The notes under the pieces were generated by a model. The model had not been told where the DNA came from. It worked only from the letters and a program-made list of their open reading frames with translations, and did no database searches. Source: a bacterium (GTDB taxonomy: Bacteria; Vulcanimicrobiota; Vulcanimicrobiia; Vulcanimicrobiales; Vulcanimicrobiaceae). From it: a stretch of DNA of 64,000 bases. A program made the translations under genes and the position numbers. Below, piece after piece: positions 1 through 64,000 of this stretch (the first letter of the stretch is position 1; each line of letters starts with the position of its first letter). Location: the NCBI GenBank assembly GCA_021786705.1, contig JAJYMV010000055.1, positions 5,306 through 69,305 of the forward strand, given 5' to 3'.

Positions 1-408
1 CTCCGCCGACTCCGTCGTCACGCCGAGAATGACGGGCACCGTTCCGCCGAGCGCGGTCTTAATCGCATCTTCATTCCCGACGCCGTTCTGCAACGAGACG
101 ATTGCCGTCGTCGGATTTAATTCGCCGGCAAAGGGACGCAGGGCTCGCAGCGTATCGACCGCTTTCACGAAGAGGAAGAGCACGTCGGAGGTAAAGAGGT
201 CGCGCGCTCGCCGTGCGATGCGGATGGGGCGGGGCTCGGCGTCGTTCACGCGAAGCCCTTCGCGCTCGAGCCCGGCCCGCACCGTTTCGTTCGATTCGAG
301 AATCGTAACGTCGGCGATTCCCGCAAGATGGAAGCCGAAGAGCGAGCCCATGGAGCCGCCCCCGATGAGGCCGATGCGCGGACGCGGATCGGGGTTATCG
401 CGGTGCAT
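1..408 (-). CDS. 2-dehydropantoate 2-reductase (ApbA/PanE family), N-terminal part, truncated by the window edge
   Basis: Reverse translation from ATG 408-406 gives MHRDNPDPRPRIGLIGGGSMGSLFGFHLAGIADVTILE...VLFLFVKAVDT...IVSLQNGVGNE. This is a Rossmann GxGxxG N-terminus plus the LQNG motif typical of ketopantoate reductases. It has no stop inside the window, so it is absent from the ORF track. Confidence 0.6.
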   Translation of the reverse strand, partial: MHRDNPDPRPRIGLIGGGSMGSLFGFHLAGIADVTILESNETVRAGLEREGLRVNDAEPRPIRIARRARDLFTSDVLFLFVKAVDTLRALRPFAGELNPTTAIVSLQNGVGNEDAIKTALGGTVPVILGVTTESAE

Positions 409-1888
409 CGGTGAACTCGACACCGTAGACGTTCCGTCGCTGCGCGTGGAGGATGTCGCGCTCGCCGAAAAAGAGGCGCACGTTCGGCGCGACGCGCAGT
501 TTCGTCGAGAGGTCGAGCATCGGCCGTGCGACGTCGTAGAGCTTGGTCGAAAAGCCCACCGCACCGCGCGAATAGTCGCCGAGCACACCGAGCCGCGAAT
601 AGAGAATTCCGCCGCCGAAATAGAGCCCGGGTCCGACGCGTCGCACCGCTGCGAGATCGAGCGTCGTCGTGCCGCTTCCCAGATCGTTCGCACCGAGGAT
701 GAATTGTGTCGGTGCATTCGGCAGAAAACGCAGGGCGAGCGAACTGTTCGGCCCACGCGAAGGACCGAGCAGCGGCGAGCCTCCGCCGACGCGTTCGGGT
801 GCGTAGCCGCTGATCCGCACTCGCGCCGATACCAACGAAAAGCCTCTGCGGCGTGCCCGCGGTGCGGCCGTTCCCCCGTCGCGCCGATCGCCCGTTCGCA
901 GGTGCCCACCGAGAGCTCCGAGCAGGGAGTTCGCTCGCTGCGAGGTCTCGTCGAGGTTCCGAATGGTATCGCGAAGGCGGCGTTGCGTCGTCGGATCGCC
1001 GGTAATGCCCTCCATATCGGTCGCCATCTTCTTCAGCTTCGCACTCGCTTCGGCGATATTCGTCGTCGTCGCCAAGACGTTGCCTTTAAAGGCCGGATCG
1101 CTCGCGATACTCGCAACGATCTGCATCGTCGAATTGAGCGCCGTCGCGGTGCCTTGGATCTGCGCGAGCGTCTCGTTCAGGCGATTCGAGTTCCCACGAA
1201 CGGTCTGGTCGAGCGCGCTGGTCATCGAAACGATGTGACCGCTGGCAATCGTTAAGTTGCTCTGTAAATCGGTTGCAATCGCGTTGCTCTGGGCGGCGAG
1301 CCGTGCCACCGCAGTACTCGCCGTCGCGGTGAGGGCGTTGGTGTTTTCGAGCGTTCGTTGAAGCTCGTCGAGCAATTTTGGTTCTCGCTTGGCGACATCG
1401 GCGAGCACGCCGTTGAGCACCTTTAATTGCCCCTGCCCCTCGGCGACGAGATCGGCGATCGTCGCGGTGTTGGTTCCCTGCGGCTGCTCGGAGATCGGCA
1501 GAACGCCCGGCGGGATAATTTCGGGTTGTTCGCCGGGCTCGGGGCGAGGCGGCACGATCAGGAGGCTCGGATCGCCGGTCAAGGGAGCCTGAATGAGGAA
1601 GCGCGACTCGCTCGGAATGCGCACCGCCTGCCCTCCGACGTGCGGCTTGATCGCGAGGATGACGTCGACCGTCGTATCCGGGAGCAACTTGATGCTCTCG
1701 ACGCTTCCGACGGCGACGCCGCTGAAAAAGACCTGCGCGCCTGAATGGAGCCCCGCCGCGGAGCGAAAATGCACGCCGATTCGATAGCCCGAGTGCCTTG
1801 TACCGAAATCGGTGATGACGTAAAAGAACGCAAAGAGCAGGGCGAGCGCCGCCAGCGCGAAGGCTCCTACTTGTGCTTGCTTCGACAT
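395..1888 (-). CDS. mlaD: MlaD/MCE-domain protein, long form (TM + MCE domain + long helical region + beta-rich C-terminus)
   Basis: Start refined to ATG 1888 (MSKQAQVGAFALAALALLFAFFYVI = TM helix). MCE-like YRIGVHFRSAAGLHSGAQVFFSGVAVGSVESIKL follows. Sits directly downstream of mlaF and mlaE. 497 aa. Confidence 0.8.
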   Translation of the reverse strand: MSKQAQVGAFALAALALLFAFFYVITDFGTRHSGYRIGVHFRSAAGLHSGAQVFFSGVAVGSVESIKLLPDTTVDVILAIKPHVGGQAVRIPSESRFLIQAPLTGDPSLLIVPPRPEPGEQPEIIPPGVLPISEQPQGTNTATIADLVAEGQGQLKVLNGVLADVAKREPKLLDELQRTLENTNALTATASTAVARLAAQSNAIATDLQSNLTIASGHIVSMTSALDQTVRGNSNRLNETLAQIQGTATALNSTMQIVASIASDPAFKGNVLATTTNIAEASAKLKKMATDMEGITGDPTTQRRLRDTIRNLDETSQRANSLLGALGGHLRTGDRRDGGTAAPRARRRGFSLVSARVRISGYAPERVGGGSPLLGPSRGPNSSLALRFLPNAPTQFILGANDLGSGTTTLDLAAVRRVGPGLYFGGGILYSRLGVLGDYSRGAVGFSTKLYDVARPMLDLSTKLRVAPNVRLFFGERDILHAQRRNVYGVEFTDAPR

Positions 1889-1901
1889 ACTCGCCTCCCT
1901 T

Positions 1902-2660
1902 CTACACCGGTATCGGCCCGACCTCACTACCGGTGAGGAACTGCTGAACGAACGGATTGGTCGAGGTGCGTATCTCCTCGCGCGGTCCGTAGGCGATGAT
2001 CGCTCCCTCGAAGAGCATCGCAACGTAGTCCGCCATCCGGAAAATCGAGTGGAGATCGTGCGAGATCACCACCGCGGTGCCGCCAAGCTTCTCTCGGAGG
2101 CGGAGGATCGTATCGGTAATGAGGTTGGTGACGATCGGGTCGAGCCCGGTCGTCGGCTCGTCGTAGAGCACCAGCTCCGGGCGCGTCACGATCGCGCGGG
2201 CAAAGCCGGCGCGTTTGAGCATTCCACCGGAGAGTTCGTTCGGCAAACTGTCGTAGACGTGGCGCAAGCCGACGCTCTCGAGTGCGTCGTCGACGATATG
2301 CTGGATCTTTTCATCGGGAAGCGCGGTATGCTCCCGCAACGGCAACCCGACGTTCTCACCGATGGTGAGGCTATCGAGCAACGCGGCAAACTGAAATGCG
2401 AGGCTCGTTTTCTGCCGGAGTTCGACGAGATCGCGCTCCGGAGTGTGGCAGAGATCGTGCCCGTCGACATACACGTGGCCGCTCGATGGTTCTATGAGTC
2501 CGTCGAGCAAGCGAAGGATCGTGGATTTCCCGGCACCCGAGAGCCCGACGATGCAGGTAATCGCACCGCGAACGATCTTCAGGTTACAGTTTTTCAGGAT
2601 GACATGTTCTCCGAAGGAGAGCGTCACATCGTCCAGGCTGGCATAGATCGTCGGTTCCAT
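1902..2660 (-). CDS. mlaF: ABC transporter ATP-binding protein, MlaF-like
   Basis: Walker A GLSGAGKST, ABC signature LSGGMLKR, Walker B LVLYDEPTTGLD. Adjacent to an MlaE-type permease. Confidence 0.9.
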   Translation of the reverse strand: MEPTIYASLDDVTLSFGEHVILKNCNLKIVRGAITCIVGLSGAGKSTILRLLDGLIEPSSGHVYVDGHDLCHTPERDLVELRQKTSLAFQFAALLDSLTIGENVGLPLREHTALPDEKIQHIVDDALESVGLRHVYDSLPNELSGGMLKRAGFARAIVTRPELVLYDEPTTGLDPIVTNLITDTILRLREKLGGTAVVISHDLHSIFRMADYVAMLFEGAIIAYGPREEIRTSTNPFVQQFLTGSEVGPIPV

Positions 2661-2663
2661 CGG

Positions 2664-3440
2664 TTAATGCCCACCGAAGAGCAGGTAGCTCATAACGAAA
2701 TTCGTCCCAAAGATGAGAATGATCGAGATCACGACCGCGCTCGTCGTAGCTCGGCCGACGCCCGCCGCACCGCCGCGCGTCGAGAGCCCTTGATAGCAAC
2801 CGACGAAGGCGATAATACATGCGAAAATCAGTGCTTTGAGGAGCCCTTTAACGACATCCTCGAAGCCGACGGCCTGACGGGCCGAGGAGATGAACGAGGC
2901 GGGATTGATGTGCGCGTAGGCTTGCGCGATCCACATGCCGCCGAGAATCGAAATGATGTCGGCGAAGACCGTCAGCAACGGCAGCATGATCGCAAGCGCC
3001 AGCAATCGCGGAACGACGAGAAAGCGTACCGGCGAGAGCCCCATCGAACGGAGCGCGTCGATCTGTTCGGTTACCACCATCGATCCGATCTCGGCGGCGA
3101 TCGCCGAGCCGACGCGTCCGGCAACGACCACCGCCGTGAGCATCGGGCCGAGCTCGCGGACCGAGGTATAGGTTACCGCGCCGCCGACGAGGCTCCCGAT
3201 TCCGAACTGCACCGCTTGTTGTGCGGACTCCAGCGAGATCACCATCCCGGTAAAGAGCGACGTTAACAGGACGATCAGCAGCGAGCCGATGCCGAGTTCG
3301 TAGGCCTGAACGAAGGTCTCGGCATAGCGAATCTGCGCGTGCACCAGCGAGCGAATGCTCTCGCCGATGAGCGCCATCATGCCACCGAGGTACTCGAGAA
3401 ACGCAATCGTCTGTTCGCCGAAGCGTTCGAGGATGCGCAT
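2664..3440 (-). CDS. mlaE: ABC transporter permease, MlaE family
   Basis: 258-aa polytopic membrane protein with the MlaE-like core VRELGPMLTAVVVAGRVGSAIAAEIGSMVVTEQIDALRSMG. Confidence 0.9.
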   Translation of the reverse strand: MRILERFGEQTIAFLEYLGGMMALIGESIRSLVHAQIRYAETFVQAYELGIGSLLIVLLTSLFTGMVISLESAQQAVQFGIGSLVGGAVTYTSVRELGPMLTAVVVAGRVGSAIAAEIGSMVVTEQIDALRSMGLSPVRFLVVPRLLALAIMLPLLTVFADIISILGGMWIAQAYAHINPASFISSARQAVGFEDVVKGLLKALIFACIIAFVGCYQGLSTRGGAAGVGRATTSAVVISIILIFGTNFVMSYLLFGGH

Positions 3441-3443
3441 CGC

Positions 3444-3770
3444 CTACGCCGACGCCTCGTCGAGGAGACCGAGCATCGCCCCGATGTTCTCCAAGCGTTT
3501 GACCGCTACGTTCCGTTCGGCGGTGAAGTTCAGCTGCGCCTGTGCCAGCTCTGCGAGCCGACGATCGAGATCGCGTAACTGCGTCCGCGTCTGCGTGTCG
3601 AAGCCGGCGAAATATCGCCGTAGAGCCCGGCGATAGGCCTCTTCCATCTCTCGCGTCGGCGCTCCGGTATCGAGCGCCTTGCCGACTCGCTCGTGCAGCG
3701 AGCGAATCGCCGCCTCGCTAAAATGGAAGGCGGCCGCGCGTTCGTACAGCGTCCGAAGGTCAGCTTCCAC
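3444..3770 (-). CDS. hypothetical helical protein, first gene of the mla run
   Basis: 108 codons from GTG 3770. High third-position GC. 3-nt gap to mlaE. No family recognised. Confidence 0.5.
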
Positions 3771-4497
3771 GCGTACCTTCCTCGATCGCTTTTTTTTGAA
3801 TCTCGAATAATTCGCCGATTCCCTTCGAGGCCAATTCCAGCATCCGATCGAGCTCCGAGCGCCCGAACGGTTCTGCCTCGGCCGTTCCCTGTAACTCGAC
3901 GTATCGGCCCGCGTCGGTCATAAAGACGTTCATATCCACGTGCGCGCTGCTGTCTTCTTCGTAATTCAAATCGAGCATCGGCGTCCCATTGACGATGCCG
4001 ACGCTGATCGCACCGACCAATCCGAGCATCGGCCAACGGTTGCGCTCGGCCTTGGAAAATCGCTTCGATAATGCGATCGAGAGCGCGACGCAGGCTCCGG
4101 TGAGCGACGCCGTTCGGGTGCCGCCGTCGGCCTGAAGAACGTCGCAATCGATCGTGATCGTTCGTTCGCCCAATTTCACGGTGTCGACGATCGCTCGCAG
4201 TGAACGGCCGATGATCCGCTGGATCTCGTGCGTGCGCCCGCCTTGCCGACCTTTCGAGGCCTCGCGGGTGGTTCGCTCGCTCGTCGCTCGGGGGAGCATC
4301 GCGTACTCCGCGGTGATCCAGCCGAGCCCTTTCCCTTTCAGCCAGGGCGGGACGCGCTCTTCGAGCGTCGCCGCACAGAGCACGCGCGTACGACCGACCT
4401 CGATCAGTGCGGAGCCTTCGGCGAAGTCGAGCGGATTGGGCGTGATGCGCACCGGGCGAAGTTGGTCGGGGGCGCGTCCGTCATTTCTTTGCACCAC
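3760..4497 (-). CDS. rph: ribonuclease PH
   Basis: RNase PH-like over its full length: [12 protein letters not shown]...[16 protein letters not shown]...[13 protein letters not shown]...[14 protein letters not shown]. Confidence 0.95.
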
Positions 4498-4508
4498 CCC
4501 AGGCTTCG

Positions 4509-6347
4509 CTATTCGACGGTGACGGTCTTTGCGAGATTCCGCGGTTGATCCACATCTTTGCCGTCGAGATCGGCGATGTGGTAGGCCAGGAGCTGCAAGG
4601 GGATCACGTTGACGATCGGGGCGAGCAACTCGTCGACCTTCGGCACCCAGAACACGTGGTCTGCGACCGAGGCGGCCTCGTCGTCGCCATGATTTGCGAC
4701 CACGATCACCGGGGCTTCGCGAGCACGCGATTCCATCAAGTTCGAGAGCATTTTATCGCGCACGCGTCCGTGCGTCACCACGCCGATCACCGGGACGCTC
4801 GCATCGAGGAGCGCGATCGGCCCGTGCTTCATCTCGCCGGCGGCATAGCCCTCGGCATGCAGGTAGGCGATCTCCTTCAGTTTGAGCGCGCCCTCCAAGG
4901 CCGTGGGATAGTTGATATAGCGACCGATGAAGAGCGCGCTGTGCGCCTTGCGAATCTTCTTTGCGACCTTGCGAATATCGTTACTGGCATTGAGGACCGC
5001 GTCGACCGCCGCGGGCAACAGGCGCGTCCCTTCGGCGATCTCTCGGATGCGTTCGAGCGGCGCCGTCTTTCGAAGCCGCGCGAGGTAGAGAGCGAAGAGC
5101 GTCATCGCCGTTACTTGTGCGACGTAGGTTTTGGTCGCGGCGACGCCGATCTCGGGCCCGCTGCGCGTGAAGAGCGTTGCGTCGACGACGCGCGTCAAAT
5201 GCGAGCCGAGTTTATTGCAGACGCCAAGAACGGCACTGCCGGCCGAGCGAGCGACGCGAACGGCTTCGACGGTATCGGCGGTCTCGCCCGATTGCGACAT
5301 CGCAATCGTGAGTGCCGATGCATCGATCACCGGGTCGCCGTACCGAAACTCACTCGCCAATTCCATCTCGACGGGAAGCCGCACGAGCGAACGGAGCAAG
5401 TACATGCCGACCATCCCGGCGTAAAATGCCGTCCCGCAGCCGGTGATGGCGATCTTCCCGATCGAAGCGAGCCGATCGTCGAGCCCCTGCAACTCGTTCT
5501 CGAGCCGCACGTCGAGAGCGTCGTCGATGCGCCCGGCCAAGGTCTCTTTGATGACGTTAGGTTGCTCGAAGATCTCCTTGAGCATGAAGTGCTTGAAGCC
5601 GCCCTTTTCGGCGGAGCTCGCATCCCAGGTCACTAGCGACACCTTGCGATCGACGCGGTTGCCTTCGTAATCGGTAATCACGACGCTCTCGCTCCCGACC
5701 ACCGCCATCTCGCCCTCTTCTAGGACGATCTCTTTACGCGTGTACGGCAGAATCGCCGGCGTGTCGGAGGCGACGAACATCTCGCCTTCGCCGAACCCGA
5801 TGACCAGCGGGCTCGCACCGTTTCGCGCGAAGACCAAATGCTCGGGGCTCTCGCTGCTCATCACACCCAGCGCATAGGCGCCGACGACTTCGCGAAGGGT
5901 GCGCCGCACCGCCGCGGGGAGATCGCCGTCGTAATGCTGCTCGATGAGGTGCGCGAGGACCTCGGTGTCGGTCTCGCTGGCAAAATGGTGTCCGCGTTCG
6001 ATTAACCCGGCGCGTAGCGTCGCATAATTCTCGATAATGCCGTTATGGACCACCGCGATTCGGCCGCTGCAATCGAGGTGTGGATGTGCGTTAGCGTCGG
6101 AAGGGCGCCCGTGCGTCGCCCAGCGCGTGTGTCCGAGTCCGATCCGTCCGGCGACGTGTGCGTCGCTCTGGAGTCGCTCCGAAAGGCGCGCCAGTTTCCC
6201 TTCCGCTTTCGAGCCGACGAGGCGACCGCTATCGTCGATTGCGGCGACCCCGGCGCTATCGTATCCGCGGTACTCTAGGCGCGAGAGCGCGTCGAGAAGG
6301 AACGGAACTGCATTTTTTGGCCCGACGTACCCGACGATCCCGCACAT
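4509..6347 (-). CDS. glmS: glutamine--fructose-6-phosphate aminotransferase
   Basis: MCGIVGY N-terminal nucleophile, two SIS domains, C-terminal NLAKTVTVE. 612 aa. Confidence 0.97.
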
Positions 6348-6353
6348 AATCGA

Positions 6354-6626
6354 CTATTTGATGCCTTCGCGCGTGCGCGTGTACTCAATCTTTCCCGCGG
6401 CGATTTCGTCGAGCGCGATCGAGACGGGCTTATTGCGGTTCGCCGCATCGCGATCGACCAGTGGCTCGCTGGCGAAATATTCGCGGCGTTCCATCGGAGG
6501 AGTCTCTTCCATGCGTATCCAGTTATTGAGTTGGCGGGCGCGCATCATGGCGATGTTCACCAGGGTGAATTTCGAATCCGCGTGCTCCATGAGGCCGTCG
6601 AGGTCGCCGAATATACGTTTGCTCAT
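6354..6626 (-). CDS. rpoZ: DNA-directed RNA polymerase subunit omega
   Basis: 90 aa with SKFTLVNIAMMRARQL. Conserved position downstream of gmk. Confidence 0.85.
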   Translation of the reverse strand: MSKRIFGDLDGLMEHADSKFTLVNIAMMRARQLNNWIRMEETPPMERREYFASEPLVDRDAANRNKPVSIALDEIAAGKIEYTRTREGIK

Positions 6627-6656
6627 TGTTTTCCGGTCCGTTCTATACGAGTGTGA

Positions 6657-7307
6657 TTACGATTGGGTGACGCTCGCGAGCGAGTCGTCGGGAAGGCGGT
6701 GAATCCGCATGCGTTCGGCTCGGAAGATCGCGGCGAGGTCGTCGACGGCTTCCTCCGAGCGTTGTTCTTGATTGACCACCAGGTAATCGAAGCTTCGAAT
6801 ATACCTGATCTCTTCGTGCGCGATCGCCAGGCGTCGCGCGATCTCTTCATTGCTTTCGGTTCGCCGCTCCAACAATCGTCGGCGCAAGTTCGAGAATTTA
6901 TCGGGCAGGATGAAGATCGAGACGGCCTCGGGGAAGGCGCGCACGATAGCCATCGCCCCATTGACTTCCGGTTTCATGACCACGTCGAAACCCTCGCGAA
7001 GCGTTCCCTCGATGTAGGAACGCGGCGTTCCGTACGCGTTGCCGTTATACTCTCGCCATTCGAGGAAGCCCCCGGCGGCGAGGCGCGCTTCGAACTCCTC
7101 GCGCGTGATAAAGAAATAGTGTTCGCCGTCCCGTTCGCCCGGGCGCGGTTCTCTCGTCGTCGCAGAGACCGAATAGCGAAGCATCGGCATTCGTGCGCGA
7201 AGAGCATCGACCAAGGTGTCTTTCCCTGCGCCCGAGGGACCTGAAATAACAAAGAGCAAGCCCGGGCCGATAATCGCACGCCCTCCCACCGACGTTCTTT
7301 GCTTCAT
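6657..7307 (-). CDS. gmk: guanylate kinase
   Basis: Start refined to ATG 7307 (MKQRTS...). P-loop ISGPSGAGKDTL, SATTREPRPGE, EWREYNGNAYGT. Confidence 0.93.
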   Translation of the reverse strand: MKQRTSVGGRAIIGPGLLFVISGPSGAGKDTLVDALRARMPMLRYSVSATTREPRPGERDGEHYFFITREEFEARLAAGGFLEWREYNGNAYGTPRSYIEGTLREGFDVVMKPEVNGAMAIVRAFPEAVSIFILPDKFSNLRRRLLERRTESNEEIARRLAIAHEEIRYIRSFDYLVVNQEQRSEEAVDDLAAIFRAERMRIHRLPDDSLASVTQS

Positions 7308-7347
7308 ACGCCAAGCACGCCGAAAGCTCCTCGTCGTACGAGGGGCA

Positions 7348-7815
7348 TCAAACGACGCGGCAGAGCCGACGTTGCGCGAATTGGAGCACCTCGGGCGGGA
7401 GTACGTCGCTCGCCGAGCCGCTCCAACGGATCTCGTACGCCGTGGAATTCCGGATCGAAAAGAAGACCGCGATCTTGCCCGGCGGACGTTTGGCGACGAA
7501 GTCGATCTCGCCGGCGGCGCCCGGGCACTCCGCGAGCGCATGCGTTCCGCTCATCCTGCCGCCTCCCGGTGCGAGAACGACGCTCTCGAGAATATGCGTG
7601 GCGAGATCGGAGGGAGCGCCCTGGAAGGGCATCTGCGTCACCGAGACGCGCTCGCCGGGGTGCGCCGGAGAGATCCAGGAGCCCGCAGCGCTCCGGTGCC
7701 AGCCGACCGGCCCCGCCGCACCGCCGCACCCACTCAGGAGCAGCCCCGCCAGCAGCGCTGCTCCCCAAAGGCGGGTCGCGGAGGATGGAAGCGGAACGAA
7801 GGTGCGCGTGTTCAC
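7348..7815 (-). CDS. small lipoprotein, function unknown
   Basis: From GTG 7815: VNTRTFVPLPSSATRLWGAALLAGLLLSGCGG, a signal peptide with an LSGC lipobox. The upstream part of the track ORF is Arg-rich and looks non-coding. Start uncertain. Confidence 0.55.
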   Translation of the reverse strand: MNTRTFVPLPSSATRLWGAALLAGLLLSGCGGAAGPVGWHRSAAGSWISPAHPGERVSVTQMPFQGAPSDLATHILESVVLAPGGGRMSGTHALAECPGAAGEIDFVAKRPPGKIAVFFSIRNSTAYEIRWSGSASDVLPPEVLQFAQRRLCRVV

Positions 7816-9376
7816 GGATTGGCTGCTTCTGCGTCGATGCGCGCTTGAACTCCTCGGCGCGCTGCGCGGCGCTCGCTGCAGCGCGGCGTCGGAGAGCTTC
7901 GACCGTCGTCTTGTCCTGCGCTTCGAAGGCAGCGGCGGCGAGCGGCTCCTCGCCGCAGCATGCTTCGATCCGACGCCGACCGTCGCGTTCGTTCCCGCGC
8001 TTCCGCTTGAGGAGCGGCCTGGATTCGCGCGCGTTCTGCGCGACCGCCTCGTCGGTACGCGCGTCCTCGATATCTCGTCGCGACGGAACGAGCGCCTGCT
8101 CCGTCTGCGCATGGGTACGCGCTCCCGATTCGGTGTGGCGCGCTACCACGACCTCATCCTCGAACTCGTCCCACGCTTCGGAAACGCACTTCTTCTCAAC
8201 GAGGAAGCGCGCATCGTTTCCGCGCTCCAGCGTTTCGATGCGACCGCCAACGCGCGGCGGACGGCAATCGAAGGCGCTCCCTACGAACCGCCTCCGCTCG
8301 ACGAGCGATTGCGCATTCCGCGAACGATCGCTCGGGTGTACGGCGCCGATGCCGAGCGCGTCGTCGCGGAGATCGAGTCGTCGATCGAACGGATGACGGA
8401 GCTCTACGTCTACCGCGACGAGAGCGGCCGGTTACTTCAGGCACATCTCGTGCCGCTTCCCATGCCCTCGGCGATCGAAACCCGCGAAGCATCGCTGCTT
8501 GCACTCTTCGCCGAAATGCAGGCTCGGCCGAATGAAAAACAGGTCACTCAATCGGTTGCTACGCGCCGCGACCGGCTCGTCGCCCGTATCGGGAAGCGGC
8601 TCGCCGCCGACGAACGCGATGCCGCGCAGATACGCGCTCGACTCGACGAGATCACCGAACGCGAGGCATTGCGCGACGCCGGTGCGGCGATCTATGCCGG
8701 GCTCCACGAACGTCCGAGCGAGATGCATGAGGCGCTCAAAGGGGAGGCACGCAGCTATTTCGAGCGCTATCGTACGCTCGGGATCCGCGCCGAACGGCTC
8801 GAACCCGCGCTCGCGCGTTTAAAATCGCGCATCGAAAGCGCGCGGCTCTTGCAATGGGAGGCATCGAGGGTCGAACCCGAGCTGCTCGCCGAGGTAGAAC
8901 GCTCGTTTGTAGCCGCCTTCGAACCGCGCGCGGGCCGGGTCCGAATGCGACCGGCGAAAATCCCCAAACGCCTCCCACCGAGGGAGCTCCACCTGCGCCC
9001 CGGCGTGCGCGTGCTCATCGGAAGGTCGCCCGAACAGAACGCCGATCTCACGTTTCGGATCGCGCGTCCCGACGACCGCTGGTTTCATACCAAGAACGTT
9101 CCCGGCGCGCACGTCGTGTTACAGTGCGATACGGAGATTACCGAGGACGACGCGGCGATCGACATCGCCGCCGATTGCGCCGCCCTGTTTTCCAACGCGA
9201 GCGCGAGTGCGAAAGTCGACGTGGAGTATACACGCCGCAAGCACGTTCGAAAGCAGCGCGACGGCGCCCCCGGATTGGTCTTCTATACGAACGCGCGCGC
9301 GCGAGTCGGTATCCCCGAACGCGCGCGCGCCTATTTTTCCTCTACGGAAGCCGCGCCTCGCACGCCTTCCAATTGA
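7802..9376 (+). CDS. rqcH: RqcH / NFACT-family (FbpA-like) ribosome quality control protein
   Basis: NFACT-N-like N-terminus (FTDWLLLRRCALEL...RFEGSGGERLLAAACFDP...), a central coiled coil, and a C-terminal NFACT-R/DUF814 motif RWFHTKNVPGAHVVLQ. Start taken as GTG 7802 or 7808. Confidence 0.8.
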   Translation: MRVFTDWLLLRRCALELLGALRGARCSAASESFDRRLVLRFEGSGGERLLAAACFDPTPTVAFVPALPLEERPGFARVLRDRLVGTRVLDISSRRNERLLRLRMGTRSRFGVARYHDLILELVPRFGNALLLNEEARIVSALQRFDATANARRTAIEGAPYEPPPLDERLRIPRTIARVYGADAERVVAEIESSIERMTELYVYRDESGRLLQAHLVPLPMPSAIETREASLLALFAEMQARPNEKQVTQSVATRRDRLVARIGKRLAADERDAAQIRARLDEITEREALRDAGAAIYAGLHERPSEMHEALKGEARSYFERYRTLGIRAERLEPALARLKSRIESARLLQWEASRVEPELLAEVERSFVAAFEPRAGRVRMRPAKIPKRLPPRELHLRPGVRVLIGRSPEQNADLTFRIARPDDRWFHTKNVPGAHVVLQCDTEITEDDAAIDIAADCAALFSNASASAKVDVEYTRRKHVRKQRDGAPGLVFYTNARARVGIPERARAYFSSTEAAPRTPSN

Positions 9377-9929
9377 GGTTTGCAAAGAACGATTCGATAT
9401 ACTTTCCCCGCTCCGACGGTTTGTAGTCGCGGATGAACGCGTGCTCCCAAACGTCCATGACGACGAGCGGAACGAAGCCGGCCGGGTTGCCGATCTCATG
9501 CTCGGCGATCCAATGATTGCTCACCGCTTTTGCATGGGGGTCGTAGTACGCAATCGCCCAGCCGATGCCGCGCATGCCGCCGACTGCAGCGAAATCCTTT
9601 TTCCAAGCCTCGAACCCGCCGAAGCTCTCGCCTAGCAGGTTGTAGAGCTTTCCACCCGTGAGATCGCTCGAGCCCTTCGTCATATTATCGAAGTAATATT
9701 CGTGCAGGCGCATGCCGTTATATTCGAATCCCAGTCGACGAACCAGTTCGGCGAAAGCGGGATCGGCCCCGACGTTTTTCCCGGCGCTGCGGATCGTCGC
9801 GAGGTGCTCGTTGAGAAGGTTCGTGTTTTTCACGTAGCCCTCGTAGAGGCCGAAATGAATGTTCAGGGTGTCGTCCGAGATGCCGGTGAGCCCGGAGAGA
9901 TCCCATTTTTTCGGGGTGTATACGTGCAT
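9342..9929 (-). CDS. Fe/Mn-family superoxide dismutase (divergent N-terminal motif)
   Basis: C-terminal metal-ligand motif VMDVWEHAF, internal LHEYYF, N-terminal NIHFGLYEGYV. 195 aa. Confidence 0.85.
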   Translation of the reverse strand: MHVYTPKKWDLSGLTGISDDTLNIHFGLYEGYVKNTNLLNEHLATIRSAGKNVGADPAFAELVRRLGFEYNGMRLHEYYFDNMTKGSSDLTGGKLYNLLGESFGGFEAWKKDFAAVGGMRGIGWAIAYYDPHAKAVSNHWIAEHEIGNPAGFVPLVVMDVWEHAFIRDYKPSERGKYIESFFANLNWKACEARLP

Positions 9930-9974
9930 GCGAGTGACCTTTCTATACGTGGACGGTGTCTGAACGTGCTTTCG

Positions 9975-10958
9975 TCAGACGGGTATTAAAACAATCTTCC
10001 CGATATGTTCGGAAGATTCCAGCCGTTCGTGCGCTTTCTGCGCCTGCGAGAACGGAAAGACCGAATCAACGACCGGTGCGATCGGTCGACGCGCGCTGAG
10101 GAGCGGCCAGATCGCCTGTTGGAGATCTTCGGCAATCTGCGCCTTCTCGGCGTTACTGCGCCCGCGCAACGAGGAACCGATGATGCGCGCTCGCTTGCGT
10201 AGGAGAGTCGTAAGATCGAGCCGTACCTCGCTACCGCGCATCGTCGAAAGAACGACGACGCGCCCCTCGGTGGCGAGCGCTTCGAGATCGCGCGCGACGT
10301 AGTCGCCGCCGACGAGATCGAGAATGATATCGACGCCGCGTCCGTTGGTATACGCGAGGGTCGAAGCGACGAAATCCGTCGTCCGATAATCGATCGCCCG
10401 GTGCGCCCCGAGTTGGATCGCTTTCGCGCACTTGCGGTCGCTCCCCGCAGTCACAAAGACGCGAGCGCCCAATGCGCGCGCCATGCCGATCGCCATCGTG
10501 CCCAGCCCACTCGTACCGCCGTGAATCAACAGCGTATCGCCCGGCTCCATCACGGCGCGATTCACGAGGTTATCGTAGGCCGTGAATGCATTTTCGGGAA
10601 GCGTCGCTCCCTCGACGGCACTCCAGTTCTCGGGAAGCGGCAGCACGCTGCCCTCGGGCACGACGACGCGTTCGGCATAGCCGCCGCCGTTGCAGAGCGC
10701 GCAGACCCGGTCGCCGAGGCGCCAGCGTTCGACTCCGGGGCCGAGCGCGGCGACGCTCCCCGCAACCTCCAGGCCGAGGATCGGGCTATGCCCCGGCGGT
10801 GCCGGGTAGAGGCCGCGCCGGCCGAGCGCGTCGGCCCGGCTCACCCCCGCAGCCTCGACCGCGATCTGCACCTCGCCCGCTCCTGGAAGCGGCGCGGGCG
10901 CATCGAGGAGGCGGAGCACCGACGGGTCGCCCGGGGCGTCGAAGCCGACGTATTTCAT
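9975..10958 (-). CDS. NAD(P)H:quinone oxidoreductase (zinc-type alcohol dehydrogenase superfamily)
   Basis: Start refined to ATG 10958 (MKYVGFDAPGDPSVLRL...). GEVQIAVEAAGVSRAD, IHGGTSGLGTMAIGMA, HIGKIVL at the C-terminus. Confidence 0.85.
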   Translation of the reverse strand: MKYVGFDAPGDPSVLRLLDAPAPLPGAGEVQIAVEAAGVSRADALGRRGLYPAPPGHSPILGLEVAGSVAALGPGVERWRLGDRVCALCNGGGYAERVVVPEGSVLPLPENWSAVEGATLPENAFTAYDNLVNRAVMEPGDTLLIHGGTSGLGTMAIGMARALGARVFVTAGSDRKCAKAIQLGAHRAIDYRTTDFVASTLAYTNGRGVDIILDLVGGDYVARDLEALATEGRVVVLSTMRGSEVRLDLTTLLRKRARIIGSSLRGRSNAEKAQIAEDLQQAIWPLLSARRPIAPVVDSVFPFSQAQKAHERLESSEHIGKIVLIPV

Positions 10959-12004
10959 GGCTGCGCGCGCTCCAAGAACATCGCGTCGCCGAACGAAAAG
11001 AACCGATACGAGCGTTCCACCGCTTCGCGATATGCATCGAGCATGCGCTCGCGCCCGCAGAAGGCGCTGACGAGGACGAAGAGCGAGGAGCGCGGCAAGT
11101 GAAAGTTGGTGACGAGCGCATCGACGACGCGGAATTCGAAACCCGGCGTGATGAAACACGCGGTCGCGCCTTCGCCTGCGACCAAACCACCGCGCTCGAG
11201 CGCGCAGCCTTCGAGGGCACGTAACACGGTGGTGCCGACGGCGACGATGCGCCTTCCCGCGCGCTTCGCCGCCTCGATCGCGGCGACGCTCGCCGCGGGA
11301 ATCTCGTACCGCTCTTCGTGCATCGTATGCTCGTCGACGCGCTCGGTAGAGATGGGGCGAAAGGTTCCCAGGCCGATGTCGAGCACGATCGAGCAGCGTT
11401 CGATGCCTCGCTCGGAGATCCGTGCGAGCAATTTCGGGGAAAAATGCAACGATGCCGTCGGTGCCGCAACGCTTCCCGGCACGCGAGCGAAGACGCTCTG
11501 GTAGCGCTGCTGCGATTCTTCATCGTCGTTATGGATGTACGGCGGCAGCGGTAAGCGTCCGATCCGTTCGATCGTCGCTTCAAACGCATCGCGAAAGAAA
11601 AACTCGATCTCGCGCCGGCCGTCCTCGTGCGTTGCACGAACGATCGCCTCTCCTTCCTCCCCGAAGTCGATCTTCGAGCCGACGCGTATCCGGCGCCCCG
11701 GGCGAGCGAGCGCGAGCCAGCGACGCGCCGCGCCGTCGTAACGCAGCGAACCGACGGGGTGCAACAGCAGCACCTCGGCGCGTCCACCGCCGGCGAGCCG
11801 ACCGACGAGCCGCGCGTGAATCACCGCCGTTTCGTTGAGCACGAGGAGATCGTCGGGGCGCAACACCTCGTCGAGTTCGCGAAAGAATCGGTGGTGGCGA
11901 TCGCCGTTGCGCGAAACGACGAAGAGCCGGCTCTCGTCGCGCTCGCGCGCCGGGTGCTGGGCAATCGATTCGCGCGGGAGCGCGAAATCGTAGGCGGCGG
12001 TTAG
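10955..12004 (-). CDS. queA: S-adenosylmethionine:tRNA ribosyltransferase-isomerase
   Basis: The track ORF (from GTG 11866) carries LPLPPYI, APTASLHF, VAVGTTVLRALE and TNFHLPRSSL. The same frame continues upstream as TAAYDFALPRESIAQHPARERDESRLFVV, the conserved QueA N-terminus, with no ATG/GTG/TTG. The true start is unresolved; the end coordinate marks the minimal conserved extent. Confidence 0.85.
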   Translation of the reverse strand, partial: LTAAYDFALPRESIAQHPARERDESRLFVVSRNGDRHHRFFRELDEVLRPDDLLVLNETAVIHARLVGRLAGGGRAEVLLLHPVGSLRYDGAARRWLALARPGRRIRVGSKIDFGEEGEAIVRATHEDGRREIEFFFRDAFEATIERIGRLPLPPYIHNDDEESQQRYQSVFARVPGSVAAPTASLHFSPKLLARISERGIERCSIVLDIGLGTFRPISTERVDEHTMHEERYEIPAASVAAIEAAKRAGRRIVAVGTTVLRALEGCALERGGLVAGEGATACFITPGFEFRVVDALVTNFHLPRSSLFVLVSAFCGRERMLDAYREAVERSYRFFSFGDAMFLERAQP

Positions 12005-12387
12005 CCGTTCGTCAGTCGTTGCTGCTCGATCTCGATGAAGGTCGATAATCTTTTTGCGTCCTCCGGTGCGACCTCTATGAATTGGACGCCGATCTGAAAA
12101 GTTTCGTTCGCCGAGGGGCGGATCCAGCGCACCTGGCCTCGCATTCGGAGAAAAGGGCTCCGCTTCATCGTAATCGTGTATTTGGAGCCGACCGGAAGAT
12201 ACTGATCGACCATCGCACGCATGCCGGTCGGCGAAATATCGGCGATCGCTCCACGAAAGAGCATCGCCGAGAACGGATCCTCAACGACGATATCGATAAA
12301 TTTCCGCAAGCGTAGACCATATCGTTTGTTGGCGGCATCCCCTTCGTCGCCTTTGGTCACCGCTACGCGGTCTTTTCCGTCCGTCAT
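12001..12387 (-). CDS. PilZ-domain c-di-GMP receptor
   Basis: 128 aa carrying both PilZ signature motifs: RYGLR (RxxxR) and DISPTG (DxSxxG). Confidence 0.8.
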   Translation of the reverse strand: MTDGKDRVAVTKGDEGDAANKRYGLRLRKFIDIVVEDPFSAMLFRGAIADISPTGMRAMVDQYLPVGSKYTITMKRSPFLRMRGQVRWIRPSANETFQIGVQFIEVAPEDAKRLSTFIEIEQQRLTNG

Positions 12388-12397
12388 ACCCTCGTTC

Positions 12398-13399
12398 TCA
12401 GATTCGTCCGATGCTGGTTCCGACGAAATAGAAGCTCAAGATCTCTTGCGCGGAGCCTCCGGCGAGAGCGTAACCTCGCGCGCCCCATTGACAGAGACCG
12501 ACTCCATGCCCCAGGCCTCTCCCTTCGATATGGAGACCGGCAAAGGCCTGCGTGCCCGGGGTGAGGAGCGCCGTCTCTCGCCGAACGAGGAGGCTGGGGA
12601 TTCTACGCGCTCCGACATCGATGCGAAATCGCGATGCAGGAATTCGTGCGACGCCGACCGCGCCATGAAGCGCGACGGAACGTGCTCGACCGCTCCGATC
12701 GAGATCCGTAAAGCGTACTTCCTGCAGCGCGCCGACCTGCGGCGCGATCCTTTCGGCGACCGCATCGAGATCGGCGGCGAGCAGATCGGTTCTCCAGCGA
12801 AAGCGCGGCGAGCCGATACAGTAAGGACAGGGATGTGCGACGAGGTACGGGATCGGCGCACCGCCCCATGCATCGGCGGAGGATTCGCTGTAACCGCCGC
12901 AACACGACGAGTATTCGATCTGCGCGAATCCGTGGGCATAGCGCAACACCATCCCCGAAGTTCTCCGCACCGCCGCCGTACTCGCGGGTTGCTCGCTCTC
13001 GACGCCGCGATAGACCTGTGCGAGTTCGGAGGGAACGAGATCGTACGGGCGATTCGGATCGCTCCGTGCGAGGATAAATCCTCGCGAACAGATCGCCTGC
13101 GCCTCAAGCGCGGCGGCGGGCCAACTTGCGCTCATCTCCGAGGGCACGACACTGGCAAGATAATCGTCGAAGTCGACCTCGTTAATAACGCGTCCGTCGG
13201 CGAGAATCGAATACGAGCCGCGGTAGCGACGGCCGCCGAAGAGGAATCCGCCGGGAATCGGATCGACGGCCCCCCGCCCCAACAGCACGCGCAACGCCTG
13301 GGAACGGTCCCCGCCCCCTCCGAGCCCCTGCGCCGCAAGCGGCGTTGCGAGGGCGAGCCCAGCGAGCGCTCCGAGGAAGCTGCGACGAGGAACCTTCAT
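12398..13399 (-). CDS. SpoIID/LytB-domain protein with Tat-type signal
   Basis: N-terminal RRSFLGALAGLALA. SpoIID-like core ALEAQAICSRGF...YSSCCGGYSE...GHGVGLCQWGA. Confidence 0.85.
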   Translation of the reverse strand: MKVPRRSFLGALAGLALATPLAAQGLGGGGDRSQALRVLLGRGAVDPIPGGFLFGGRRYRGSYSILADGRVINEVDFDDYLASVVPSEMSASWPAAALEAQAICSRGFILARSDPNRPYDLVPSELAQVYRGVESEQPASTAAVRRTSGMVLRYAHGFAQIEYSSCCGGYSESSADAWGGAPIPYLVAHPCPYCIGSPRFRWRTDLLAADLDAVAERIAPQVGALQEVRFTDLDRSGRARSVALHGAVGVARIPASRFRIDVGARRIPSLLVRRETALLTPGTQAFAGLHIEGRGLGHGVGLCQWGARGYALAGGSAQEILSFYFVGTSIGRI

Positions 13400-14433
13400 A
13401 GCGCCGAGCGCCCCGCCTCCGTCACTCGACGTCCCGCCGCCGTGCGAACGATGTAGCCGCTCTTCAGCAGAAAGGGCTCGACGACGTCCTCGAGGGTCTC
13501 GGCATCCTCGCTGAGGCTCGCCGCGATCGCTGCGATTCCCGCAGGCCCCCCATGATACTGCTCGACGAGCGTGCGCAAAAAAGCGCGATCGAGCCGGTCG
13601 AGACCGCGTTCGTCGACGCCTTCGCGCGCCAATGCATCGACCGCGACCCGCGCGCTGATGCGACCGTCACCGCGAACCTGTGCGTAATCGCGCACGCGCC
13701 GGAGCAGACGATTGGCGATACGCGGCGTTCCGCGGCTCCGTGCGGCAATCGCCATACAGCCCTCGGGTTCGATCGGAACCTCCAAAATCGCCGCCGATCG
13801 CGCGACGATGCGTTCGAGATCGCTCACGTTGTAATAATCGAGGTGATGGACGATGCCGAAACGGTCGCGCAACGGCGCGGAGAGCATACCCGCCCGCGTC
13901 GTCGCTCCGACGAGCGTGAATCGTTTGAGCGGCAACTTCAACGTCCGAGCGTAGGCCCCACGATCGACGATAAAATCGATCTGAAAATCCTCCATCGCCG
14001 GGTAGAGAAACTCTTCCACGACGCGCCCGAGCCGATGCATCTCGTCGATGAAGAGCACGTCTCCATGTTCGAGTGAGGTGAGGACGCCGACTAAATCTTT
14101 CGGTTTGTCGAGCGTCGGCCCACTCGTCGGACGAATGCTCGCACCCATCTCGCGCGCGATGAGCGCCGCCAAAGTGGTCTTTCCTAAGCCCGGCGGTCCA
14201 TAAAACAACACGTGTTCGAGCGGTTCGTCGCGCCGTTGTGCGGCATCGATCGCGATGCGAAGATTTTCGACGACCTGCTCTTGCCCAACGTATTCGTCGA
14301 AGCGCCGCGGACGCAATCCGGCGCCGAGAACTTCGTCTTCGAGCGCACCCTCCGGGTCGAGCAGCCGCGTCGACTCATCGAGCGGTTCGGTATCCTCGGG
14401 CCCAAAGAGCCGCTTGCGTGCCTCCTCGCTCAC
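13396..14433 (-). CDS. ruvB: Holliday junction helicase RuvB
   Basis: LRPRRFDEYVGQ, Walker A GPPGLGKTTLA, Walker B LFIDEMHRL, GTPRIANRLLRRVRD. Confidence 0.97.
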   Translation of the reverse strand: MSEEARKRLFGPEDTEPLDESTRLLDPEGALEDEVLGAGLRPRRFDEYVGQEQVVENLRIAIDAAQRRDEPLEHVLFYGPPGLGKTTLAALIAREMGASIRPTSGPTLDKPKDLVGVLTSLEHGDVLFIDEMHRLGRVVEEFLYPAMEDFQIDFIVDRGAYARTLKLPLKRFTLVGATTRAGMLSAPLRDRFGIVHHLDYYNVSDLERIVARSAAILEVPIEPEGCMAIAARSRGTPRIANRLLRRVRDYAQVRGDGRISARVAVDALAREGVDERGLDRLDRAFLRTLVEQYHGGPAGIAAIAASLSEDAETLEDVVEPFLLKSGYIVRTAAGRRVTEAGRSAL

Positions 14434-15062
14434 GAGCGAGCCGCCGTAGGAACGCTGCGCCGTTCGTAGATCGCCGCGAGCAGACGCTCGGCATCCTCGA
14501 TTTCGGGGCGCGCATCGAGAACGTCGCGAAGCATTTTTTCCGCTTCTTGACGGCGATACTCCAATTGCAGCAGCACGGCGAGCGCTTCGTCGGCGAAATC
14601 GGGCATCCGTTTCGTCGACGGCTCGGGCGCCTCTTGAATCAATAAAAAGCGCGCGACTTTTCCCTGGAGTTTCGCAACGATATCGCGCGCCTTCTGTTGG
14701 CCGATTCCGGGAAGGGTCTTCAGAAAAGTGTGATCGCCGCGTTCGATCGCGGCAGCGATTTTATTCATCGGGACGGAGAACGCACGAACCGCCGAGCGAG
14801 GGCCGATCGACGAGACGCCGAGAAGCGCCTCGAAAAACGCGCGCTCGACCGAGTTTGAGAACCCGTAATACGAAAACCGTCCGCTCTTCTGTTCGAGTGA
14901 GAGCACCGAGTATATCTCGAGCCGCACGGGAGCGCCCGGTTCGGTTGGAAGTTTCTCGGCGACGCAGAGCGGCACGAGAATCTCGTACCCGAGACCGCCG
15001 ACGTCGAGCATCACGCGCTCGCCCTCGCGTTCGATGAGCCGCCCTTCGATTCGTGAAAACAC
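14430..15062 (-). CDS. ruvA: Holliday junction DNA-binding protein RuvA
   Basis: MFSRIEGRLIE...GLGYEILVP, helix-hairpin-helix LPGIGQQKARDIV. Overlaps the ruvB start by 4 nt. Confidence 0.93.
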   Translation of the reverse strand: MFSRIEGRLIEREGERVMLDVGGLGYEILVPLCVAEKLPTEPGAPVRLEIYSVLSLEQKSGRFSYYGFSNSVERAFFEALLGVSSIGPRSAVRAFSVPMNKIAAAIERGDHTFLKTLPGIGQQKARDIVAKLQGKVARFLLIQEAPEPSTKRMPDFADEALAVLLQLEYRRQEAEKMLRDVLDARPEIEDAERLLAAIYERRSVPTAARS

Positions 15063-15076
15063 GTTCGCGCCTCCCG

Positions 15077-15577
15077 TTACTGCAGATCGCCCGGCAACGA
15101 ACGCCGGGTGCTGCGCCGCGCAAATGCCAGGGCCAACGCAAGAGCGTCGGAGACATCGTTGGGTTCGGGAGCTCGCCGCAGGTGGAGCAGTTGTACCACC
15201 ATCGCATTGACTTGTTCTTTGCGCGCGCTTCCCGAACCGACCAACGCGCGCTTCACATACGAATGCCCCAACGTGGCGACCGGAACGCCGGCCTGCGCTC
15301 CCGCCAAACAGAGCACGCCGCGAGCGTGCCCCATGAGGATCGCCGTCGAGGGATTGCGATAGGTGGTATAGAGCTCTTCAATCACGATGTGGGTGGGAGC
15401 AGTCTGACGGATCGCACCCGATATTCCTTCATGCAGCTGCGCGAGCCGATCGCTCAAACTATCGCGGACGCGCGGCGCGATCGTCCCGGCTTCGATTAAA
15501 CTGAGCCGTTCGCCGTTCACGGCGATCGCACCATAGCCGGTGACCCGAAGCGCGGGATCGATGCCGAGAATCCTCAC
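15077..15577 (-). CDS. ruvC: crossover junction endodeoxyribonuclease RuvC
   Basis: MRILGIDPALRVTGYG...IEELY...DVSDALALAL. Confidence 0.93.
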   Translation of the reverse strand: MRILGIDPALRVTGYGAIAVNGERLSLIEAGTIAPRVRDSLSDRLAQLHEGISGAIRQTAPTHIVIEELYTTYRNPSTAILMGHARGVLCLAGAQAGVPVATLGHSYVKRALVGSGSARKEQVNAMVVQLLHLRRAPEPNDVSDALALALAFARRSTRRSLPGDLQ

Positions 15578-17628
15578 GATTTTCCATTCACGACGAGCGT
15601 CACGTTCGCTCCCGGCGCGAGCGTGGTACCGACGAGCGGTTCGGTATGCACGACGTCGCCGTTCGCACCTTCGGTCGTCGTATAGCGAATCGACCCGATA
15701 TGATATCCCGCATCTTCGAGCGTCGTACGCGCCTGCTCGACCGTCATCCCTTCGGTGTCGGGAACCTCGCCCGGTACCGCGACGGTAAGCGCGATACTCG
15801 AGCCCGGAGAGACCGTACTCCCCGCGCTCGGCTGTTCGGCGAGCACCGTTCCACTCGCTGCAGGATCGACGCTAAACGAGAGCGTCTCGAGCAGACCGAG
15901 GCGTTCGAGTTGCGCGCGCGCGGCATCGGCTCCGATACCGACGAGATTCGGAAGCGTCACCGCCGGCCCCACGTTCTCCGCCCCGGTGCTCACGACGACA
16001 TGCATCGTCGCGCGCTGCGCGATCGACTGCCCCGGTACGAGATCCTGCGACGCGATCGTGCCCGCGGCGACGCCGGGAATCGGGCTCTGCTGGACGATAT
16101 CGAGCGTGAGCCCCAACTGCGCGACGAGTTTTTGCGCGGCAGCGAGATCGAGCCCGACGAGGTTGGGCACTTCGATCGGTTTCGGCCCCATCGATACGAC
16201 GAGCACGACGAGTGAATGCGCGCGCGCCCGTGCGCCCGGTGCGGGGCTCTGCGCGACGACGCTCTCCTTCGCGGCGGCATCGTATCGACGTTCGATCCGT
16301 ACGTGGAAACCCTGTTCGCTCAGGCTACGCTGTGCATCGCCCGCCAAGAATCCGCGTACGTCGGGAAGGCCGACGAGCGGCAAGCCGTTACTCACGATGA
16401 GTTCGACGAGCGAATTCTTCTGCACCAGCGATCCCGGCGGCGGATTCTGGCGGATCACGCGATCTGCGGGGACGTGGTTACTCGGGCTTTGAAGAAAGCG
16501 CACCTGCAGGCCGTCGGCGACGATCGCCGCTTGTGCCTGCGCGACGCTCATATTGCGAAAATCGGCGAGCGCGATCCGGCCGCCGAGATTGTTGCCGAAT
16601 TGCCCGAAGATCGCAAAACCTGCGACCGCAGCAACGATGGCGAGAACGATAAAGAGCGGCACGATCGCCGGATTACTCCGCGTCACGGCGTTCCGACGCG
16701 GGACGTCGATGTTTCGGCGATCCGGGAGCGGCGAGCGGCGCGGCGGCAGCGGGCTTCGCAGCGTCGGCGGAGCGTCGTCGCTCGTGGCAAACGCCGCGAC
16801 GTTCGGACGTTCGCGCGCCTCCCGTAGCGCCCGCGCTAGGTCGCTCGCCGCGGCGAACCGATGCCCGGGCTCCTTCTGCAGCAGTTTATTGACGATCGCG
16901 GCGAGCGCCGGGCTCACGCCGCTCTCCGGGGGGATGACGGGAACCGGATCGCCGATATGTTTGATCGCGACGGCAACGGGAGAGTCCGCCGTGTACGGCA
17001 GTTCCCCCATCAGCATTTGGTACAACACGATGCCGACGCTGTAGAGATCGGAGGCCGGGGTCAACTCGCGGCTCTGCGCTTGCTCCGGCGAGAGATAATA
17101 CACGCTTCCCATGACCAAGCCGGGGCGTGTCATCGCCATCGTCTGCTCCGAGAACGCACGTGCGATTCCGAAATCGGAGAGTTTTACGACGTCGTCTTTG
17201 CCGACGAGAATATTCGCCGGCTTGATATCCCGGTGGAGGAGCCCTTGCCGATGCGCGTATGCCAGCCCCTGGCAAACCTGGGCGGCGTAATCGATGGCGA
17301 CGGGTTCGGGGAGACGCCCCTCGCTATTGATAATCTCCGCCAGCGAACAGCCGTCGACGAATTCCATAACGATGTAATAGATCGAATCCTCGCGACCGAC
17401 ATCGTAGGTGTTGACGACGTTGGGGTGCGAGAGGCGACCGACCGATTCGGCTTCTTGGTAGAAACGTCGCACGAATTCTTGGTCGGCGGCGTATTGATCG
17501 CGGAGCACCTTGATGGCGATGCGACGGCGCAAAAGCGCATCGGTGCCCGAATAGACGACCGCCATGCCGCCCTCGCCGATCCGTTCTTCGAGCCGATAGC
17601 GGCCCGCAATCGTATGCTGCTCGATCAT
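15574..17628 (-). CDS. Ser/Thr protein kinase with C-terminal PASTA repeats (PknB-type)
   Basis: Kinase motifs GEGGMAVVY, AIKVL, HRDIKPANIL and DFG. A TM helix, then repeated PASTA-like units (VPNLVGL, LPNLVGI, VPDTEGM). Confidence 0.93.
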   Translation of the reverse strand: MIEQHTIAGRYRLEERIGEGGMAVVYSGTDALLRRRIAIKVLRDQYAADQEFVRRFYQEAESVGRLSHPNVVNTYDVGREDSIYYIVMEFVDGCSLAEIINSEGRLPEPVAIDYAAQVCQGLAYAHRQGLLHRDIKPANILVGKDDVVKLSDFGIARAFSEQTMAMTRPGLVMGSVYYLSPEQAQSRELTPASDLYSVGIVLYQMLMGELPYTADSPVAVAIKHIGDPVPVIPPESGVSPALAAIVNKLLQKEPGHRFAAASDLARALREARERPNVAAFATSDDAPPTLRSPLPPRRSPLPDRRNIDVPRRNAVTRSNPAIVPLFIVLAIVAAVAGFAIFGQFGNNLGGRIALADFRNMSVAQAQAAIVADGLQVRFLQSPSNHVPADRVIRQNPPPGSLVQKNSLVELIVSNGLPLVGLPDVRGFLAGDAQRSLSEQGFHVRIERRYDAAAKESVVAQSPAPGARARAHSLVVLVVSMGPKPIEVPNLVGLDLAAAQKLVAQLGLTLDIVQQSPIPGVAAGTIASQDLVPGQSIAQRATMHVVVSTGAENVGPAVTLPNLVGIGADAARAQLERLGLLETLSFSVDPAASGTVLAEQPSAGSTVSPGSSIALTVAVPGEVPDTEGMTVEQARTTLEDAGYHIGSIRYTTTEGANGDVVHTEPLVGTTLAPGANVTLVVNGKS

Positions 17629-19028
17629 TTCGTTATCACCGCGAGCGCGCGCGCCAGGACTTCGCGCGCGATCGGTGCCGCGACCGTCGCTCCGTATCCC
17701 GCGTTTTCAACGACGATCGCCACCACGATCCGCGGCGACTGCGCCGGCGCGAAGCAGACGAACCAGGAGTCGGGCGCACCGTGCGGGTTTGTCGCCGTCC
17801 CGGTCTTCCCGGCGACGGTGACCCCCGGCAATTGGGCGGTCGTTCCGGTGCCCCATGCCACGACGGCTTCCATCATCGTGGTAACCTTCGCCGCCGTCTC
17901 CGCCGATACCGGGCTGCCTAACGGGCCGACCGGCGTACGCGTCAGAAGATGGCCCCGGCGTTCGATCGCGCGCACGATGAAGGGGCGTTCTTCGACGCCG
18001 CCGTTCGCAATCGTCGCCGCAATCGTCGCGATCTGCATCGGGGTCACTAAGAGCGCACCCTGCCCGAAGCCCATCTGCGCGAGCTCTCCGGCCCAGATAT
18101 GCGATTCCGGCGGGACGTATGCACGCGCCGTCGGCAGTTGAAAATCGAGCGAATCCCCGACCCCGTAGCGGCGCAGATACCGATAGAACGTCGGCGCGCC
18201 GGTTCGCAGGACGATCTGCGCGAAGTCGACGTTGCTCGAGAGTGCGAAGGCCTTCACGATCGTCCCCGCACCGGTCGCCTCATAATCGTTATCGTGCAGG
18301 CGCGCCTTCCCGATCGTGAGGTATCCCGGATCCTCAAAGACATCGTGCATGCCGACGCTGCCGCTATCGATCGCCGCCGACGCGGTAACCATTTTGAACG
18401 TCGAGCCCGGCGGGTAGAGCCCCTCGAGGGCGCGGTCGAGCAGCGGACTATCCTTTGCGTGTAAGACGTCGGAGAAGGTCCTATCCATGGTGTTCGGATC
18501 GAAACTCGGCACGCTGGCAATAGCGAGGACGGCGCCGTTGCGCGGATCGAGCACGACGCCGGCGGCCCGAGAGTGCCGCGCGAGCAGCCTCGCCAATCGT
18601 CGTTCGATTTTCGGTTGAATCGTCGTTACTAAATCATCCCCCGACTGCGGCGCGACGCGCCCGAAGGATGCCACAAAGTCGCGAATCTGTTCGATGGGGT
18701 TCGCCGAGTATGCCGGTTCGGCGAGTAACGCATCGTACGCTCGCTCCAGCCCGGCGGTCCCATATCGGCGAGACGCGTATCCGACGATTTGCGCGAGCGC
18801 CGAGCCCATCGGATAGACGCGCTTCGTGCCGTCGGTTGCGGCGAGCACGCTTCCGTCGGCAGCGAGAATGCGCCCTCGCCCGACGGCGATAATGCTGCGC
18901 CGCGGATTGGACCGATTCGCGGAAATACGCGGCGCATCCACGAGTTGCAGCCAGGCAAAACGCGCGATCAGTGCGAGAAAGAGCACCGTGAAGAGCGCCG
19001 AGATGCGTCCGAGGGAGCGTTGGTTCAC
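17625..19028 (-). CDS. penicillin-binding protein 2-type transpeptidase
   Basis: N-terminal TM helix. Active-site STFK (PPGSTFKMVT), SSN (LSSNVDF) and KTGT (GKTGTAT). Confidence 0.9.
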   Translation of the reverse strand: MNQRSLGRISALFTVLFLALIARFAWLQLVDAPRISANRSNPRRSIIAVGRGRILAADGSVLAATDGTKRVYPMGSALAQIVGYASRRYGTAGLERAYDALLAEPAYSANPIEQIRDFVASFGRVAPQSGDDLVTTIQPKIERRLARLLARHSRAAGVVLDPRNGAVLAIASVPSFDPNTMDRTFSDVLHAKDSPLLDRALEGLYPPGSTFKMVTASAAIDSGSVGMHDVFEDPGYLTIGKARLHDNDYEATGAGTIVKAFALSSNVDFAQIVLRTGAPTFYRYLRRYGVGDSLDFQLPTARAYVPPESHIWAGELAQMGFGQGALLVTPMQIATIAATIANGGVEERPFIVRAIERRGHLLTRTPVGPLGSPVSAETAAKVTTMMEAVVAWGTGTTAQLPGVTVAGKTGTATNPHGAPDSWFVCFAPAQSPRIVVAIVVENAGYGATVAAPIAREVLARALAVITK

Positions 19029-19852
19029 GCGCGCTCGCGGAGGATGACGAAACCGGAGTCGACGCGAACGGCGATATGCGAGCGTTCGCTCTCGGCATCG
19101 AGAATCTGTCCGATCAACGAACGCACGAGTTCTTCGCTACAATCGTAGAACGACGCTAAGATCTCGACCCCGAGCTCCTCGAGGAGCGAGGGCGCGACGA
19201 AACCACAACGCGGAAGCGTATCGTAGTGTCGCTCGTCGTAGGCGCCGTTTCGCCACGGACCGCGGCGCCCGAAGACTTGATGGTGATAATCCCAGGCGCA
19301 GAGTTCGCGCTCGCCCCAACGGAAATCGCCGCGCACGCAGAGCCGGCGACAGACCGCGCACGGAACGATCGGCACGGGGCCGCTCTCGATCGCCTCGACG
19401 ATATCGGGGGGAAGATCCTCAAGGTTAATCAGTTCGGCTTCGTTGAGATTCGTCGGTAAGGGAGCGTTCCACCCGACCCGTGCGAGTAGATCGAGATCGT
19501 GCAGCGAGGCGACGAACGCGCTCTCATCCTCTGCCGGAAAGGTGCGGTCGATCCAGTGCAGGAGGTCGTCGGGAGCGATGCCGACGTTCTGCCAGGTATC
19601 GCCGACCGCGGTATCGATCGGCGTCACGGCGACCGGGACGAGCCGGGCGACGATCGTTCTTCCCTCGGGGACGAGACTATTGGTAAACGCGAGCGTGCTG
19701 CCGTTCCCGCCGAGAACGACGATGCCCGCCTGCCGCTCGCCTACGCTTTCGCCGTCACCGACGCGAGATAGCGATGGAGACTGCACGGCGGCCCCGCCGT
19801 ATTTGCGAGGGCCTCCGCCAGAGCTCGGGCGGTATCGAGACTGGTCAGACAC
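19025..19852 (-). CDS. hypothetical Cys/His-rich protein upstream of the PBP2-PknB pair
   Basis: High third-position GC in this frame continues right up to the carB stop. Contains CAVCRRLCVRGDFRWGERELCAWDYHH. No family recognised. Start is GTG 19852 or GTG 19786; both overlap the carB 3' end. Confidence 0.5.
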   Translation of the reverse strand: MSDQSRYRPSSGGGPRKYGGAAVQSPSLSRVGDGESVGERQAGIVVLGGNGSTLAFTNSLVPEGRTIVARLVPVAVTPIDTAVGDTWQNVGIAPDDLLHWIDRTFPAEDESAFVASLHDLDLLARVGWNAPLPTNLNEAELINLEDLPPDIVEAIESGPVPIVPCAVCRRLCVRGDFRWGERELCAWDYHHQVFGRRGPWRNGAYDERHYDTLPRCGFVAPSLLEELGVEILASFYDCSEELVRSLIGQILDAESERSHIAVRVDSGFVILRERA

Positions 19853-22800
19853 GCTATACTGGCTTCGACCGAGCCGCGCCGAATCTTGTAAGCGTCGGAG
19901 ACCTCCCGCGCGCCCTTCGCGTCGTTGATCACCAGGTCGACCTCGCGCGAGGCGATCGCATCGAGCACGTGTGGGCTCCCTTCCGCGATTTTGTTGATCC
20001 GTTCGCAGGCGATGCCCGCAGCGGCAAGCACGCGCTGGGTTCCGTCGGTTGCGATAAGTCGATGCCCCATCTCGGCGTAGCGCCGCATGATCGGCACCGC
20101 ACGCTCCTTCTCCTCATCGGCGATCGAGACCAAGATGCGACCGCCGCGCTCCGGCAACGCGATTCCGGCACCGAGAAAGCCTTTGCGGAGCGCTCCGGCA
20201 AAGCTCGCGTCGATGCCCAACACTTCGCCGGTCGACTTCATCTCCGGGCCGAGAATCGTCTCGACCCCGCGCATTTTCGCAAACGAAAAGACGGGGACTT
20301 TCACGACCGTGAACGGCGACCGCGGACGCAGCCCGGTCCCATACGGGAGATCGGCGAGGCGCTCACCAAGCGCGATGCGCGTCGCTGCGGCTGTGAGATT
20401 TATCCCTGTCGCCTTCTGAATGATCGGCACCGTGCGCGACGCACGCGGGTTCGCCTCGATAATATAGAGTTTCCCTTGGTGGATGACGAACTGAATATTG
20501 ATCGAGCCGCGCACTCCTAATTCTCGAGCGATCGAACGCGTGACCTCGGTAATGTGCCGCTCCATAGCGTCGTCGAGCGAGGGCGCGGGATAGACCGAGA
20601 TGGAATCGCCCGAATGAATGCCTGCGCGCTCGATATGTTCGAAGATTCCCGGAATCAAAATCTCCTCGCCGTCGAAAACCGCATCGAGTTCGACTTCGAG
20701 CCCTTCGAGATAGCGATCGACGAGCAGGGGCGCGTCGGCCGCAATCGGCGGCGCGGACTCCACGTACGATGCGAGTTGCCCTTCGTTATACACGATCTCC
20801 ATCGCGCGGCCGCCGAGCACGAACGAGGGGCGAACCAACACCGGGAAGCCCAGTTCGCGCGCGATCGCGCGTGCCTGGCGAAAGCTACGCGCGGCACGCC
20901 CTTCGGGGCGGGCGACGCCCAAGCGCGCGAGCGCGGCATCGAACTGCTCGCGATCCTCCGCCATATCCAACGTCGCACGGTCGCTGCCGACGATCGGCAC
21001 GCCGCGCTCGGTTAAATCCGCAGCGAGCGAGATCGCGGTCTGTCCTCCGAACGCCAACATCACGCCGCGCGCGCCGGTCGAGCGATACGCGGCCTCCACT
21101 TCATCGGCGCCCGGCGGCTCGAAAACGAGCACGTCGGAGATATCGAAGTCGGTCGAGACCGTCTCGGGATTATTGTTGACGACCACCGGGGCGAGCCCCG
21201 CTTCGCGCAGCGCCCACGCGGCATGCACGCAACTATAATCGAATTCGATTCCCTGCCCGATGCGAATCGGGCCGCTCCCCACGACGACCACGGCTTCGCG
21301 CCCCGCCGGACGCATTTCATCGCTCTCGCCGCGCGAGAGGTAATAATACGGCGAGCGCGCCGGAAACTCCGCAGCGGCGGTATCGACCATACGAAACGCG
21401 GCGGCCGGGCCGATCGGGCGTTCGGCGCTTCCGGTGAGAGAACGGATCCCGCGCGACGAGTAACCGTCGCGGAACGCGCGATCGATATCCACGGGATCGC
21501 GACGTTCGTGTAAGCGACGTTCGAGTGCGACGAGTTCGGCGACTTCCTCGAGCCAAAACCGATCGATCGTACTCGCCGCATGCAGCCGTTCGACGCAGGC
21601 GCTCCGGTCGGTGCTGCGTCGCAGCAACTCGGCGACCGCAAAGAGCCGTTCGTGGGTTGGATTCTCCACCACGGTCATCAATTGATCGTCGCTCCATTCG
21701 CGCATCGCTCCGCCGGTTAACGTCTCGCGGCCGATATCGAGGCCACGTATCGCTTTTAAAAGTCCGGCGGCGAAGGTACGACCGATCCCCATCGCCTCAC
21801 CGGTCGATTTCATCTGCGTTCCGAGCAGGGTATCGGCGAGCGGAAATTTATCGAAGGGCCACCGCGGAATTTTTACGACGACGTAATCGAGGGTCGGTTC
21901 GTAGGCCGCCTTGGTGACGCCGGTGACCGGGTTGGGAATATCTTGCAGCCGCTGCCCCAACGCGATGCGCGTCGAGATTTTCGCTATCGGATATCCCGTC
22001 GCTTTACTAGCCAATGCCGAGGAGCGTGAGACGCGCGGATTAACTTCGATAATCGCGTATTCATTACTCGTCGGATGCAGGGCGAATTGAATATTGCATC
22101 CACCTTGAACGTCGAGGGCGCGAATCACGTTTAAGCTCGACGTGCGCAGCATTTGGTATTCGCTATCGGAGAGCGTCTGCGATGGGGCGATGACGATCGA
22201 GTCGCCGGTATGCACGCCGACCGGATCGAAATTCTCCATGTTGCAGACGATGATGCAATCGTCGGAGGCATCGCGCAGAACTTCATACTCGACCTCTTTC
22301 CAGCCGAGCAACGAGACCTCGAGGAGCGCCTGGTGGATCATGCTCGCGGCGAGCCCCGAGGCGAGCGTCTCGCGTAACTCGCGCTCGTTGCGCACGATCC
22401 CGCCGCCGGTACCGCCCAGCGTATAGGCTGGGCGAACGACGAGCGGATAGCCCGCCTCGAGGGCAAACGCTAACCCCTGCTCGATCTCGGTGACGACGAC
22501 GCTGCGCGCGACCGGCTCGCCGATTTCGATCATCTTTTCTTTAAACAGTTCGCGATCTTCGGCGAGTTTGATCGTCGCAATCGGCGTGCCGAGCAACTCG
22601 ACACCGAAGCGCTTCAAAACGCCGGCATCGTCGAGTGCGACGGCGAGGTTGAGGCCGGTCTGGCCGCCGAGCGTCGGAAGGAGCGCATCGGGGCGCTCGA
22701 GTTCGATCACCGCGCTGACCGATTCCAACGTGAGCGGCTCGAGATAGACTGCATCGGCAATCTCGGGGTCGGTCATGATCGTCGCCGGATTCGAGTTGAC

Positions 22801-22923
22801 GAGCACGACGCGATGCCCTTCCTCTCGAAGGGCGCGACACGCCTGGACCCCTGCGTAATCGAACTCCGCGGCCTGACCGATCACGATCGGTCCGGAGCCG
22901 ATGACAAGAATATTCCGGCGCAT
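19741..22923 (-). CDS. carB: carbamoyl-phosphate synthase large subunit
   Basis: 1060 aa. MRRNILVIGSGPIVIGQAAEFDYAG and a duplicated ATP-grasp half (VVVVGSGPIRIGQGIEFDY). Confidence 0.97.
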   Translation of the reverse strand: MRRNILVIGSGPIVIGQAAEFDYAGVQACRALREEGHRVVLVNSNPATIMTDPEIADAVYLEPLTLESVSAVIELERPDALLPTLGGQTGLNLAVALDDAGVLKRFGVELLGTPIATIKLAEDRELFKEKMIEIGEPVARSVVVTEIEQGLAFALEAGYPLVVRPAYTLGGTGGGIVRNERELRETLASGLAASMIHQALLEVSLLGWKEVEYEVLRDASDDCIIVCNMENFDPVGVHTGDSIVIAPSQTLSDSEYQMLRTSSLNVIRALDVQGGCNIQFALHPTSNEYAIIEVNPRVSRSSALASKATGYPIAKISTRIALGQRLQDIPNPVTGVTKAAYEPTLDYVVVKIPRWPFDKFPLADTLLGTQMKSTGEAMGIGRTFAAGLLKAIRGLDIGRETLTGGAMREWSDDQLMTVVENPTHERLFAVAELLRRSTDRSACVERLHAASTIDRFWLEEVAELVALERRLHERRDPVDIDRAFRDGYSSRGIRSLTGSAERPIGPAAAFRMVDTAAAEFPARSPYYYLSRGESDEMRPAGREAVVVVGSGPIRIGQGIEFDYSCVHAAWALREAGLAPVVVNNNPETVSTDFDISDVLVFEPPGADEVEAAYRSTGARGVMLAFGGQTAISLAADLTERGVPIVGSDRATLDMAEDREQFDAALARLGVARPEGRAARSFRQARAIARELGFPVLVRPSFVLGGRAMEIVYNEGQLASYVESAPPIAADAPLLVDRYLEGLEVELDAVFDGEEILIPGIFEHIERAGIHSGDSISVYPAPSLDDAMERHITEVTRSIARELGVRGSINIQFVIHQGKLYIIEANPRASRTVPIIQKATGINLTAAATRIALGERLADLPYGTGLRPRSPFTVVKVPVFSFAKMRGVETILGPEMKSTGEVLGIDASFAGALRKGFLGAGIALPERGGRILVSIADEEKERAVPIMRRYAEMGHRLIATDGTQRVLAAAGIACERINKIAEGSPHVLDAIASREVDLVINDAKGAREVSDAYKIRRGSVEASIACLTSLDTARALAEALANTAGPPCSLHRYLASVTAKA

Positions 22924-22988
22924 GCTAGGGAAGGCGGATTGGCTTCAGACGCACGAGAGTCCTGGAAGCGCTCCGAGGATGCTCCGTT

Positions 22989-23633
22989 TTACGGCTGGAG
23001 TCGGATGCGCGCCCAACCGTCACGCTCGCGTTGGTAAAGAAGGCGGTCGTGCATGCGATTCGGTCGCCCTTGCCAAAACTCGATCGAACGCGGGACGATG
23101 AGAAAACCTCCCCACGAGTGCGGGCGTTCGATCTCTTCATCAGCGAAACGCTCCTCGAAATGCGCCATGCGTTCGTCGAGGACGGCGCGCGATTCGACCG
23201 GTTCGCTCTGCTCCGAGGCCCAGGCGGCGAGCCGATGGCCGCGCGGACGCGAGGCGAAATAGAGATCCGATTCGTGCTCGTCGGTGCGGCGCACGTCGCC
23301 TTCGATGCGCACTTGCCGTTCGAGCGCCCCCCACCAAAACGTCGCAGCGGCGAACGGACGCGCGAGCAATTCTCGTCCCTTTCGACTATCGTACGATGTA
23401 AAAAAACGGAGACCTCGCCCGTCGAGGCCGCGCAAGAGGACGATGCGCAGACTCGGGCGCCCATCCTCGCCGACGGTCGCCAACGCCATCGCGTTGGGTT
23501 CGACGATCTGCGGATGCATCGCATACGCTTCGTCGAGCCAGCGTTGCAAGGTAACGACCGGATCGTCGGAGAGCTCGCTTTCGCGAAGTTCTCCCCGTTC
23601 GTAGGGCGTACGGCTCGTAGCGATCTCTTTCAC
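22989..23633 (-). CDS. pdxH: pyridoxamine 5'-phosphate oxidase
   Basis: PNAMALATV...RIVLLRG...FFTSYDSRKG...IEFWQGRPNRMHDR...RLQP C-terminus. Confidence 0.93.
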   Translation of the reverse strand: MKEIATSRTPYERGELRESELSDDPVVTLQRWLDEAYAMHPQIVEPNAMALATVGEDGRPSLRIVLLRGLDGRGLRFFTSYDSRKGRELLARPFAAATFWWGALERQVRIEGDVRRTDEHESDLYFASRPRGHRLAAWASEQSEPVESRAVLDERMAHFEERFADEEIERPHSWGGFLIVPRSIEFWQGRPNRMHDRLLYQRERDGWARIRLQP

Positions 23634-24550
23634 GATATCCTTCCCAATCCCACCGCAGCGAATGCGGCAAGTGCGAGCAGCAACGCCCCAACGAACGCCG
23701 CCGCAAGCGAGACATCGACGCTCTTTCGCTCGAACGACGTCACGCGCCCCAAGGCGCCGAGCGCTCCGCGCAACTCCGAGGAATTCTCGACGCGTACGAA
23801 ACGCCCCCCGCTCGCGCGAGCGTAGGCACGCAGCGCGGCGTCGTCGATCCCGGCGGCCTCGCTCGTCCCGGGAATCAGCGATCCCGAATTCGTGCCGATG
23901 CCGACGGTGTCGACGTGAATACCGCGCTCGCCGAGCGTGGATGCCGCTGCGAGCGGATCGATACCGGTATTATTCACACCGTCGGTGACCAAGACGACGG
24001 TGCGCGGCCCCCGTTGGCCGAGCAGCGTGCCTGCGAGTGCGAGCGCATCGCCGATCGCGGTGGGGCCGTTCGGTGCGGGAAGGGTATCGAGTGCGGCGAT
24101 CGCCGCAGCGTGACGCGCCGTTAGCGGTTGCACCACCGAAGCCGCTCCCGAGAAGGCAACGATCGCGACGCGCTCTCCGCGCGCCATCTCCTCGATGAAA
24201 CGGGTCGCCGCAGCGCGTGCTGCGAGCGCGCGCGTCGGGACGATATCGGTCGATGCCATCGAGCCCGAGGTGTCGATGCAAAGGACGACCGCGCCGTCGT
24301 GTACGGGCACCGGCAAGAGCAGATGCGGCCGCGCGAGCGCGAGCGCGGCGAGCGCGAGCCCCGCGATCCACGCGCCGCGCAGCAGCGCGCCGAAGCGATC
24401 GCGCTCGCCGAGCGTGCGGCGAAGAAAGGCGAGATCGGAGTACGCGAGATCGCGCGCGTCGCGTACCCTTCGCGCGCGCTCGAACGCCCACAGCCCGAGC
24501 GCGACCAACAGCGCCGCAGCGAGGAGCCATCCCGGCGCACCGAAACTCAA
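23630..24550 (-). CDS. VWA-domain membrane protein (BatA-like)
   Basis: N-terminal TM helices, MIDAS motif CIDTSGSM, VVLVTDGVNNTG, C-terminal TM helix. Confidence 0.85.
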   Translation of the reverse strand: MSFGAPGWLLAAALLVALGLWAFERARRVRDARDLAYSDLAFLRRTLGERDRFGALLRGAWIAGLALAALALARPHLLLPVPVHDGAVVLCIDTSGSMASTDIVPTRALAARAAATRFIEEMARGERVAIVAFSGAASVVQPLTARHAAAIAALDTLPAPNGPTAIGDALALAGTLLGQRGPRTVVLVTDGVNNTGIDPLAAASTLGERGIHVDTVGIGTNSGSLIPGTSEAAGIDDAALRAYARASGGRFVRVENSSELRGALGALGRVTSFERKSVDVSLAAAFVGALLLALAAFAAVGLGRIS

Positions 24551-25383
24551 TCGAGCGCCCCCCGCGGAATTCCAAAAGCCTCCGCGAGCGCCGCCGTTCC
24601 GTCACTCTCCTCGAGAATACCGGTTCGCCAACCGAAGCGAGCGAAGCGACGGACGACTTCCTCTTCGCGTGCGACACTCGCACGCCGATACGTATCGCGT
24701 TCGCGCTTGCCGAACCAGCGGAGGTACGGTTCGCCGCTCTCGACATCGACGAGGCGCGCGAATCCGTGCAGCGGGAGATCGCTCTGCCATGGATCGCGCG
24801 CCAGCGCGAGGGTTGCATCGTAACGAAGAGCGATCTCGGCGAGTCGTGCGTCCTCGCTGCGTTCGGCGCCGGCGGCATCGGTCACTAGGAGCAGCGCCGC
24901 ACCGCGCGGCAGGGTCGCCGTCGCGATATCGAACAGCGCGTTCGGATCGAAATCTTCTTCCCGCTGCGTGCGTAATGCCTCGCGTGCGAGCGCCGCGCCG
25001 GAACGCCCCGGTCGCGCACGGTTCGGTACCGGGCCCTGCGAGAGCAGCGCGATCGCACGGTCTTCTCCGCCGCTCGCGCCGAACCACGCAGCGACCGCAT
25101 CGTCGGCGGCGTCGGCGAGCGCTCGTCGACGTCCGAGGCGCATCGAGGGCGAGCGATCGCAGATCGCCGCGAAGATCAGTGCGATATCCTCGAGCATCAC
25201 GCGCGTCTGTAAGGCGCCGCTCCGTGCGGTCGCCGCCCAGTCGATGCGTCGAACGTCATCGCCGATGAGGTATCCGCGCAATTGAACGAACTCATATCCG
25301 TCGCCGCGCGAGGTGGTCGGCGATCCGCCTCCGAGTATGCGGGGGCGATTGCGACCGCGGAGGAGCGCTTCGCGCAGGGTCAC
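24547..25383 (-). CDS. DUF58-family protein
   Basis: GYEFVQLRGYLIGDDVRRIDWAATAR is the DUF58 hallmark. Start taken as GTG 25383 (GTGA overlap with the moxR stop), but it could lie further upstream. Confidence 0.75.
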   Translation of the reverse strand: MTLREALLRGRNRPRILGGGSPTTSRGDGYEFVQLRGYLIGDDVRRIDWAATARSGALQTRVMLEDIALIFAAICDRSPSMRLGRRRALADAADDAVAAWFGASGGEDRAIALLSQGPVPNRARPGRSGAALAREALRTQREEDFDPNALFDIATATLPRGAALLLVTDAAGAERSEDARLAEIALRYDATLALARDPWQSDLPLHGFARLVDVESGEPYLRWFGKRERDTYRRASVAREEEVVRRFARFGWRTGILEESDGTAALAEAFGIPRGALD

Positions 25384-26303
25384 GGCACGCGAACGCCGGC
25401 GATCGTCTCGGCGATCCAGGACGACGGCGCGATCCCCTCGAGCGAGAGGCGATGCGTGAACGCGATGCGATGGCGAAGTACCGCCGGCGCGACGCTGCGA
25501 ATATCGTCGGGCTCCACGTACGCCCGCTCGTTGAGAAACGCGCGAGCGCGCGCGCAACCGACCAATGCGAGGCTGGCGCGCGGGCTCGCTCCATTGACGA
25601 CGTAGGGCGAGAAGCGGCGCGTCGCCATCACGAGATCGACGACGTATCGATGTAATTTGTTATCAACGTGAACGGCGCGAGCGCTCGCGCGCCACGCACG
25701 GACATCGTCGAGCGACGCCACGCGCTGCGGGAGCGGCGTCTGCGCGAATGCATAGCGATCGAGAATCTCGAGCTCTTCTTCTTCGTTCGGATATCCGAGA
25801 TCGATCTTCAGCAGAAAGCGATCCATCTGCGCGAGCGGCAATGCATAGGTACCGTCGTTGTCGAGCGGGTTCATCGTCGCGAGAACGACGAACGGATCGG
25901 GGAGCGGATGGCTCTCGTGGCCGATGGTTACTTGGCGCTCTTGCATCGCTTCGAGCAGAGCGCTCTGCACTTTTGCCGGGGCACGATTGATTTCGTCGGC
26001 GAGAACGATATTGGCGACGATCGGTCCCAGCACGGTATCGAAGCGCGAACTCTGTTGATCGAAGATCCGCGTTCCGACGATATCGGCCGGTAAGAGGTCG
26101 GGAGTAAATTGAATGCGCTTGAACGTCGCATCGAGCGAGGCGGCGAGAGCCCGGCACGCGAGCGTCTTGGCAATGCCCGGCGGGCCCTCGAGGAGCGCGT
26201 GCCCGTCGGCGATCGACGCCAACAGCAGCCCCTCGATTGCCGCATCCTGCCCGACGATCGCCTTCTTGAGGGCTCGTTCGACATCGCGTGGAGTCGCGCT
26301 CAT
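25380..26303 (-). CDS. MoxR-family AAA+ ATPase
   Basis: Start refined to ATG 26303 (MSATPRDVERALKKAIVGQD). Walker A EGPPGIAKT, Walker B LADEINRAPAKVQSALLEAMQE. Confidence 0.93.
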   Translation of the reverse strand: MSATPRDVERALKKAIVGQDAAIEGLLLASIADGHALLEGPPGIAKTLACRALAASLDATFKRIQFTPDLLPADIVGTRIFDQQSSRFDTVLGPIVANIVLADEINRAPAKVQSALLEAMQERQVTIGHESHPLPDPFVVLATMNPLDNDGTYALPLAQMDRFLLKIDLGYPNEEEELEILDRYAFAQTPLPQRVASLDDVRAWRASARAVHVDNKLHRYVVDLVMATRRFSPYVVNGASPRASLALVGCARARAFLNERAYVEPDDIRSVAPAVLRHRIAFTHRLSLEGIAPSSWIAETIAGVRVP

Positions 26304-27205
26304 GATAGAACCTCCGCGAACGCAGCGTCGCACGTTCGAATAGCGCTTTGCAAGTCATCCTCGGTCGTAAAGGCCGCCCGCTCCAAGGCCCGCAGGAGCG
26401 GCGAGAGATCGCGGTCCTCCCCGTGCAGGCGCGCGAGCACGTCGGCGAGCGTCTCGCTCGCCGACGCGCCGACAAGCGAGCGAACGGCGATCCGTACCGA
26501 GCGCACGACGGCGCGCGTCGGCTCCGCTCGCAGGACGAGTGCGGCATCGCGCAGTCGCTCGTTTCGCGTCTGCTCGGCGACCGGAGGCTCGGCGATCGCG
26601 ATGGGAGCGAGGACCGGCTCGGGGAGCCGCGGTCGACGGCGCAACCACAGTATCGCCGCCACCACGAGGACGACCGCGATGAGCGCGGCGAGAACGTACG
26701 TGATGCGAACCACGATCGGCACGAGGTTCCCCACCGCGCTCCCGACCGTCGCAAAGGGTTGCAGCGCCCCTCCGCGCACCACGATCGTCAGCGGATTACT
26801 GGAATATTGCTCCGCCTGTCCGGTTCGTGCGTCGATCGCGTCGAGCGTCGCCGGCGCGAGTCGAATCGCTCCGGTGCGTGCCGCTCGCACCGTCAACGTT
26901 TCGCGATAGATGCTCTCCCCGTTCGCATGGTGGATCGTCCGCTCGTCGCCGCGTAATTCCAATTGCGAGAGGATCGGTAGCGTCACGTTGTCGATACGGC
27001 TGACGTTGCCGCGAACCGTCAGAACGATCGTCAACGCAAACGCCCGACCGATCGTCGGCGAGGAGGGCTGCGCGCTCATCGTAAAGCGCTCGACCTCCAG
27101 GCGCGGAAGGCTCTGCGCGACGCCGATCCGCGGGGCGAGCACGAAGGCGAGCGCCGCAAGAACGAGGCCGAGATTTATGCGAACGAGCGAGCGCGATCGA
27201 GCCAC
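26300..27205 (-). CDS. membrane protein, BatD-like (signal peptide, extracytoplasmic domain, TM helix, cytoplasmic tail)
   Basis: GTG 27205. Signal-like LVRINLGLVLAALAFVLA, later TM helix YVLAALIAVVLVVAAILWL. Heads the MoxR/DUF58/VWA genes. The family call is tentative. Confidence 0.5.
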   Translation of the reverse strand: MARSRSLVRINLGLVLAALAFVLAPRIGVAQSLPRLEVERFTMSAQPSSPTIGRAFALTIVLTVRGNVSRIDNVTLPILSQLELRGDERTIHHANGESIYRETLTVRAARTGAIRLAPATLDAIDARTGQAEQYSSNPLTIVVRGGALQPFATVGSAVGNLVPIVVRITYVLAALIAVVLVVAAILWLRRRPRLPEPVLAPIAIAEPPVAEQTRNERLRDAALVLRAEPTRAVVRSVRIAVRSLVGASASETLADVLARLHGEDRDLSPLLRALERAAFTTEDDLQSAIRTCDAAFAEVLS

Positions 27206-28260
27206 GTTGCAAAGAGCCGGCGCGCATCGCGGGGTCCCGGCGACGCCTCGGGATGAAACTGCACGGCCTCAATCGGGAGCGTTCGGTGTGCGAAACCTTC
27301 GTTCGTTCCGTCGTTGAGGTTCGTCATCGTTGCCTCGAGTTCGTCGGGAAGCGACGCTGCATCGACGGCGTACCCGTGGTTGTGCGCCGTGACGATTACT
27401 TCGTCGCGGCGAAGGTCTTTGACGGGTTGATTCCCGCCGCGGTGACCGTAGGGCAACTTATAGGTGCGCGCCCCGTAGGCGAGCGCGAGCAGTTGATGGC
27501 CGAGACAGATGCCGTAGAGCGGAACGCTGCCGATCAGCGAGCGCAGCGTCTCGATCGTTCCGGCGAGATCGGTCGGATCGCCGGGCCCCGGCGACACGAG
27601 CACCATCGCCGGGTCGTTTGCGAGAATCTGTTCGCGAGTGGCATCGTAGGGAACCACGGTGATCTCCGCCCCAAGTGCCGCGAGATCGCGGAGAATCGCG
27701 CGTTTCACTCCGCAATCGACCAACGTCACCCGCGTGCCGCCGCGAAGCCCTTCGACATGCGCGGTGCGCGCGGCGACGCTGGGCACCAAATCTTTCGTCG
27801 TCGCACTGCGAACGAAAGCGGCGAGTCGAGCTTCGGCATCGGCGATCTCCTCGGCACCGACGGCGAGCGCGGCCCAGATCGTTCCGTGCTCGCGCAGGGC
27901 GATCGTAATCGCCCGCGTATCGGCCCCGACCATCGTGGGAACGCGCTGGTCGTCGAGCCAGGCAGGCAGCGACTCCTTCGAGAGGTAGTGCGAGGGATGG
28001 TACGAGATGCGCTTCACGATCGCTCCGGCGACGCAGGCGCGGCCATACTGGGCGGCGCCGCCGCTGATCCCGTAATTGCCGATCATTGGGTAGGTGAAGG
28101 TCAAAATCTGTCCGGCGTATGAGGGGTCGGTGAGCGCCTCTTCATACCCGGTCATCCCGGTATAAAAGACCGCTTCCCCGAGCGCGATTCCGGTGCATGC
28201 GAGCCCATCGCCGTCGAAGCGCGAACCGTCGGCGAGAAAAAGTGCGGCGGGGTGAGGCAT
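27175..28260 (-). CDS. carA: carbamoyl-phosphate synthase small subunit
   Basis: Start refined to ATG 28260 (MPHPAALFLADGSRF...). TGMTGYEEALTDPSYAGQILTFTYPMIGNYG, and the glutaminase triad region GICLGHQLL...HNHGY. Confidence 0.95.
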   Translation of the reverse strand: MPHPAALFLADGSRFDGDGLACTGIALGEAVFYTGMTGYEEALTDPSYAGQILTFTYPMIGNYGISGGAAQYGRACVAGAIVKRISYHPSHYLSKESLPAWLDDQRVPTMVGADTRAITIALREHGTIWAALAVGAEEIADAEARLAAFVRSATTKDLVPSVAARTAHVEGLRGGTRVTLVDCGVKRAILRDLAALGAEITVVPYDATREQILANDPAMVLVSPGPGDPTDLAGTIETLRSLIGSVPLYGICLGHQLLALAYGARTYKLPYGHRGGNQPVKDLRRDEVIVTAHNHGYAVDAASLPDELEATMTNLNDGTNEGFAHRTLPIEAVQFHPEASPGPRDARRLFATWLDRARSFA

Positions 28261-28305
28261 CGGGGCAAAGGGTTTGGCATCCCGAAGCTCGATCCCTCGG
28301 CGGTA

Positions 28306-28938
28306 ATGGACTGGCATTTTACCGCGACGGCATTCGCAACGGCATTTACCATCGTCGATCCGCTCGGCATGATCCCGTTCACCATGGCGACGACCGCCCA
28401 CTTGCCGCGCGAAAAGCGCGGCCGCATCGTCGATCAGGCGGTGCTCGTCGCCGCGGTCGTCATGGCGGCGATGGGCCTGGTCGGCCCGGCGGTGCTCGCC
28501 TACCTCGGGATCACCCTCCCGGCCTTCACCATCGCCGGGGGCATGCTGCTCTTCCTCATCGCGATCGATATGCTCTTCGCCCGGCCGACCGGTACGCGCC
28601 GCACCGAAGACGAGGAACGCGCTGCGAGCGCCGCCGAGAACCCGGCGGTCTTCCCCCTAGCGATCCCCATGATCGCGGGGCCGGGGACGCTTGCGACGGT
28701 CCTGCTCCTCGTCAGCCTCGCTGCAGGCTCCGCGACGCGCATCCTCTCTACGGTGCTCGCTTATGCGGCGGCACTCTTCGTAACCTGGCTCTGCATGCGC
28801 GGTGCCGCTCGCTTCTTGCACCGCATCGGTACGACCGGGATTCACGTCGTCTCGCGCGTGCTCGGCATCGTGCTCGCCGCGCTCGCGGTGCAGTTCGTCA
28901 TCAACGGCCTCTTACAGACGCCGCTCTTCCACCACTAG
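28306..28938 (+). CDS. MarC/UPF0056-family membrane protein
   Basis: Start refined to ATG 28306 (MDWHFTATAFATAFTIVDPLGMIP). AVFPLAIPMIAGPG. Six predicted TM segments. Confidence 0.85.
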   Translation: MDWHFTATAFATAFTIVDPLGMIPFTMATTAHLPREKRGRIVDQAVLVAAVVMAAMGLVGPAVLAYLGITLPAFTIAGGMLLFLIAIDMLFARPTGTRRTEDEERAASAAENPAVFPLAIPMIAGPGTLATVLLLVSLAAGSATRILSTVLAYAAALFVTWLCMRGAARFLHRIGTTGIHVVSRVLGIVLAALAVQFVINGLLQTPLFHH

Positions 28939-29115
28939 GAGCCTGTCGGAGTATCGGCCATGCGTTCAATGCGAGCCATTTTGGCCGAGTTCGAGGAGCG
29001 AGGAGCGCGGAATAACAGCGTCATTGAAGCGACGAGCGACGACAAAATCGGCCACAATGGCCGCACCCGCAGGCCCATCGTTGGACGCGTGGGCAATACT
29101 GCGACAGGCTCCTAG
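28935..29115. repeat. 181-bp bipartite imperfect inverted repeat (MITE-like / long hairpin) between convergent marC and pyrC
   Basis: 28935-28971 pairs with 29079-29115: 37 positions with 3 mismatches and 3 G-U pairs on the plus-strand RNA. A second helix pairs 28976-28988 with 29048-29060 (13 bp, 1 mismatch). Both flanking TAG stop codons lie in the terminal arms. Confidence 0.65.
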
Positions 29116-30401
29116 GAGCCGCTCGCTCCACCCTCGGCGCGGTAGGCAACGCGCCCGGCGACAACCGTCGCCTCCACGCATCGCGGAAGCTCCCATCCCT
29201 CGAAGGGCGTCGCGCGCCCCTTCGATGCGAAGCGCGCGGGATCGACGCGCCAGGGCCGCTCCGAAAACATCGTGATATCGGCGGGAGCACCGACCGCAAG
29301 CGTCCCACCGGGAAGCTGGAACACCTCGGCGGCGCGCGTGCTGCAGAGTGCGACGAAATCGCTCATCGAAAGATCGGGCAGCGCGCGGGCATACGCTCCG
29401 ACCGCGATCTCCAACCCGGTGAAGCCGACCGCCGCGTGCGCGAGATCGCCGCTCTTTTCGGCATCGGTATGCGGCGCGTGATCGCTCGCAAAAAAATCGA
29501 TCGCACCGGCCCGCACCGCATCCCGTAACGCGCGCGCGTCGGCCGCGGTGCGCAAGGGCGGATTCACCTTCGCTCGCGCCCCGAACTCCTCGACCGCTTC
29601 ATCGGTGCACAACAGATGATGCGGCGTGACCTCGCAGGTCACGCGCGCGCAGCGCTCTCGTGCCCAGGCGATGAGTTCCACGCTGCGAGCGGTCGACACG
29701 TGGGCGATATGCACGCGGGCGCCGACCTCCAACGCGAGAACAAGATCGCGCGCGACGATGCTCTCCTCCGCCGATGCGGGGCTTCCCGGAACGCCGAGCC
29801 GCGCCGAGACCGCGCCCTCATGCATGACGCCGTTTCCCTTCAGTGCGGCATCTTCGGCATGAACGATCGCCGGGCGGCCGAGCGAGACGAGCGCGCGCAG
29901 GACCTCGCGCATCACGCGCGCGTCGGCGACCGTGCTTCCGTCGTCGGAAAACGCGACCGCGCCCGCCGCGACGAGCGATGGATAATCGAGCACCTCGCGC
30001 CCCGCACGGGCGCGCGTCATCGCCGCAATCGGAAAAATTCGCGCGAGGACTCCGCGTTCGCGGTTTGGAGCGGGAAACGCAACCCGCGCCACCATCTCCA
30101 CGCCGTCGATCGCCGGCTCGGTATTCGGCATCGCACAGAGCGCGGTAAAACCGCCGCGTACCGCAGCTGCAGTTCCCGAAGCGAGCGTCTCCTTCGTCTC
30201 GAATCCGGGTTCGCGCAAGTGCACGTGCGCGTCGATGAATCCCGGTGCGACGACCCAGCCCACCGCGTCGATCGTCTCTTCGCCGGCACGCGCGCGCAGG
30301 TGCTCCCCGATCTCGACGATGCGCTCGCCCTCGGTACGAAGATCGCGTAATGCATCGAGACGTTGTCGCGGATCGACGATGCGCCCACCCCGAACGAGCA
30401 T
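29112..30401 (-). CDS. pyrC: dihydroorotase
   Basis: GFIDAHVHLREPG, FTALCAMPNT, IVHAED, ASDHAPH. 429 aa. Confidence 0.93.
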   Translation of the reverse strand: MLVRGGRIVDPRQRLDALRDLRTEGERIVEIGEHLRARAGEETIDAVGWVVAPGFIDAHVHLREPGFETKETLASGTAAAVRGGFTALCAMPNTEPAIDGVEMVARVAFPAPNRERGVLARIFPIAAMTRARAGREVLDYPSLVAAGAVAFSDDGSTVADARVMREVLRALVSLGRPAIVHAEDAALKGNGVMHEGAVSARLGVPGSPASAEESIVARDLVLALEVGARVHIAHVSTARSVELIAWARERCARVTCEVTPHHLLCTDEAVEEFGARAKVNPPLRTAADARALRDAVRAGAIDFFASDHAPHTDAEKSGDLAHAAVGFTGLEIAVGAYARALPDLSMSDFVALCSTRAAEVFQLPGGTLAVGAPADITMFSERPWRVDPARFASKGRATPFEGWELPRCVEATVVAGRVAYRAEGGASGS

Positions 30402-30404
30402 CGC

Positions 30405-31307
30405 CTACCAGCCGTGAACGAGATGGTGCAAAAGGGCCGCCCGCACCAAAACGCCGTTGCGCACCTGTTCGCGGTAACGCCACCGAGGATCGACGGTTAC
30501 GGCGTCGACGATCTCGACTCCGCGATTGTAGGGCCCCGGATGAAGAATCGGCGTTCGCGGGCCGACCCGTTCGAGGCGTTCGTCGTTGAGTTGGTATGCC
30601 GCGATATAGGCGTTGTCGTCGATCGGCATGCTATCGAAGCGTTCGCGCTGCACGCGCAGCATGACGAGCGCGTCGATGGACTCGAGCGCCGCATCGAAAT
30701 CGCGCGCGATACGCACGGCGGACGGCACCTCGCTTGCGGACAGAAAGGCCTCGGGGCCGATGGCGAGTACCCGCGCACCGTAGCGATGGAGAAGCCGCAT
30801 CGAGGAGTGCGCGACCCGGCTGTGCCGGATGTCACCGACGAACGCAATCGTGCGGTCGCGTACGTCTCCAAGAATATCTCGCAGCGTAAAGGTGTCCAAC
30901 AATGCTTGCGTCGGGTGCGCGTTGGTCCCGTCACCTGCGTTTACCGTGCAGCCGTCGAATGCCGCGGCGAGCTCGGCAACGGCGCCCGCGAGCGGATGCC
31001 GCGCGACCAGCACGTCGATTCCTAAGGCACGCAGCGTGATCGCCGTGTCGTCGAGCCGCTCGCCCTTGGTCGCAAGGCTTAATTGTGCCGGCGAAAGGTT
31101 GACGACATTCGCTCCTAAGCGCATTTGCGCGCACTGAAAAGAAACGTGCGTTCGCGTGCTTTGTTCGAAAAACATATTCGCACAGAATCGTCCCTCGAGG
31201 GAACGCGGTGCCGGGCGCTGCGCGAATTCATGCGCGAGCGAAAAAATTGCATCGACTTCCTCGTTAGTGAGGTCGTCGATATCGAGCAGGCTACGCGTCG
31301 TCGTCAA
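30405..31307 (-). CDS. pyrB: aspartate carbamoyltransferase catalytic subunit
   Basis: MFFEQSTRTHVSF, HPTQALLD, HPGPYNRGVEI. Confidence 0.95.
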   Translation of the reverse strand: MTTTRSLLDIDDLTNEEVDAIFSLAHEFAQRPAPRSLEGRFCANMFFEQSTRTHVSFQCAQMRLGANVVNLSPAQLSLATKGERLDDTAITLRALGIDVLVARHPLAGAVAELAAAFDGCTVNAGDGTNAHPTQALLDTFTLRDILGDVRDRTIAFVGDIRHSRVAHSSMRLLHRYGARVLAIGPEAFLSASEVPSAVRIARDFDAALESIDALVMLRVQRERFDSMPIDDNAYIAAYQLNDERLERVGPRTPILHPGPYNRGVEIVDAVTVDPRWRYREQVRNGVLVRAALLHHLVHGW

Positions 31308-31827
31308 CGAGCAAGACCTCGTCGGTCGCGGCGGGCGTCGGATGCAACGTAACGACCACGCGCTCGCGACGGCTGGTGGGAATGCGGCGCCCGACGTAAT
31401 CGCCTTGGACCGGCAATTCGCGAAGGCCGCGATCGACGAGCACGCAAAGGCGAATCGCCGAAGGCCGGCCGAGATCGATCAGCGCGTCGAGAGCGCTGCG
31501 AACCGTTCGTCCGGTAAAGAGCACGTCGTCGACGATCACGAGCGACCGCCCATCGACCGCGTCGGGGATCTGCGACTCCGGAAGCGCGTGGACGACGTTA
31601 TCGTCGCGATAGAGATTGACGTTGAGATAGCCCAACGTCGGTGCGACGCCGCTGATGCGTTCGATGTGCGCCGCGAGTCGCTGCGCGAGCGCCTCGCCGC
31701 CGCGACGGATTCCGAAAAGTTCGATCCCCTTTCGCGCGTCCTCCGGTTCTAAAATTTCGTGCGCGAGCCGCGCGATGATCCGTTCGATCTCCTCGGCTCC
31801 GACGAGCCGTCGACTGCGTGCACTCAT
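31291..31827 (-). CDS. pyrR: bifunctional pyrimidine operon regulator / uracil phosphoribosyltransferase PyrR
   Basis: LVIVDDVLFTGRTVRSALDAL (PRPP-binding motif). 178 aa, directly upstream of pyrB. Confidence 0.93.
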   Translation of the reverse strand: MSARSRRLVGAEEIERIIARLAHEILEPEDARKGIELFGIRRGGEALAQRLAAHIERISGVAPTLGYLNVNLYRDDNVVHALPESQIPDAVDGRSLVIVDDVLFTGRTVRSALDALIDLGRPSAIRLCVLVDRGLRELPVQGDYVGRRIPTSRRERVVVTLHPTPAATDEVLLVDDDA

Positions 31828-34433
31828 TTGCCTGCCTCCATCGCGGAGAGCGCCTCGCGCGCCCGCCGTAGATCGTTACGATATCCATCGAGTTTCGCTC
31901 GTTCGGCACCGACGACCTCGGCGGCCGCTCGCGCCACAAACGCCTCGTTTGCCAACTTCTTCTCCGAGCGAGCGACCTCGGCGAGCAATCGTTCGACCTC
32001 CCGTCGGTAGCGTTCGGTCATTTGTTCGCGCGGAGCCTCGACGCTCACCGCATCGAGCGCCGCGATCGCATCCCCTCCCACTGCCTCGCTTTCGAGACCT
32101 GCCGCCGCGCCGAAGTGCAGCACCAGCGCGCGGAGCTCTTCGGGAAGGTTCGCCGGAATGCGGATGTTCATCGGCGCGCGCGGAGCGAGGCCGTAGGCGA
32201 CCCGTTCGTTGCGAATGCGTTCGATGCAACGCTGAAACGCTTCGAATTCCGCGACCGCTCGCGCATCTTCAGCACATTCGAAGGGATCGGGCCAGGCCGC
32301 CGTGACGATACTCTCGCCGTCGTGCGGGAGCGCCTGCCAAACCTCTTCGGTGATAAACGGCGCGATCGGGTGCAAGAGACGCATCGACGCGTTGAGCACG
32401 TACGAAAGGACCGACGCTCGCGTCGCCCGCGCCTCGGGCATCTTCGTCGCCTCGATATACCAGTCGCAGAGTTCGTACCACACGAAGCGCCAGAGCGTCT
32501 CGACCGCATTGCCGAAATCGAAACCGTCGAAGAGCGCACTCGTCCGTTCGATCGTCGCCCGCAAACGTGCCACGATCCAGCGATCGGCGAGCGTCCGCTC
32601 GGCCGACAGCGGCAACTGCATCGCCCCCGGAAGCCCCTCGGAAAGCGCGCGAGCGTACCGCAACGCATTCCAAATCTTGCTGTTGAAATTCCGTGCCTCT
32701 TCGCAACGCGACTCTTGAAAACGAATCTCTTGTCCTTCGAGCCGCATCTGGCGCAGGATGCCCACGCGAAAAGCGTCGGCGCCGTATTTCACGACCAAAT
32801 CCATCGGGTCGATCGCATTCCCGAGCGATTTACTCATCTTCCGGCCCTGTGCGTCGAAGACCAACGGCGTGACGAAGACGGTGGGGAACGGCAAACGGTC
32901 GAGCAGGTGAAGGCCCATCATGACCATACGCGCCACCCATAAAAAGATAATCTCGCCGCCGGTGATCAATACGCTCGTCGGATACCAATGGTCGAGTTCG
33001 GGTGTCGAGGCCGGCCAACCGAGGATCGAGAAGGGCCAGAGCGCACTGCTAAACCAGGTGTCGAGGGTATCGGGATCTCGCGTTAGCGAGGCGCCTGCGT
33101 GGTCGCGTTGCGCGATCGCCCGCGCCTCCCCCTCATCGTGCGCGACGACGATCGAGCCGTCGGGCGTGTACCAGACCGGCAGTTGGTGTCCCCACCACAC
33201 CTGTCGCGAAATGTTCCAATCGCGAATCTGCTCGAGCCATTGTTCGTAGGTACGCCCGTAGCGCTCCGGAACGAATCGGAGCCGTCCTTCGCGGTATGCG
33301 GCCAATGCCGGCTTCGCGAGCGACTCCATCCGCACGAACCATTGCAGCGAGAGCATCGGCTCGACGACCTCGCCGCTCCGTTCGCTTCGAGCGATCGCCA
33401 TCCGATGCGCGCGCTCTTCCAGCAACGCACCCGACGCGCGAAGATCGGCGAGAATACGGTCGCGCGCGACGTAGCGATCGAGCCCGTTATAGGGCCCGAC
33501 CTCAATCTCCGCATCGCTGATGCGCGCGTGAAGATCGAAAATCGAGGGCATCGGCAAATCGTGACGGCGGCCGATTTCGTAATCGACGGCATCGTGCGCC
33601 GGCGTGACTTTCACCGCGCCGGTTCCGAAACCCGGATCGACGGCGTCGTCGGCGATCACCGGAATCGCACGGCCGGTCAACGGCAGAACGACCTTCGAGC
33701 CGATGAGTGCGCCATAGCGCTCGTCGTTGGGGTGGACCGCAATCGCTACGTCGCCGAGCATCGTTTCGGGGCGCGTCGTCGCAACGACGATGCCCTCGCC
33801 TCCATCGACGCCGCGATAGCGAACGAACCAGAGCGTCGCATCGCATTCTTCGCGATCGATCTCTGCATCGGAGAGCGTCGTCTGCGATTTGGGATCCCAG
33901 TGAATTAACCGTTTCCCCCGATAGATGAGCCCTTCGCGGTAAAGGCGCACGAAGGCGTCGCGGACCGCTGCGGAGAGCCCTTCATCCATCGTGAAGCGCG
34001 AACGCTCCCAATCGGGGCCGAAGCCCAACGTACGAAACTGTCCCTCGATCGTTCCGCCGTACTCTTTCGCCCACGCCCACGCGCGCTCGAGATACCGCGG
34101 GCGCCCGAGCGACTCGCGACTTTCGCCGTTCTTTGCCAACTCGCGCACGAGCACCGATTCCGTGGCGATCGCCGCATGATCGGTGCCGGGCAACCAATCG
34201 GCGTTGTCGCCGAGCATACGATGATATCGAGTGAGAATATCCATCGGCGTATAGGTCGAGCCGTGACCGAGATGAGCCCGACCGGTAACATTGGGCGGCG
34301 GCATCGCAATAATGAAGGGCGGGCGTGCGGGGTCGGGTTCCTCATGAAAAAGGCCCTTCTCTTCCCACCACGCATAACGCGACGCTTCGACGCGCCGCGG
34401 ATCGTAGGTAGCCGGCAATTCCTCGTTCGTCAT
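31824..34433 (-). CDS. valS: valine--tRNA ligase
   Basis: Start refined to ATG 34433 (MTNEELPATYDP...). HIGH-type PPPNVTGRAHLGH, KMSKS present, C-terminal coiled coil. Confidence 0.97.
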   Translation of the reverse strand: MTNEELPATYDPRRVEASRYAWWEEKGLFHEEPDPARPPFIIAMPPPNVTGRAHLGHGSTYTPMDILTRYHRMLGDNADWLPGTDHAAIATESVLVRELAKNGESRESLGRPRYLERAWAWAKEYGGTIEGQFRTLGFGPDWERSRFTMDEGLSAAVRDAFVRLYREGLIYRGKRLIHWDPKSQTTLSDAEIDREECDATLWFVRYRGVDGGEGIVVATTRPETMLGDVAIAVHPNDERYGALIGSKVVLPLTGRAIPVIADDAVDPGFGTGAVKVTPAHDAVDYEIGRRHDLPMPSIFDLHARISDAEIEVGPYNGLDRYVARDRILADLRASGALLEERAHRMAIARSERSGEVVEPMLSLQWFVRMESLAKPALAAYREGRLRFVPERYGRTYEQWLEQIRDWNISRQVWWGHQLPVWYTPDGSIVVAHDEGEARAIAQRDHAGASLTRDPDTLDTWFSSALWPFSILGWPASTPELDHWYPTSVLITGGEIIFLWVARMVMMGLHLLDRLPFPTVFVTPLVFDAQGRKMSKSLGNAIDPMDLVVKYGADAFRVGILRQMRLEGQEIRFQESRCEEARNFNSKIWNALRYARALSEGLPGAMQLPLSAERTLADRWIVARLRATIERTSALFDGFDFGNAVETLWRFVWYELCDWYIEATKMPEARATRASVLSYVLNASMRLLHPIAPFITEEVWQALPHDGESIVTAAWPDPFECAEDARAVAEFEAFQRCIERIRNERVAYGLAPRAPMNIRIPANLPEELRALVLHFGAAAGLESEAVGGDAIAALDAVSVEAPREQMTERYRREVERLLAEVARSEKKLANEAFVARAAAEVVGAERAKLDGYRNDLRRAREALSAMEAGK

Positions 34434-34440
34434 GCTCGTT

Positions 34441-35844
34441 CTATAATACGCCGTCGACCAACATCGCTTCGAGCGAACGATTCCGCCCTTCGACGCCATA
34501 GCGCAGCCACCAGAGCAGCGCGAACGAGCCGACGGCAAAGATCGCCGCCATCGCCACAAAGACCGGGGCGACGCCCGCACGCGCGAAGAGCGCGTAGAAC
34601 GCCAACGGTGCGGCGATCGCTCCGACGCGCCCCACCGCGACCGAGAGGCCGATACCGGTCGCTCGCAGGTGCGTCGGAAAGAGTTCGCTCGTAATCACGT
34701 ACGCGCCCGAACCGACCCACGCGCTGAAGGTGCTGAATACGGCGAAGGCGGCGACGAAGGTCGCGGTACTTCCCAGCCCGAGGGCGAGCGCGAGCGATCC
34801 CAGCGCCGCCAGCGTGAAGCCGAGCAGCATGGTAGGGCGACGCCCCCAACGATCCATCAGCAGCGAGGAGACCACCTGGCCGCTCAGGCCGCAGAATGCG
34901 CCCAATAAATAGAGGAGCGGAATCTCTTGTCCGTGCATGCCGACTGCGGGGAAGATCGCGATACCGGCGATTGCGAGAATGCCGTAATACGGCATCACCT
35001 GCGCGAGATTGACCACGAATGCAAAAAATAACCGACGCGGCGTCGCCCGGAAGAGCTCCGCAATTTGTCCGAAATAGCCCGTCGCCGGAAGCAAGGGTGT
35101 AAATTCGATCGGCAGATCGGGGTCGACGACGGTCGCGGCGCCGCTCGCGGCTTCTACGACCGCCACGATCTCGTGCGCCTCGGCGACGCGCCCGCGGGCG
35201 AGTAACCAGCGAGGCGACTCCGGAACGAAGCGGCGCACGATCAACACTCCGACCGCCAAGAGCGCTCCGAACCAAAACACGAGTCTCCAGGTCGCACCGC
35301 CGACGTTCCCGAGCGCGTAGAGTGCGATGCTCGAAGCGGCAATCGCACCGATATTCCAAGAAGCGTTGATCAATCCGTCGGTACGGCCGCGAAAGCGCGC
35401 CGGAACGAATTCGTCGATCGCGCAGTTAATCGCAGAAAATTCTCCGCCGATGCCAATACCCGTGAGGAAGCGAAAAAATGCGAGCGAGAGATAATTCCAC
35501 GAAAATCCGGTAAGGATCGTCGCCACGGCGTAGATCGCGAGCGTCACCATAAAAAGACGCTTGCGTCCGAGACGATCCGCGAGCTCCCCGAAGACCAACG
35601 CGCCGACGAGCATACCGATGGTGTAGATGGGGTTGACCCACGCCGCCAAGCTCGCGCTGAAGTGCAAGTGCGAAGCGATACTCGAGAGCACCGGGCCGAC
35701 GATCGCCGTCTCGAAGCCGTCGAGCACCCACGCGATGCCGAGCGCGACGGCGATACGCGTGTGCATCGGCGACCATGCGAGCGAATCGAGGCGCGACAGT
35801 AACGTCGGTTTCGAAGGCGACGACGCGGTGGAAGTGGACGGCAC
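34441..35844 (-). CDS. MFS transporter (sugar-porter-like)
   Basis: GELADRLGRKR, PESPRWL and multiple TM segments. Start taken as GTG 35844 or 35853, just before LLSRLDSLAWSPMHTRI. Confidence 0.85.
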   Translation of the reverse strand: MPSTSTASSPSKPTLLSRLDSLAWSPMHTRIAVALGIAWVLDGFETAIVGPVLSSIASHLHFSASLAAWVNPIYTIGMLVGALVFGELADRLGRKRLFMVTLAIYAVATILTGFSWNYLSLAFFRFLTGIGIGGEFSAINCAIDEFVPARFRGRTDGLINASWNIGAIAASSIALYALGNVGGATWRLVFWFGALLAVGVLIVRRFVPESPRWLLARGRVAEAHEIVAVVEAASGAATVVDPDLPIEFTPLLPATGYFGQIAELFRATPRRLFFAFVVNLAQVMPYYGILAIAGIAIFPAVGMHGQEIPLLYLLGAFCGLSGQVVSSLLMDRWGRRPTMLLGFTLAALGSLALALGLGSTATFVAAFAVFSTFSAWVGSGAYVITSELFPTHLRATGIGLSVAVGRVGAIAAPLAFYALFARAGVAPVFVAMAAIFAVGSFALLWWLRYGVEGRNRSLEAMLVDGVL

Positions 35845-35917
35845 GGCGCGCACTGTTGTCTGCGCGCGCGCAAATCGCCTGCAGGCAGGGGCGCGAGTGC
35901 GCTCGAAGCGCGCCACG

Positions 35918-36703
35918 ATGCGTACCCCAACGATCTTGCTCACCAACGACGATGGAATCGCTTCGCCCGGCTTGCACGCGCTCGCGCTCGCGCTCGCGGA
36001 GATCGCCCGGATCGTCGTCGTCGCCCCCGACGGCAACCGCAGCGGCGTGAGCCACGCGATCACGACCGGTGACTCCGTCGGCATTACGCCGTACCACGGA
36101 ATCGAGGGCATCCGTGCGTACGCCTGCACCGGGACGCCGGCGGATTGTGCGGTCATCGGCATCGGCGAGCTCTGCGGCGAGCGCCCCGACCTCGTCGTCA
36201 GCGGCATCAACGACGGCCCGAACCTCGCCGACGATGTGAACTACTCCGGGACGGTCGCCGGCGCGGTCGAGGCGGTCCTCCTCGGCGTTCGCGCGCTCGC
36301 CCTCTCGCTCGCGAGCGACCCCGACGACCGGTCGATGGCGCGCCGCTGGGAGAGCGCCGCCGAGCAGGCGCGCCTGCTCGTTCCGCAGGCCTTCGCCGAA
36401 TTGCCGCCCGAGCGGTACTGGAACGTCAACGTTCCCAACCTCGCTCCCGACCGGCTGCTCGGACGCCGTTTCACCAGCCTCGGGCGCAAGCGCTACGGCG
36501 ACACGATCTCCCGCACCGACGAGCGCCGCGACGCGCGGTATTACCGCGTCTGGAATCTTCCGGGGCGCGATGATAGCGACGATCCCGACTGCGATATCGG
36601 CGCCGTCCTCCACGGTTTCGTCAGTATCACGCCGATTGCGATCGACCGAACCGACCGAGAGGAGCTCAACCGTTTGCGGCTCGCCCCGGTTCCAGGGGCA
36701 TGA
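35918..36703 (+). CDS. surE: 5'/3'-nucleotidase SurE
   Basis: Start refined to ATG 35918 (MRTPTILLTNDDGIASPGL...APDGNRSG...GINDGPNLADDVNYSGTVAGA). Confidence 0.93.
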   Translation: MRTPTILLTNDDGIASPGLHALALALAEIARIVVVAPDGNRSGVSHAITTGDSVGITPYHGIEGIRAYACTGTPADCAVIGIGELCGERPDLVVSGINDGPNLADDVNYSGTVAGAVEAVLLGVRALALSLASDPDDRSMARRWESAAEQARLLVPQAFAELPPERYWNVNVPNLAPDRLLGRRFTSLGRKRYGDTISRTDERRDARYYRVWNLPGRDDSDDPDCDIGAVLHGFVSITPIAIDRTDREELNRLRLAPVPGA

Positions 36704-37203
36704 GAGAACGTTTTACCGTCGGCGAAGCCGCCCCGCTCGAACTCTTTCCCCGGCCGATCGAGCTCCCCGCACTCGTCATTTGGCCGCGACATACCGGTTG
36801 AACGTTCTTCGGTGAGCCGCTCGCGCAGTTGCGCGAGTCCGATCCAACGAAGCGCGACGCTCGCGTCTATATCGTGGTCGCCGCCGATGCAGCGACGACT
36901 GCGGCACTCTGCGGAGGCTACGGGGTCGCCGATGCCTGTATCGCCGATCCCGAACGGCGCACGCATCGCGCCGCACGGCTGCGCCCGGCCTCGATCCTCA
37001 CCTTCTTCTCGCGCGATCTCATACGACGCGCGTTGGAAAACCGACGCGCCGGCTTTCGACAAAACTGGGCGAAAGCGCGATGGGACGACCTCGGACGCGT
37101 GCCGGGAGCGATGCGTATCGACGCCGCCGGGCGGGTTGCCTGGATTCATCGCGGCGAACACGCCGGCGACCTTCCGCCGGTCGAAGAGCTGCTCGCACGC
37201 TAG
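36700..37203 (+). CDS. peroxiredoxin-like thioredoxin-fold protein with an in-frame TGA at 36799-36801 (candidate selenocysteine; alternatively a pseudogene)
   Basis: ATG 36700 overlaps the surE stop (ATGA). One frame reads MRERFTVGEAAPLELFPRPIELPALVIWPRHTG-TGA-TFFGEPLAQLRE...RIDAAGRVAWIHRGEHAGDLPPVEELLAR. The TGA sits where this fold carries its redox Cys. The ORF track calls only the TTG-started fragment 36829..37203. Confidence 0.5.
36820..36837 (+). promoter_or_regulatory. SECIS-like hairpin downstream of the in-frame TGA
   Basis: Perfect 7-bp stem CTCGCGC/GCGCGAG with an AGTT loop. It starts 18 nt after the TGA, and the loop G is 29 nt from the U of UGA. Confidence 0.4.
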
Positions 37204-37217
37204 CGCCGATGCGCTAG
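37200..37217. terminator. short palindrome containing both convergent TAG stop codons (Prx-like gene and clpX)
   Basis: CTAGCGC-cgat-GCGCTAG: 7-bp stem, 4-nt loop. There is no U-tract, so terminator function is inferred only from position. Confidence 0.35.
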
Positions 37218-38482
37218 GCGGGCATCTCCTTCTGACGATCGCCGTAGATCAACGTCGGTTGCTCGCGTTTTTCGACGACGTCTTTATTCACGACGCACTT
37301 CTTGACGCCGACGAGCGACGGAAGATCGTACATCACATCGAGCATGATCTCTTCGAGAATCGAACGAAGCCCGCGCGCGCCGGTCTTGCGGCCTTGCGCT
37401 TTCGCGGCAATGGAGACGAGCGCGTCCTTGGTGAACTGCAGATCGACGCCATCCATCGCCAGAATGCGCTGGAACTGCTTCACGAGCGCGTTCCGCGGCT
37501 CGGTGAGAATGCGCCGCAGCGTCAGATCGTCGAGCGCATCGAGCGTGACGACGATCGGCAGGCGCCCGATAAATTCCGGAATGAGACCGAACTTCAGCAG
37601 ATCCTCGGGGAGCAGCTGACCGAGCATTTTGCTCGCTCGAGCGACGCGTTTGCTCTCCGGATTCGCACGAAATCCCATGTTGTTCGCGGCAACTCGCGAT
37701 TCGACGATGCGTTCCAAACCATCGAACGCTCCGCCGCAGATGAAGAGCACGTTGGTGGTATCGATCTGGATGAATTCTTGGTGCGGATGTTTACGCCCGC
37801 CCTGCGGCGGTACGTTTGCCGTGGTGCCTTCGAGTATTTTCAGGAGCGCTTGTTGCACGCCCTCACCCGAGACGTCTCGCGTGATCGACGGGTTCTCGCT
37901 CTTCCGAGCGATTTTATCGATCTCATCGATATAAATGATCCCGCGCTCCGCGCGCTTGACATCGTAGTCGGCGGCTTGGATGAGCTTCAGCAAAATATTT
38001 TCTACATCTTCGCCGACGTAGCCGGCCTCGGTAAGCGAGGTCGCGTCGGCCATCGCGAGCGGAACGTCGAGAATCTTCGCCAGCGTTTGCGCGAGATAGG
38101 TCTTCCCCGAGCCGGTCGGCCCGACGAGAAGAATATTCGATTTCTGCAGCTCGACGTCGTCCGCCCCACTCCCGGCGGGGCCGGCATTGATGCGTTTGTA
38201 GTGGTTGTACACCGCAACTGCGAGCGCTTTTTTCGCGCGATCTTGCCCGATGACGTAGGTGTCGAGAATCTGGTTGATCTCGCGTGGCTTCGGCAGGGCC
38301 CGCAGACGCGCGCCGTCATCGGCAGCCTTGTAGAGCTCCTCTTCGATGATCTCGTTGCAGAGCTCGATGCATTCGTCGCAGATGTAGACGCCGGGCCCGG
38401 CGATCAATTTCCGCACGTTCTCCTGCGATTTTCCGCAGAAGCTGCACTTCAGTTGCCCCTTTTCATCCCCGAAACGAAACAT
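37214..38482 (-). CDS. clpX: ATP-dependent Clp protease ATP-binding subunit ClpX
   Basis: Zinc-finger CSFCGKSQ...CDEC, Walker [18 protein letters not shown]. 422 aa. Confidence 0.97.
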
Positions 38483-38505
38483 GGCGGACGGGCGACCTCC
38501 CTCGG

Positions 38506-39117
38506 CTACGGTGCCGGAGACGGCATCGAACTACGGTCTTCGATGATGCTATCGATTATCCCGTACTCTTTGGCGTCCTGGGCGGTCATATAGTAGTCGC
38601 GATCGATGTCCTTGAGGACGTCATCGAGGGGCTTCTTGCAGGTCGCTTCGTAAATTTTTGCCACCGTCAGTCGGGTCGCGATCAGGTCGCGCGCGGCGAT
38701 CTCCACGTCGGTCGCCTGCCCCCCGAGCTGGGAGACCCACGGCTGATGGATGAGAATCTTCGCATGCGGAAGGGCGAAGCGCTTCCCTTGAGCGCCGCCG
38801 GTCAGGAGGATCGAGCCCATCGATGCCGCCATGCCCATACAAATCGTCGCGACGTCGGGCTTAATGAAACGCATCGCATCGTAGATCGCCAGGCCGGCGG
38901 TCACGCTGCCGCCGGGGCTATTGACATACATATCGATGTCTTTGTCGGGGTCTTCTTTTTCCAGGAAGAGCAGCTGCGCGATCGTCAAGCTCGCGATCGA
39001 ATCGTCGATCGGGCCGCCGACGAAAACGATACGGTCTTTGAGAAGCCGCGAATAAATGTCGTACGCGCGCTCCCCGCGCGACGACTGTTCGACGACCATC
39101 GGTACCAAGTGACCCAT
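38506..39117 (-). CDS. clpP: ATP-dependent Clp protease proteolytic subunit ClpP
   Basis: [17 protein letters not shown], active-site [11 protein letters not shown]. Confidence 0.97.
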
Positions 39118-39185
39118 CGGAGAACGACCTATCCCTTCTTCACCGACGGCATGAAGCCGTCGCGTTGACGCTGCGTGTACGTTCT

Positions 39186-40478
39186 CTACGGCGCGGCGAC
39201 GCGCTGCGCCTTGTCGATGAGAAATTCGAGGGTTTTATTCCGGACGATGCCGTCGTAGACCGACTGCATGTTCTGCGCGAGCGCCTCGCGTACGCGTTCC
39301 ACGGGCTGGCCGTATCGGCGAGCGAGGAGAGCGAGTTCGGCCTGAATCTCTCCCGGGGTCGCCTCGATCCCCTCCGTATCGGCGATCGCTTCGATCAGAA
39401 GCGTCCCCTTCACGCGACGTTCGGCATCTCCGGTAAGTTCCTCGCGAAGTTCTTCCTCCGTCTTGCCGATCGAGGCCAGATACTCCGCAAAATTCGCTCC
39501 CTGCTCTTGGGCCATGCGCCGCGCCTCTTCGACGAGCTGCTCGCGTTCGGCGACCAGCAGGCTCGGCGGCACGGGAATATCGTGCGAAGCGACGAGCTGC
39601 TCCATTACCGCGTTGCCGATCTCGCGACGCACGCGGGCTTCGGCGATCCCCTCGAGCCGCTTGCGGATCTCCGCTCGCAACTCCTCGATCGTCGCGAAAT
39701 CGCTGACCTCGGCGGCGAAGGCATCGTCGAGCGTCGGCATTTCAAGCTGCTTCACGTCGTGGAGCGTCACCTCGAAGATCGCCGTCTTTCCGGCGAGTTC
39801 GCTCGCGTGATAGCCCTCGGGAAAATGCGTTTCGATCTCTCGGCGTTCGCCGGCGTTCATACCGACGATTCCGGTCGCAAAGCCCGGAATAAAGCGGTCC
39901 TCGAGCAACTCGGCGACCTGCCCCTCCGCGGAGCCTCCCTCAAAGGGCGTCCCATCGATCCGCCCGATGAAGTCGATCGTCACGATATCGCCGAGCGCGG
40001 CCGGGCGATCGACGGGGGCGAGGGTGCCGAGATCGCGCGCGAGCCCTTCGAGCGTGCGGGCGACCTCGTCGTCGCTGACGGTGCGCTCCTGGACCGAGAC
40101 CGAGAGCCCCGTGTAGGTTCCTAACTCCAACCTCGGGCGCACCTCAACGCGCGCCTTCACGCGCAGCGGCTCGTTCTCCGCGCTGGGGAGCATCTCGAGC
40201 TTGGGGCGCGCGACCGGGGCGAGTTCGTGTTCCCGAACCGCCGAGCTATAGAGCTCCGGAACGAGATCCTCCATCGCCTCGGATTCGATTCCCGCGGTGC
40301 CGTAGGTCTGCTCGAAGACGCGACGAGGGATGTGCCCCTTGCGAAAACCGGGAATACGCGCGTTCTTGCTCAGACGCCGAAAGGCGACCTCGCGGGCGCG
40401 ATCGAGTGCATCGGGCAGCACGGGGATAACGAGTTCGACGCTCGTCGCATCGAGTCGGGTGAGGGTTGAGGTCGTCAC
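39186..40478 (-). CDS. tig: trigger factor
   Basis: Ribosome-binding motif [11 protein letters not shown] and a central FKBP-type domain. Start refined to GTG 40478 (or 40493), because the track ORF runs into tRNA-Gly. Confidence 0.93.
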
Positions 40479-40517
40479 GGGATCCTTACTCACTTGGTTG
40501 GGGTCGGCGCGCCGCGA

Positions 40518-40592
40518 TGGAGCGGAAGACGAGATTCGAACTCGCGACCCTCGCCTTGGCAAGGCGATGCTCTACCACTGAGCTACTTCCGC
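40518..40592 (-). tRNA. tRNA-Gly (GCC), CCA encoded
   Basis: Reverse complement GCGGAAGTAGCTCAGTGGTAGAGC-A-TCGCC-TTGCCAA-GGCGA...TTCGAAT...CTTCCGCTCCA folds as a cloverleaf. The anticodon loop reads GCC. Confidence 0.93.
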
Positions 40593-40617
40593 ATCGAACG
40601 GCCCGCCGCGCGCGGGA

Positions 40618-40702
40618 TGGTGGGCAAGCAGAGACTCGAACTCTGACGGGTCTCCCCACTGGAACCTAAATCCAGCGCGTCTACCAGTTTCGCCACTTGC
40701 CC
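40618..40702 (-). tRNA. tRNA-Leu (TAG), long variable arm, CCA encoded
   Basis: GGGCAAGTGGCGAAACTGGTAGACGC-G-CTGGA-TTTAGGT-TCCAG plus a variable arm, TTCGAGT T-loop and CTTGCCCACCA. Confidence 0.93.
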
Positions 40703-40776
40703 TCAGGCGAACGCCCCATACTATAACGAGAACCCACCAAATCCTGCGCCGCCGAGCTACCGGCAAGAGAAAACTT

Positions 40777-40852
40777 TGGTGCACCGCGAGGGACTTGAAC
40801 CCCCAACCAAGTGATTAAGAGTCACCTGCTCTACCAATTGAGCTAGCGGTGC
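40777..40852 (-). tRNA. tRNA-Lys (CTT), CCA encoded
   Basis: GCACCGCTAGCTCAATTGGTAGAGC-A-GGTGA-CTCTTAA-TCACT...TTCAAGT...GCGGTGCACCA. Confidence 0.93.
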
Positions 40853-40858
40853 GTATTT

Positions 40859-40931
40859 TGCGCCCTCTGGGACTCGAACCCAGGACCAACGGATTAAAAG
40901 TCCGCTGCTCTACCGACTGAGCTAAAGGCGC
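40859..40931 (-). tRNA. tRNA-Lys (TTT), CCA not encoded
   Basis: GCGCCTTTAGCTCAGTCGGTAGAGC-A-GCGGA-CTTTTAA-TCCGT...TTCGAGT...AGGGCGCA. Confidence 0.9.
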
Positions 40932-40994
40932 AGAGGCGCGTATCAGTGTAAACGGCCGCCCAGGCTTTTGCAAGCGAAAAAGGTGCGCCTTTCG

Positions 40995-43790
40995 TTACGT
41001 GCCGGTCGCGGCCATCGAGGAAAGATTTTCTGCCTGGGCGACCAGGCGCTCGCGAAACTCCGCTGCCGTCAGCGGCTCGGCGAAAAGAAAGCCCTGCGCG
41101 TCGATACACCCGGCGGCGATGAGGACCTCGCGCTGCCGTTCGGTCTCCACGCCTTCGGCGACGACGCGGACGCCGAAGGCCTCCGAGAGCCGGACGAGCG
41201 TGTGGACGATCGGTTCGCTGGCGATCTCGCCGTTCGCGCCGGCAACGAACCCTTTGTCGATCTTAATGGCGTCGATCTTAAAGTGCTGCATGTAGCGCAT
41301 TGAGGAGTACCCGGTCCCGAAATCATCGATGCAGACGGCGAATCCACGCTCGCGAACCCGCTCGATTCTCTCCATCGCCAATTCCGTATCGTCGAGCATC
41401 GAATTCTCGGTGATTTCGATTGCCAGGTTGCTCGGCTTGAGCGCATATTCGTCGATCGCCGCGCTGAGCGTGCGGTCGAAGCCCGGTTCGAGCAGCTCCG
41501 TCGGCGTCGCGTTGAAATGCAGGGTGAACGTACTGATATCGATCCCGGCGCGTCGCCACGCGGCGAGTTGCGAACACCCGGTATCGAGCACGAAAGCGCC
41601 GATGCTCCGGGCGAAGCCGCCGCGCTCGGCGAGCGGAATGAAAAGCATCGGCGAAATAACGCCGCGCGTCGGATGATCCCAGCGCAAGAGCGCTTCCGCC
41701 CCTTTGATCGCGCCGGTGCGCAGATCGACGACCGGCTGGTAAAGCACGCGGAACTCGCGGCGCTCGACGGCGAAGCGCAGATCCGCGGCGAGCGCAACGC
41801 GCTCGGCGGCCGCCGTCTGCATCTCGGCATCGAAGACGGCGAAGCGTTCGCGCCCGACCGTCTTCGCGTACTGCATCGCAATTTCGGCATCGCGTAAGAC
41901 CTCGTCGCCGCGCTCGTACTTCTCCGGCCCGATCGCGATGCCGATGCTGGCGCCGAGGAAGATCGGGCGACCCTCGACGAGGAACGGTTTCGAAAGGTTT
42001 TCGAGCAATCGTCGCGCGAGCGATTCCACGTGGATGACGTCGCCGAGCGTGCCGACGAGAATCGCAAACTCGTCGCTACCCAGGCGAGCGACGGTATCGT
42101 CGGCATTTAAGGAACCGCGCAGACGAGTCGAGATCTGCCGAAGTACCGCGTCTCCGCCCGAGTGTCCGAGACTTTCGTTGACGTCCTTGAAATGTTCGAG
42201 ATCGACGAAAATGACCGAGAAAAGTGCCCCGGCTTCGCTGCGAGCGTGCTCGAAGCGCACCGCAAGCTGCTCTTCGAAGGCTTGCCGATTCGGGAGCCCG
42301 GTCAGCGCGTCGTGGAGACGTTGGAAGTTCAGCCGCCGCTCCTGCTGCTTGATCGTCGTCTTATCGGCAAACGTGCACATGGCGAATGGATGCTCGCCGT
42401 TCGAATCGGTCACGCCGGAGATAGTGACGTCGACCCACATCTCTTCGCTTAGGCCGGCGATCCGTCGTTCGACCGTAAAAGCATCGCGCGCGCCGCTCAT
42501 CACTTCGGCGAACTCGCTTTCGTGCCCGTCGAGAAGATGGTGGTGCACGTCGATCACGCTACGATAGACGGCGTTCGCGTCGATCGCTTTTCCGTGACGA
42601 TCGAGAATGGCGATCCCCATCGTCGAACCGTCGAAGACGGCGCGAAACTGTGCCTCGCTCAAATGGAGCGCGCGTTCGGCATCCTGGCGCGCGAGTTCGC
42701 TCGCCAATCGTTCCCGCTCGCGCTGCGCTTCATCGAGCGCCCGCTGCGCCCGCCCGTTCGCAATCGACCAGGCCAAGAGGAGCGCCCCGAAGAGCACCAA
42801 GAGGATCCCGACCACCGTGAGAGCGCGCGCTCGTTGCGCCGCGGCGTAGTTCGCTTCGCGGCTATCGAGATCGGCGACGAGCATCCCGCCGACGGCGCCG
42901 TAGAGGGCGTTTGTGCTCCTGGCCGCGGCGAGGCTCAGTGCGGAGATTTTGCGCTCCGTCGCGCCGTCGATCCGCGGGAGCAACGCCGCGCTCGCGAGCG
43001 CGTTGGAGAGCGCGGTTCCCGCCGCGACGTACGTTTTCGCGCGCACGACAAAGCGGTTGACCGCCGGGGTTTCGCCGCGCGGCAAGGACGCGCGCAACCT
43101 CGCGGCCGTGCGAGTGATGTGGTCTTGCGCGAGACTGTACGAACTCGCGACGGCGGTCGAGATTCCATTGAAGCCGATGCGAACCGGAAGCGCGAAGGTG
43201 CGAGCAGCGACGAGATGCCGCACCTCTAAGGTCGCGCGTCGCGGGAACATCAGCGAGCTCGGGAGATCGTTAAACGCGATATCCGCGAGATTTTGCGAAA
43301 CGTGAGAACGCTCGTAACTAAAATTGGAAGTGTCGCCGAGATTTTGGATCAAATTCACGAGCGGGTTCAACGGCGCGCTGACCGCATCGAGCCCTTTCCA
43401 GCCCATCGGCGCGCGTTGCGCCCTGACCCAACCCGCTTCGACCGGCGCGAGCGAGGCTGCGGCCTCAAGCGCGCGCGCGTTCGGCGCGAGCAGTAGCTTT
43501 TTCATCGCCGCCAATTCGCGGCCCATCGCTGCGCCGGCGCGCTTGCGTGCCGCCGCATTACCGGCGACGACGGCATCGCGATAGTCGAGGGCTGCATTCG
43601 CGAGCGGTTGCGAGCGACGAAACGCCTCGATCGCGATCCGCTCGCGCGTCGAGATCGAGGGCGCGGTGGCGACTGCCATAAAGCGCGTGTAAGCCAGCAA
43701 CTGTGAAACCGCAAGCGCGATTCCGACCAGAAGCAGCACGATCGCGAGGATGCTGGGAACCCGCTGTGCCCATCGCGTACGCTCGGCCAT
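40995..43790 (-). CDS. membrane sensor protein: large extracytoplasmic domain, PAS, GGDEF (GSDEF variant), EAL
   Basis: Start refined to ATG 43790 (MAERTRWAQRVPSILAIVLLLVGIALAV). Second TM helix LTVVGILLVLFGALLLAW. RLGSDEFAIL, EALLRW, DDFGTGYSS, KIDKGF. Confidence 0.9.
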   Translation of the reverse strand: MAERTRWAQRVPSILAIVLLLVGIALAVSQLLAYTRFMAVATAPSISTRERIAIEAFRRSQPLANAALDYRDAVVAGNAAARKRAGAAMGRELAAMKKLLLAPNARALEAAASLAPVEAGWVRAQRAPMGWKGLDAVSAPLNPLVNLIQNLGDTSNFSYERSHVSQNLADIAFNDLPSSLMFPRRATLEVRHLVAARTFALPVRIGFNGISTAVASSYSLAQDHITRTAARLRASLPRGETPAVNRFVVRAKTYVAAGTALSNALASAALLPRIDGATERKISALSLAAARSTNALYGAVGGMLVADLDSREANYAAAQRARALTVVGILLVLFGALLLAWSIANGRAQRALDEAQRERERLASELARQDAERALHLSEAQFRAVFDGSTMGIAILDRHGKAIDANAVYRSVIDVHHHLLDGHESEFAEVMSGARDAFTVERRIAGLSEEMWVDVTISGVTDSNGEHPFAMCTFADKTTIKQQERRLNFQRLHDALTGLPNRQAFEEQLAVRFEHARSEAGALFSVIFVDLEHFKDVNESLGHSGGDAVLRQISTRLRGSLNADDTVARLGSDEFAILVGTLGDVIHVESLARRLLENLSKPFLVEGRPIFLGASIGIAIGPEKYERGDEVLRDAEIAMQYAKTVGRERFAVFDAEMQTAAAERVALAADLRFAVERREFRVLYQPVVDLRTGAIKGAEALLRWDHPTRGVISPMLFIPLAERGGFARSIGAFVLDTGCSQLAAWRRAGIDISTFTLHFNATPTELLEPGFDRTLSAAIDEYALKPSNLAIEITENSMLDDTELAMERIERVRERGFAVCIDDFGTGYSSMRYMQHFKIDAIKIDKGFVAGANGEIASEPIVHTLVRLSEAFGVRVVAEGVETERQREVLIAAGCIDAQGFLFAEPLTAAEFRERLVAQAENLSSMAATGT

Positions 43791-43839
43791 AGAGCGAGCA
43801 TACGACGGCGAGCGCCGAATAACTCCTTCCTCAACGTTT

Positions 43840-43869
43840 CGCGACCCCACTTTTTCAAGCGGGGCCGCG
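43840..43869 (-). terminator. hairpin just downstream of tRNA-His (possible terminator or processing structure)
   Basis: On the minus-strand RNA, CGCGGCCCCGC-uugaaaaa-GUGGGGUCGCG forms 11 bp including 2 G-U pairs. Those two pairs are A-C mismatches on the other strand. No U-tract. Confidence 0.3.
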
Positions 43870-43882
43870 AAGCGAGCGGAAG

Positions 43883-43960
43883 TGGGGTGACTGACCGGGT
43901 TCGAACCGGCGACCTCCTGAGTCACAGTCAGGCGCTCTAACCAGCTGAGCTACAATCACC
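43883..43960 (-). tRNA. tRNA-His (GTG) with encoded G-1 and CCA
   Basis: G-GTGATTG-TA-GCTCAGCTGGTTAGAGC-G-CCTGA-CTGTGAC-TCAGG...TTCGAAC...CAGTCAC-C-CCA. Confidence 0.9.
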
Positions 43961-43977
43961 ACGCATGCGCATCGAAA

Positions 43978-44051
<74 letters not shown>

Positions 44052-44077
44052 GCGAGCCCTTCGGCATGCAATCCATC

Positions 44078-44151
44078 TCGGGACGACAGGATTTGAACCT
44101 GCGACTTCTTGCTCCCAAAGCAAGCGCTCTACCAAGCTGAGCTACGTCCCG
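44078..44151 (-). tRNA. tRNA-Pro (TGG), CCA not encoded
   Basis: CGGGACGTAGCTCAGCTTGGTAGAGCG-CTTGC-TTTGGGA-GCAAG...TTCAAAT...CGTCCCGA. Confidence 0.9.
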
Positions 44152-44995
44152 CCGGCTCCCCGCGGAGCATATCACAGAGGGGCAAGCCGAGCCCGCGCGC
44201 CGGGCCCTCATCGCCGAGGCGCACCGACGCCTCCACGATGCTCCCGCCGCATCGGCGAAGGAGGCGCGTGAGACGTTCGCTCGCCGTCGGCACCCGCACC
44301 CGCGCGAGATCTCGTCCGAGCGAGCGCAGGCGCGCGAACGCATAGAGCATCGCATCGCCGAGTGCTGCCGCGCTTACCGCACCCCCCGGTCCGAGCGCAC
44401 CATCGGGAGAGACGTAGAGGTACGCGGCGAGCTCGCCGTCAGGGCGCGAAAAGAGCAGTCCCTGCGCCGAGGCCTGCACGGCTTCGTGCAGTGCGGCATC
44501 GCGCGGCCTTCCGGCAAGCGCGTCGAGTTCGAGCAGGCCGGGGAGATCGCCGGCGCCCTGCACCGGGCGCACCCCGAGCGCTCCGGCTCCATCGAGTTCG
44601 CCGGCAAGGCGCTCCGCGGTCGGTAGCGCGAGGCTGTAGCCGAAATAGATCTCGCCGATCGAGCCGAGCAGGCCGTACATCGGGGCGAGTTCGTCGGGGA
44701 GAGTCGGAGCGACCGCGCGCACGATCCGGCGCTCGTCGCCGCGCAGCTCCTCCAGCATCGCTCGCGCAACGCCGCGCCCGCGCGCGTCGCGCGCCACCGC
44801 GATACTTTGTAGTTCTACCGCGATCTCATCGCACGTATAGACTGCGAGCCCGCTCGGCTCGCCCTCCACGATCGCCATAAGCGCGCGCTCGCGCGCGACG
44901 AGCGCCGCGAGCGTCGGCGTCAGCGCCGCATCACCGAGCAGCGCCGCGGCCTCACCGGGCGACGCGATACGAAAATCGATCGGCGACGAACTCAT
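44129..44995 (-). CDS. GNAT-family acetyltransferase-like protein with a C-terminal extension
   Basis: Start refined to ATG 44995 (ATGA overlap with the rdgB stop). Acetyl-CoA motif-A-like IAVARDARGRGVARAMLEEL. The last 23 nt, including the TAG stop, overlap the 5' part of tRNA-Pro. Confidence 0.6.
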   Translation of the reverse strand: MSSSPIDFRIASPGEAAALLGDAALTPTLAALVARERALMAIVEGEPSGLAVYTCDEIAVELQSIAVARDARGRGVARAMLEELRGDERRIVRAVAPTLPDELAPMYGLLGSIGEIYFGYSLALPTAERLAGELDGAGALGVRPVQGAGDLPGLLELDALAGRPRDAALHEAVQASAQGLLFSRPDGELAAYLYVSPDGALGPGGAVSAAALGDAMLYAFARLRSLGRDLARVRVPTASERLTRLLRRCGGSIVEASVRLGDEGPARGLGLPLCDMLRGEPAGRSSAW

Positions 44996-45588
44996 CGATC
45001 CATCGCCGCGAGCAATGCCCGCACGGCGCGAGCTCGATGGCTGACCCGCGCCTTCTCCTCGGCGCTCATCTCGGCGAAGGTTCGCCGCTCCCCATCCGGG
45101 AGAAAGAGCGGGTCGTACCCGAAGCCGGCGCTGCCGCGCTCGACGGTCGCGATCGTCCCATGCGTCGCGCCGAAGCCCTCGAAGCGACGCCCCTTCCCGT
45201 CGATCGCCAGCAGCGCACAGCAAAAGCGCGCGGTACGTCGCCCCGTCGGCACCTCGGAGAGCTCCGCGAGGAGGCTCGCGCGCCGCTGTGCCCACGTGAG
45301 TTCGAGCCCTCCGTATCGGGCCGAGCGAAGCCCCGGTGCGCCGTCGAGCGCGTCGATCTCTAATCCGCTATCGTCGGCGAAGACCGTCGCCGACTCGCCG
45401 AGTCGATCGAGTTCGCTGCGGAGTGCCGCGGCTTTTAACGCCGCGTTGCCGAAATAATCGTCGGCGTTCTCCTCGACCTCGGGATAGTGGATCGACGCCC
45501 CGAGTTCGATCCCGTGCGGGGCGAGCAGCGCCGCAAATTCCGCTCGTTTTCCATCGTTAGTGCTGGCGAGGAAGAATCGCTCGCTCAC
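44992..45588 (-). CDS. rdgB: non-canonical purine NTP pyrophosphatase (RdgB/HAM1)
   Basis: [44 protein letters not shown]. Confidence 0.93.
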
Positions 45589-47414
45589 GACTCGAGTTGG
45601 AGCACCGCCATGAATGCTTCCTGCGGAAGTTCGACCCGGCCGACACGGCGCATGCGCTCCTTTCCCGCCTTCTGTTTTTCGAGCAGTTTGCGTTTTCGGC
45701 TAATGTCGCCGCCGTAACATTTTGCGAGCACGTTTTTCCGCATCGCGCTGACGGTTTCGCGCGCGACGATCTTTCCGCCGATCGCCGCTTGAATCGGGAC
45801 CTCGAACATTTGCCGAGGAATCAGTTCCTTCAGCTTTTCGGCCAACAGACGCCCGCGATTCGATGCTTTATCGCGCGCGACGATAAAGGAGAGTGCGTCT
45901 ACTGCCTCACCGTTGAGAAGAATTTCCAATTTCACGAGGTCGCCCTCGCGATAACCGATCGGTTCGTAATCGAGCGACGCGTAGCCCTTCGTGCGCGATT
46001 TTAATTGATCGAAGAGATCGACGATCACTTCGATCAACGGCATCTCGTAACTGAGAATCACCCGGCCGTCGTGGAGATACTCCATGTTCAGCAGGGCGCC
46101 GCGACGCGATTGAATGATCTCCATGATCGCCCCCACGTACTCGGGCGGGGAGATAATCGTGGCTTTCACGTAGGGCTCTTCGAGTTGCGCGATGAGATTG
46201 GAGGGCGGCAACTTCGACGGATTATCGACGAGTTCGACGCTGCCGTCGGTTCGCGTCACCCGAAAGACCACCGAGGGCGAGGTGGCGATGAGGTCCAGGG
46301 TATAGTCGCGCTCGAGACGTTCTTGAACGATCTCCATGTGCAGCAAGCCCAGAAACCCGCAGCGAAAACCGAAGCCGAGCGCGATTGAGGTCTCGGGCTC
46401 GAAAACCAGCGCGGCATCGTTGAGCTTCAGCTTGTCGAGCGCGTCGCGGAGCGAATCGTAGGCCGCACCTTCGTTGGGATAGAGGCCGCAGTAGACCATC
46501 GGGACGGCCTTCCGATAGCCCGGAAGCGCGACGTGGGCCGGATTGTTCGCCGCGGTAATCGTATCGCCGACATCGATATCGCCCAGCGATTTGACGTTGG
46601 CGATGACGTAGCCGACGTCGCCGATACTCAGGCGTTTCGTCGGGCGCATCTGCGGCGCGAAGAGCCCCACCTCCGTGCACTCGTAGACCCGTTCGTGCGC
46701 CATCGACATAAATTTGGTGCCGCTCTCGATCGCCCCGTCGACGACGCGCACGTAACTGACGACGCCGCGGTATGGATCGAATTGAGCGTTGAACACGAGG
46801 CCGCGAACGAGATCGGTATGCCCCTGCGGCGCGGGAACCCGCGCGACGATCGCTTCGAGAATATTTTCGATGCCGATGCCGTTCTTCGCACTGGCGAGGA
46901 TGCATTCGCTCCGCTCGATCACCAACAGCTCTTCGATCTCGGCCATAACGCGCTCAGGATCGGCGGCCGGGAGATCGATTTTATTGATCACCGGAACGAT
47001 CGTAAGGTTATGTTCGAGCGCGAGGTGATAATTCGCCAACGTCTGCGCCTCGATGCCCTGCGCCGCATCGATAATCAACAGCGCGCCCTCGCAGGCCGCG
47101 AGCGAGCGTGAAACTTCGTACGAAAAATCGACGTGCCCCGGGGTATCGATGAGATTGAGCCGATAAATTTCGCCGTTGAGGGCTGGGTAACGAAGCGTGA
47201 CCGGATGCATGCGAATGGTGATGCCGCGTTCGCGTTCGAGATCCATTGCGTCGAGTTGCTGCTCTTCCAAGACGCGCGACTCGATTGTTTTGGTCATCTC
47301 CAAAAGGCGATCGGAGAGCGTGGTCTTTCCGTGATCGATATGCGCGATAATGCAAAAGTTTCGCGTATTCGAAATCGTCTGCAGCCGATGCGCGTGGTCG
47401 GTCGCTCTCTCCAT
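45585..47414 (-). CDS. lepA: elongation factor 4
   Basis: [28 protein letters not shown], and the LepA-specific C-terminal domain ([18 protein letters not shown]). Confidence 0.97.
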
Positions 47415-47421
47415 TGGGTGC

Positions 47422-47703
47422 TTAGAACGCGCAGGCGTGAAGCGTTGCCGAGATAATCACCGGGCGAACGACGAATTGAATGAGTAAGATCAGGACGATG
47501 AACGCGATATCGAAGCCGCCCATCGGCGGAATGATGCGCCGAATCGGGTTCAGAACCGGTTCGATCGCGGCGGCGAGATAGCGAACCCACGCTCCCTGAA
47601 GATCGGGAATCCACGAAATAACCGCGTACACGACCAGCACGATCATATAGATATTGAGCAACTCGAGCAGCAGCGGGCCGAGCGTGCAGGCGATAGCGTT
47701 CAC
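47422..47703 (-). CDS. YggT-family membrane protein
   Basis: 93 aa, two TM helices. YAVISWIP...[24 protein letters not shown] is typical of YggT. Confidence 0.8.
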
Positions 47704-47715
47704 GTTGGGAGGCTT

Positions 47716-48636
47716 CTACGACTTGTCGGCGATGACATTCCGCGGCACGCCGTCGAGAAACGGCGTCGGGTCGACCGGGGTACCGTCGTGCATGACCTGA
47801 TAATGGACGTGCGGGCCGGTGGCGAAGCCGGTCATTCCGACGCGACCGATCGTTTGCCCCTTGAGCACGTGCTCGCCGACGCGAACGTCGGCACTCGAAA
47901 GATGTGCGTACCAGGTGGCGTACCCGTTTCCGTGATCGATATCGACCATGAGGCCGTATCCGCCGTCGTACGACGCGGCGGTCACGATGCCGGCTGCCGC
48001 CGCTCGCACCGGCTCGCCCCAATCGGCGCCGAGATCGACGCCTTCGTGAAACTCAACGTCGGGATAGGTGCGATAGCAAAAACATCCGACGACCGGAGCA
48101 CCGGCGACCGGATCGATCGAGGGAATGTGCGCCACGAGCGCCGCTTGGGCGAGTGCGGTGATATTGCCGAGATTCAGCACGCGCACCGCTCGCGCGCGGG
48201 AACGCTCCGAGAGCGCGGCCGCACGCGCGGCGACGACGGCGAGTTCGTGAAGTCGAGCCCGAACGAGGCTCACCTTCGAGGTGCCGTGCGCTGATTTCTT
48301 CGCACTTCGAACCGGCGGAGGCGCGTTCACCGGCATCCCGATCGCGGCCTCGATGCGCCGATTCTCGCGTTCGACGCGTTCGAGCGTCGCGCGGAGCTGT
48401 TCGGTTTGCCGGTCGATCGAGGTGACGGTGCGCCGCTGATGCATCGTCACCGCTTCCAGGTGCGCGACTTCGTGATGCGCCATGCCCGCCGCGACGAGCG
48501 CGAAGGTCGCCGAACCCATTACCAGCAGCGCGAGTACCGTGCAGGCAACGACGATCGCGCGACGCGAGAGAACGAAGCGCCAGATACGTTCGCCGTTCTG
48601 CGGCACGAGCTTCACGTGATAGCGATCGAGAAACAT
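47716..48636 (-). CDS. M23-family metallopeptidase with an N-terminal TM helix and coiled coil
   Basis: HEGVDLGADWGEPVRAAAAG...VDIDHGNGYATWYAHL...GMTGFATGPHVHYQV (HxxxD and HxH zinc motifs). Confidence 0.9.
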   Translation of the reverse strand: MFLDRYHVKLVPQNGERIWRFVLSRRAIVVACTVLALLVMGSATFALVAAGMAHHEVAHLEAVTMHQRRTVTSIDRQTEQLRATLERVERENRRIEAAIGMPVNAPPPVRSAKKSAHGTSKVSLVRARLHELAVVAARAAALSERSRARAVRVLNLGNITALAQAALVAHIPSIDPVAGAPVVGCFCYRTYPDVEFHEGVDLGADWGEPVRAAAAGIVTAASYDGGYGLMVDIDHGNGYATWYAHLSSADVRVGEHVLKGQTIGRVGMTGFATGPHVHYQVMHDGTPVDPTPFLDGVPRNVIADKS

Positions 48637-48639
48637 TTG

Positions 48640-49182
48640 TTATACTCCCGCAGAAACGTCGCCGCGCGTCGCCGATGCCTTAGCCCGCTCGATGGCGGCG
48701 ATCTCTTCTTCCGAAGCATTGCTCTCGCAGAGAAACGCGCGCACGCTCTTACCGTAGGTCCTGGTGTCGGCGCGCGAATAGATGCTGTTCAATACCACGC
48801 CGTCGCCCCGGCGATTGAGCAGTGCGAGCGCATAGGAGAGCGTCGAACCGGTGTCCTCGTAGGCGTCGTAACGGACGAACCCGACGAGCGAGAGATCGCT
48901 TTGCGCGAGCCCTTCGAGCGTGGCGATCCGTGCCGCGCTCTCGTCGCCGCGTCGCTCCGCCGCGTGCAGCGCCGCCTCGAGGCCCGCAATACGCTCCGAG
49001 GCGCGCCCGGCCGACCCGCCGAGCAAATCGTCGTGAATCTGCAACAACTTCACCAGCGCCGGAAGATTCTTTCCAAGTCGGAGCAAGGCGAGAATTCCCA
49101 ACACGAGGGCGATCGCTCCGAGGAGAATCCCACCGAGGGCGAGCGCCGCGAGCAAGTCGGGCGATAAATTCGACGACAGCAT
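48640..49182 (-). CDS. DUF4446-family protein
   Basis: N-terminal TM helix, a coiled segment, and VGFVRYDAYEDTGSTLSYALALLNRRGDGVVLNSIYSR, which matches my recollection of the DUF4446 core. Confidence 0.7.
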   Translation of the reverse strand: MLSSNLSPDLLAALALGGILLGAIALVLGILALLRLGKNLPALVKLLQIHDDLLGGSAGRASERIAGLEAALHAAERRGDESAARIATLEGLAQSDLSLVGFVRYDAYEDTGSTLSYALALLNRRGDGVVLNSIYSRADTRTYGKSVRAFLCESNASEEEIAAIERAKASATRGDVSAGV

Positions 49183-49330
49183 CTTCTCCTAACGTTGATC
49201 TTTCGATACACACCACGACGGAAGCCGGGTTGACTCGCGGCACCCGCGCCGATTCGCGAACCGTTGCTCCCTTCCGGGCCTGGCGGGGTTGACGAGGGCG
49301 CGCCGCGCGAGGCCCGGCCCCCATCATGGC
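49183..49330 (-). promoter_or_regulatory. long GC-rich structured 5' leader of the DUF4446-M23-yggT run (possible riboswitch; unconfirmed)
   Basis: On the minus strand, an extended -10-like TGCTATCAT lies at 49345-49337. About 150 nt of hairpin-rich leader follows, ending in the AGGAG Shine-Dalgarno 8 nt before ATG 49182. Confidence 0.3.
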
Positions 49331-49406
49331 CTGCGCATGATAGCACGCGACTGCCAAGGGGGGTAAAGCGAGAGAAGTCGCAGCGCGCCCGACGCCCTAG
49401 GACGCC

Positions 49407-50468
49407 CTAGGAGGCGGCTTCCGTGAAGCCCGGAGGGATCGAGAAGAGCTGCTCGGCCTCGGGGCGGTAGAGCCAGCGCACGTTTCCGCGCTCCAGCAAC
49501 GATCCGAATTGCCCCTTCTCGCCGCTCTGCATCTCCATGAGGCGGTAGAGCACGAGTTTATGACCGGGGCTCAACAACGCGGCGGAGCCGGCATTTTTCG
49601 TCGCAACGTGCGGCTTGCAGCCCCCGCGAGCGACCGCGCTCTCCGGCGAGGTCGGCGGCGCCCCGGCAACGCGCGGAAGCGGACAGTAGGCGCGCCATTT
49701 GTCGATCCCCGAGATATAGCGAACGATGCTCATGCTCGAGGAGCCGTTTCGGCACGAGCCCGTCGCGCCGGAGGTCGTCATCGAGAGCTGCGTTTGCGTC
49801 CCTTGCGTCCGATATCCCTCGAGCATCTTCGAACCGAGGCTCCGCTCCGAACTCGAGATCGTCATCGTCGCCGTTCCCGGAGCCATGTCGACCATATTCC
49901 CGGGCATCTGCGGCATCGTTGAAGAAGCCGGCGGCGCGGCGACGCACCCATCGCTCGTCTTCACGACGCGATACGTCTTCTTCGCGAGATCGAGAAAGAT
50001 CGTCTCGTGCCGATCGCATTTTTCGATCGTTGCGGTATGCTGCACCGGCTCGTCGATCCGTACCCAATTTTTATAGAACGTCATTCGCTCGAGCGAGCCG
50101 TCGCGCATCATCTCCAGCATCGATTGCATCGACGCCGGGCCGCCGGCGACGTGCTTCATCATGCCGCGCGCGAGCATGCCGCCCAAACTCGGAAAGCCGT
50201 GGTGCGCCGGTTGCGGCGACGGGGTCGCGTCGGCGAGCGCGATCAAGTGGCGATAACTTTCGTCGAAACTTCCAGGAGGCGGAGCCGTCGCCGGAGGCAT
50301 CACCATGCGCGAGATTTGATCGTACTGAAGCGCGACCGGGGTTGGGGTTGGGGTCGGCCTGGGTTCCCCGGGCTTACCGGCCGACGTCGAATGCGCGCCG
50401 AGCGGAGCGGCGGCAAGAACGAGCGTGCAGAGAGCCGCAGCGGTTGCCGCATATCGTAGAGACGTCAT
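49407..50468 (-). CDS. secreted protein of unknown function (Met-rich)
   Basis: Start refined to ATG 50468 (MTSLRYAATAAALCTLVLAAAPLGAHS = signal peptide). PTPTPTP linker. No family recognised. Confidence 0.55.
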   Translation of the reverse strand: MTSLRYAATAAALCTLVLAAAPLGAHSTSAGKPGEPRPTPTPTPVALQYDQISRMVMPPATAPPPGSFDESYRHLIALADATPSPQPAHHGFPSLGGMLARGMMKHVAGGPASMQSMLEMMRDGSLERMTFYKNWVRIDEPVQHTATIEKCDRHETIFLDLAKKTYRVVKTSDGCVAAPPASSTMPQMPGNMVDMAPGTATMTISSSERSLGSKMLEGYRTQGTQTQLSMTTSGATGSCRNGSSSMSIVRYISGIDKWRAYCPLPRVAGAPPTSPESAVARGGCKPHVATKNAGSAALLSPGHKLVLYRLMEMQSGEKGQFGSLLERGNVRWLYRPEAEQLFSIPPGFTEAAS

Positions 50469-50574
50469 GAAGAGAGTCCTCCCTTGCTTGAATTGCCCTA
50501 CGAGCTTCGAAACGCCGTCCATCCTCCCTTCCGCTTGCGGGGCTCGTCGAACCGCTGGAAGAACAGCGCCCTTC

Positions 50575-50781
50575 ATGGCTGACGTAACGATTAAGGTCCG
50601 CGAAAGCGGCCCCTACTTAGTGAAGGGTCCCGTGACGATCGTGGATGTCGACGGCCGCCCCTATCGTGTCGAAGGGGAGAACGCGGCGCTCTGCCGCTGC
50701 GGTCGATCGAAGAGCAAACCGTTTTGCGACGGCTCGCACCGCGACGGATTTATCGCAACCGAGCGAGCACCCGAGGCGTAG
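50575..50781 (+). CDS. CDGSH-type iron-sulfur domain protein
   Basis: Start refined to ATG 50575. 68 aa with the canonical CRCGRSKSKPFCDGSH motif. Confidence 0.8.
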   Translation: MADVTIKVRESGPYLVKGPVTIVDVDGRPYRVEGENAALCRCGRSKSKPFCDGSHRDGFIATERAPEA

Positions 50782-50784
50782 GAA

Positions 50785-51939
50785 ATGCCGAGCTATCATG
50801 CAGCGGGCGAACTTCCCGAGAAGCGCCACATCCAATTTCGTCGCCCCGACGGCGGACTCTATGCCGAGGAACTCTTCTCGACGCGCGGATTCGAGAGCAT
50901 CTACTCGTTGCTCTATCACGAGCGTCCGCCGACGGCGACTCGCGAGGTGCGCAAATGGCATCGCTCGCGCGTGGAGCTCCACGAGAACGATCCGCTGCGC
51001 AACCGGCATTTCATTACCGGGAAATTAACGCTCTCCGGCGACGCGATCGATTCGCGCACGCCGATCCTCGGAAACGACGACTTGCTGCTTTCGCTTGCGA
51101 CGGCGCGCGAACCGATGACGAGCTTTTACCGCAACGTCGGCGGCGACGAGCTGTTGTTTATCCACCGCGGCACGGGAACGTTCGAAACGCCGTTCGGGCG
51201 GCTCGACTATCGCCCGCTCGATTACATCCTCATGCCGACGGGCACGACATGGCGAATCGTTCCCACCGAAGCGACCGACATGGTGGTTCACGAATCGGTC
51301 GGCATGGTGAGCGTGCCGCGAAAATATCGCAATGAATTCGGGCAACTCGAAGAGCACGCGCCGTACTACGAACGAGATTTTCGCGCACCGGTCTTGGGGC
51401 CGCCGAGCCTCGATCCAGGGGCGTACGAAATTCGCGTGACCAATCGGGGACGAAACGCCATCTATATCGTGGAAAATCATCCCTGCGACGTCGTCGGTTG
51501 GGACGGCTATTGCTATCCGTATGCGTTCAATCTTCTGGACTTCATGCCGATTACCGGGAAACTCCACCAGCCACCGACCGCGCACGCAACCTTCGAAGCG
51601 CCGGGTGCGGCGTTCTGCGCGTTCGTGCCGCGCCTCTTCGATTACCATCCGCTAGCGATTCCGGTTCCGTACAATCATTCCAGCGTCGACTGCGATGAAG
51701 TACTCTATTACGTGAGCGGCAACTTCATGAGTCGGCGCGGAGTCGTCGAAGGCTCGATCACGCTCCATGCCGCAGGCGCGCCGCACGGGCCGCAGCCCGG
51801 TGCGGTCGAGGCGAGCCTCGGAAAGCGCGAGACCGACGAAATCGCGATTATGGTCGATACGTTCAAGCCGCTAAAGGTCGCTCGGGAAGCGACCCTCTGC
51901 GAGGACGAACAGTACTACCGCTCGTGGTCGACGACGTAG
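50785..51939 (+). CDS. hmgA: homogentisate 1,2-dioxygenase
   Basis: 384 aa. N-terminal YHAAGELPEKRHIQFRRPDGGLYAEELFSTRGF, cupin core, C-terminal HAAGAPHGPQPG. Lies next to fahA and hppD. Confidence 0.85.
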   Translation: MPSYHAAGELPEKRHIQFRRPDGGLYAEELFSTRGFESIYSLLYHERPPTATREVRKWHRSRVELHENDPLRNRHFITGKLTLSGDAIDSRTPILGNDDLLLSLATAREPMTSFYRNVGGDELLFIHRGTGTFETPFGRLDYRPLDYILMPTGTTWRIVPTEATDMVVHESVGMVSVPRKYRNEFGQLEEHAPYYERDFRAPVLGPPSLDPGAYEIRVTNRGRNAIYIVENHPCDVVGWDGYCYPYAFNLLDFMPITGKLHQPPTAHATFEAPGAAFCAFVPRLFDYHPLAIPVPYNHSSVDCDEVLYYVSGNFMSRRGVVEGSITLHAAGAPHGPQPGAVEASLGKRETDEIAIMVDTFKPLKVAREATLCEDEQYYRSWSTT

Positions 51940-51955
51940 GCCGCCCGCGGCCTAC
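51936..51955 (+). terminator. palindrome overlapping the hmgA TAG stop codon
   Basis: GTAGGCCG-cccg-CGGCCTAC: 8-bp stem. No U-tract. Confidence 0.3.
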
Positions 51956-52059
51956 CGAATTGCCCCGCTGAGAACCGTCACCCCGACCGGAACCGAGATC
52001 GCGTTTGTCTGCCCATCGGGCAACAGCGCTTTCCGAAGGGCCCACGCGCGTTCGCGTTC

Positions 52060-53367
52060 TTACGCGAATCGATCGCTCTCCGCGGGCATCACGCGCCCTT
52101 GTGCCGCGCCGAATCCGATGGAACGAAACCCCTCGCGCTCGCAGCGAGCGAGCAGCGTTACCTCGTCCCCATCCTCAAGAAACGCGCGCTTCTCGCCGTC
52201 GGGCAGCTCCAACGGGTGCGCACCGTTCTCGGTCAGTTCGATCAGGCTCCCTTGGGAGCCGGGGAGCGCGCCGCTGATCGTTCCCGATGCAAAAAGATCG
52301 CCGGGGCGAATCGTTGCACCGTTACTCGCGGCGTGCGTGAGCTGCTGCGCCTGGCTCCAGTACATCGATGCAAAACTCGTCCGCGAGATCGTCGATGGAT
52401 CGCATCCGCGCTCCCGCATCGACGCACTCGAGAGCCGCACCGAGAGGGCGATCGAAAAATTCTCGGGATCGTGGCGTTGGAGATAGGGGAGTGGAGCTGG
52501 AATCTGCACGGGCCCCGCGACGCGAAAAGGCTCGAGGGCATCCATCGTCACCACCCACGGTGAGATCGTCGTCGCAAACGATTTCCCAAGAAAAGGACCC
52601 AACGGCTGATACTCCCAGCTTTGAATATCGCGGGCGCTCCAATCGTTGACCAAGACGCTTCCGAAGATATGCTCGCGAACTCGCTCGCCGGGAATGCGCT
52701 CGCCGAGCGCGGTGCCGGGCCCGGCGAAGAACCCGATCTCAAGTTCGATATCGAGCCGTCGGCTCGGCGCGAAGACCGGCGCCTCCGCCTCGGGACTCTT
52801 GCGCTGCCCGCACGGACGACGAATCGGCGTCCCGCTCGGAACGATCGTTGCACTGCGTCCGTGATAGCCGATGGGAATCCAACGCCAGTTCGGCAACAGA
52901 GGGTCGCCGGTGGGGCGAAAGAGGCGCCCGAGATTCGTTGCATGTTCGAGGGATGAATAGAAGTCGATGTAATCGCCGATCCTCGCCGGAAGATGCATTC
53001 GCGCTTCGCCGAAACTGCAGAATGCATCGGGCATATCGCGCAGCGCGCGCGCTCCACCGACGCGCAACAGATCGCTGAGCCTGCCGCGCAACGCGCGCCA
53101 TACCGGGCGTCCCGCCGCCATCAGTTCGTTGAGTCGCTCGCCGCAGAGCATCGCACGATCGGCGACCTCATCGAGATGCCCCGCTTCGGCGATCGCGCGC
53201 AGATCGAGGATACGGTCGCCGATCGCGACGCCGATTCGAGGATCGCGCCGTTCCGTCGAAAAGATGCCGAACGGAAGGTTTTGGATTGGAAAATCGCTCT
53301 CGGGAGCAACCTCGATCCAACTTACCCGCTCCGGATCGTGGGTTTCGTCGAGTTCGAGCGCGCTCAT
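52060..53367 (-). CDS. fahA: fumarylacetoacetase
   Basis: Start refined to ATG 53367 (MSALELDETHDP...SDFPIQNLPFGIF). IGDYIDFYSS, GYHGRS, VLVNDWSARDIQ, DLFASGTISG. Confidence 0.93.
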   Translation of the reverse strand: MSALELDETHDPERVSWIEVAPESDFPIQNLPFGIFSTERRDPRIGVAIGDRILDLRAIAEAGHLDEVADRAMLCGERLNELMAAGRPVWRALRGRLSDLLRVGGARALRDMPDAFCSFGEARMHLPARIGDYIDFYSSLEHATNLGRLFRPTGDPLLPNWRWIPIGYHGRSATIVPSGTPIRRPCGQRKSPEAEAPVFAPSRRLDIELEIGFFAGPGTALGERIPGERVREHIFGSVLVNDWSARDIQSWEYQPLGPFLGKSFATTISPWVVTMDALEPFRVAGPVQIPAPLPYLQRHDPENFSIALSVRLSSASMRERGCDPSTISRTSFASMYWSQAQQLTHAASNGATIRPGDLFASGTISGALPGSQGSLIELTENGAHPLELPDGEKRAFLEDGDEVTLLARCEREGFRSIGFGAAQGRVMPAESDRFA

Positions 53368-54296
53368 ACGAGCCACCCGAGGGCAACGAGATCCGCGATC
53401 GGCTCTTCGAAGCTGCAACTACCGTACGAGCGGAACCCGCAACTCCGCGTGCGCTCGAGCGTCGCGAGTTCGCAACGTCGGCCGCGCCACGAGAGGCCGT
53501 CGGCGGCGAAAAGAAAGGCTTCGCTCGAACGCTCGGCGAGGACCGCTTCGATCTCCTCGAAAGGCGCGCCCTGTGTCGCCAAGCACGCCGCCGTCAGCAG
53601 ATTGACGAAGCCGTGCATTTCGAAACCCGAGCCGGCGGCACGGTGCGCGAGCGGATGGTGCAGGCCGGCAGTCGCCTTCCACGCGACGCCGTGTTCGGCA
53701 CAGGCCCGCACGTGCGCCGCAAGCTCCGCGGGCGACGGAAATGCCTCGGCGACGAGCCCACCGCAGCGCATCTTCGAGCGCAGGCGCGTGCGCGCGAGCG
53801 ATTCGACCGCAGCGGGCAACTCGCGGGGCCAGCGCTCGTCGCGCGGAAACTCCACGTAGCACGGAAGGTGGCGCAATCCGAACCGGTCGAGCAATGCCCC
53901 GATCTGCGAGAGAACGGCGCCGTAGCTCTCCCTCGCCGCTCGGAGCGGCGGTACCGGAATCTCCAGCGAAGCCACGAGAACGGGCCCCGCGTCGCGCGAT
54001 CCCTCGGCGAGCGTTTCGAGCTGCGCGGAGATCTCGTTGAGCCAGAACGGCGATGCTCGCGGCGCATCGAGAATGACGCTCGCTTCGATCGCCGCGGTAT
54101 CCCCGTGAAGGACCGCCAACTCCGAGAAGCGCGAATAGGGGAGGATGTAGCGGCCGAGCAGCCAGGCGCGCGGGGAGCGCAGCAACCGGCAATACTCCGC
54201 GTGTGCCTCCGGCAACGGGAGTTGGGCCGGCGGAAAGAGCCCCGCGTAGTCGATCGATCCGGTAAACATCGCCCGTGCGAGCGCCTCGGTCATCAT
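53364..54296 (-). CDS. conserved-looking hypothetical protein, translationally coupled to fahA
   Basis: Start taken as ATG 54296 or 54293, because the upstream part of the track ORF would cross the hppD start. ATGA overlap with the fahA start. Motifs GLFPPAQL, KMRCGG, AWKATAGLHHP. No family name recalled. Confidence 0.6.
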   Translation of the reverse strand: MMTEALARAMFTGSIDYAGLFPPAQLPLPEAHAEYCRLLRSPRAWLLGRYILPYSRFSELAVLHGDTAAIEASVILDAPRASPFWLNEISAQLETLAEGSRDAGPVLVASLEIPVPPLRAARESYGAVLSQIGALLDRFGLRHLPCYVEFPRDERWPRELPAAVESLARTRLRSKMRCGGLVAEAFPSPAELAAHVRACAEHGVAWKATAGLHHPLAHRAAGSGFEMHGFVNLLTAACLATQGAPFEEIEAVLAERSSEAFLFAADGLSWRGRRCELATLERTRSCGFRSYGSCSFEEPIADLVALGWLV

Positions 54297-54360
54297 CGTT
54301 CGCGCCGTTTGCCCGAGGGGGCACAAGGGCCCTGCCGACATCCCCGCTAAGACGGATGCC

Positions 54361-55488
54361 ATGAGCACAACGCACGCCTCGCAGGCCTCCGAAGAGACGA
54401 CCCCGCTCGCACAGATCGACTGGGATCACGTCGAGTTTTATGTCGGAAACGCCAAACAAGCATCGCAATTTTATCAATGCACGTTCGGGTTCGAACAGAT
54501 CGCGTACGCCGGTCCCGAAACTGGTCTGCACGATCGCGCGAGCTACGTTCTCGAACAACACGACCTCCGCTTCGTGCTCACGTCGAGTTTGCGCGGCGAC
54601 GACGCGATCGCCGAGCACGTCAAGTTGCACGGCGACGGCGTGCGCGACGTTGCAATCCGCGTGGACGATACCCGCGGAGCCTGGGAGATGGCGGTTCGCG
54701 GTGGGGCGCGTTCGCTGCTGGAACCGACCGAGCGCCGCGACGACCGCGGACGGGTCGTCGTCGCTACGATCGCAACGTACGGCGATACCGTACACACCTT
54801 CGTTCAGCGCGACGGATACGACGGCGTCTTTCTTCCCGGCTTCGTAGCCGCCCGGAAAAGCTACGCGCGCGCATCGAAGCCGCATCTCCTGGCGATCGAC
54901 CATTGCGTCGGAAACGTCGGTTGGGGAGAGATGGACGCCTGGGGCGACTTTTACCACAAAGTTTTCGGATTCTCTCAACTGATTTCGTTCGACGATAAAG
55001 ACATCTCGACCGAGTACACCGCACTGAAATCGAAAGTGATGAGCGATCCGCGCCATCGCGTGAAGTTTCCCATTAACGAACCCGCTCATGGAAAAAAGAA
55101 ATCCCAAATCGAAGAGTACCTCGATTTTTATCGCGGAGCGGGCGTTCAGCACATCGCGATACGCACCGACGATATCGTCGCCACGATCGATGCCCTCCGC
55201 GAGAACGGGGTCGAGTTCCTCGACACGCCGGATTCCTATTACGAAGATCTGCGGGCCCGGGTCGGCGACATCGACGAAGATATCGACGTTCTGCACGCCC
55301 GCAAGATCCTCGTCGATCGCGACGATCTCGGGTATATGTTGCAAATCTTCACCAAGCCGTTGCAAGATCGGCCAACGGTATTTTTCGAAATCATCCAGCG
55401 CAAGGGGAGCCTCTCCTTCGGCAAAGGAAATTTCAAAGCACTCTTCGTGTCGATTGAAAAAGAGCAAGAGAAGCGCGGCACCTTGTAG
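54361..55488 (+). CDS. hppD: 4-hydroxyphenylpyruvate dioxygenase
   Basis: HVEFYVGNAKQ, two VOC/glyoxalase-like halves, GVQHIAIRTDDI, C-terminal FFEIIQRKG...FGKGNFKALF. Confidence 0.95.
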   Translation: MSTTHASQASEETTPLAQIDWDHVEFYVGNAKQASQFYQCTFGFEQIAYAGPETGLHDRASYVLEQHDLRFVLTSSLRGDDAIAEHVKLHGDGVRDVAIRVDDTRGAWEMAVRGGARSLLEPTERRDDRGRVVVATIATYGDTVHTFVQRDGYDGVFLPGFVAARKSYARASKPHLLAIDHCVGNVGWGEMDAWGDFYHKVFGFSQLISFDDKDISTEYTALKSKVMSDPRHRVKFPINEPAHGKKKSQIEEYLDFYRGAGVQHIAIRTDDIVATIDALRENGVEFLDTPDSYYEDLRARVGDIDEDIDVLHARKILVDRDDLGYMLQIFTKPLQDRPTVFFEIIQRKGSLSFGKGNFKALFVSIEKEQEKRGTL

Positions 55489-56367
55489 ATGAAGCGCGTC
55501 TGCGTCGATGCCGTCATGCTCGAATCGCGATCGAACGAGCTGGCGGCTCGGTCGATCAAGGGCGAGACGAAGCGCGCGTGGATCGATCTCGCAATATCGT
55601 GCATCGATCTGACGACGTTGGAGGGACGCGATTCCCCGGGGCGCGTGCGATCGCTCTGTGCGAAGGCACGGACCCCGCTCCCCGGAAGCGACGCTCCATC
55701 GGTTGCCGCGGTCTGCGTCTATCCGAATTTCGTCGGCATCGCGCGCCGAGCGCTCGAAGGGAGCGCGATTCGCGTCGCCTCGGTAGCGACGGCATTTCCG
55801 GCGGGTCAGAGCGAACTTGCGGTAAAACTCGCCGACACCGAGCAAGCCTTAGGTGCCGGTGCCGATGAGATCGACATGGTTATCGATCGCGGCGCGTTTC
55901 TCAGCGGCGACGAAGATCGCGTCGTCGCCGAAATTCGTGCCGTGAAAGATCGATGCGGCGACCGACATCTCAAAGTCATCCTCGAAACCGGAGAGCTGGG
56001 AAGTTACACCGCAATCCGTCGTGCCTGCGACCTCGCACTCGAAGCGGGCGCCGATACGATTAAGAGTTCGACGGGAAAAATCGGGACTAATGCCACCTTC
56101 CCGACGGCACTTGCGATGTGCGATGCGCTGGCATCCTTTTTCCGTCGCACCGGCGTGCGGCGCGGGCTCAAACTCGCCGGAGGCATACGCAACACAAAAC
56201 AGGCGCTCGGATATCTTGCAATCCTCAACGAGACGCTCGGCGAACCCTGGTTGGACCCGGGCTCGTTCCGTTTCGGCGCGAGCGCGCTTCTCGACGACCT
56301 CCTGATGCAACGCGAACGCGTTCGCACCGGTCACTACACGCGCCCGGAACGCATTCCGAAGGATTGA
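55489..56367 (+). CDS. deoC: deoxyribose-phosphate aldolase (long form)
   Basis: IDLTTLEG, VAAVCVYP, GADEIDMVI, LKVILETGEL, and the Schiff-base region IKSSTGK. Confidence 0.88.
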   Translation: MKRVCVDAVMLESRSNELAARSIKGETKRAWIDLAISCIDLTTLEGRDSPGRVRSLCAKARTPLPGSDAPSVAAVCVYPNFVGIARRALEGSAIRVASVATAFPAGQSELAVKLADTEQALGAGADEIDMVIDRGAFLSGDEDRVVAEIRAVKDRCGDRHLKVILETGELGSYTAIRRACDLALEAGADTIKSSTGKIGTNATFPTALAMCDALASFFRRTGVRRGLKLAGGIRNTKQALGYLAILNETLGEPWLDPGSFRFGASALLDDLLMQRERVRTGHYTRPERIPKD

Positions 56368-56377
56368 CGACGGCCTT

Positions 56378-57811
56378 ATGAGCTCATCCCCCTACGCAGC
56401 AGCCCCCGAGAGCACCCGCCCGCGCATCCGCGACGAGTACGGACTCTTTATCGGCGGCACGTGGTCCGCACCGCAGAGCGGCCGCTACGACGTCACGATC
56501 GACCCCGCTCGCGAAGAACCGATCGCGCGCGTCGCGTACGGAGGGCCCGACGATGTGGCGCGAGCGATACGAAGCGCGCGCAAGGCGTACGAGCGTTGGT
56601 GGGCTCCAATGAAGCCGGCAACGAGAGCAAAATATCTGTTCCGAATCGCACGCGCGATCACCGAGAGGTCGCGCGAGATCGCGGTCTTAGAATCGATGGA
56701 CGGCGGCAAGCCGATCCGCGAAGCACGCGATTTCGACGTGCCGATGGCTGCGGCGCACTTCTTTTACTACGCCGGCTGGGCGGATAAACTGGAGTGGGTG
56801 CTGCGCGCGGGCCGCCGCCCGCAACCGCTCGGCGTCTGCGGTGCGATCGTTCCGTGGAATTTTCCGCTGCTCATGGCGGCGTGGAAGATCGCCCCCGCCC
56901 TCGCCTGCGGGAACACGGTCGTCCTTAAACCCGCCGAGACAACCCCCATGACTGCCCTCCTGCTCGCCGAGATCGCGCGCGATGCCGATCTGCCGCCGGG
57001 CGTCCTCAACGTCGTTACCGGCGACGGCGCAACCGGCGCCGCACTCGTCGCGCATCCCGGCCTCGATAAAGTAGCATTTACCGGCTCGACGGAGGTCGGG
57101 CGCGAGATCGCTCGCGCTCTCGCGGGCCGCGAGACGCGTCTCACGCTCGAACTCGGCGGCAAGGCGGCGCATATACTATTCGAAGACGCTCCCCTCGACC
57201 AAGCGATCGAGGGAGTCGTGCGCGGAATCTACTTCAACCAAGGACACGTCTGTTGCGCCGGATCGCGACTGCTTGTCGAGGAGTCGATTCTCGACGAGAC
57301 CGTCGCACGGCTTCAGCAGCGCATCGACCGTTTGCGCGTCGGCGATCCGCTCGATAAAAATACCGACATCGGAGCGATTAATTCTCGAGCGCAGCTCGAA
57401 CGCATCGACGAACTCGTTCGCAGCGGCGTCGAACAGGGTGCGACCCTGATCCAACAGCGATGCGATCTTCCCGAACGGGGTTACTTCTACCGCGCCTCCT
57501 TCTTCACCAACGTGCAGAGCTCGCATCGCATCGCGCGCGAAGAGATCTTCGGCCCCGTGCTGGCGGTCATGTCGTTCCGCACCCCCGAAGAAGCGATCGA
57601 GAAAGCGAACGACACGCCGTACGGGCTCTCCGCCGGCGTATGGACGGAGCGCGGCAGCACGAATATGGCGGTAGCGCGGGGCCTGACGGCGGGCGTCGTT
57701 TGGTGCAACACGTTCAATCGCTTCGATCCCGCTTCACCGTTCGGCGGTTTCCGCGAGAGCGGTTTCGGCCGCGAGGGCGGCGTTCACGGCCTCAACGAAT
57801 ACCTGGCCTAA
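56378..57811 (+). CDS. NAD(P)-dependent aldehyde dehydrogenase
   Basis: VPWNFPL, FTGSTEVG, ELGGKA, and the catalytic Cys in NQGHVCCAGSR. Confidence 0.93.
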   Translation: MSSSPYAAAPESTRPRIRDEYGLFIGGTWSAPQSGRYDVTIDPAREEPIARVAYGGPDDVARAIRSARKAYERWWAPMKPATRAKYLFRIARAITERSREIAVLESMDGGKPIREARDFDVPMAAAHFFYYAGWADKLEWVLRAGRRPQPLGVCGAIVPWNFPLLMAAWKIAPALACGNTVVLKPAETTPMTALLLAEIARDADLPPGVLNVVTGDGATGAALVAHPGLDKVAFTGSTEVGREIARALAGRETRLTLELGGKAAHILFEDAPLDQAIEGVVRGIYFNQGHVCCAGSRLLVEESILDETVARLQQRIDRLRVGDPLDKNTDIGAINSRAQLERIDELVRSGVEQGATLIQQRCDLPERGYFYRASFFTNVQSSHRIAREEIFGPVLAVMSFRTPEEAIEKANDTPYGLSAGVWTERGSTNMAVARGLTAGVVWCNTFNRFDPASPFGGFRESGFGREGGVHGLNEYLA

Positions 57812-57817
57812 ACAACG

Positions 57818-60721
57818 ATGTCTCGAAACCCCTTCGATGCAACGCTCCTCGACCGCTTGGAGACGCTCCTCGTCCACGTTCGGACGGCGATCGTAGGCTG
57901 GGACCGAGATCTACGTATCTCCTACTGGCCGCAGAGCGCGACGAACCTCTTCGGCATCGGCGCCGAGCACATGCTGGGAAAGACGGTGGAGGAGAGCGCG
58001 CTCGTACACGCCGCGGATGTCGTTGCGGTTGCGGAGAGCAGCGCTCGCCTTCGCGAAGGACGACAGCGCGAACGCATCCACATCAACCGCAATACTCGCG
58101 GCGACGGTAGAACGATCGTCTGTCGTTGGACCCGTGCAGTCGAACAAGACGACGATCGGCTCGCCATCATCTCTTTCGTCGAAGACATTACGAGAGAATA
58201 TGCGGCCCGCGATAGCATTCTCGAGAGCGAGACGCGCTTTCGCACGCTCTACGCCGATAATCCCGATCCCATTCTCATCGTCGATCGAGACGGGTTCGTT
58301 ATCGACGTCAACGACACCGCGAGACGCGCTCCCGGCGCTACGTACGCCGATGTTATCGGGACGCATTTTCGCGATCTCGTTCCCGTCGATCGGCGCGACG
58401 AGCACGAGGCCTATTTTGAGAGAGCGCGCTCGGGAGTCACCCAACAGTACGAGATTGCGGTCTTCGACCACGCGGGCACCGAGCGTTTTTTCTCGGTGAC
58501 GACGGTTCCGCTCTTCGAAAACGGATCGTTCGCAGGCGTCTATTCCATCCTTCACGACGACACGGCGCGACGTGCGGAACAGGAGGCGTTGGTCGCAATC
58601 GAACGCGAGCGCTACGAGAGCGCCCGTCGCCTGCATTCTCTTTTTGAGGCAAACCCCGACGGCGTGATCGCGCTCGACCGCACCGGACGCATCACGCAAG
58701 CGAACCCGGCCTCGGCGCGGATCGGCGGCTACGAGGTCGACGCGATCGTCGGGCGAGCGTTCGAGAGTTTTCTCACCGAGGCATATCTCTCGATCGCCCG
58801 CCGACATTTTGCCACGGCGATCGCCGGCGAGGGATGTTCGTTCGCGGTAGAATGCTATCGTATCGACGGAAGTATCGTACCGCTCGATATCACGCTCATC
58901 CCGCAATACAGCGGAGAGCGTATCGTCGGCGTCTACGCCGTCCTTCAGGATATTACGCTGCGACGCGACGCACAGGAGCGGGCGCGCATCCAGGCGCAAC
59001 GCGTTCGCGACCTCTACGCCATCGCGAGCGCGGTCGGCGACCCGTCGGTCGGCATGGTCGAAGCGCTCCGGCTCGGCTGTCGCGTCTTTGAAGCCGAGAT
59101 CGGCTTCGTTATCGATACGACGGGACGCACCCCCAGGATCGCGGCCTCGGCGAGCACCGCGCCGCCGGAGGAGATCGCCCCGGAGATCCTCGCGCTCGCC
59201 CTACGGTGCGTCGGCGCCGGTCCCGACACCTCGCCGGTGATGACGCACGACGCGCTCGTCGTTCCTATCGACGTCGCCGGCGAGCGTTTTGGGGCCGCCA
59301 TTTTTTCGCGTATATCGCGAAGCCGAACGTTTACCGAAACCGACGCTGAATTTCTCGGCCTGATCGCAGCGCTGTTGCAGAATTTTATCGAGCGAAGTCG
59401 CGTCCGCGTTCACCTGCAACGAATGGCCTATGTCGACGTTCTCACGGGGCTCCCCAACGGAAGCGGATTTCGCGATCGCTTGCGCGGCGCTATCGAAGCG
59501 GCTCCGCTGCGAATGCAGCGCGTCGCCGTGCTCTTCTTCGGTCTCGATCGATTTAAAGATATCAACGAGACGCTCGGTCACCGGCTCGGCGACCGTTTGT
59601 TGCAAGCGGTGGGAACCCGTATTGAAGGGCTCTTTTCATCGGTCGGAGCGGTCGCTCGCATGGGCGGCGACGAATTTGCCATCATGATTCAGGACGCGGG
59701 GACGAACGATCGCCTCCGCGATCTCGCCGAGCAGGTCATCGCCGCCGTCGAAGAGCCCTTTACCGTCGACGATTTCGAACAATTCCTTTCGGCGAGTATC
59801 GGCATCGCCGTCTACCCCGAGGACGGGACCGACGGCGATGCCTTAGTCAAAAATGCCGATATCGCCATGTCGCGTGCGAAGGATCGCGGACGTGGTGGCT
59901 TTTATTTCTACAACGCCACCCTCGAATCGCCGATTCTCATGCGCCTCTCGCAGGAACGTCTTTTGCGCCGTGCGTTGGATCGCAACGAGTTTCTGGTCTA
60001 TTATCAGCCGCAAATCGATCTCGTCGACGGTAGGGTGGTCGGCCTCGAGGCATTGGTTCGCTGGCAACATCCCGGCTCCGGGCTGATCGAGCCGGGGCAT
60101 TTTATCCCGAGTGCCGAGATTTCCGGGCTCATCGTGCACCTCGGACGTTGGGTTCTCGAGAGCGCCGCCATGCAGGCCGCCGCCTGGGTGAAACGCTTCG
60201 GTCCGCTGCGCATCGCCGTGAACCTCTCCGCCCGGCAATTACACCATCGACATTTACGTCAAGAGATTCTCGGAGCGCTCGATATCTCGGGGCTCGACCC
60301 CCAACTTTTGGAGCTGGAGATTACCGAAAGCGTCGCCATGACCGATGTCGAGCAAGCGATCGCCATCGTGCGCGATCTCAAGGGGGCGGGCATCCGCATG
60401 GCGATCGACGACTTCGGAACGGGCTACTCCTCCCTCGCGTATCTACGCCGATTTGCTTTCGACGTTTTGAAGATCGATGGATCGTTCGTCGACGGCATCG
60501 GGAGCGAGCGAGAGGACGAGACGATCGTGAAAACGTTGGTCGGCATGGCCGATAGCTTAGGCCTCGAGAGCGTGGCGGAGGGCGTCGAACATGCAAACCA
60601 AGCGCAATTCCTCCGAGATTACGGCTGCCGGTTCGCCCAGGGATATCTCTATCGGCCGCCGCTGCCCGCAAGCGCGATCGACGAACTCCTCGCGGCGGGT
60701 GCGACGATCGTCGTTCGATAA
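57818..60721 (+). CDS. cytoplasmic multi-PAS / GAF / GGDEF / EAL signalling protein
   Basis: Three PAS-like repeats (...ESETRFRTLY..., ...RRLHSLFEANPDGV...), a GAF-like segment, RMGGDEFAIM, EALVRW, DDFGTGYSS, KIDGSF. Confidence 0.9.
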   Translation: MSRNPFDATLLDRLETLLVHVRTAIVGWDRDLRISYWPQSATNLFGIGAEHMLGKTVEESALVHAADVVAVAESSARLREGRQRERIHINRNTRGDGRTIVCRWTRAVEQDDDRLAIISFVEDITREYAARDSILESETRFRTLYADNPDPILIVDRDGFVIDVNDTARRAPGATYADVIGTHFRDLVPVDRRDEHEAYFERARSGVTQQYEIAVFDHAGTERFFSVTTVPLFENGSFAGVYSILHDDTARRAEQEALVAIERERYESARRLHSLFEANPDGVIALDRTGRITQANPASARIGGYEVDAIVGRAFESFLTEAYLSIARRHFATAIAGEGCSFAVECYRIDGSIVPLDITLIPQYSGERIVGVYAVLQDITLRRDAQERARIQAQRVRDLYAIASAVGDPSVGMVEALRLGCRVFEAEIGFVIDTTGRTPRIAASASTAPPEEIAPEILALALRCVGAGPDTSPVMTHDALVVPIDVAGERFGAAIFSRISRSRTFTETDAEFLGLIAALLQNFIERSRVRVHLQRMAYVDVLTGLPNGSGFRDRLRGAIEAAPLRMQRVAVLFFGLDRFKDINETLGHRLGDRLLQAVGTRIEGLFSSVGAVARMGGDEFAIMIQDAGTNDRLRDLAEQVIAAVEEPFTVDDFEQFLSASIGIAVYPEDGTDGDALVKNADIAMSRAKDRGRGGFYFYNATLESPILMRLSQERLLRRALDRNEFLVYYQPQIDLVDGRVVGLEALVRWQHPGSGLIEPGHFIPSAEISGLIVHLGRWVLESAAMQAAAWVKRFGPLRIAVNLSARQLHHRHLRQEILGALDISGLDPQLLELEITESVAMTDVEQAIAIVRDLKGAGIRMAIDDFGTGYSSLAYLRRFAFDVLKIDGSFVDGIGSEREDETIVKTLVGMADSLGLESVAEGVEHANQAQFLRDYGCRFAQGYLYRPPLPASAIDELLAAGATIVVR

Positions 60722-60959
60722 TCTTCGCCGACGACGAGCGCGCGTTCACCTCGAACGCGTGCCGCTTCCACCTTCGCAGCCGGCTCTCCCGAACGCGCGA
60801 AAACGCGTTCTCGCGTCATACCTATCTCCTCGACCGCGGTCGGAACGTTTTCATCCGATTCCACCCGGACTGCTCCCGCGCGTCGGCCTCATTTCGCTGC
60901 GTTCGATAATTGCCGACGCGAAGAGGCGGTCCCCAAGGCGCGTCTAACTACATCGCACT

Positions 60960-62405
60960 ATGAGTGTAAATGAACAACGCGTACCAATCACCGTTGCCGA
61001 CGGCGACGGTATCGGCCCGGAGATCATGGATGCCACGCTGCGGATCATCACCGAAGCGGGCGCTCGCATCGCGATCGAAAAGATCGAGATCGGCGAGGCC
61101 GTCTACAGTCGAGGTCTCGACAGCGGAATCGAGCCGTCGTCGTGGGAGTCGTTGCGGCGAACTCAGGTATTCCTAAAAGCTCCGATCACCACGCCTCAGG
61201 GTGGCGGTTTCAAAAGCCTCAATGTGACCGTACGCAAGACGCTGGGCATGTATGCCAACGTCCGTCCCTGCGCCTCGCTGCATCCCTTCGTCTCGACCAA
61301 ACACCCGAAGATGAACATCGTCATCGTGCGCGAGAACGAAGAGGACGTCTACGGCGGCATCGAACATCGCCAGACGAATCAGGTCGCGCAATGTTTGAAA
61401 CTCATCTCGCGCCCGGCGAGTAAACGAATCGTTCGGTACGCGTTCGAATACGCGCGCGCGAATAAGCGGAAGAAAGTCACCTGCTTTACCAAAGATAACA
61501 TCATGAAAATCACCGATGGTCTCTTCCATCGGACGTTTGAAGAAATCGCGTTGGAATATCCCGATATCGAACACGAACATTGGATCGTCGATATCGGCGC
61601 GGCGAAGCTCGCCGATACTCCCGAGGCCTTCGACGTCATCGTCATGCCGAATCTCTACGGCGATATTCTTTCCGACGTCGCCGCGCAAATTACCGGCTCG
61701 GTCGGTCTCGCCGGTTCGGCGAATATCGGCGATCACTGCTCGATGTTTGAAGCCATCCACGGCTCGGCCCCGCGACGCGCGGGCCAAAATCTCGCGAACC
61801 CCTCCGGCCTCTTGCACGGAGCGCTGCTCATGTTGGTGCATATCGGCCAAGGCGATGTCGCCGAACGCGTGCACAACGCCTGGCTAACGACGATCGAAGA
61901 CGGCATTCATACCTACGATATTTACAAAGAGGGCGTTTCGAAAGAAAAGGTCGGTACGCGCGAATTTGCCGACGCCGTCATCGCGCGCCTCGGCCGCGAG
62001 CCGAAGGTGCTGCCGCCCGCTCGATACGCCGTCGGAGCCGCGATGGATCTCTCGATCCGTCCGGGCGGCGTTCCCCCCAAGAAAGAACACGTCGGAGTCG
62101 ATATTTTCATCGATCGACGCGATGGAGATCCCGAAGAGATCGCCGCACGCGCGAAACGCATCGCGGTCGACGGCGTGAAGCTTGTCGTCATCGCCAACCG
62201 CGGCAGCAAAGTGTGGCCCGACGGAAACCCAGACACGTTTTTGAGCGATCAATGGTCGCTTCGATTCGAAGGCAAGCCTTTTAACGGCAAACGCGTGGCG
62301 GAGATTATCGCGGCGATGCACGGCGCCGGCTTCGACGTCATTAAAACCGAAGGGCTCTTTACCTTCGACGGAGAGCGCGGGTACTCGCTCGCGCAGGGAC
62401 AGTAA
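60960..62405 (+). CDS. icd: NADP-dependent isocitrate dehydrogenase (about 480-aa type with a C-terminal extension)
   Basis: ITVADGDGIGPEI, SLNVTVRK, VIVRENEEDVY, MPNLYGDILSD, GSAPRRAGQNLANP. Confidence 0.9.
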   Translation: MSVNEQRVPITVADGDGIGPEIMDATLRIITEAGARIAIEKIEIGEAVYSRGLDSGIEPSSWESLRRTQVFLKAPITTPQGGGFKSLNVTVRKTLGMYANVRPCASLHPFVSTKHPKMNIVIVRENEEDVYGGIEHRQTNQVAQCLKLISRPASKRIVRYAFEYARANKRKKVTCFTKDNIMKITDGLFHRTFEEIALEYPDIEHEHWIVDIGAAKLADTPEAFDVIVMPNLYGDILSDVAAQITGSVGLAGSANIGDHCSMFEAIHGSAPRRAGQNLANPSGLLHGALLMLVHIGQGDVAERVHNAWLTTIEDGIHTYDIYKEGVSKEKVGTREFADAVIARLGREPKVLPPARYAVGAAMDLSIRPGGVPPKKEHVGVDIFIDRRDGDPEEIAARAKRIAVDGVKLVVIANRGSKVWPDGNPDTFLSDQWSLRFEGKPFNGKRVAEIIAAMHGAGFDVIKTEGLFTFDGERGYSLAQGQ

Positions 62406-62406
62406 C

Positions 62407-63300
62407 ATTCGGATCGTTAGCCTGCTTCCGAGCGCGACGGAGATTCTCTACGCCATCGGAGCGGGCAACGATCTCGTCGGCGTCACGCACGAATGCGACT
62501 ATCCGCCGCAGGCGCGCGCGCTGCCGGCGGTGACCTCTTCGGCATTACCCGCATCGGCGAGCGCCGCCGACATCGATCGTCACGTGCGCCGAGGGGTCCA
62601 CGAAGGCTCGAGTATCTATCATCTCGATGACGCACTCGTGGAACGCCTCGAGCCCGACCTGATCGTCACGCAGGAACTCTGCGAGGTTTGCGCCGTTTCC
62701 TACGATCGCGTGACCTCGGCGGTTCGACGATTGCGCGGCGACCCTCGCGTGGTCGCGCTCGAGCCGAACTCCTTCGACGACGTCCTCGGTACGATTCGGA
62801 CGCTCGGCTCGCTCGTCGGGCGCAGTAGCGAGGCGGAGCGCGTCGCCGAGGATCTTGCCCGGAGTGCGGAACGGTTACGCACCCGGGCGCGGCGCGAATT
62901 ACCCGATCCGCCGAACCTGCTCTTTCTCGAATGGAGCGATCCTCCATTCGCGCCCGGTCATTGGACCCCCGACCTGCTCGATCTGCTCGGTGTTCGCTCG
63001 ACGATCGAATTTCGGCACGCACCCGCTCGCGCGGTCACGTGGGAAGAGGTCGCCGCCGGCGACCCCGATTGTATCGTCCTCGCTCCCTGCGGCTTCGATC
63101 TTGCGGCGGCGCGCCGGTCGCTCGCCGATCTTCAATCGAACGCGGCATGGTGCGAGCTGCGTGCGGTTCGCAACGGGCGCACGATCGTGCTCGACGGGAA
63201 CGCGTACTTCAATCGTCCGGGCGTGCGTTTGGTCGAAGGGACGGAAAAATTGCTCGAGGAGCTTACGCGGCTCGGAGATGGGCGGTATCGTCGAGCGTAA
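62407..63300 (+). CDS. BtuF/TroA-like (class III) substrate-binding protein without a signal peptide
   Basis: The conserved N-terminus IRIVSLLPSATEILYAIGAGNDLVGVTHECDYP lies upstream of the track ORF (GTG 62530) in the same frame, with no ATG/GTG/TTG. ATT 62407 with an AGGGA Shine-Dalgarno 7 nt upstream is the best start. Confidence 0.7.
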   Translation: MRIVSLLPSATEILYAIGAGNDLVGVTHECDYPPQARALPAVTSSALPASASAADIDRHVRRGVHEGSSIYHLDDALVERLEPDLIVTQELCEVCAVSYDRVTSAVRRLRGDPRVVALEPNSFDDVLGTIRTLGSLVGRSSEAERVAEDLARSAERLRTRARRELPDPPNLLFLEWSDPPFAPGHWTPDLLDLLGVRSTIEFRHAPARAVTWEEVAAGDPDCIVLAPCGFDLAAARRSLADLQSNAAWCELRAVRNGRTIVLDGNAYFNRPGVRLVEGTEKLLEELTRLGDGRYRRA

Positions 63301-63865
63301 GCACGCGCGCCGCGCCGTCGAGCCATTCCAGGCGCGTGATCGACGCATGGGAAAAACGTACCGTCATCGCATCGAATCGCGCTCCGAGAAGTTCGGCGAG
63401 CAACGCATGGAGCGTTCCGGCATGTGCGACGACGAGCACGCGCTGCCCGGCGAAGGGCAGTCGCTCCTTCCACCAGGACCGAACTCGCCGCCGAACATCG
63501 GCAAACTTTTCCCCGCCCTGAGGCTGGTAATCGCGTGCCGAGGTCAAGCCCCTCTCGCCCGCGTTCGGAAAGGCGGCGGTGATCTCGGCCCACGTCATCC
63601 CCTCCCACGAACCAAAATCGAATTCGCGAAGGCGAGCGTCGCGTGCGAGCGGGAGCGAGCGCCCGCGAAGGATCGTCTCGGCGGTCGTTACCGCCCGCTG
63701 GAGATCGCTCGAGAATGCCGCGTCGATCGCTTCGTCGGCGAGCGCATCGGCGAGAGCGCGCGCCTGGGCCAATCCATCGGGGGAGAGCGGAATATCGCTG
63801 CGGCCCTGAAAGCGCCCGGAGCTGTTCCAGGCGGTGAGTCCATGCCTGATCAGCAAGAGTTCCAC
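63263..63865 (-). CDS. histidine phosphatase family protein (PGAM/CobC-like)
   Basis: GTG 63865. LLIRHGLTAWN (RHG motif), second catalytic His in VVAHAGTL. Confidence 0.85.
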   Translation of the reverse strand: MELLLIRHGLTAWNSSGRFQGRSDIPLSPDGLAQARALADALADEAIDAAFSSDLQRAVTTAETILRGRSLPLARDARLREFDFGSWEGMTWAEITAAFPNAGERGLTSARDYQPQGGEKFADVRRRVRSWWKERLPFAGQRVLVVAHAGTLHALLAELLGARFDAMTVRFSHASITRLEWLDGAARVLTLDDTAHLRAA

Positions 63866-63974
63866 GGCCTCCCCTCATGCTCGCTGCAGCATTGCCCTTC
63901 CTGCACGTCGAAAGCGCACCGGCATGGGCGACGGAACGAGCGCGACGCGCGAGGGACGCATCGGCGTGCGCAAG

Positions 63975-64000
63975 ATGTACAAACTCTTCATCAACGGCGC
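63975..64000 (+). CDS. start of a CDS (MYKLFING...), possibly an aldehyde dehydrogenase; truncated by the window edge
   Basis: Only 8 codons are visible. MYKLFING resembles common ALDH N-termini. Confidence 0.25.

What the first reader, a model, noticed from the sequence alone, without database searches (positions are those of the whole stretch)
36700..37203. In-frame TGA at the catalytic-Cys position of a peroxiredoxin-like gene, followed by a SECIS-like hairpin: candidate selenoprotein
Seen in sequence:
- ATG 36700 overlaps the surE stop (ATGA).
- One continuous frame reads MRERFTVGEAAPLELFPRPIELPALVIWPRHTG, then TGA at 36799-36801, then TFFGEPLAQLRESDPTKRDARVYIVV...GAMRIDAAGRVAWIHRGEHAGDLPPVEELLAR, ending at TAG 37201-37203.
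- Third-position GC stays high on both sides of the TGA.
- 18 nt after the TGA is a perfect 7-bp stem, CTCGCGC/GCGCGAG (36820-36826 and 36831-36837), with an AGUU loop. The loop G is 29 nt from the UGA.

Established knowledge, from memory:
- AhpC/TSA_2-type Prx-like proteins carry the pattern ...RHxGCxFCRExLAxL at exactly this spot. Here it reads RHTG-U-TFFGEPLAQL.
- Bacterial SECIS elements are hairpins whose G-containing apical loop lies roughly 16-37 nt after the UGA.

Inference: this is either Sec recoding or a recent TGC-to-TGA pseudogene. The ORF track calls only the 3' fragment from TTG 36829, which would lack the active site.
Basis: partly seen in the sequence, partly recalled or inferred. 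Interest (0 to 1): 0.75.

Follow-up and report, generated by a model that had tools for sequence, protein, structure and literature searches.

The report
Unannotated selenoprotein gene, peroxiredoxin-like
The in-frame TGA is almost certainly a selenocysteine codon at the active site of a small peroxiredoxin-like redox protein, kept with its recoding hairpin in every relative found, while public annotations record only a truncated fragment.

Summary
ATG 36700 overlaps the surE stop. One frame runs to TAG 37203 with a single TGA at 36799-36801. A hairpin (AGUU loop) lies at 36819-36838.

It is not a pseudogene. All 15 distinct Eremiobacterota (Vulcanimicrobiota) orthologues, down to 68% nucleotide identity and in the same surE|gene|clpX position, keep ATG, 33 codons, TGA, 133 codons and stop. 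dN/dS is 0.21 before the TGA, 0 between the TGA and the called TTG start, and 0.17 after.

The TGA column is Cys in 117 of 119 homologues that cover it. The same TGA, with the same hairpin core at the same +21 offset, occurs in two Planctomycetota MAGs and 31 metagenome contigs. Eight of nine distinct Cys-codon sequences lack it.

The hairpin meets all four published bacterial SECIS criteria. One stem pair changes G-C to G-U to A-U. TGA is an ordinary stop elsewhere in the window.

selA, selB, selD and tRNA-Sec were not found in about 0.6 Mb of fetched DNA. The rest of the genome could not be searched.

Verdict: a real but unannotated selenoprotein of the Prx-like2 / SelL-related superfamily, a new member of a known kind.

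The parts
36700..37203 (+). Full coding sequence of the Prx-like2 / SelL-related selenoprotein: 167 residues with Sec at residue 34, then stop TAG
   Evidence: One frame. The same architecture is found in 15 distinct orthologues. dN/dS is 0.21 (codons 1-33), 0 (35-43) and 0.165 (44-167). Family hits are below cut-off: NF040769 at 67.6 bits and PF13911 at 19.2 bits.
36799..36801 (+). Sec-encoding UGA at the catalytic Cys column (motif RHTG-U-TFF)
   Evidence: Invariant TGA in all orthologues. The column is Cys in 117 of 119 covering homologues. TGA is also present here in Planctomycetota MAGs and in 31 metagenome loci.
36809..36842 (+). SECIS-like element. Lower stem 36809-36812 / 36839-36842. 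Six-nt 5' internal loop 36813-36818. Upper stem 36819-36826 / 36831-36838. Apical loop AGUU 36827-36830.
   Evidence: RNAfold gives -18 kcal/mol. The element meets the bSECIS criteria quoted. The upper stem is 98% paired across 44 distinct Sec-type sequences; one pair reads GC 26, GU 12, AU 6 and never A-C. The lower stem is 94% paired in Eremiobacterota, with one C-G to U-A double change. The synonymous sites of CTC GCG CAG TTG are invariant.
36829..37203 (+). The 124-aa ORF that gene callers report, from a TTG inside the SECIS loop and 3' arm. It is an annotation artefact, not a separate gene.
   Evidence: the ORF listing. All 10 close database hits are this 124-aa fragment. Codons 35-43 upstream of it show 0 non-synonymous against 222 synonymous pairwise differences.
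35918..36703 (+). surE (5'/3'-nucleotidase). Its stop overlaps the selenoprotein start (ATGA), so the two are probably one transcription unit.
   Evidence: Pfam SurE is recorded for the syntenic genes, and the 261-aa form implies a start at 35918.
37214..38482 (-). clpX, convergent, ending 10 nt after the selenoprotein stop. It marks the conserved 3' boundary of the locus.
   Evidence: with the synteny tables.

Best explanation
Window 36700-37203 is one gene for a 167-residue thioredoxin-fold, peroxiredoxin-like (Prx-like2 / SelL-related) redox protein. Its catalytic residue is selenocysteine, encoded by UGA 36799-36801.

**Proposed mechanism.** The mRNA folds into a hairpin 17-39 nt after the UGA (8-bp G+C-rich stem, AGUU loop), inside the codons for helix alpha-1 (P-L-A-Q-L-R-E-S). 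This acts as a bacterial SECIS. SelB-GTP-Sec-tRNA(Sec) binds the loop, in particular its G-U dinucleotide. It delivers Sec when the ribosome reaches the UGA, so translation continues to TAG 37203.

**Proposed function.** The product is probably a one-selenol oxidoreductase or peroxidase (motif U-T-F-F, with no Cys at +3). It would be regenerated by one of the two conserved Cys (C71, C80) or by an external thiol. It is probably co-expressed with surE as part of stress defence.

**Shown here:**
- the conserved in-frame UGA;
- protein-coding constraint on both sides of it;
- the Cys/Sec pair;
- the conserved hairpin and its association with UGA;
- a thioredoxin / Prx fold for a Cys homologue.

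**Inferred:** SelB-dependent Sec insertion, the enzymatic activity, the resolving residue and co-transcription with surE.
For: 1. All 15 distinct Eremiobacterota orthologues keep ATG, 33 codons, TGA, 133 codons and stop, in identical synteny. They are 68-93% identical in nucleotides, and 10 come from GTDB species-level MAGs.
2. dN/dS is 0.21 before the TGA and 0.165 after. Between the TGA and the called TTG start there are 0 non-synonymous against 222 synonymous pairwise differences, and no start codon.
3. The TGA column is Cys in 117 of 119 homologues. Near relatives read RHxGCxF[F/Y]; distant ones read RHFGCxFCR.
4. The TGA is also at this column in 2 Planctomycetota MAGs at about 40% identity. 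It is there in 31 of the 40 metagenome loci that cover the column, and in contigs of up to 5 Mb.
5. The hairpin meets the four bSECIS criteria quoted from PMC13188914:
   - loop of 4 nt with G at position 2, followed by U;
   - stem of 8 bp;
   - 25 nt between the UGA and the loop;
   - energy of -18 kcal/mol.
6. All 44 distinct Sec-type sequences have loop AGUU and at least 6 contiguous pairs at +21 to +38. Only 1 of 9 distinct Cys-type sequences does (Fisher p about 1e-8, not corrected for phylogeny).
7. Across those sequences the stem is 98.4% paired. One pair reads GC 26, GU 12, AU 6; 1-2 of 500 shuffles reach the observed values.
8. Codons at the TGA and hairpin are more often invariant than elsewhere: 6 of 13 against 10 of 75 (p = 0.011). 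The Leu codon TTG is invariant there, although TTG is only 14% of Leu codons in the window.
9. TGA is the ordinary stop of 10 of 32 coding-like ORFs in the window, including valS and surE.
10. An AlphaFold model of Cys homologue P0013 (pLDDT 75.7) puts the Cys between strand 35-40 and helix 46-64. The best PDB matches are BCP/PrxQ, ResA and human PRXL2B.
Against: - No selA, selB, selD or tRNA-Sec was found in the window, in about 8 kb beyond its left end, or in about 0.6 Mb of related loci. The rest of the genome could not be searched, so the machinery is unproven for this phylum.
- No paper in the held library links Eremiobacterota / Vulcanimicrobiota with selenocysteine.
- The hairpin's energy is not unusual for this G+C content (z = -1.6).
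- The peptide L-A-Q-L-R-E in G+C-rich codons is nearly self-complementary by itself, so part of the stem comes free with the protein sequence.
- Covariation rests on essentially one pair, and probably on few independent events.
- The window protein scores below the curated cut-offs of PF13911 (19.2 against 27) and NF040769 (67.6 against 120).
- There is no proteomic or 75Se evidence.
Confidence: 0.88

Rival explanations
1. Recent pseudogene: a TGC/TGT-to-TGA nonsense mutation inactivated a Cys-type Prx-like gene, and the hairpin is a coincidence of G+C-rich codons.
For: Hairpins of this kind are not rare in the window: 25 on the two strands, with z = -1.6. The family normally has Cys at this column.
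Against: The TGA is kept in 15 distinct orthologues at 68-93% nucleotide identity, with no other lesion. dN/dS is about 0.2 on both sides. The same TGA is found in other phyla.
Confidence: 0.01
2. Split gene: translation ends at the TGA to give a 33-residue peptide, and a separate 124-residue protein starts at TTG 36829, as gene callers annotate.
For: All public gene calls use the TTG or an equivalent start. One caller also lists the 33-codon ORF.
Against: Codons 35-43 contain no start codon. Even so, all 6 variable sites are at third positions and all changes are synonymous. The TTG lies in the hairpin loop and 3' arm. The split would fall exactly at the active site, between strand beta-1 and helix alpha-1. 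In other lineages the called start moves (MEALAQ.., MLAQ.., MRE..), tracking whichever start codon follows the TGA.
Confidence: 0.03
3. The UGA is read through, but as an amino acid other than Sec. Examples are Cys carried by a tRNA(Sec)-like tRNA through SelB, or Trp/Cys by near-cognate suppression helped by the hairpin.
For: Sec machinery was not found in the DNA that could be reached. From memory, natural recoding of Sec-type UGA to Cys has been described (Mukai et al. 2016). The evidence here shows read-through, not the identity of the residue.
Against: The hairpin fits the SelB-type SECIS consensus, including the G-U in its loop. The site is a classic Cys/Sec pair in a redox fold. A UGA with SECIS that encodes Cys would gain nothing over TGC, yet it persists across phyla, and a TGT form exists beside it (L038 against L036).
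Confidence: 0.05
4. Genome-wide reassignment of TGA to a sense codon in this lineage.
For: None beyond the in-frame TGA itself.
Against: TGA ends 10 of 32 coding-like ORFs in the window, including valS, surE and the GTPase ORF 45585-47414 that corresponds to lepA. No other credible in-frame TGA was found in the window.
Confidence: 0.01

Closest known systems
[quoted passage not shown] Listed in Table 1 of the 2026 review PMC13188914, which credits its ref. 60.
   Same: Same superfamily (Prx-like2 / AhpC-TSA_2). One Sec at the first position of the CxxC-equivalent motif. A bacterial gene with a SECIS inside the coding region.
   Different: The motif here is U-T-F-F; relatives read U-x-F-F, U-x-F-Y or U-x-F-C, and none of the sequences seen reads UxxS. 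The representative (MDX2448127.1) could not be fetched, so identity of the two clades is untested. The best NCBIfam match here is NF040769, which is not in the review's table.
SelL, a Prx-like selenoprotein with a UxxU diselenide motif (Shchedrina et al. 2007, cited in PMC2398784), and NCBIfam NF040769 'SelL-related redox protein'.
   Same: NF040769 is the only NCBIfam hit (E = 1e-18). Thioredoxin fold, with Sec at the N-terminus of helix alpha-1.
   Different: One Sec, not two. The score of 67.6 bits is far below the family cut-off of 120. SelL is known from aquatic animals and marine bacteria (from memory); this clade comes from soil, peat and mine-drainage bacteria.
Eukaryotic SelU / PRXL2 (FAM213) proteins, Pfam PF13911, including human prostamide/prostaglandin F synthase PRXL2B.
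   Same: Same Pfam family at a weak score. The PRXL2B structures 9us9 and 9usa have the highest sequence identity (19%) in the Foldseek list, with TM 0.6-0.7. From memory, SelU is a Sec-containing member in fish and algae.
   Different: Eukaryotic members use a 3'-UTR SECIS and a CxxC / UxxC motif. The identity of 19% is to the modelled Cys homologue P0013, not to the window protein.
Prx-like thiol:disulfide oxidoreductase selenoproteins (PF00578, UxxC / UxxU) and Sec-peroxiredoxin (PxxxTxxU).
   Same: Peroxiredoxin-type thioredoxin fold, with BCP/PrxQ as the top structural matches. Sec replaces the peroxidatic or nucleophilic Cys.
   Different: PF00578 is not hit by the window protein. The PxxxTxxC/U spacing is absent: the window reads P-R-H-T-G-U, and relatives read L-R-H-F-G-U.
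E. coli fdhF-type bacterial SECIS and the bSECISearch consensus.
   Same: A hairpin just 3' of the UGA inside the coding region. A small apical loop with G then U. The spacing, stem length and energy all lie within the consensus.
   Different: The sequence is unrelated. The loop is AGUU on a perfectly paired 7-8 bp G+C stem, with no bulged U. The same 18 nt recur across at least two named phyla because they also encode the conserved L-A-Q-L-R-E.

Membership tests
Bacterial selenoprotein gene (Sec-UGA plus SECIS) | In-frame UGA conserved in orthologues, with coding constraint on both sides | tested here: met
   15 distinct orthologues. dN/dS is 0.21, 0 and 0.165 in the three segments.
Bacterial selenoprotein gene (Sec-UGA plus SECIS) | UGA aligns with a conserved Cys in homologues (Cys/Sec pair) | tested here: met
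   Cys in 117 of 119 covering homologues. Close Cys/Sec pairs such as L038 and L036 exist.
Bacterial selenoprotein gene (Sec-UGA plus SECIS) | bSECIS consensus: apical loop of 3-9 nt with G in its first two positions, upper stem of 4-16 bp, 16-37 nt from UGA to loop, MFE of -7.5 kcal/mol or lower | tested here: met
   Loop AGUU, 8 bp, 25 nt, -18 kcal/mol, against the criteria quoted.
Bacterial selenoprotein gene (Sec-UGA plus SECIS) | Hairpin conserved, and specific to the UGA-containing forms | tested here: met
   44 of 44 Sec-type against 1 of 9 Cys-type sequences. The stem is 98.4% paired, with a G-C / G-U / A-U series at one pair. A Sec type fetched later (L087-89) has one G-G mismatch.
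Bacterial selenoprotein gene (Sec-UGA plus SECIS) | selA, selB, selD and tRNA-Sec in the same genome | not testable with these tools
   None was found in the 64-kb window, in about 8 kb beyond its left end, or in the other fetched loci, about 0.6 Mb in all.
Bacterial selenoprotein gene (Sec-UGA plus SECIS) | Selenium in the protein (75Se labelling or mass spectrometry) | not testable with these tools
   This needs an experiment.
Pfam PF13911 AhpC-TSA_2 | Score at or above the gathering threshold (27 bits) | tested here: not met
   19.2 bits, E = 0.0016, residues 54-154. Relatives carry precomputed PF13911 hits.
NCBIfam NF040769 SelL-related redox protein | Score at or above the curated cut-off (120 bits) | tested here: not met
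   67.6 bits for the window protein and 80-90 bits for Cys homologues P0013, P0015 and P0016. It is a related clade outside the curated subfamily.
SelL | UxxU (diselenide) motif | tested here: not met
   The motif is U-T-F-F, and there is a single TGA in the frame.
cd02970 'UxxS' peroxiredoxin-like selenoprotein (review Table 1) | UxxS motif; cd02970 domain | tested here: not met
   UxxF here and UxxF/Y/C in relatives. The cd02970 model is not in the available libraries, so the domain criterion was not tested.
Thioredoxin / peroxiredoxin fold | Beta-alpha-beta core with the nucleophile at the N-terminus of helix alpha-1 | tested here: met
   Shown for the Cys homologue P0013 only: pLDDT 75.7, Cys45 between strand 35-40 and helix 46-64. 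Foldseek probability is 1.0 to BCP/PrxQ, ResA and PRXL2B. The window protein itself could not be modelled.
Typical peroxiredoxin (PF00578) | PxxxTxxC/U active-site motif and a PF00578 hit | tested here: not met
   No PF00578 hit. The motif spacing is P-x-x-T-x-U in the window, and relatives lack the P and T.

The most novel reading that the evidence does not exclude
The U-x-F-[F/Y/C] clade may be a distinct selenoprotein family in which the Sec form predominates, and which is missing from current inventories.

- About 85% of its nearest database clusters are truncated 3' fragments (98 of 115 newly returned hits).
- It is spread through aerobic soil lineages: Eremiobacterota / Vulcanimicrobiota, Planctomycetota and, judging from names only, Acidobacteriota.
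- Its SECIS is frozen inside the codons for helix alpha-1.

On this reading it would be the first evidence that Eremiobacterota decode selenocysteine. It could also be a main reason these aerobes keep the Sec machinery.
Probability: 0.4. Interest if true: 0.6.

Novelty: new member of a known kind. Interest (0 to 1): 0.5.

Why it matters
**Annotation.** Every public gene call found for this gene and for about a hundred relatives is a 124-151 residue fragment without its active site. They are named 'hypothetical protein' or 'AhpC/TSA family protein'. No entry with U was present.

**Biology.** It would place selenocysteine use in Eremiobacterota / Vulcanimicrobiota. The held literature reports none for this phylum. 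It would also place it in largely aerobic soil bacteria, whereas the 2026 review states that aerobes rarely retain selenoproteins.

**Mechanism.** The 18-nt SECIS core doubles as the codons for L-A-Q-L-R-E. This gives a clean natural example of an RNA signal freezing both the synonymous sites and the peptide:
- Sec forms read L-[A/T/V]-Q-L-R;
- Cys forms drift to LVSLRE, LTELRE or FADLRA and to the CTG Leu codon.

**Practice.** 'UGA, then 18 nt, then CTCGCGCAGUUGCGYGAG' is a ready search key for correcting these annotations.

Tried and rejected
- **Sec machinery.**
  - tblastn with E. coli SelA, SelB and SelD (fetched) against the window and all loci gave only a GTPase-domain hit at window 46845-47345. 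That hit falls in ORF 45585-47414, which corresponds to lepA in the syntenic loci.
  - ARAGORN found no tRNA-Sec.
  - Extending the window through edge proteins gave about 8 kb on the left with no sel genes, and nothing on the right.
  - A database search with E. coli SelD, SelA or SelB was not run. Only the best 120 hits are listed, and these would all be enterobacterial.
- **Rfam.** No family matches the hairpin. Rfam gave no bacterial SECIS match.
- **Structure of the window protein.** The Cys homologue P0013 was modelled instead.
- **PDB by sequence.** No significant hit; best E = 0.43.
- **First locus scans.** Two alignments were too diverse to yield search patterns. Narrower ones worked.
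- **Second recoded gene in the window.** A GC3-filtered scan gave one candidate, a TGA at 7350 on the minus strand. Its downstream frame is Arg-rich nonsense, so it is an ordinary stop. The first version of the scan was too strict and missed even the target gene.
- **Covariation within Eremiobacterota alone.** It was uninformative: 332 of 500 shuffles reach the observed values. Only the cross-lineage set gave a signal.
- **SelL paper.** PMC1955791 is not held.
- **Shine-Dalgarno claim.** AGGGG at 36694-36698 lies only 1 nt from the ATG, so no ribosome-binding site is claimed.
Full report
**1. The observation**

The sequence is as described. ATG 36700 overlaps the surE stop in ATGA. One frame of 168 codons runs to TAG 37201-37203, with a single TGA at 36799-36801. 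It reads ...VIWPRHTG*TFFGEPLAQLRE....

CTCGCGC (36820-36826) pairs with GCGCGAG (36831-36837) around AGTT. The mechanical ORF list gives only TTG 36829..37203 (124 aa).

RNAfold adds a G-U pair, making an 8-bp upper stem (36819-36838). It also adds a 4-bp lower stem (36809-12 / 36839-42). The energy is -18 kcal/mol.

Two caveats apply.
- GC3 is 0.64 before and 0.73 after the TGA, against 0.74-0.86 in five neighbouring genes.
- The fold energy is not exceptional: z = -1.6. Comparable tetraloop hairpins occur 25 times on the two strands of the window.

**2. Not a pseudogene and not two genes**

A protein search returned ten close hits at 73-96% identity. All of them were called as the same 124-aa fragment. 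I fetched their DNA and scanned GTDB species genomes.

This gave 15 distinct orthologues at 68-93% nucleotide identity. All lie between surE and clpX-clpP-tig. All have ATG overlapping the surE stop, 33 codons, TGA, 133 codons and a stop.

| Segment | dN/dS |
|---|---|
| Codons 1-33 | 0.21 |
| Codons 35-43 | 0 |
| Codons 44-167 | 0.165 |

Codons 35-43 lie after the TGA, before the called TTG, and contain no start codon. They show 0 non-synonymous against 222 synonymous pairwise differences. All six of their variable sites are third positions. That stretch is therefore translated, which requires read-through of the TGA.

TGA is otherwise an ordinary stop. It ends 10 of 32 coding-like ORFs in the window, including valS and surE.

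The organisms are Eremiobacterota, now named Vulcanimicrobiota, including Baltobacteraceae.

**3. The TGA sits on the catalytic Cys**

Three 190-aa homologues at about 40% identity read WPRHCGCPFF where the window reads WPRHTG-U-TFF.

A profile search of 1.84 billion representatives gave 1122 hits. In an alignment of the best 150, the column is Cys in 117 of the 119 sequences that cover it. Near relatives read RHxGCxF[F/Y]; distant ones read RHFGCxFCR.

About 28 hits are fragments that begin just after the column. One fragment ends at ...RHCG.

Family assignment rests on these results.
- NCBIfam NF040769 'SelL-related redox protein': 67.6 bits against a cut-off of 120.
- Pfam PF13911 AhpC-TSA_2: 19.2 bits against a cut-off of 27.
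- An AlphaFold model of homologue P0013 (pLDDT 75.7) places the Cys between strand 35-40 and helix 46-64. This is the thioredoxin-fold nucleophile position.
- Foldseek finds BCP/PrxQ peroxiredoxins, ResA and human PRXL2B.

**4. The hairpin behaves as a SECIS**

It meets the four consensus criteria quoted in the 2026 review PMC13188914.

| Criterion | Consensus | Window |
|---|---|---|
| Apical loop | 3-9 nt, G in first two positions, usually then G or U | AGUU |
| Upper stem | 4-16 bp | 8 bp |
| UGA to loop | 16-37 nt | 25 nt |
| MFE | -7.5 kcal/mol or lower | -18 kcal/mol |

*Within Eremiobacterota.* The codons ACC GGT TGA and CTC GCG CAG TTG are invariant at their synonymous sites. Invariant codons number 6 of 13 in codons 32-46 against 10 of 75 elsewhere (p = 0.011). 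The only stem changes are G-C to G-U, G-U to A-U, and one lost terminal pair. The lower stem shows one C-G to U-A double change.

*Across lineages.* This is the decisive comparison.
- Two Planctomycetota MAGs at 38-40% protein identity also carry TGA at this column. They have the identical 18 nt CTCGCGCAGTTGCGCGAG at the same +21 offset.
- A metagenome scan returned 52 loci. Of the 40 that cover the column, 31 have TGA and 9 have a Cys codon. The Sec motifs are U-PFC, U-PFY, U-[L/I]FF, U-TFF and U-SFF.
- All 44 distinct Sec-type sequences have loop AGUU and at least 6 contiguous pairs. Only 1 of 9 distinct Cys-type sequences does (Fisher p about 1e-8, not corrected for phylogeny).
- The exception, L038 (TGT), is identical downstream to the Sec form L036, so it is a recent switch.
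- Cys forms mostly use CTG for the loop Leu, which gives AGCU. Their peptide also drifts: LVSLRE, LTELRE, FADLRA.
- On the 44 Sec-type sequences the stem is 98.4% paired. One pair reads G-C 26, G-U 12, A-U 6 and never A-C. Only 1-2 of 500 shuffles reach the observed values.
- A Sec type fetched later (L087-89) has one G-G mismatch.
- TTG is only 14% of Leu codons in the window's genes, yet it is invariant in the Sec forms. It supplies the G-U dinucleotide of the loop. From memory of the E. coli fdhF and Moorella SelB-SECIS work, SelB contacts that dinucleotide.

**5. What could not be shown**

No selA, selB or selD (tblastn with the E. coli proteins) and no tRNA-Sec (ARAGORN) is present in any of the following:
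- the window;
- about 8 kb beyond its left end;
- the other fetched loci, about 0.6 Mb in all.

No paper in the held library links this phylum with selenocysteine. Rfam gave no bacterial SECIS match.

**6. Mechanism**

*Shown:* read-through of a conserved UGA at the catalytic Cys column, and a conserved, UGA-specific hairpin at SECIS distance.

*Inferred:* SelB-GTP-Sec-tRNA(Sec) binds the AGUU hairpin and inserts Sec at residue 34. The product would be a one-selenol, Prx-like2-type oxidoreductase or peroxidase.
- It has no Cys at +3.
- The conserved C71 and C80 are candidate resolving residues.
- The ATGA overlap suggests co-expression with the survival gene surE.

**7. Comparison with what is known**

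Selenoproteins of this superfamily are already known.
- SelL is a UxxU Prx-like selenoprotein.
- Eukaryotic SelU belongs to PF13911 (from memory).

This clade differs in three ways.
- Its motif is UxxF/Y/C.
- It scores below the curated cut-offs of the nearest models.
- Its hosts are soil, peat and mine-drainage bacteria.

It is also mis-annotated throughout. Of the 115 newly returned hits among the 120 best clusters in a profile search, 98 are 3' fragments (almost all 125-158 aa) that start within a few residues after the Sec column. Some are labelled Terriglobales or Acidoferrales. No entry contains U.

**8. Verdict**

I rate confidence at about 0.88. What remains open is the machinery and direct proof of selenium.

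It is a new member of a known kind, possibly a new subfamily. Its interest is moderate: a phylum not reported to use Sec, widespread mis-annotation, and a clear case of dual coding constraint.

Noticed in passing
L036 690-1256 and L038 3001-3567 (metagenome contigs Ga0247727_10297345 and Ga0137457_1000814): Two near-identical genes differ at the catalytic codon: TGA in L036 and TGT in L038. The 57 nt after that codon are identical, including the intact hairpin. This looks like a very recent Sec/Cys switch caught with its SECIS still in place.
   Followed up: partly
Proteins P0178-P0278, for example P0252, P0264 and P0271: About 98 clusters, almost all 125-158 aa, start at MEALAQLRE, MRE, LRE or MLAQLRE, just after the Sec column. 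They are annotated 'AhpC/TSA family protein' or 'peroxiredoxin-like, partial'. Some are labelled Terriglobales, Acidoferrales or Acidiferrales. They are probably truncated calls of Sec forms. DNA was checked for only one of them (P0189, giving L087-89).
   Followed up: partly
P0269: One truncated family member is labelled 'Candidatus Nitrosotalea sp.', a thaumarchaeon. This could be contamination of the MAG or a transfer. Bacterial-type in-gene SECIS elements would not be expected to work in an archaeon.
   Followed up: no
L011 (GCA_035531575.1, DATKSP010000026.1) 825-1328: This contig is labelled Candidatus Dormibacteraeota. It nevertheless has the Eremiobacterota surE|gene|clpX|clpP|tig order and 76% identity to the window protein. 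It is probably a taxonomic mislabel or a mis-binned contig.
   Followed up: no
L033 1265 onward (Planctomycetota MAG JANOGB010000083.1): After the expected C-terminus (...FATPVRR) there is no stop, and the frame stays open for about 600 more Arg/Ala-rich codons. The sister sequences L034 and L036 stop there. This is a lost stop or an assembly error.
   Followed up: no
window 7348-7350, minus strand: This TGA has coding-like GC3 on both sides and was picked up as a second recoding candidate. The frame downstream translates to Arg-rich nonsense, so it is an ordinary stop.
   Followed up: yes
window 40518-40932 and 43883-44151 (minus strand); 49220-49319 (minus strand): Two tRNA clusters (Gly-Leu-Lys-Lys and His-Arg-Pro) flank a 976-aa GGDEF-EAL protein at 40995-43925. 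A bacterial small SRP RNA lies at 49220-49319. The tRNA clusters recur in the related genomes scanned.
   Followed up: no
L090 18481-19731 (beyond the left end of the window): This is a 416-aa Fe-S protein with CCG domains, of the GlpC-like type. The 2026 review lists an 'Fe-S oxidoreductase-like protein' among selenoprotein families. This copy is called as an intact ORF and was not examined for a Cys/Sec site.
   Followed up: no
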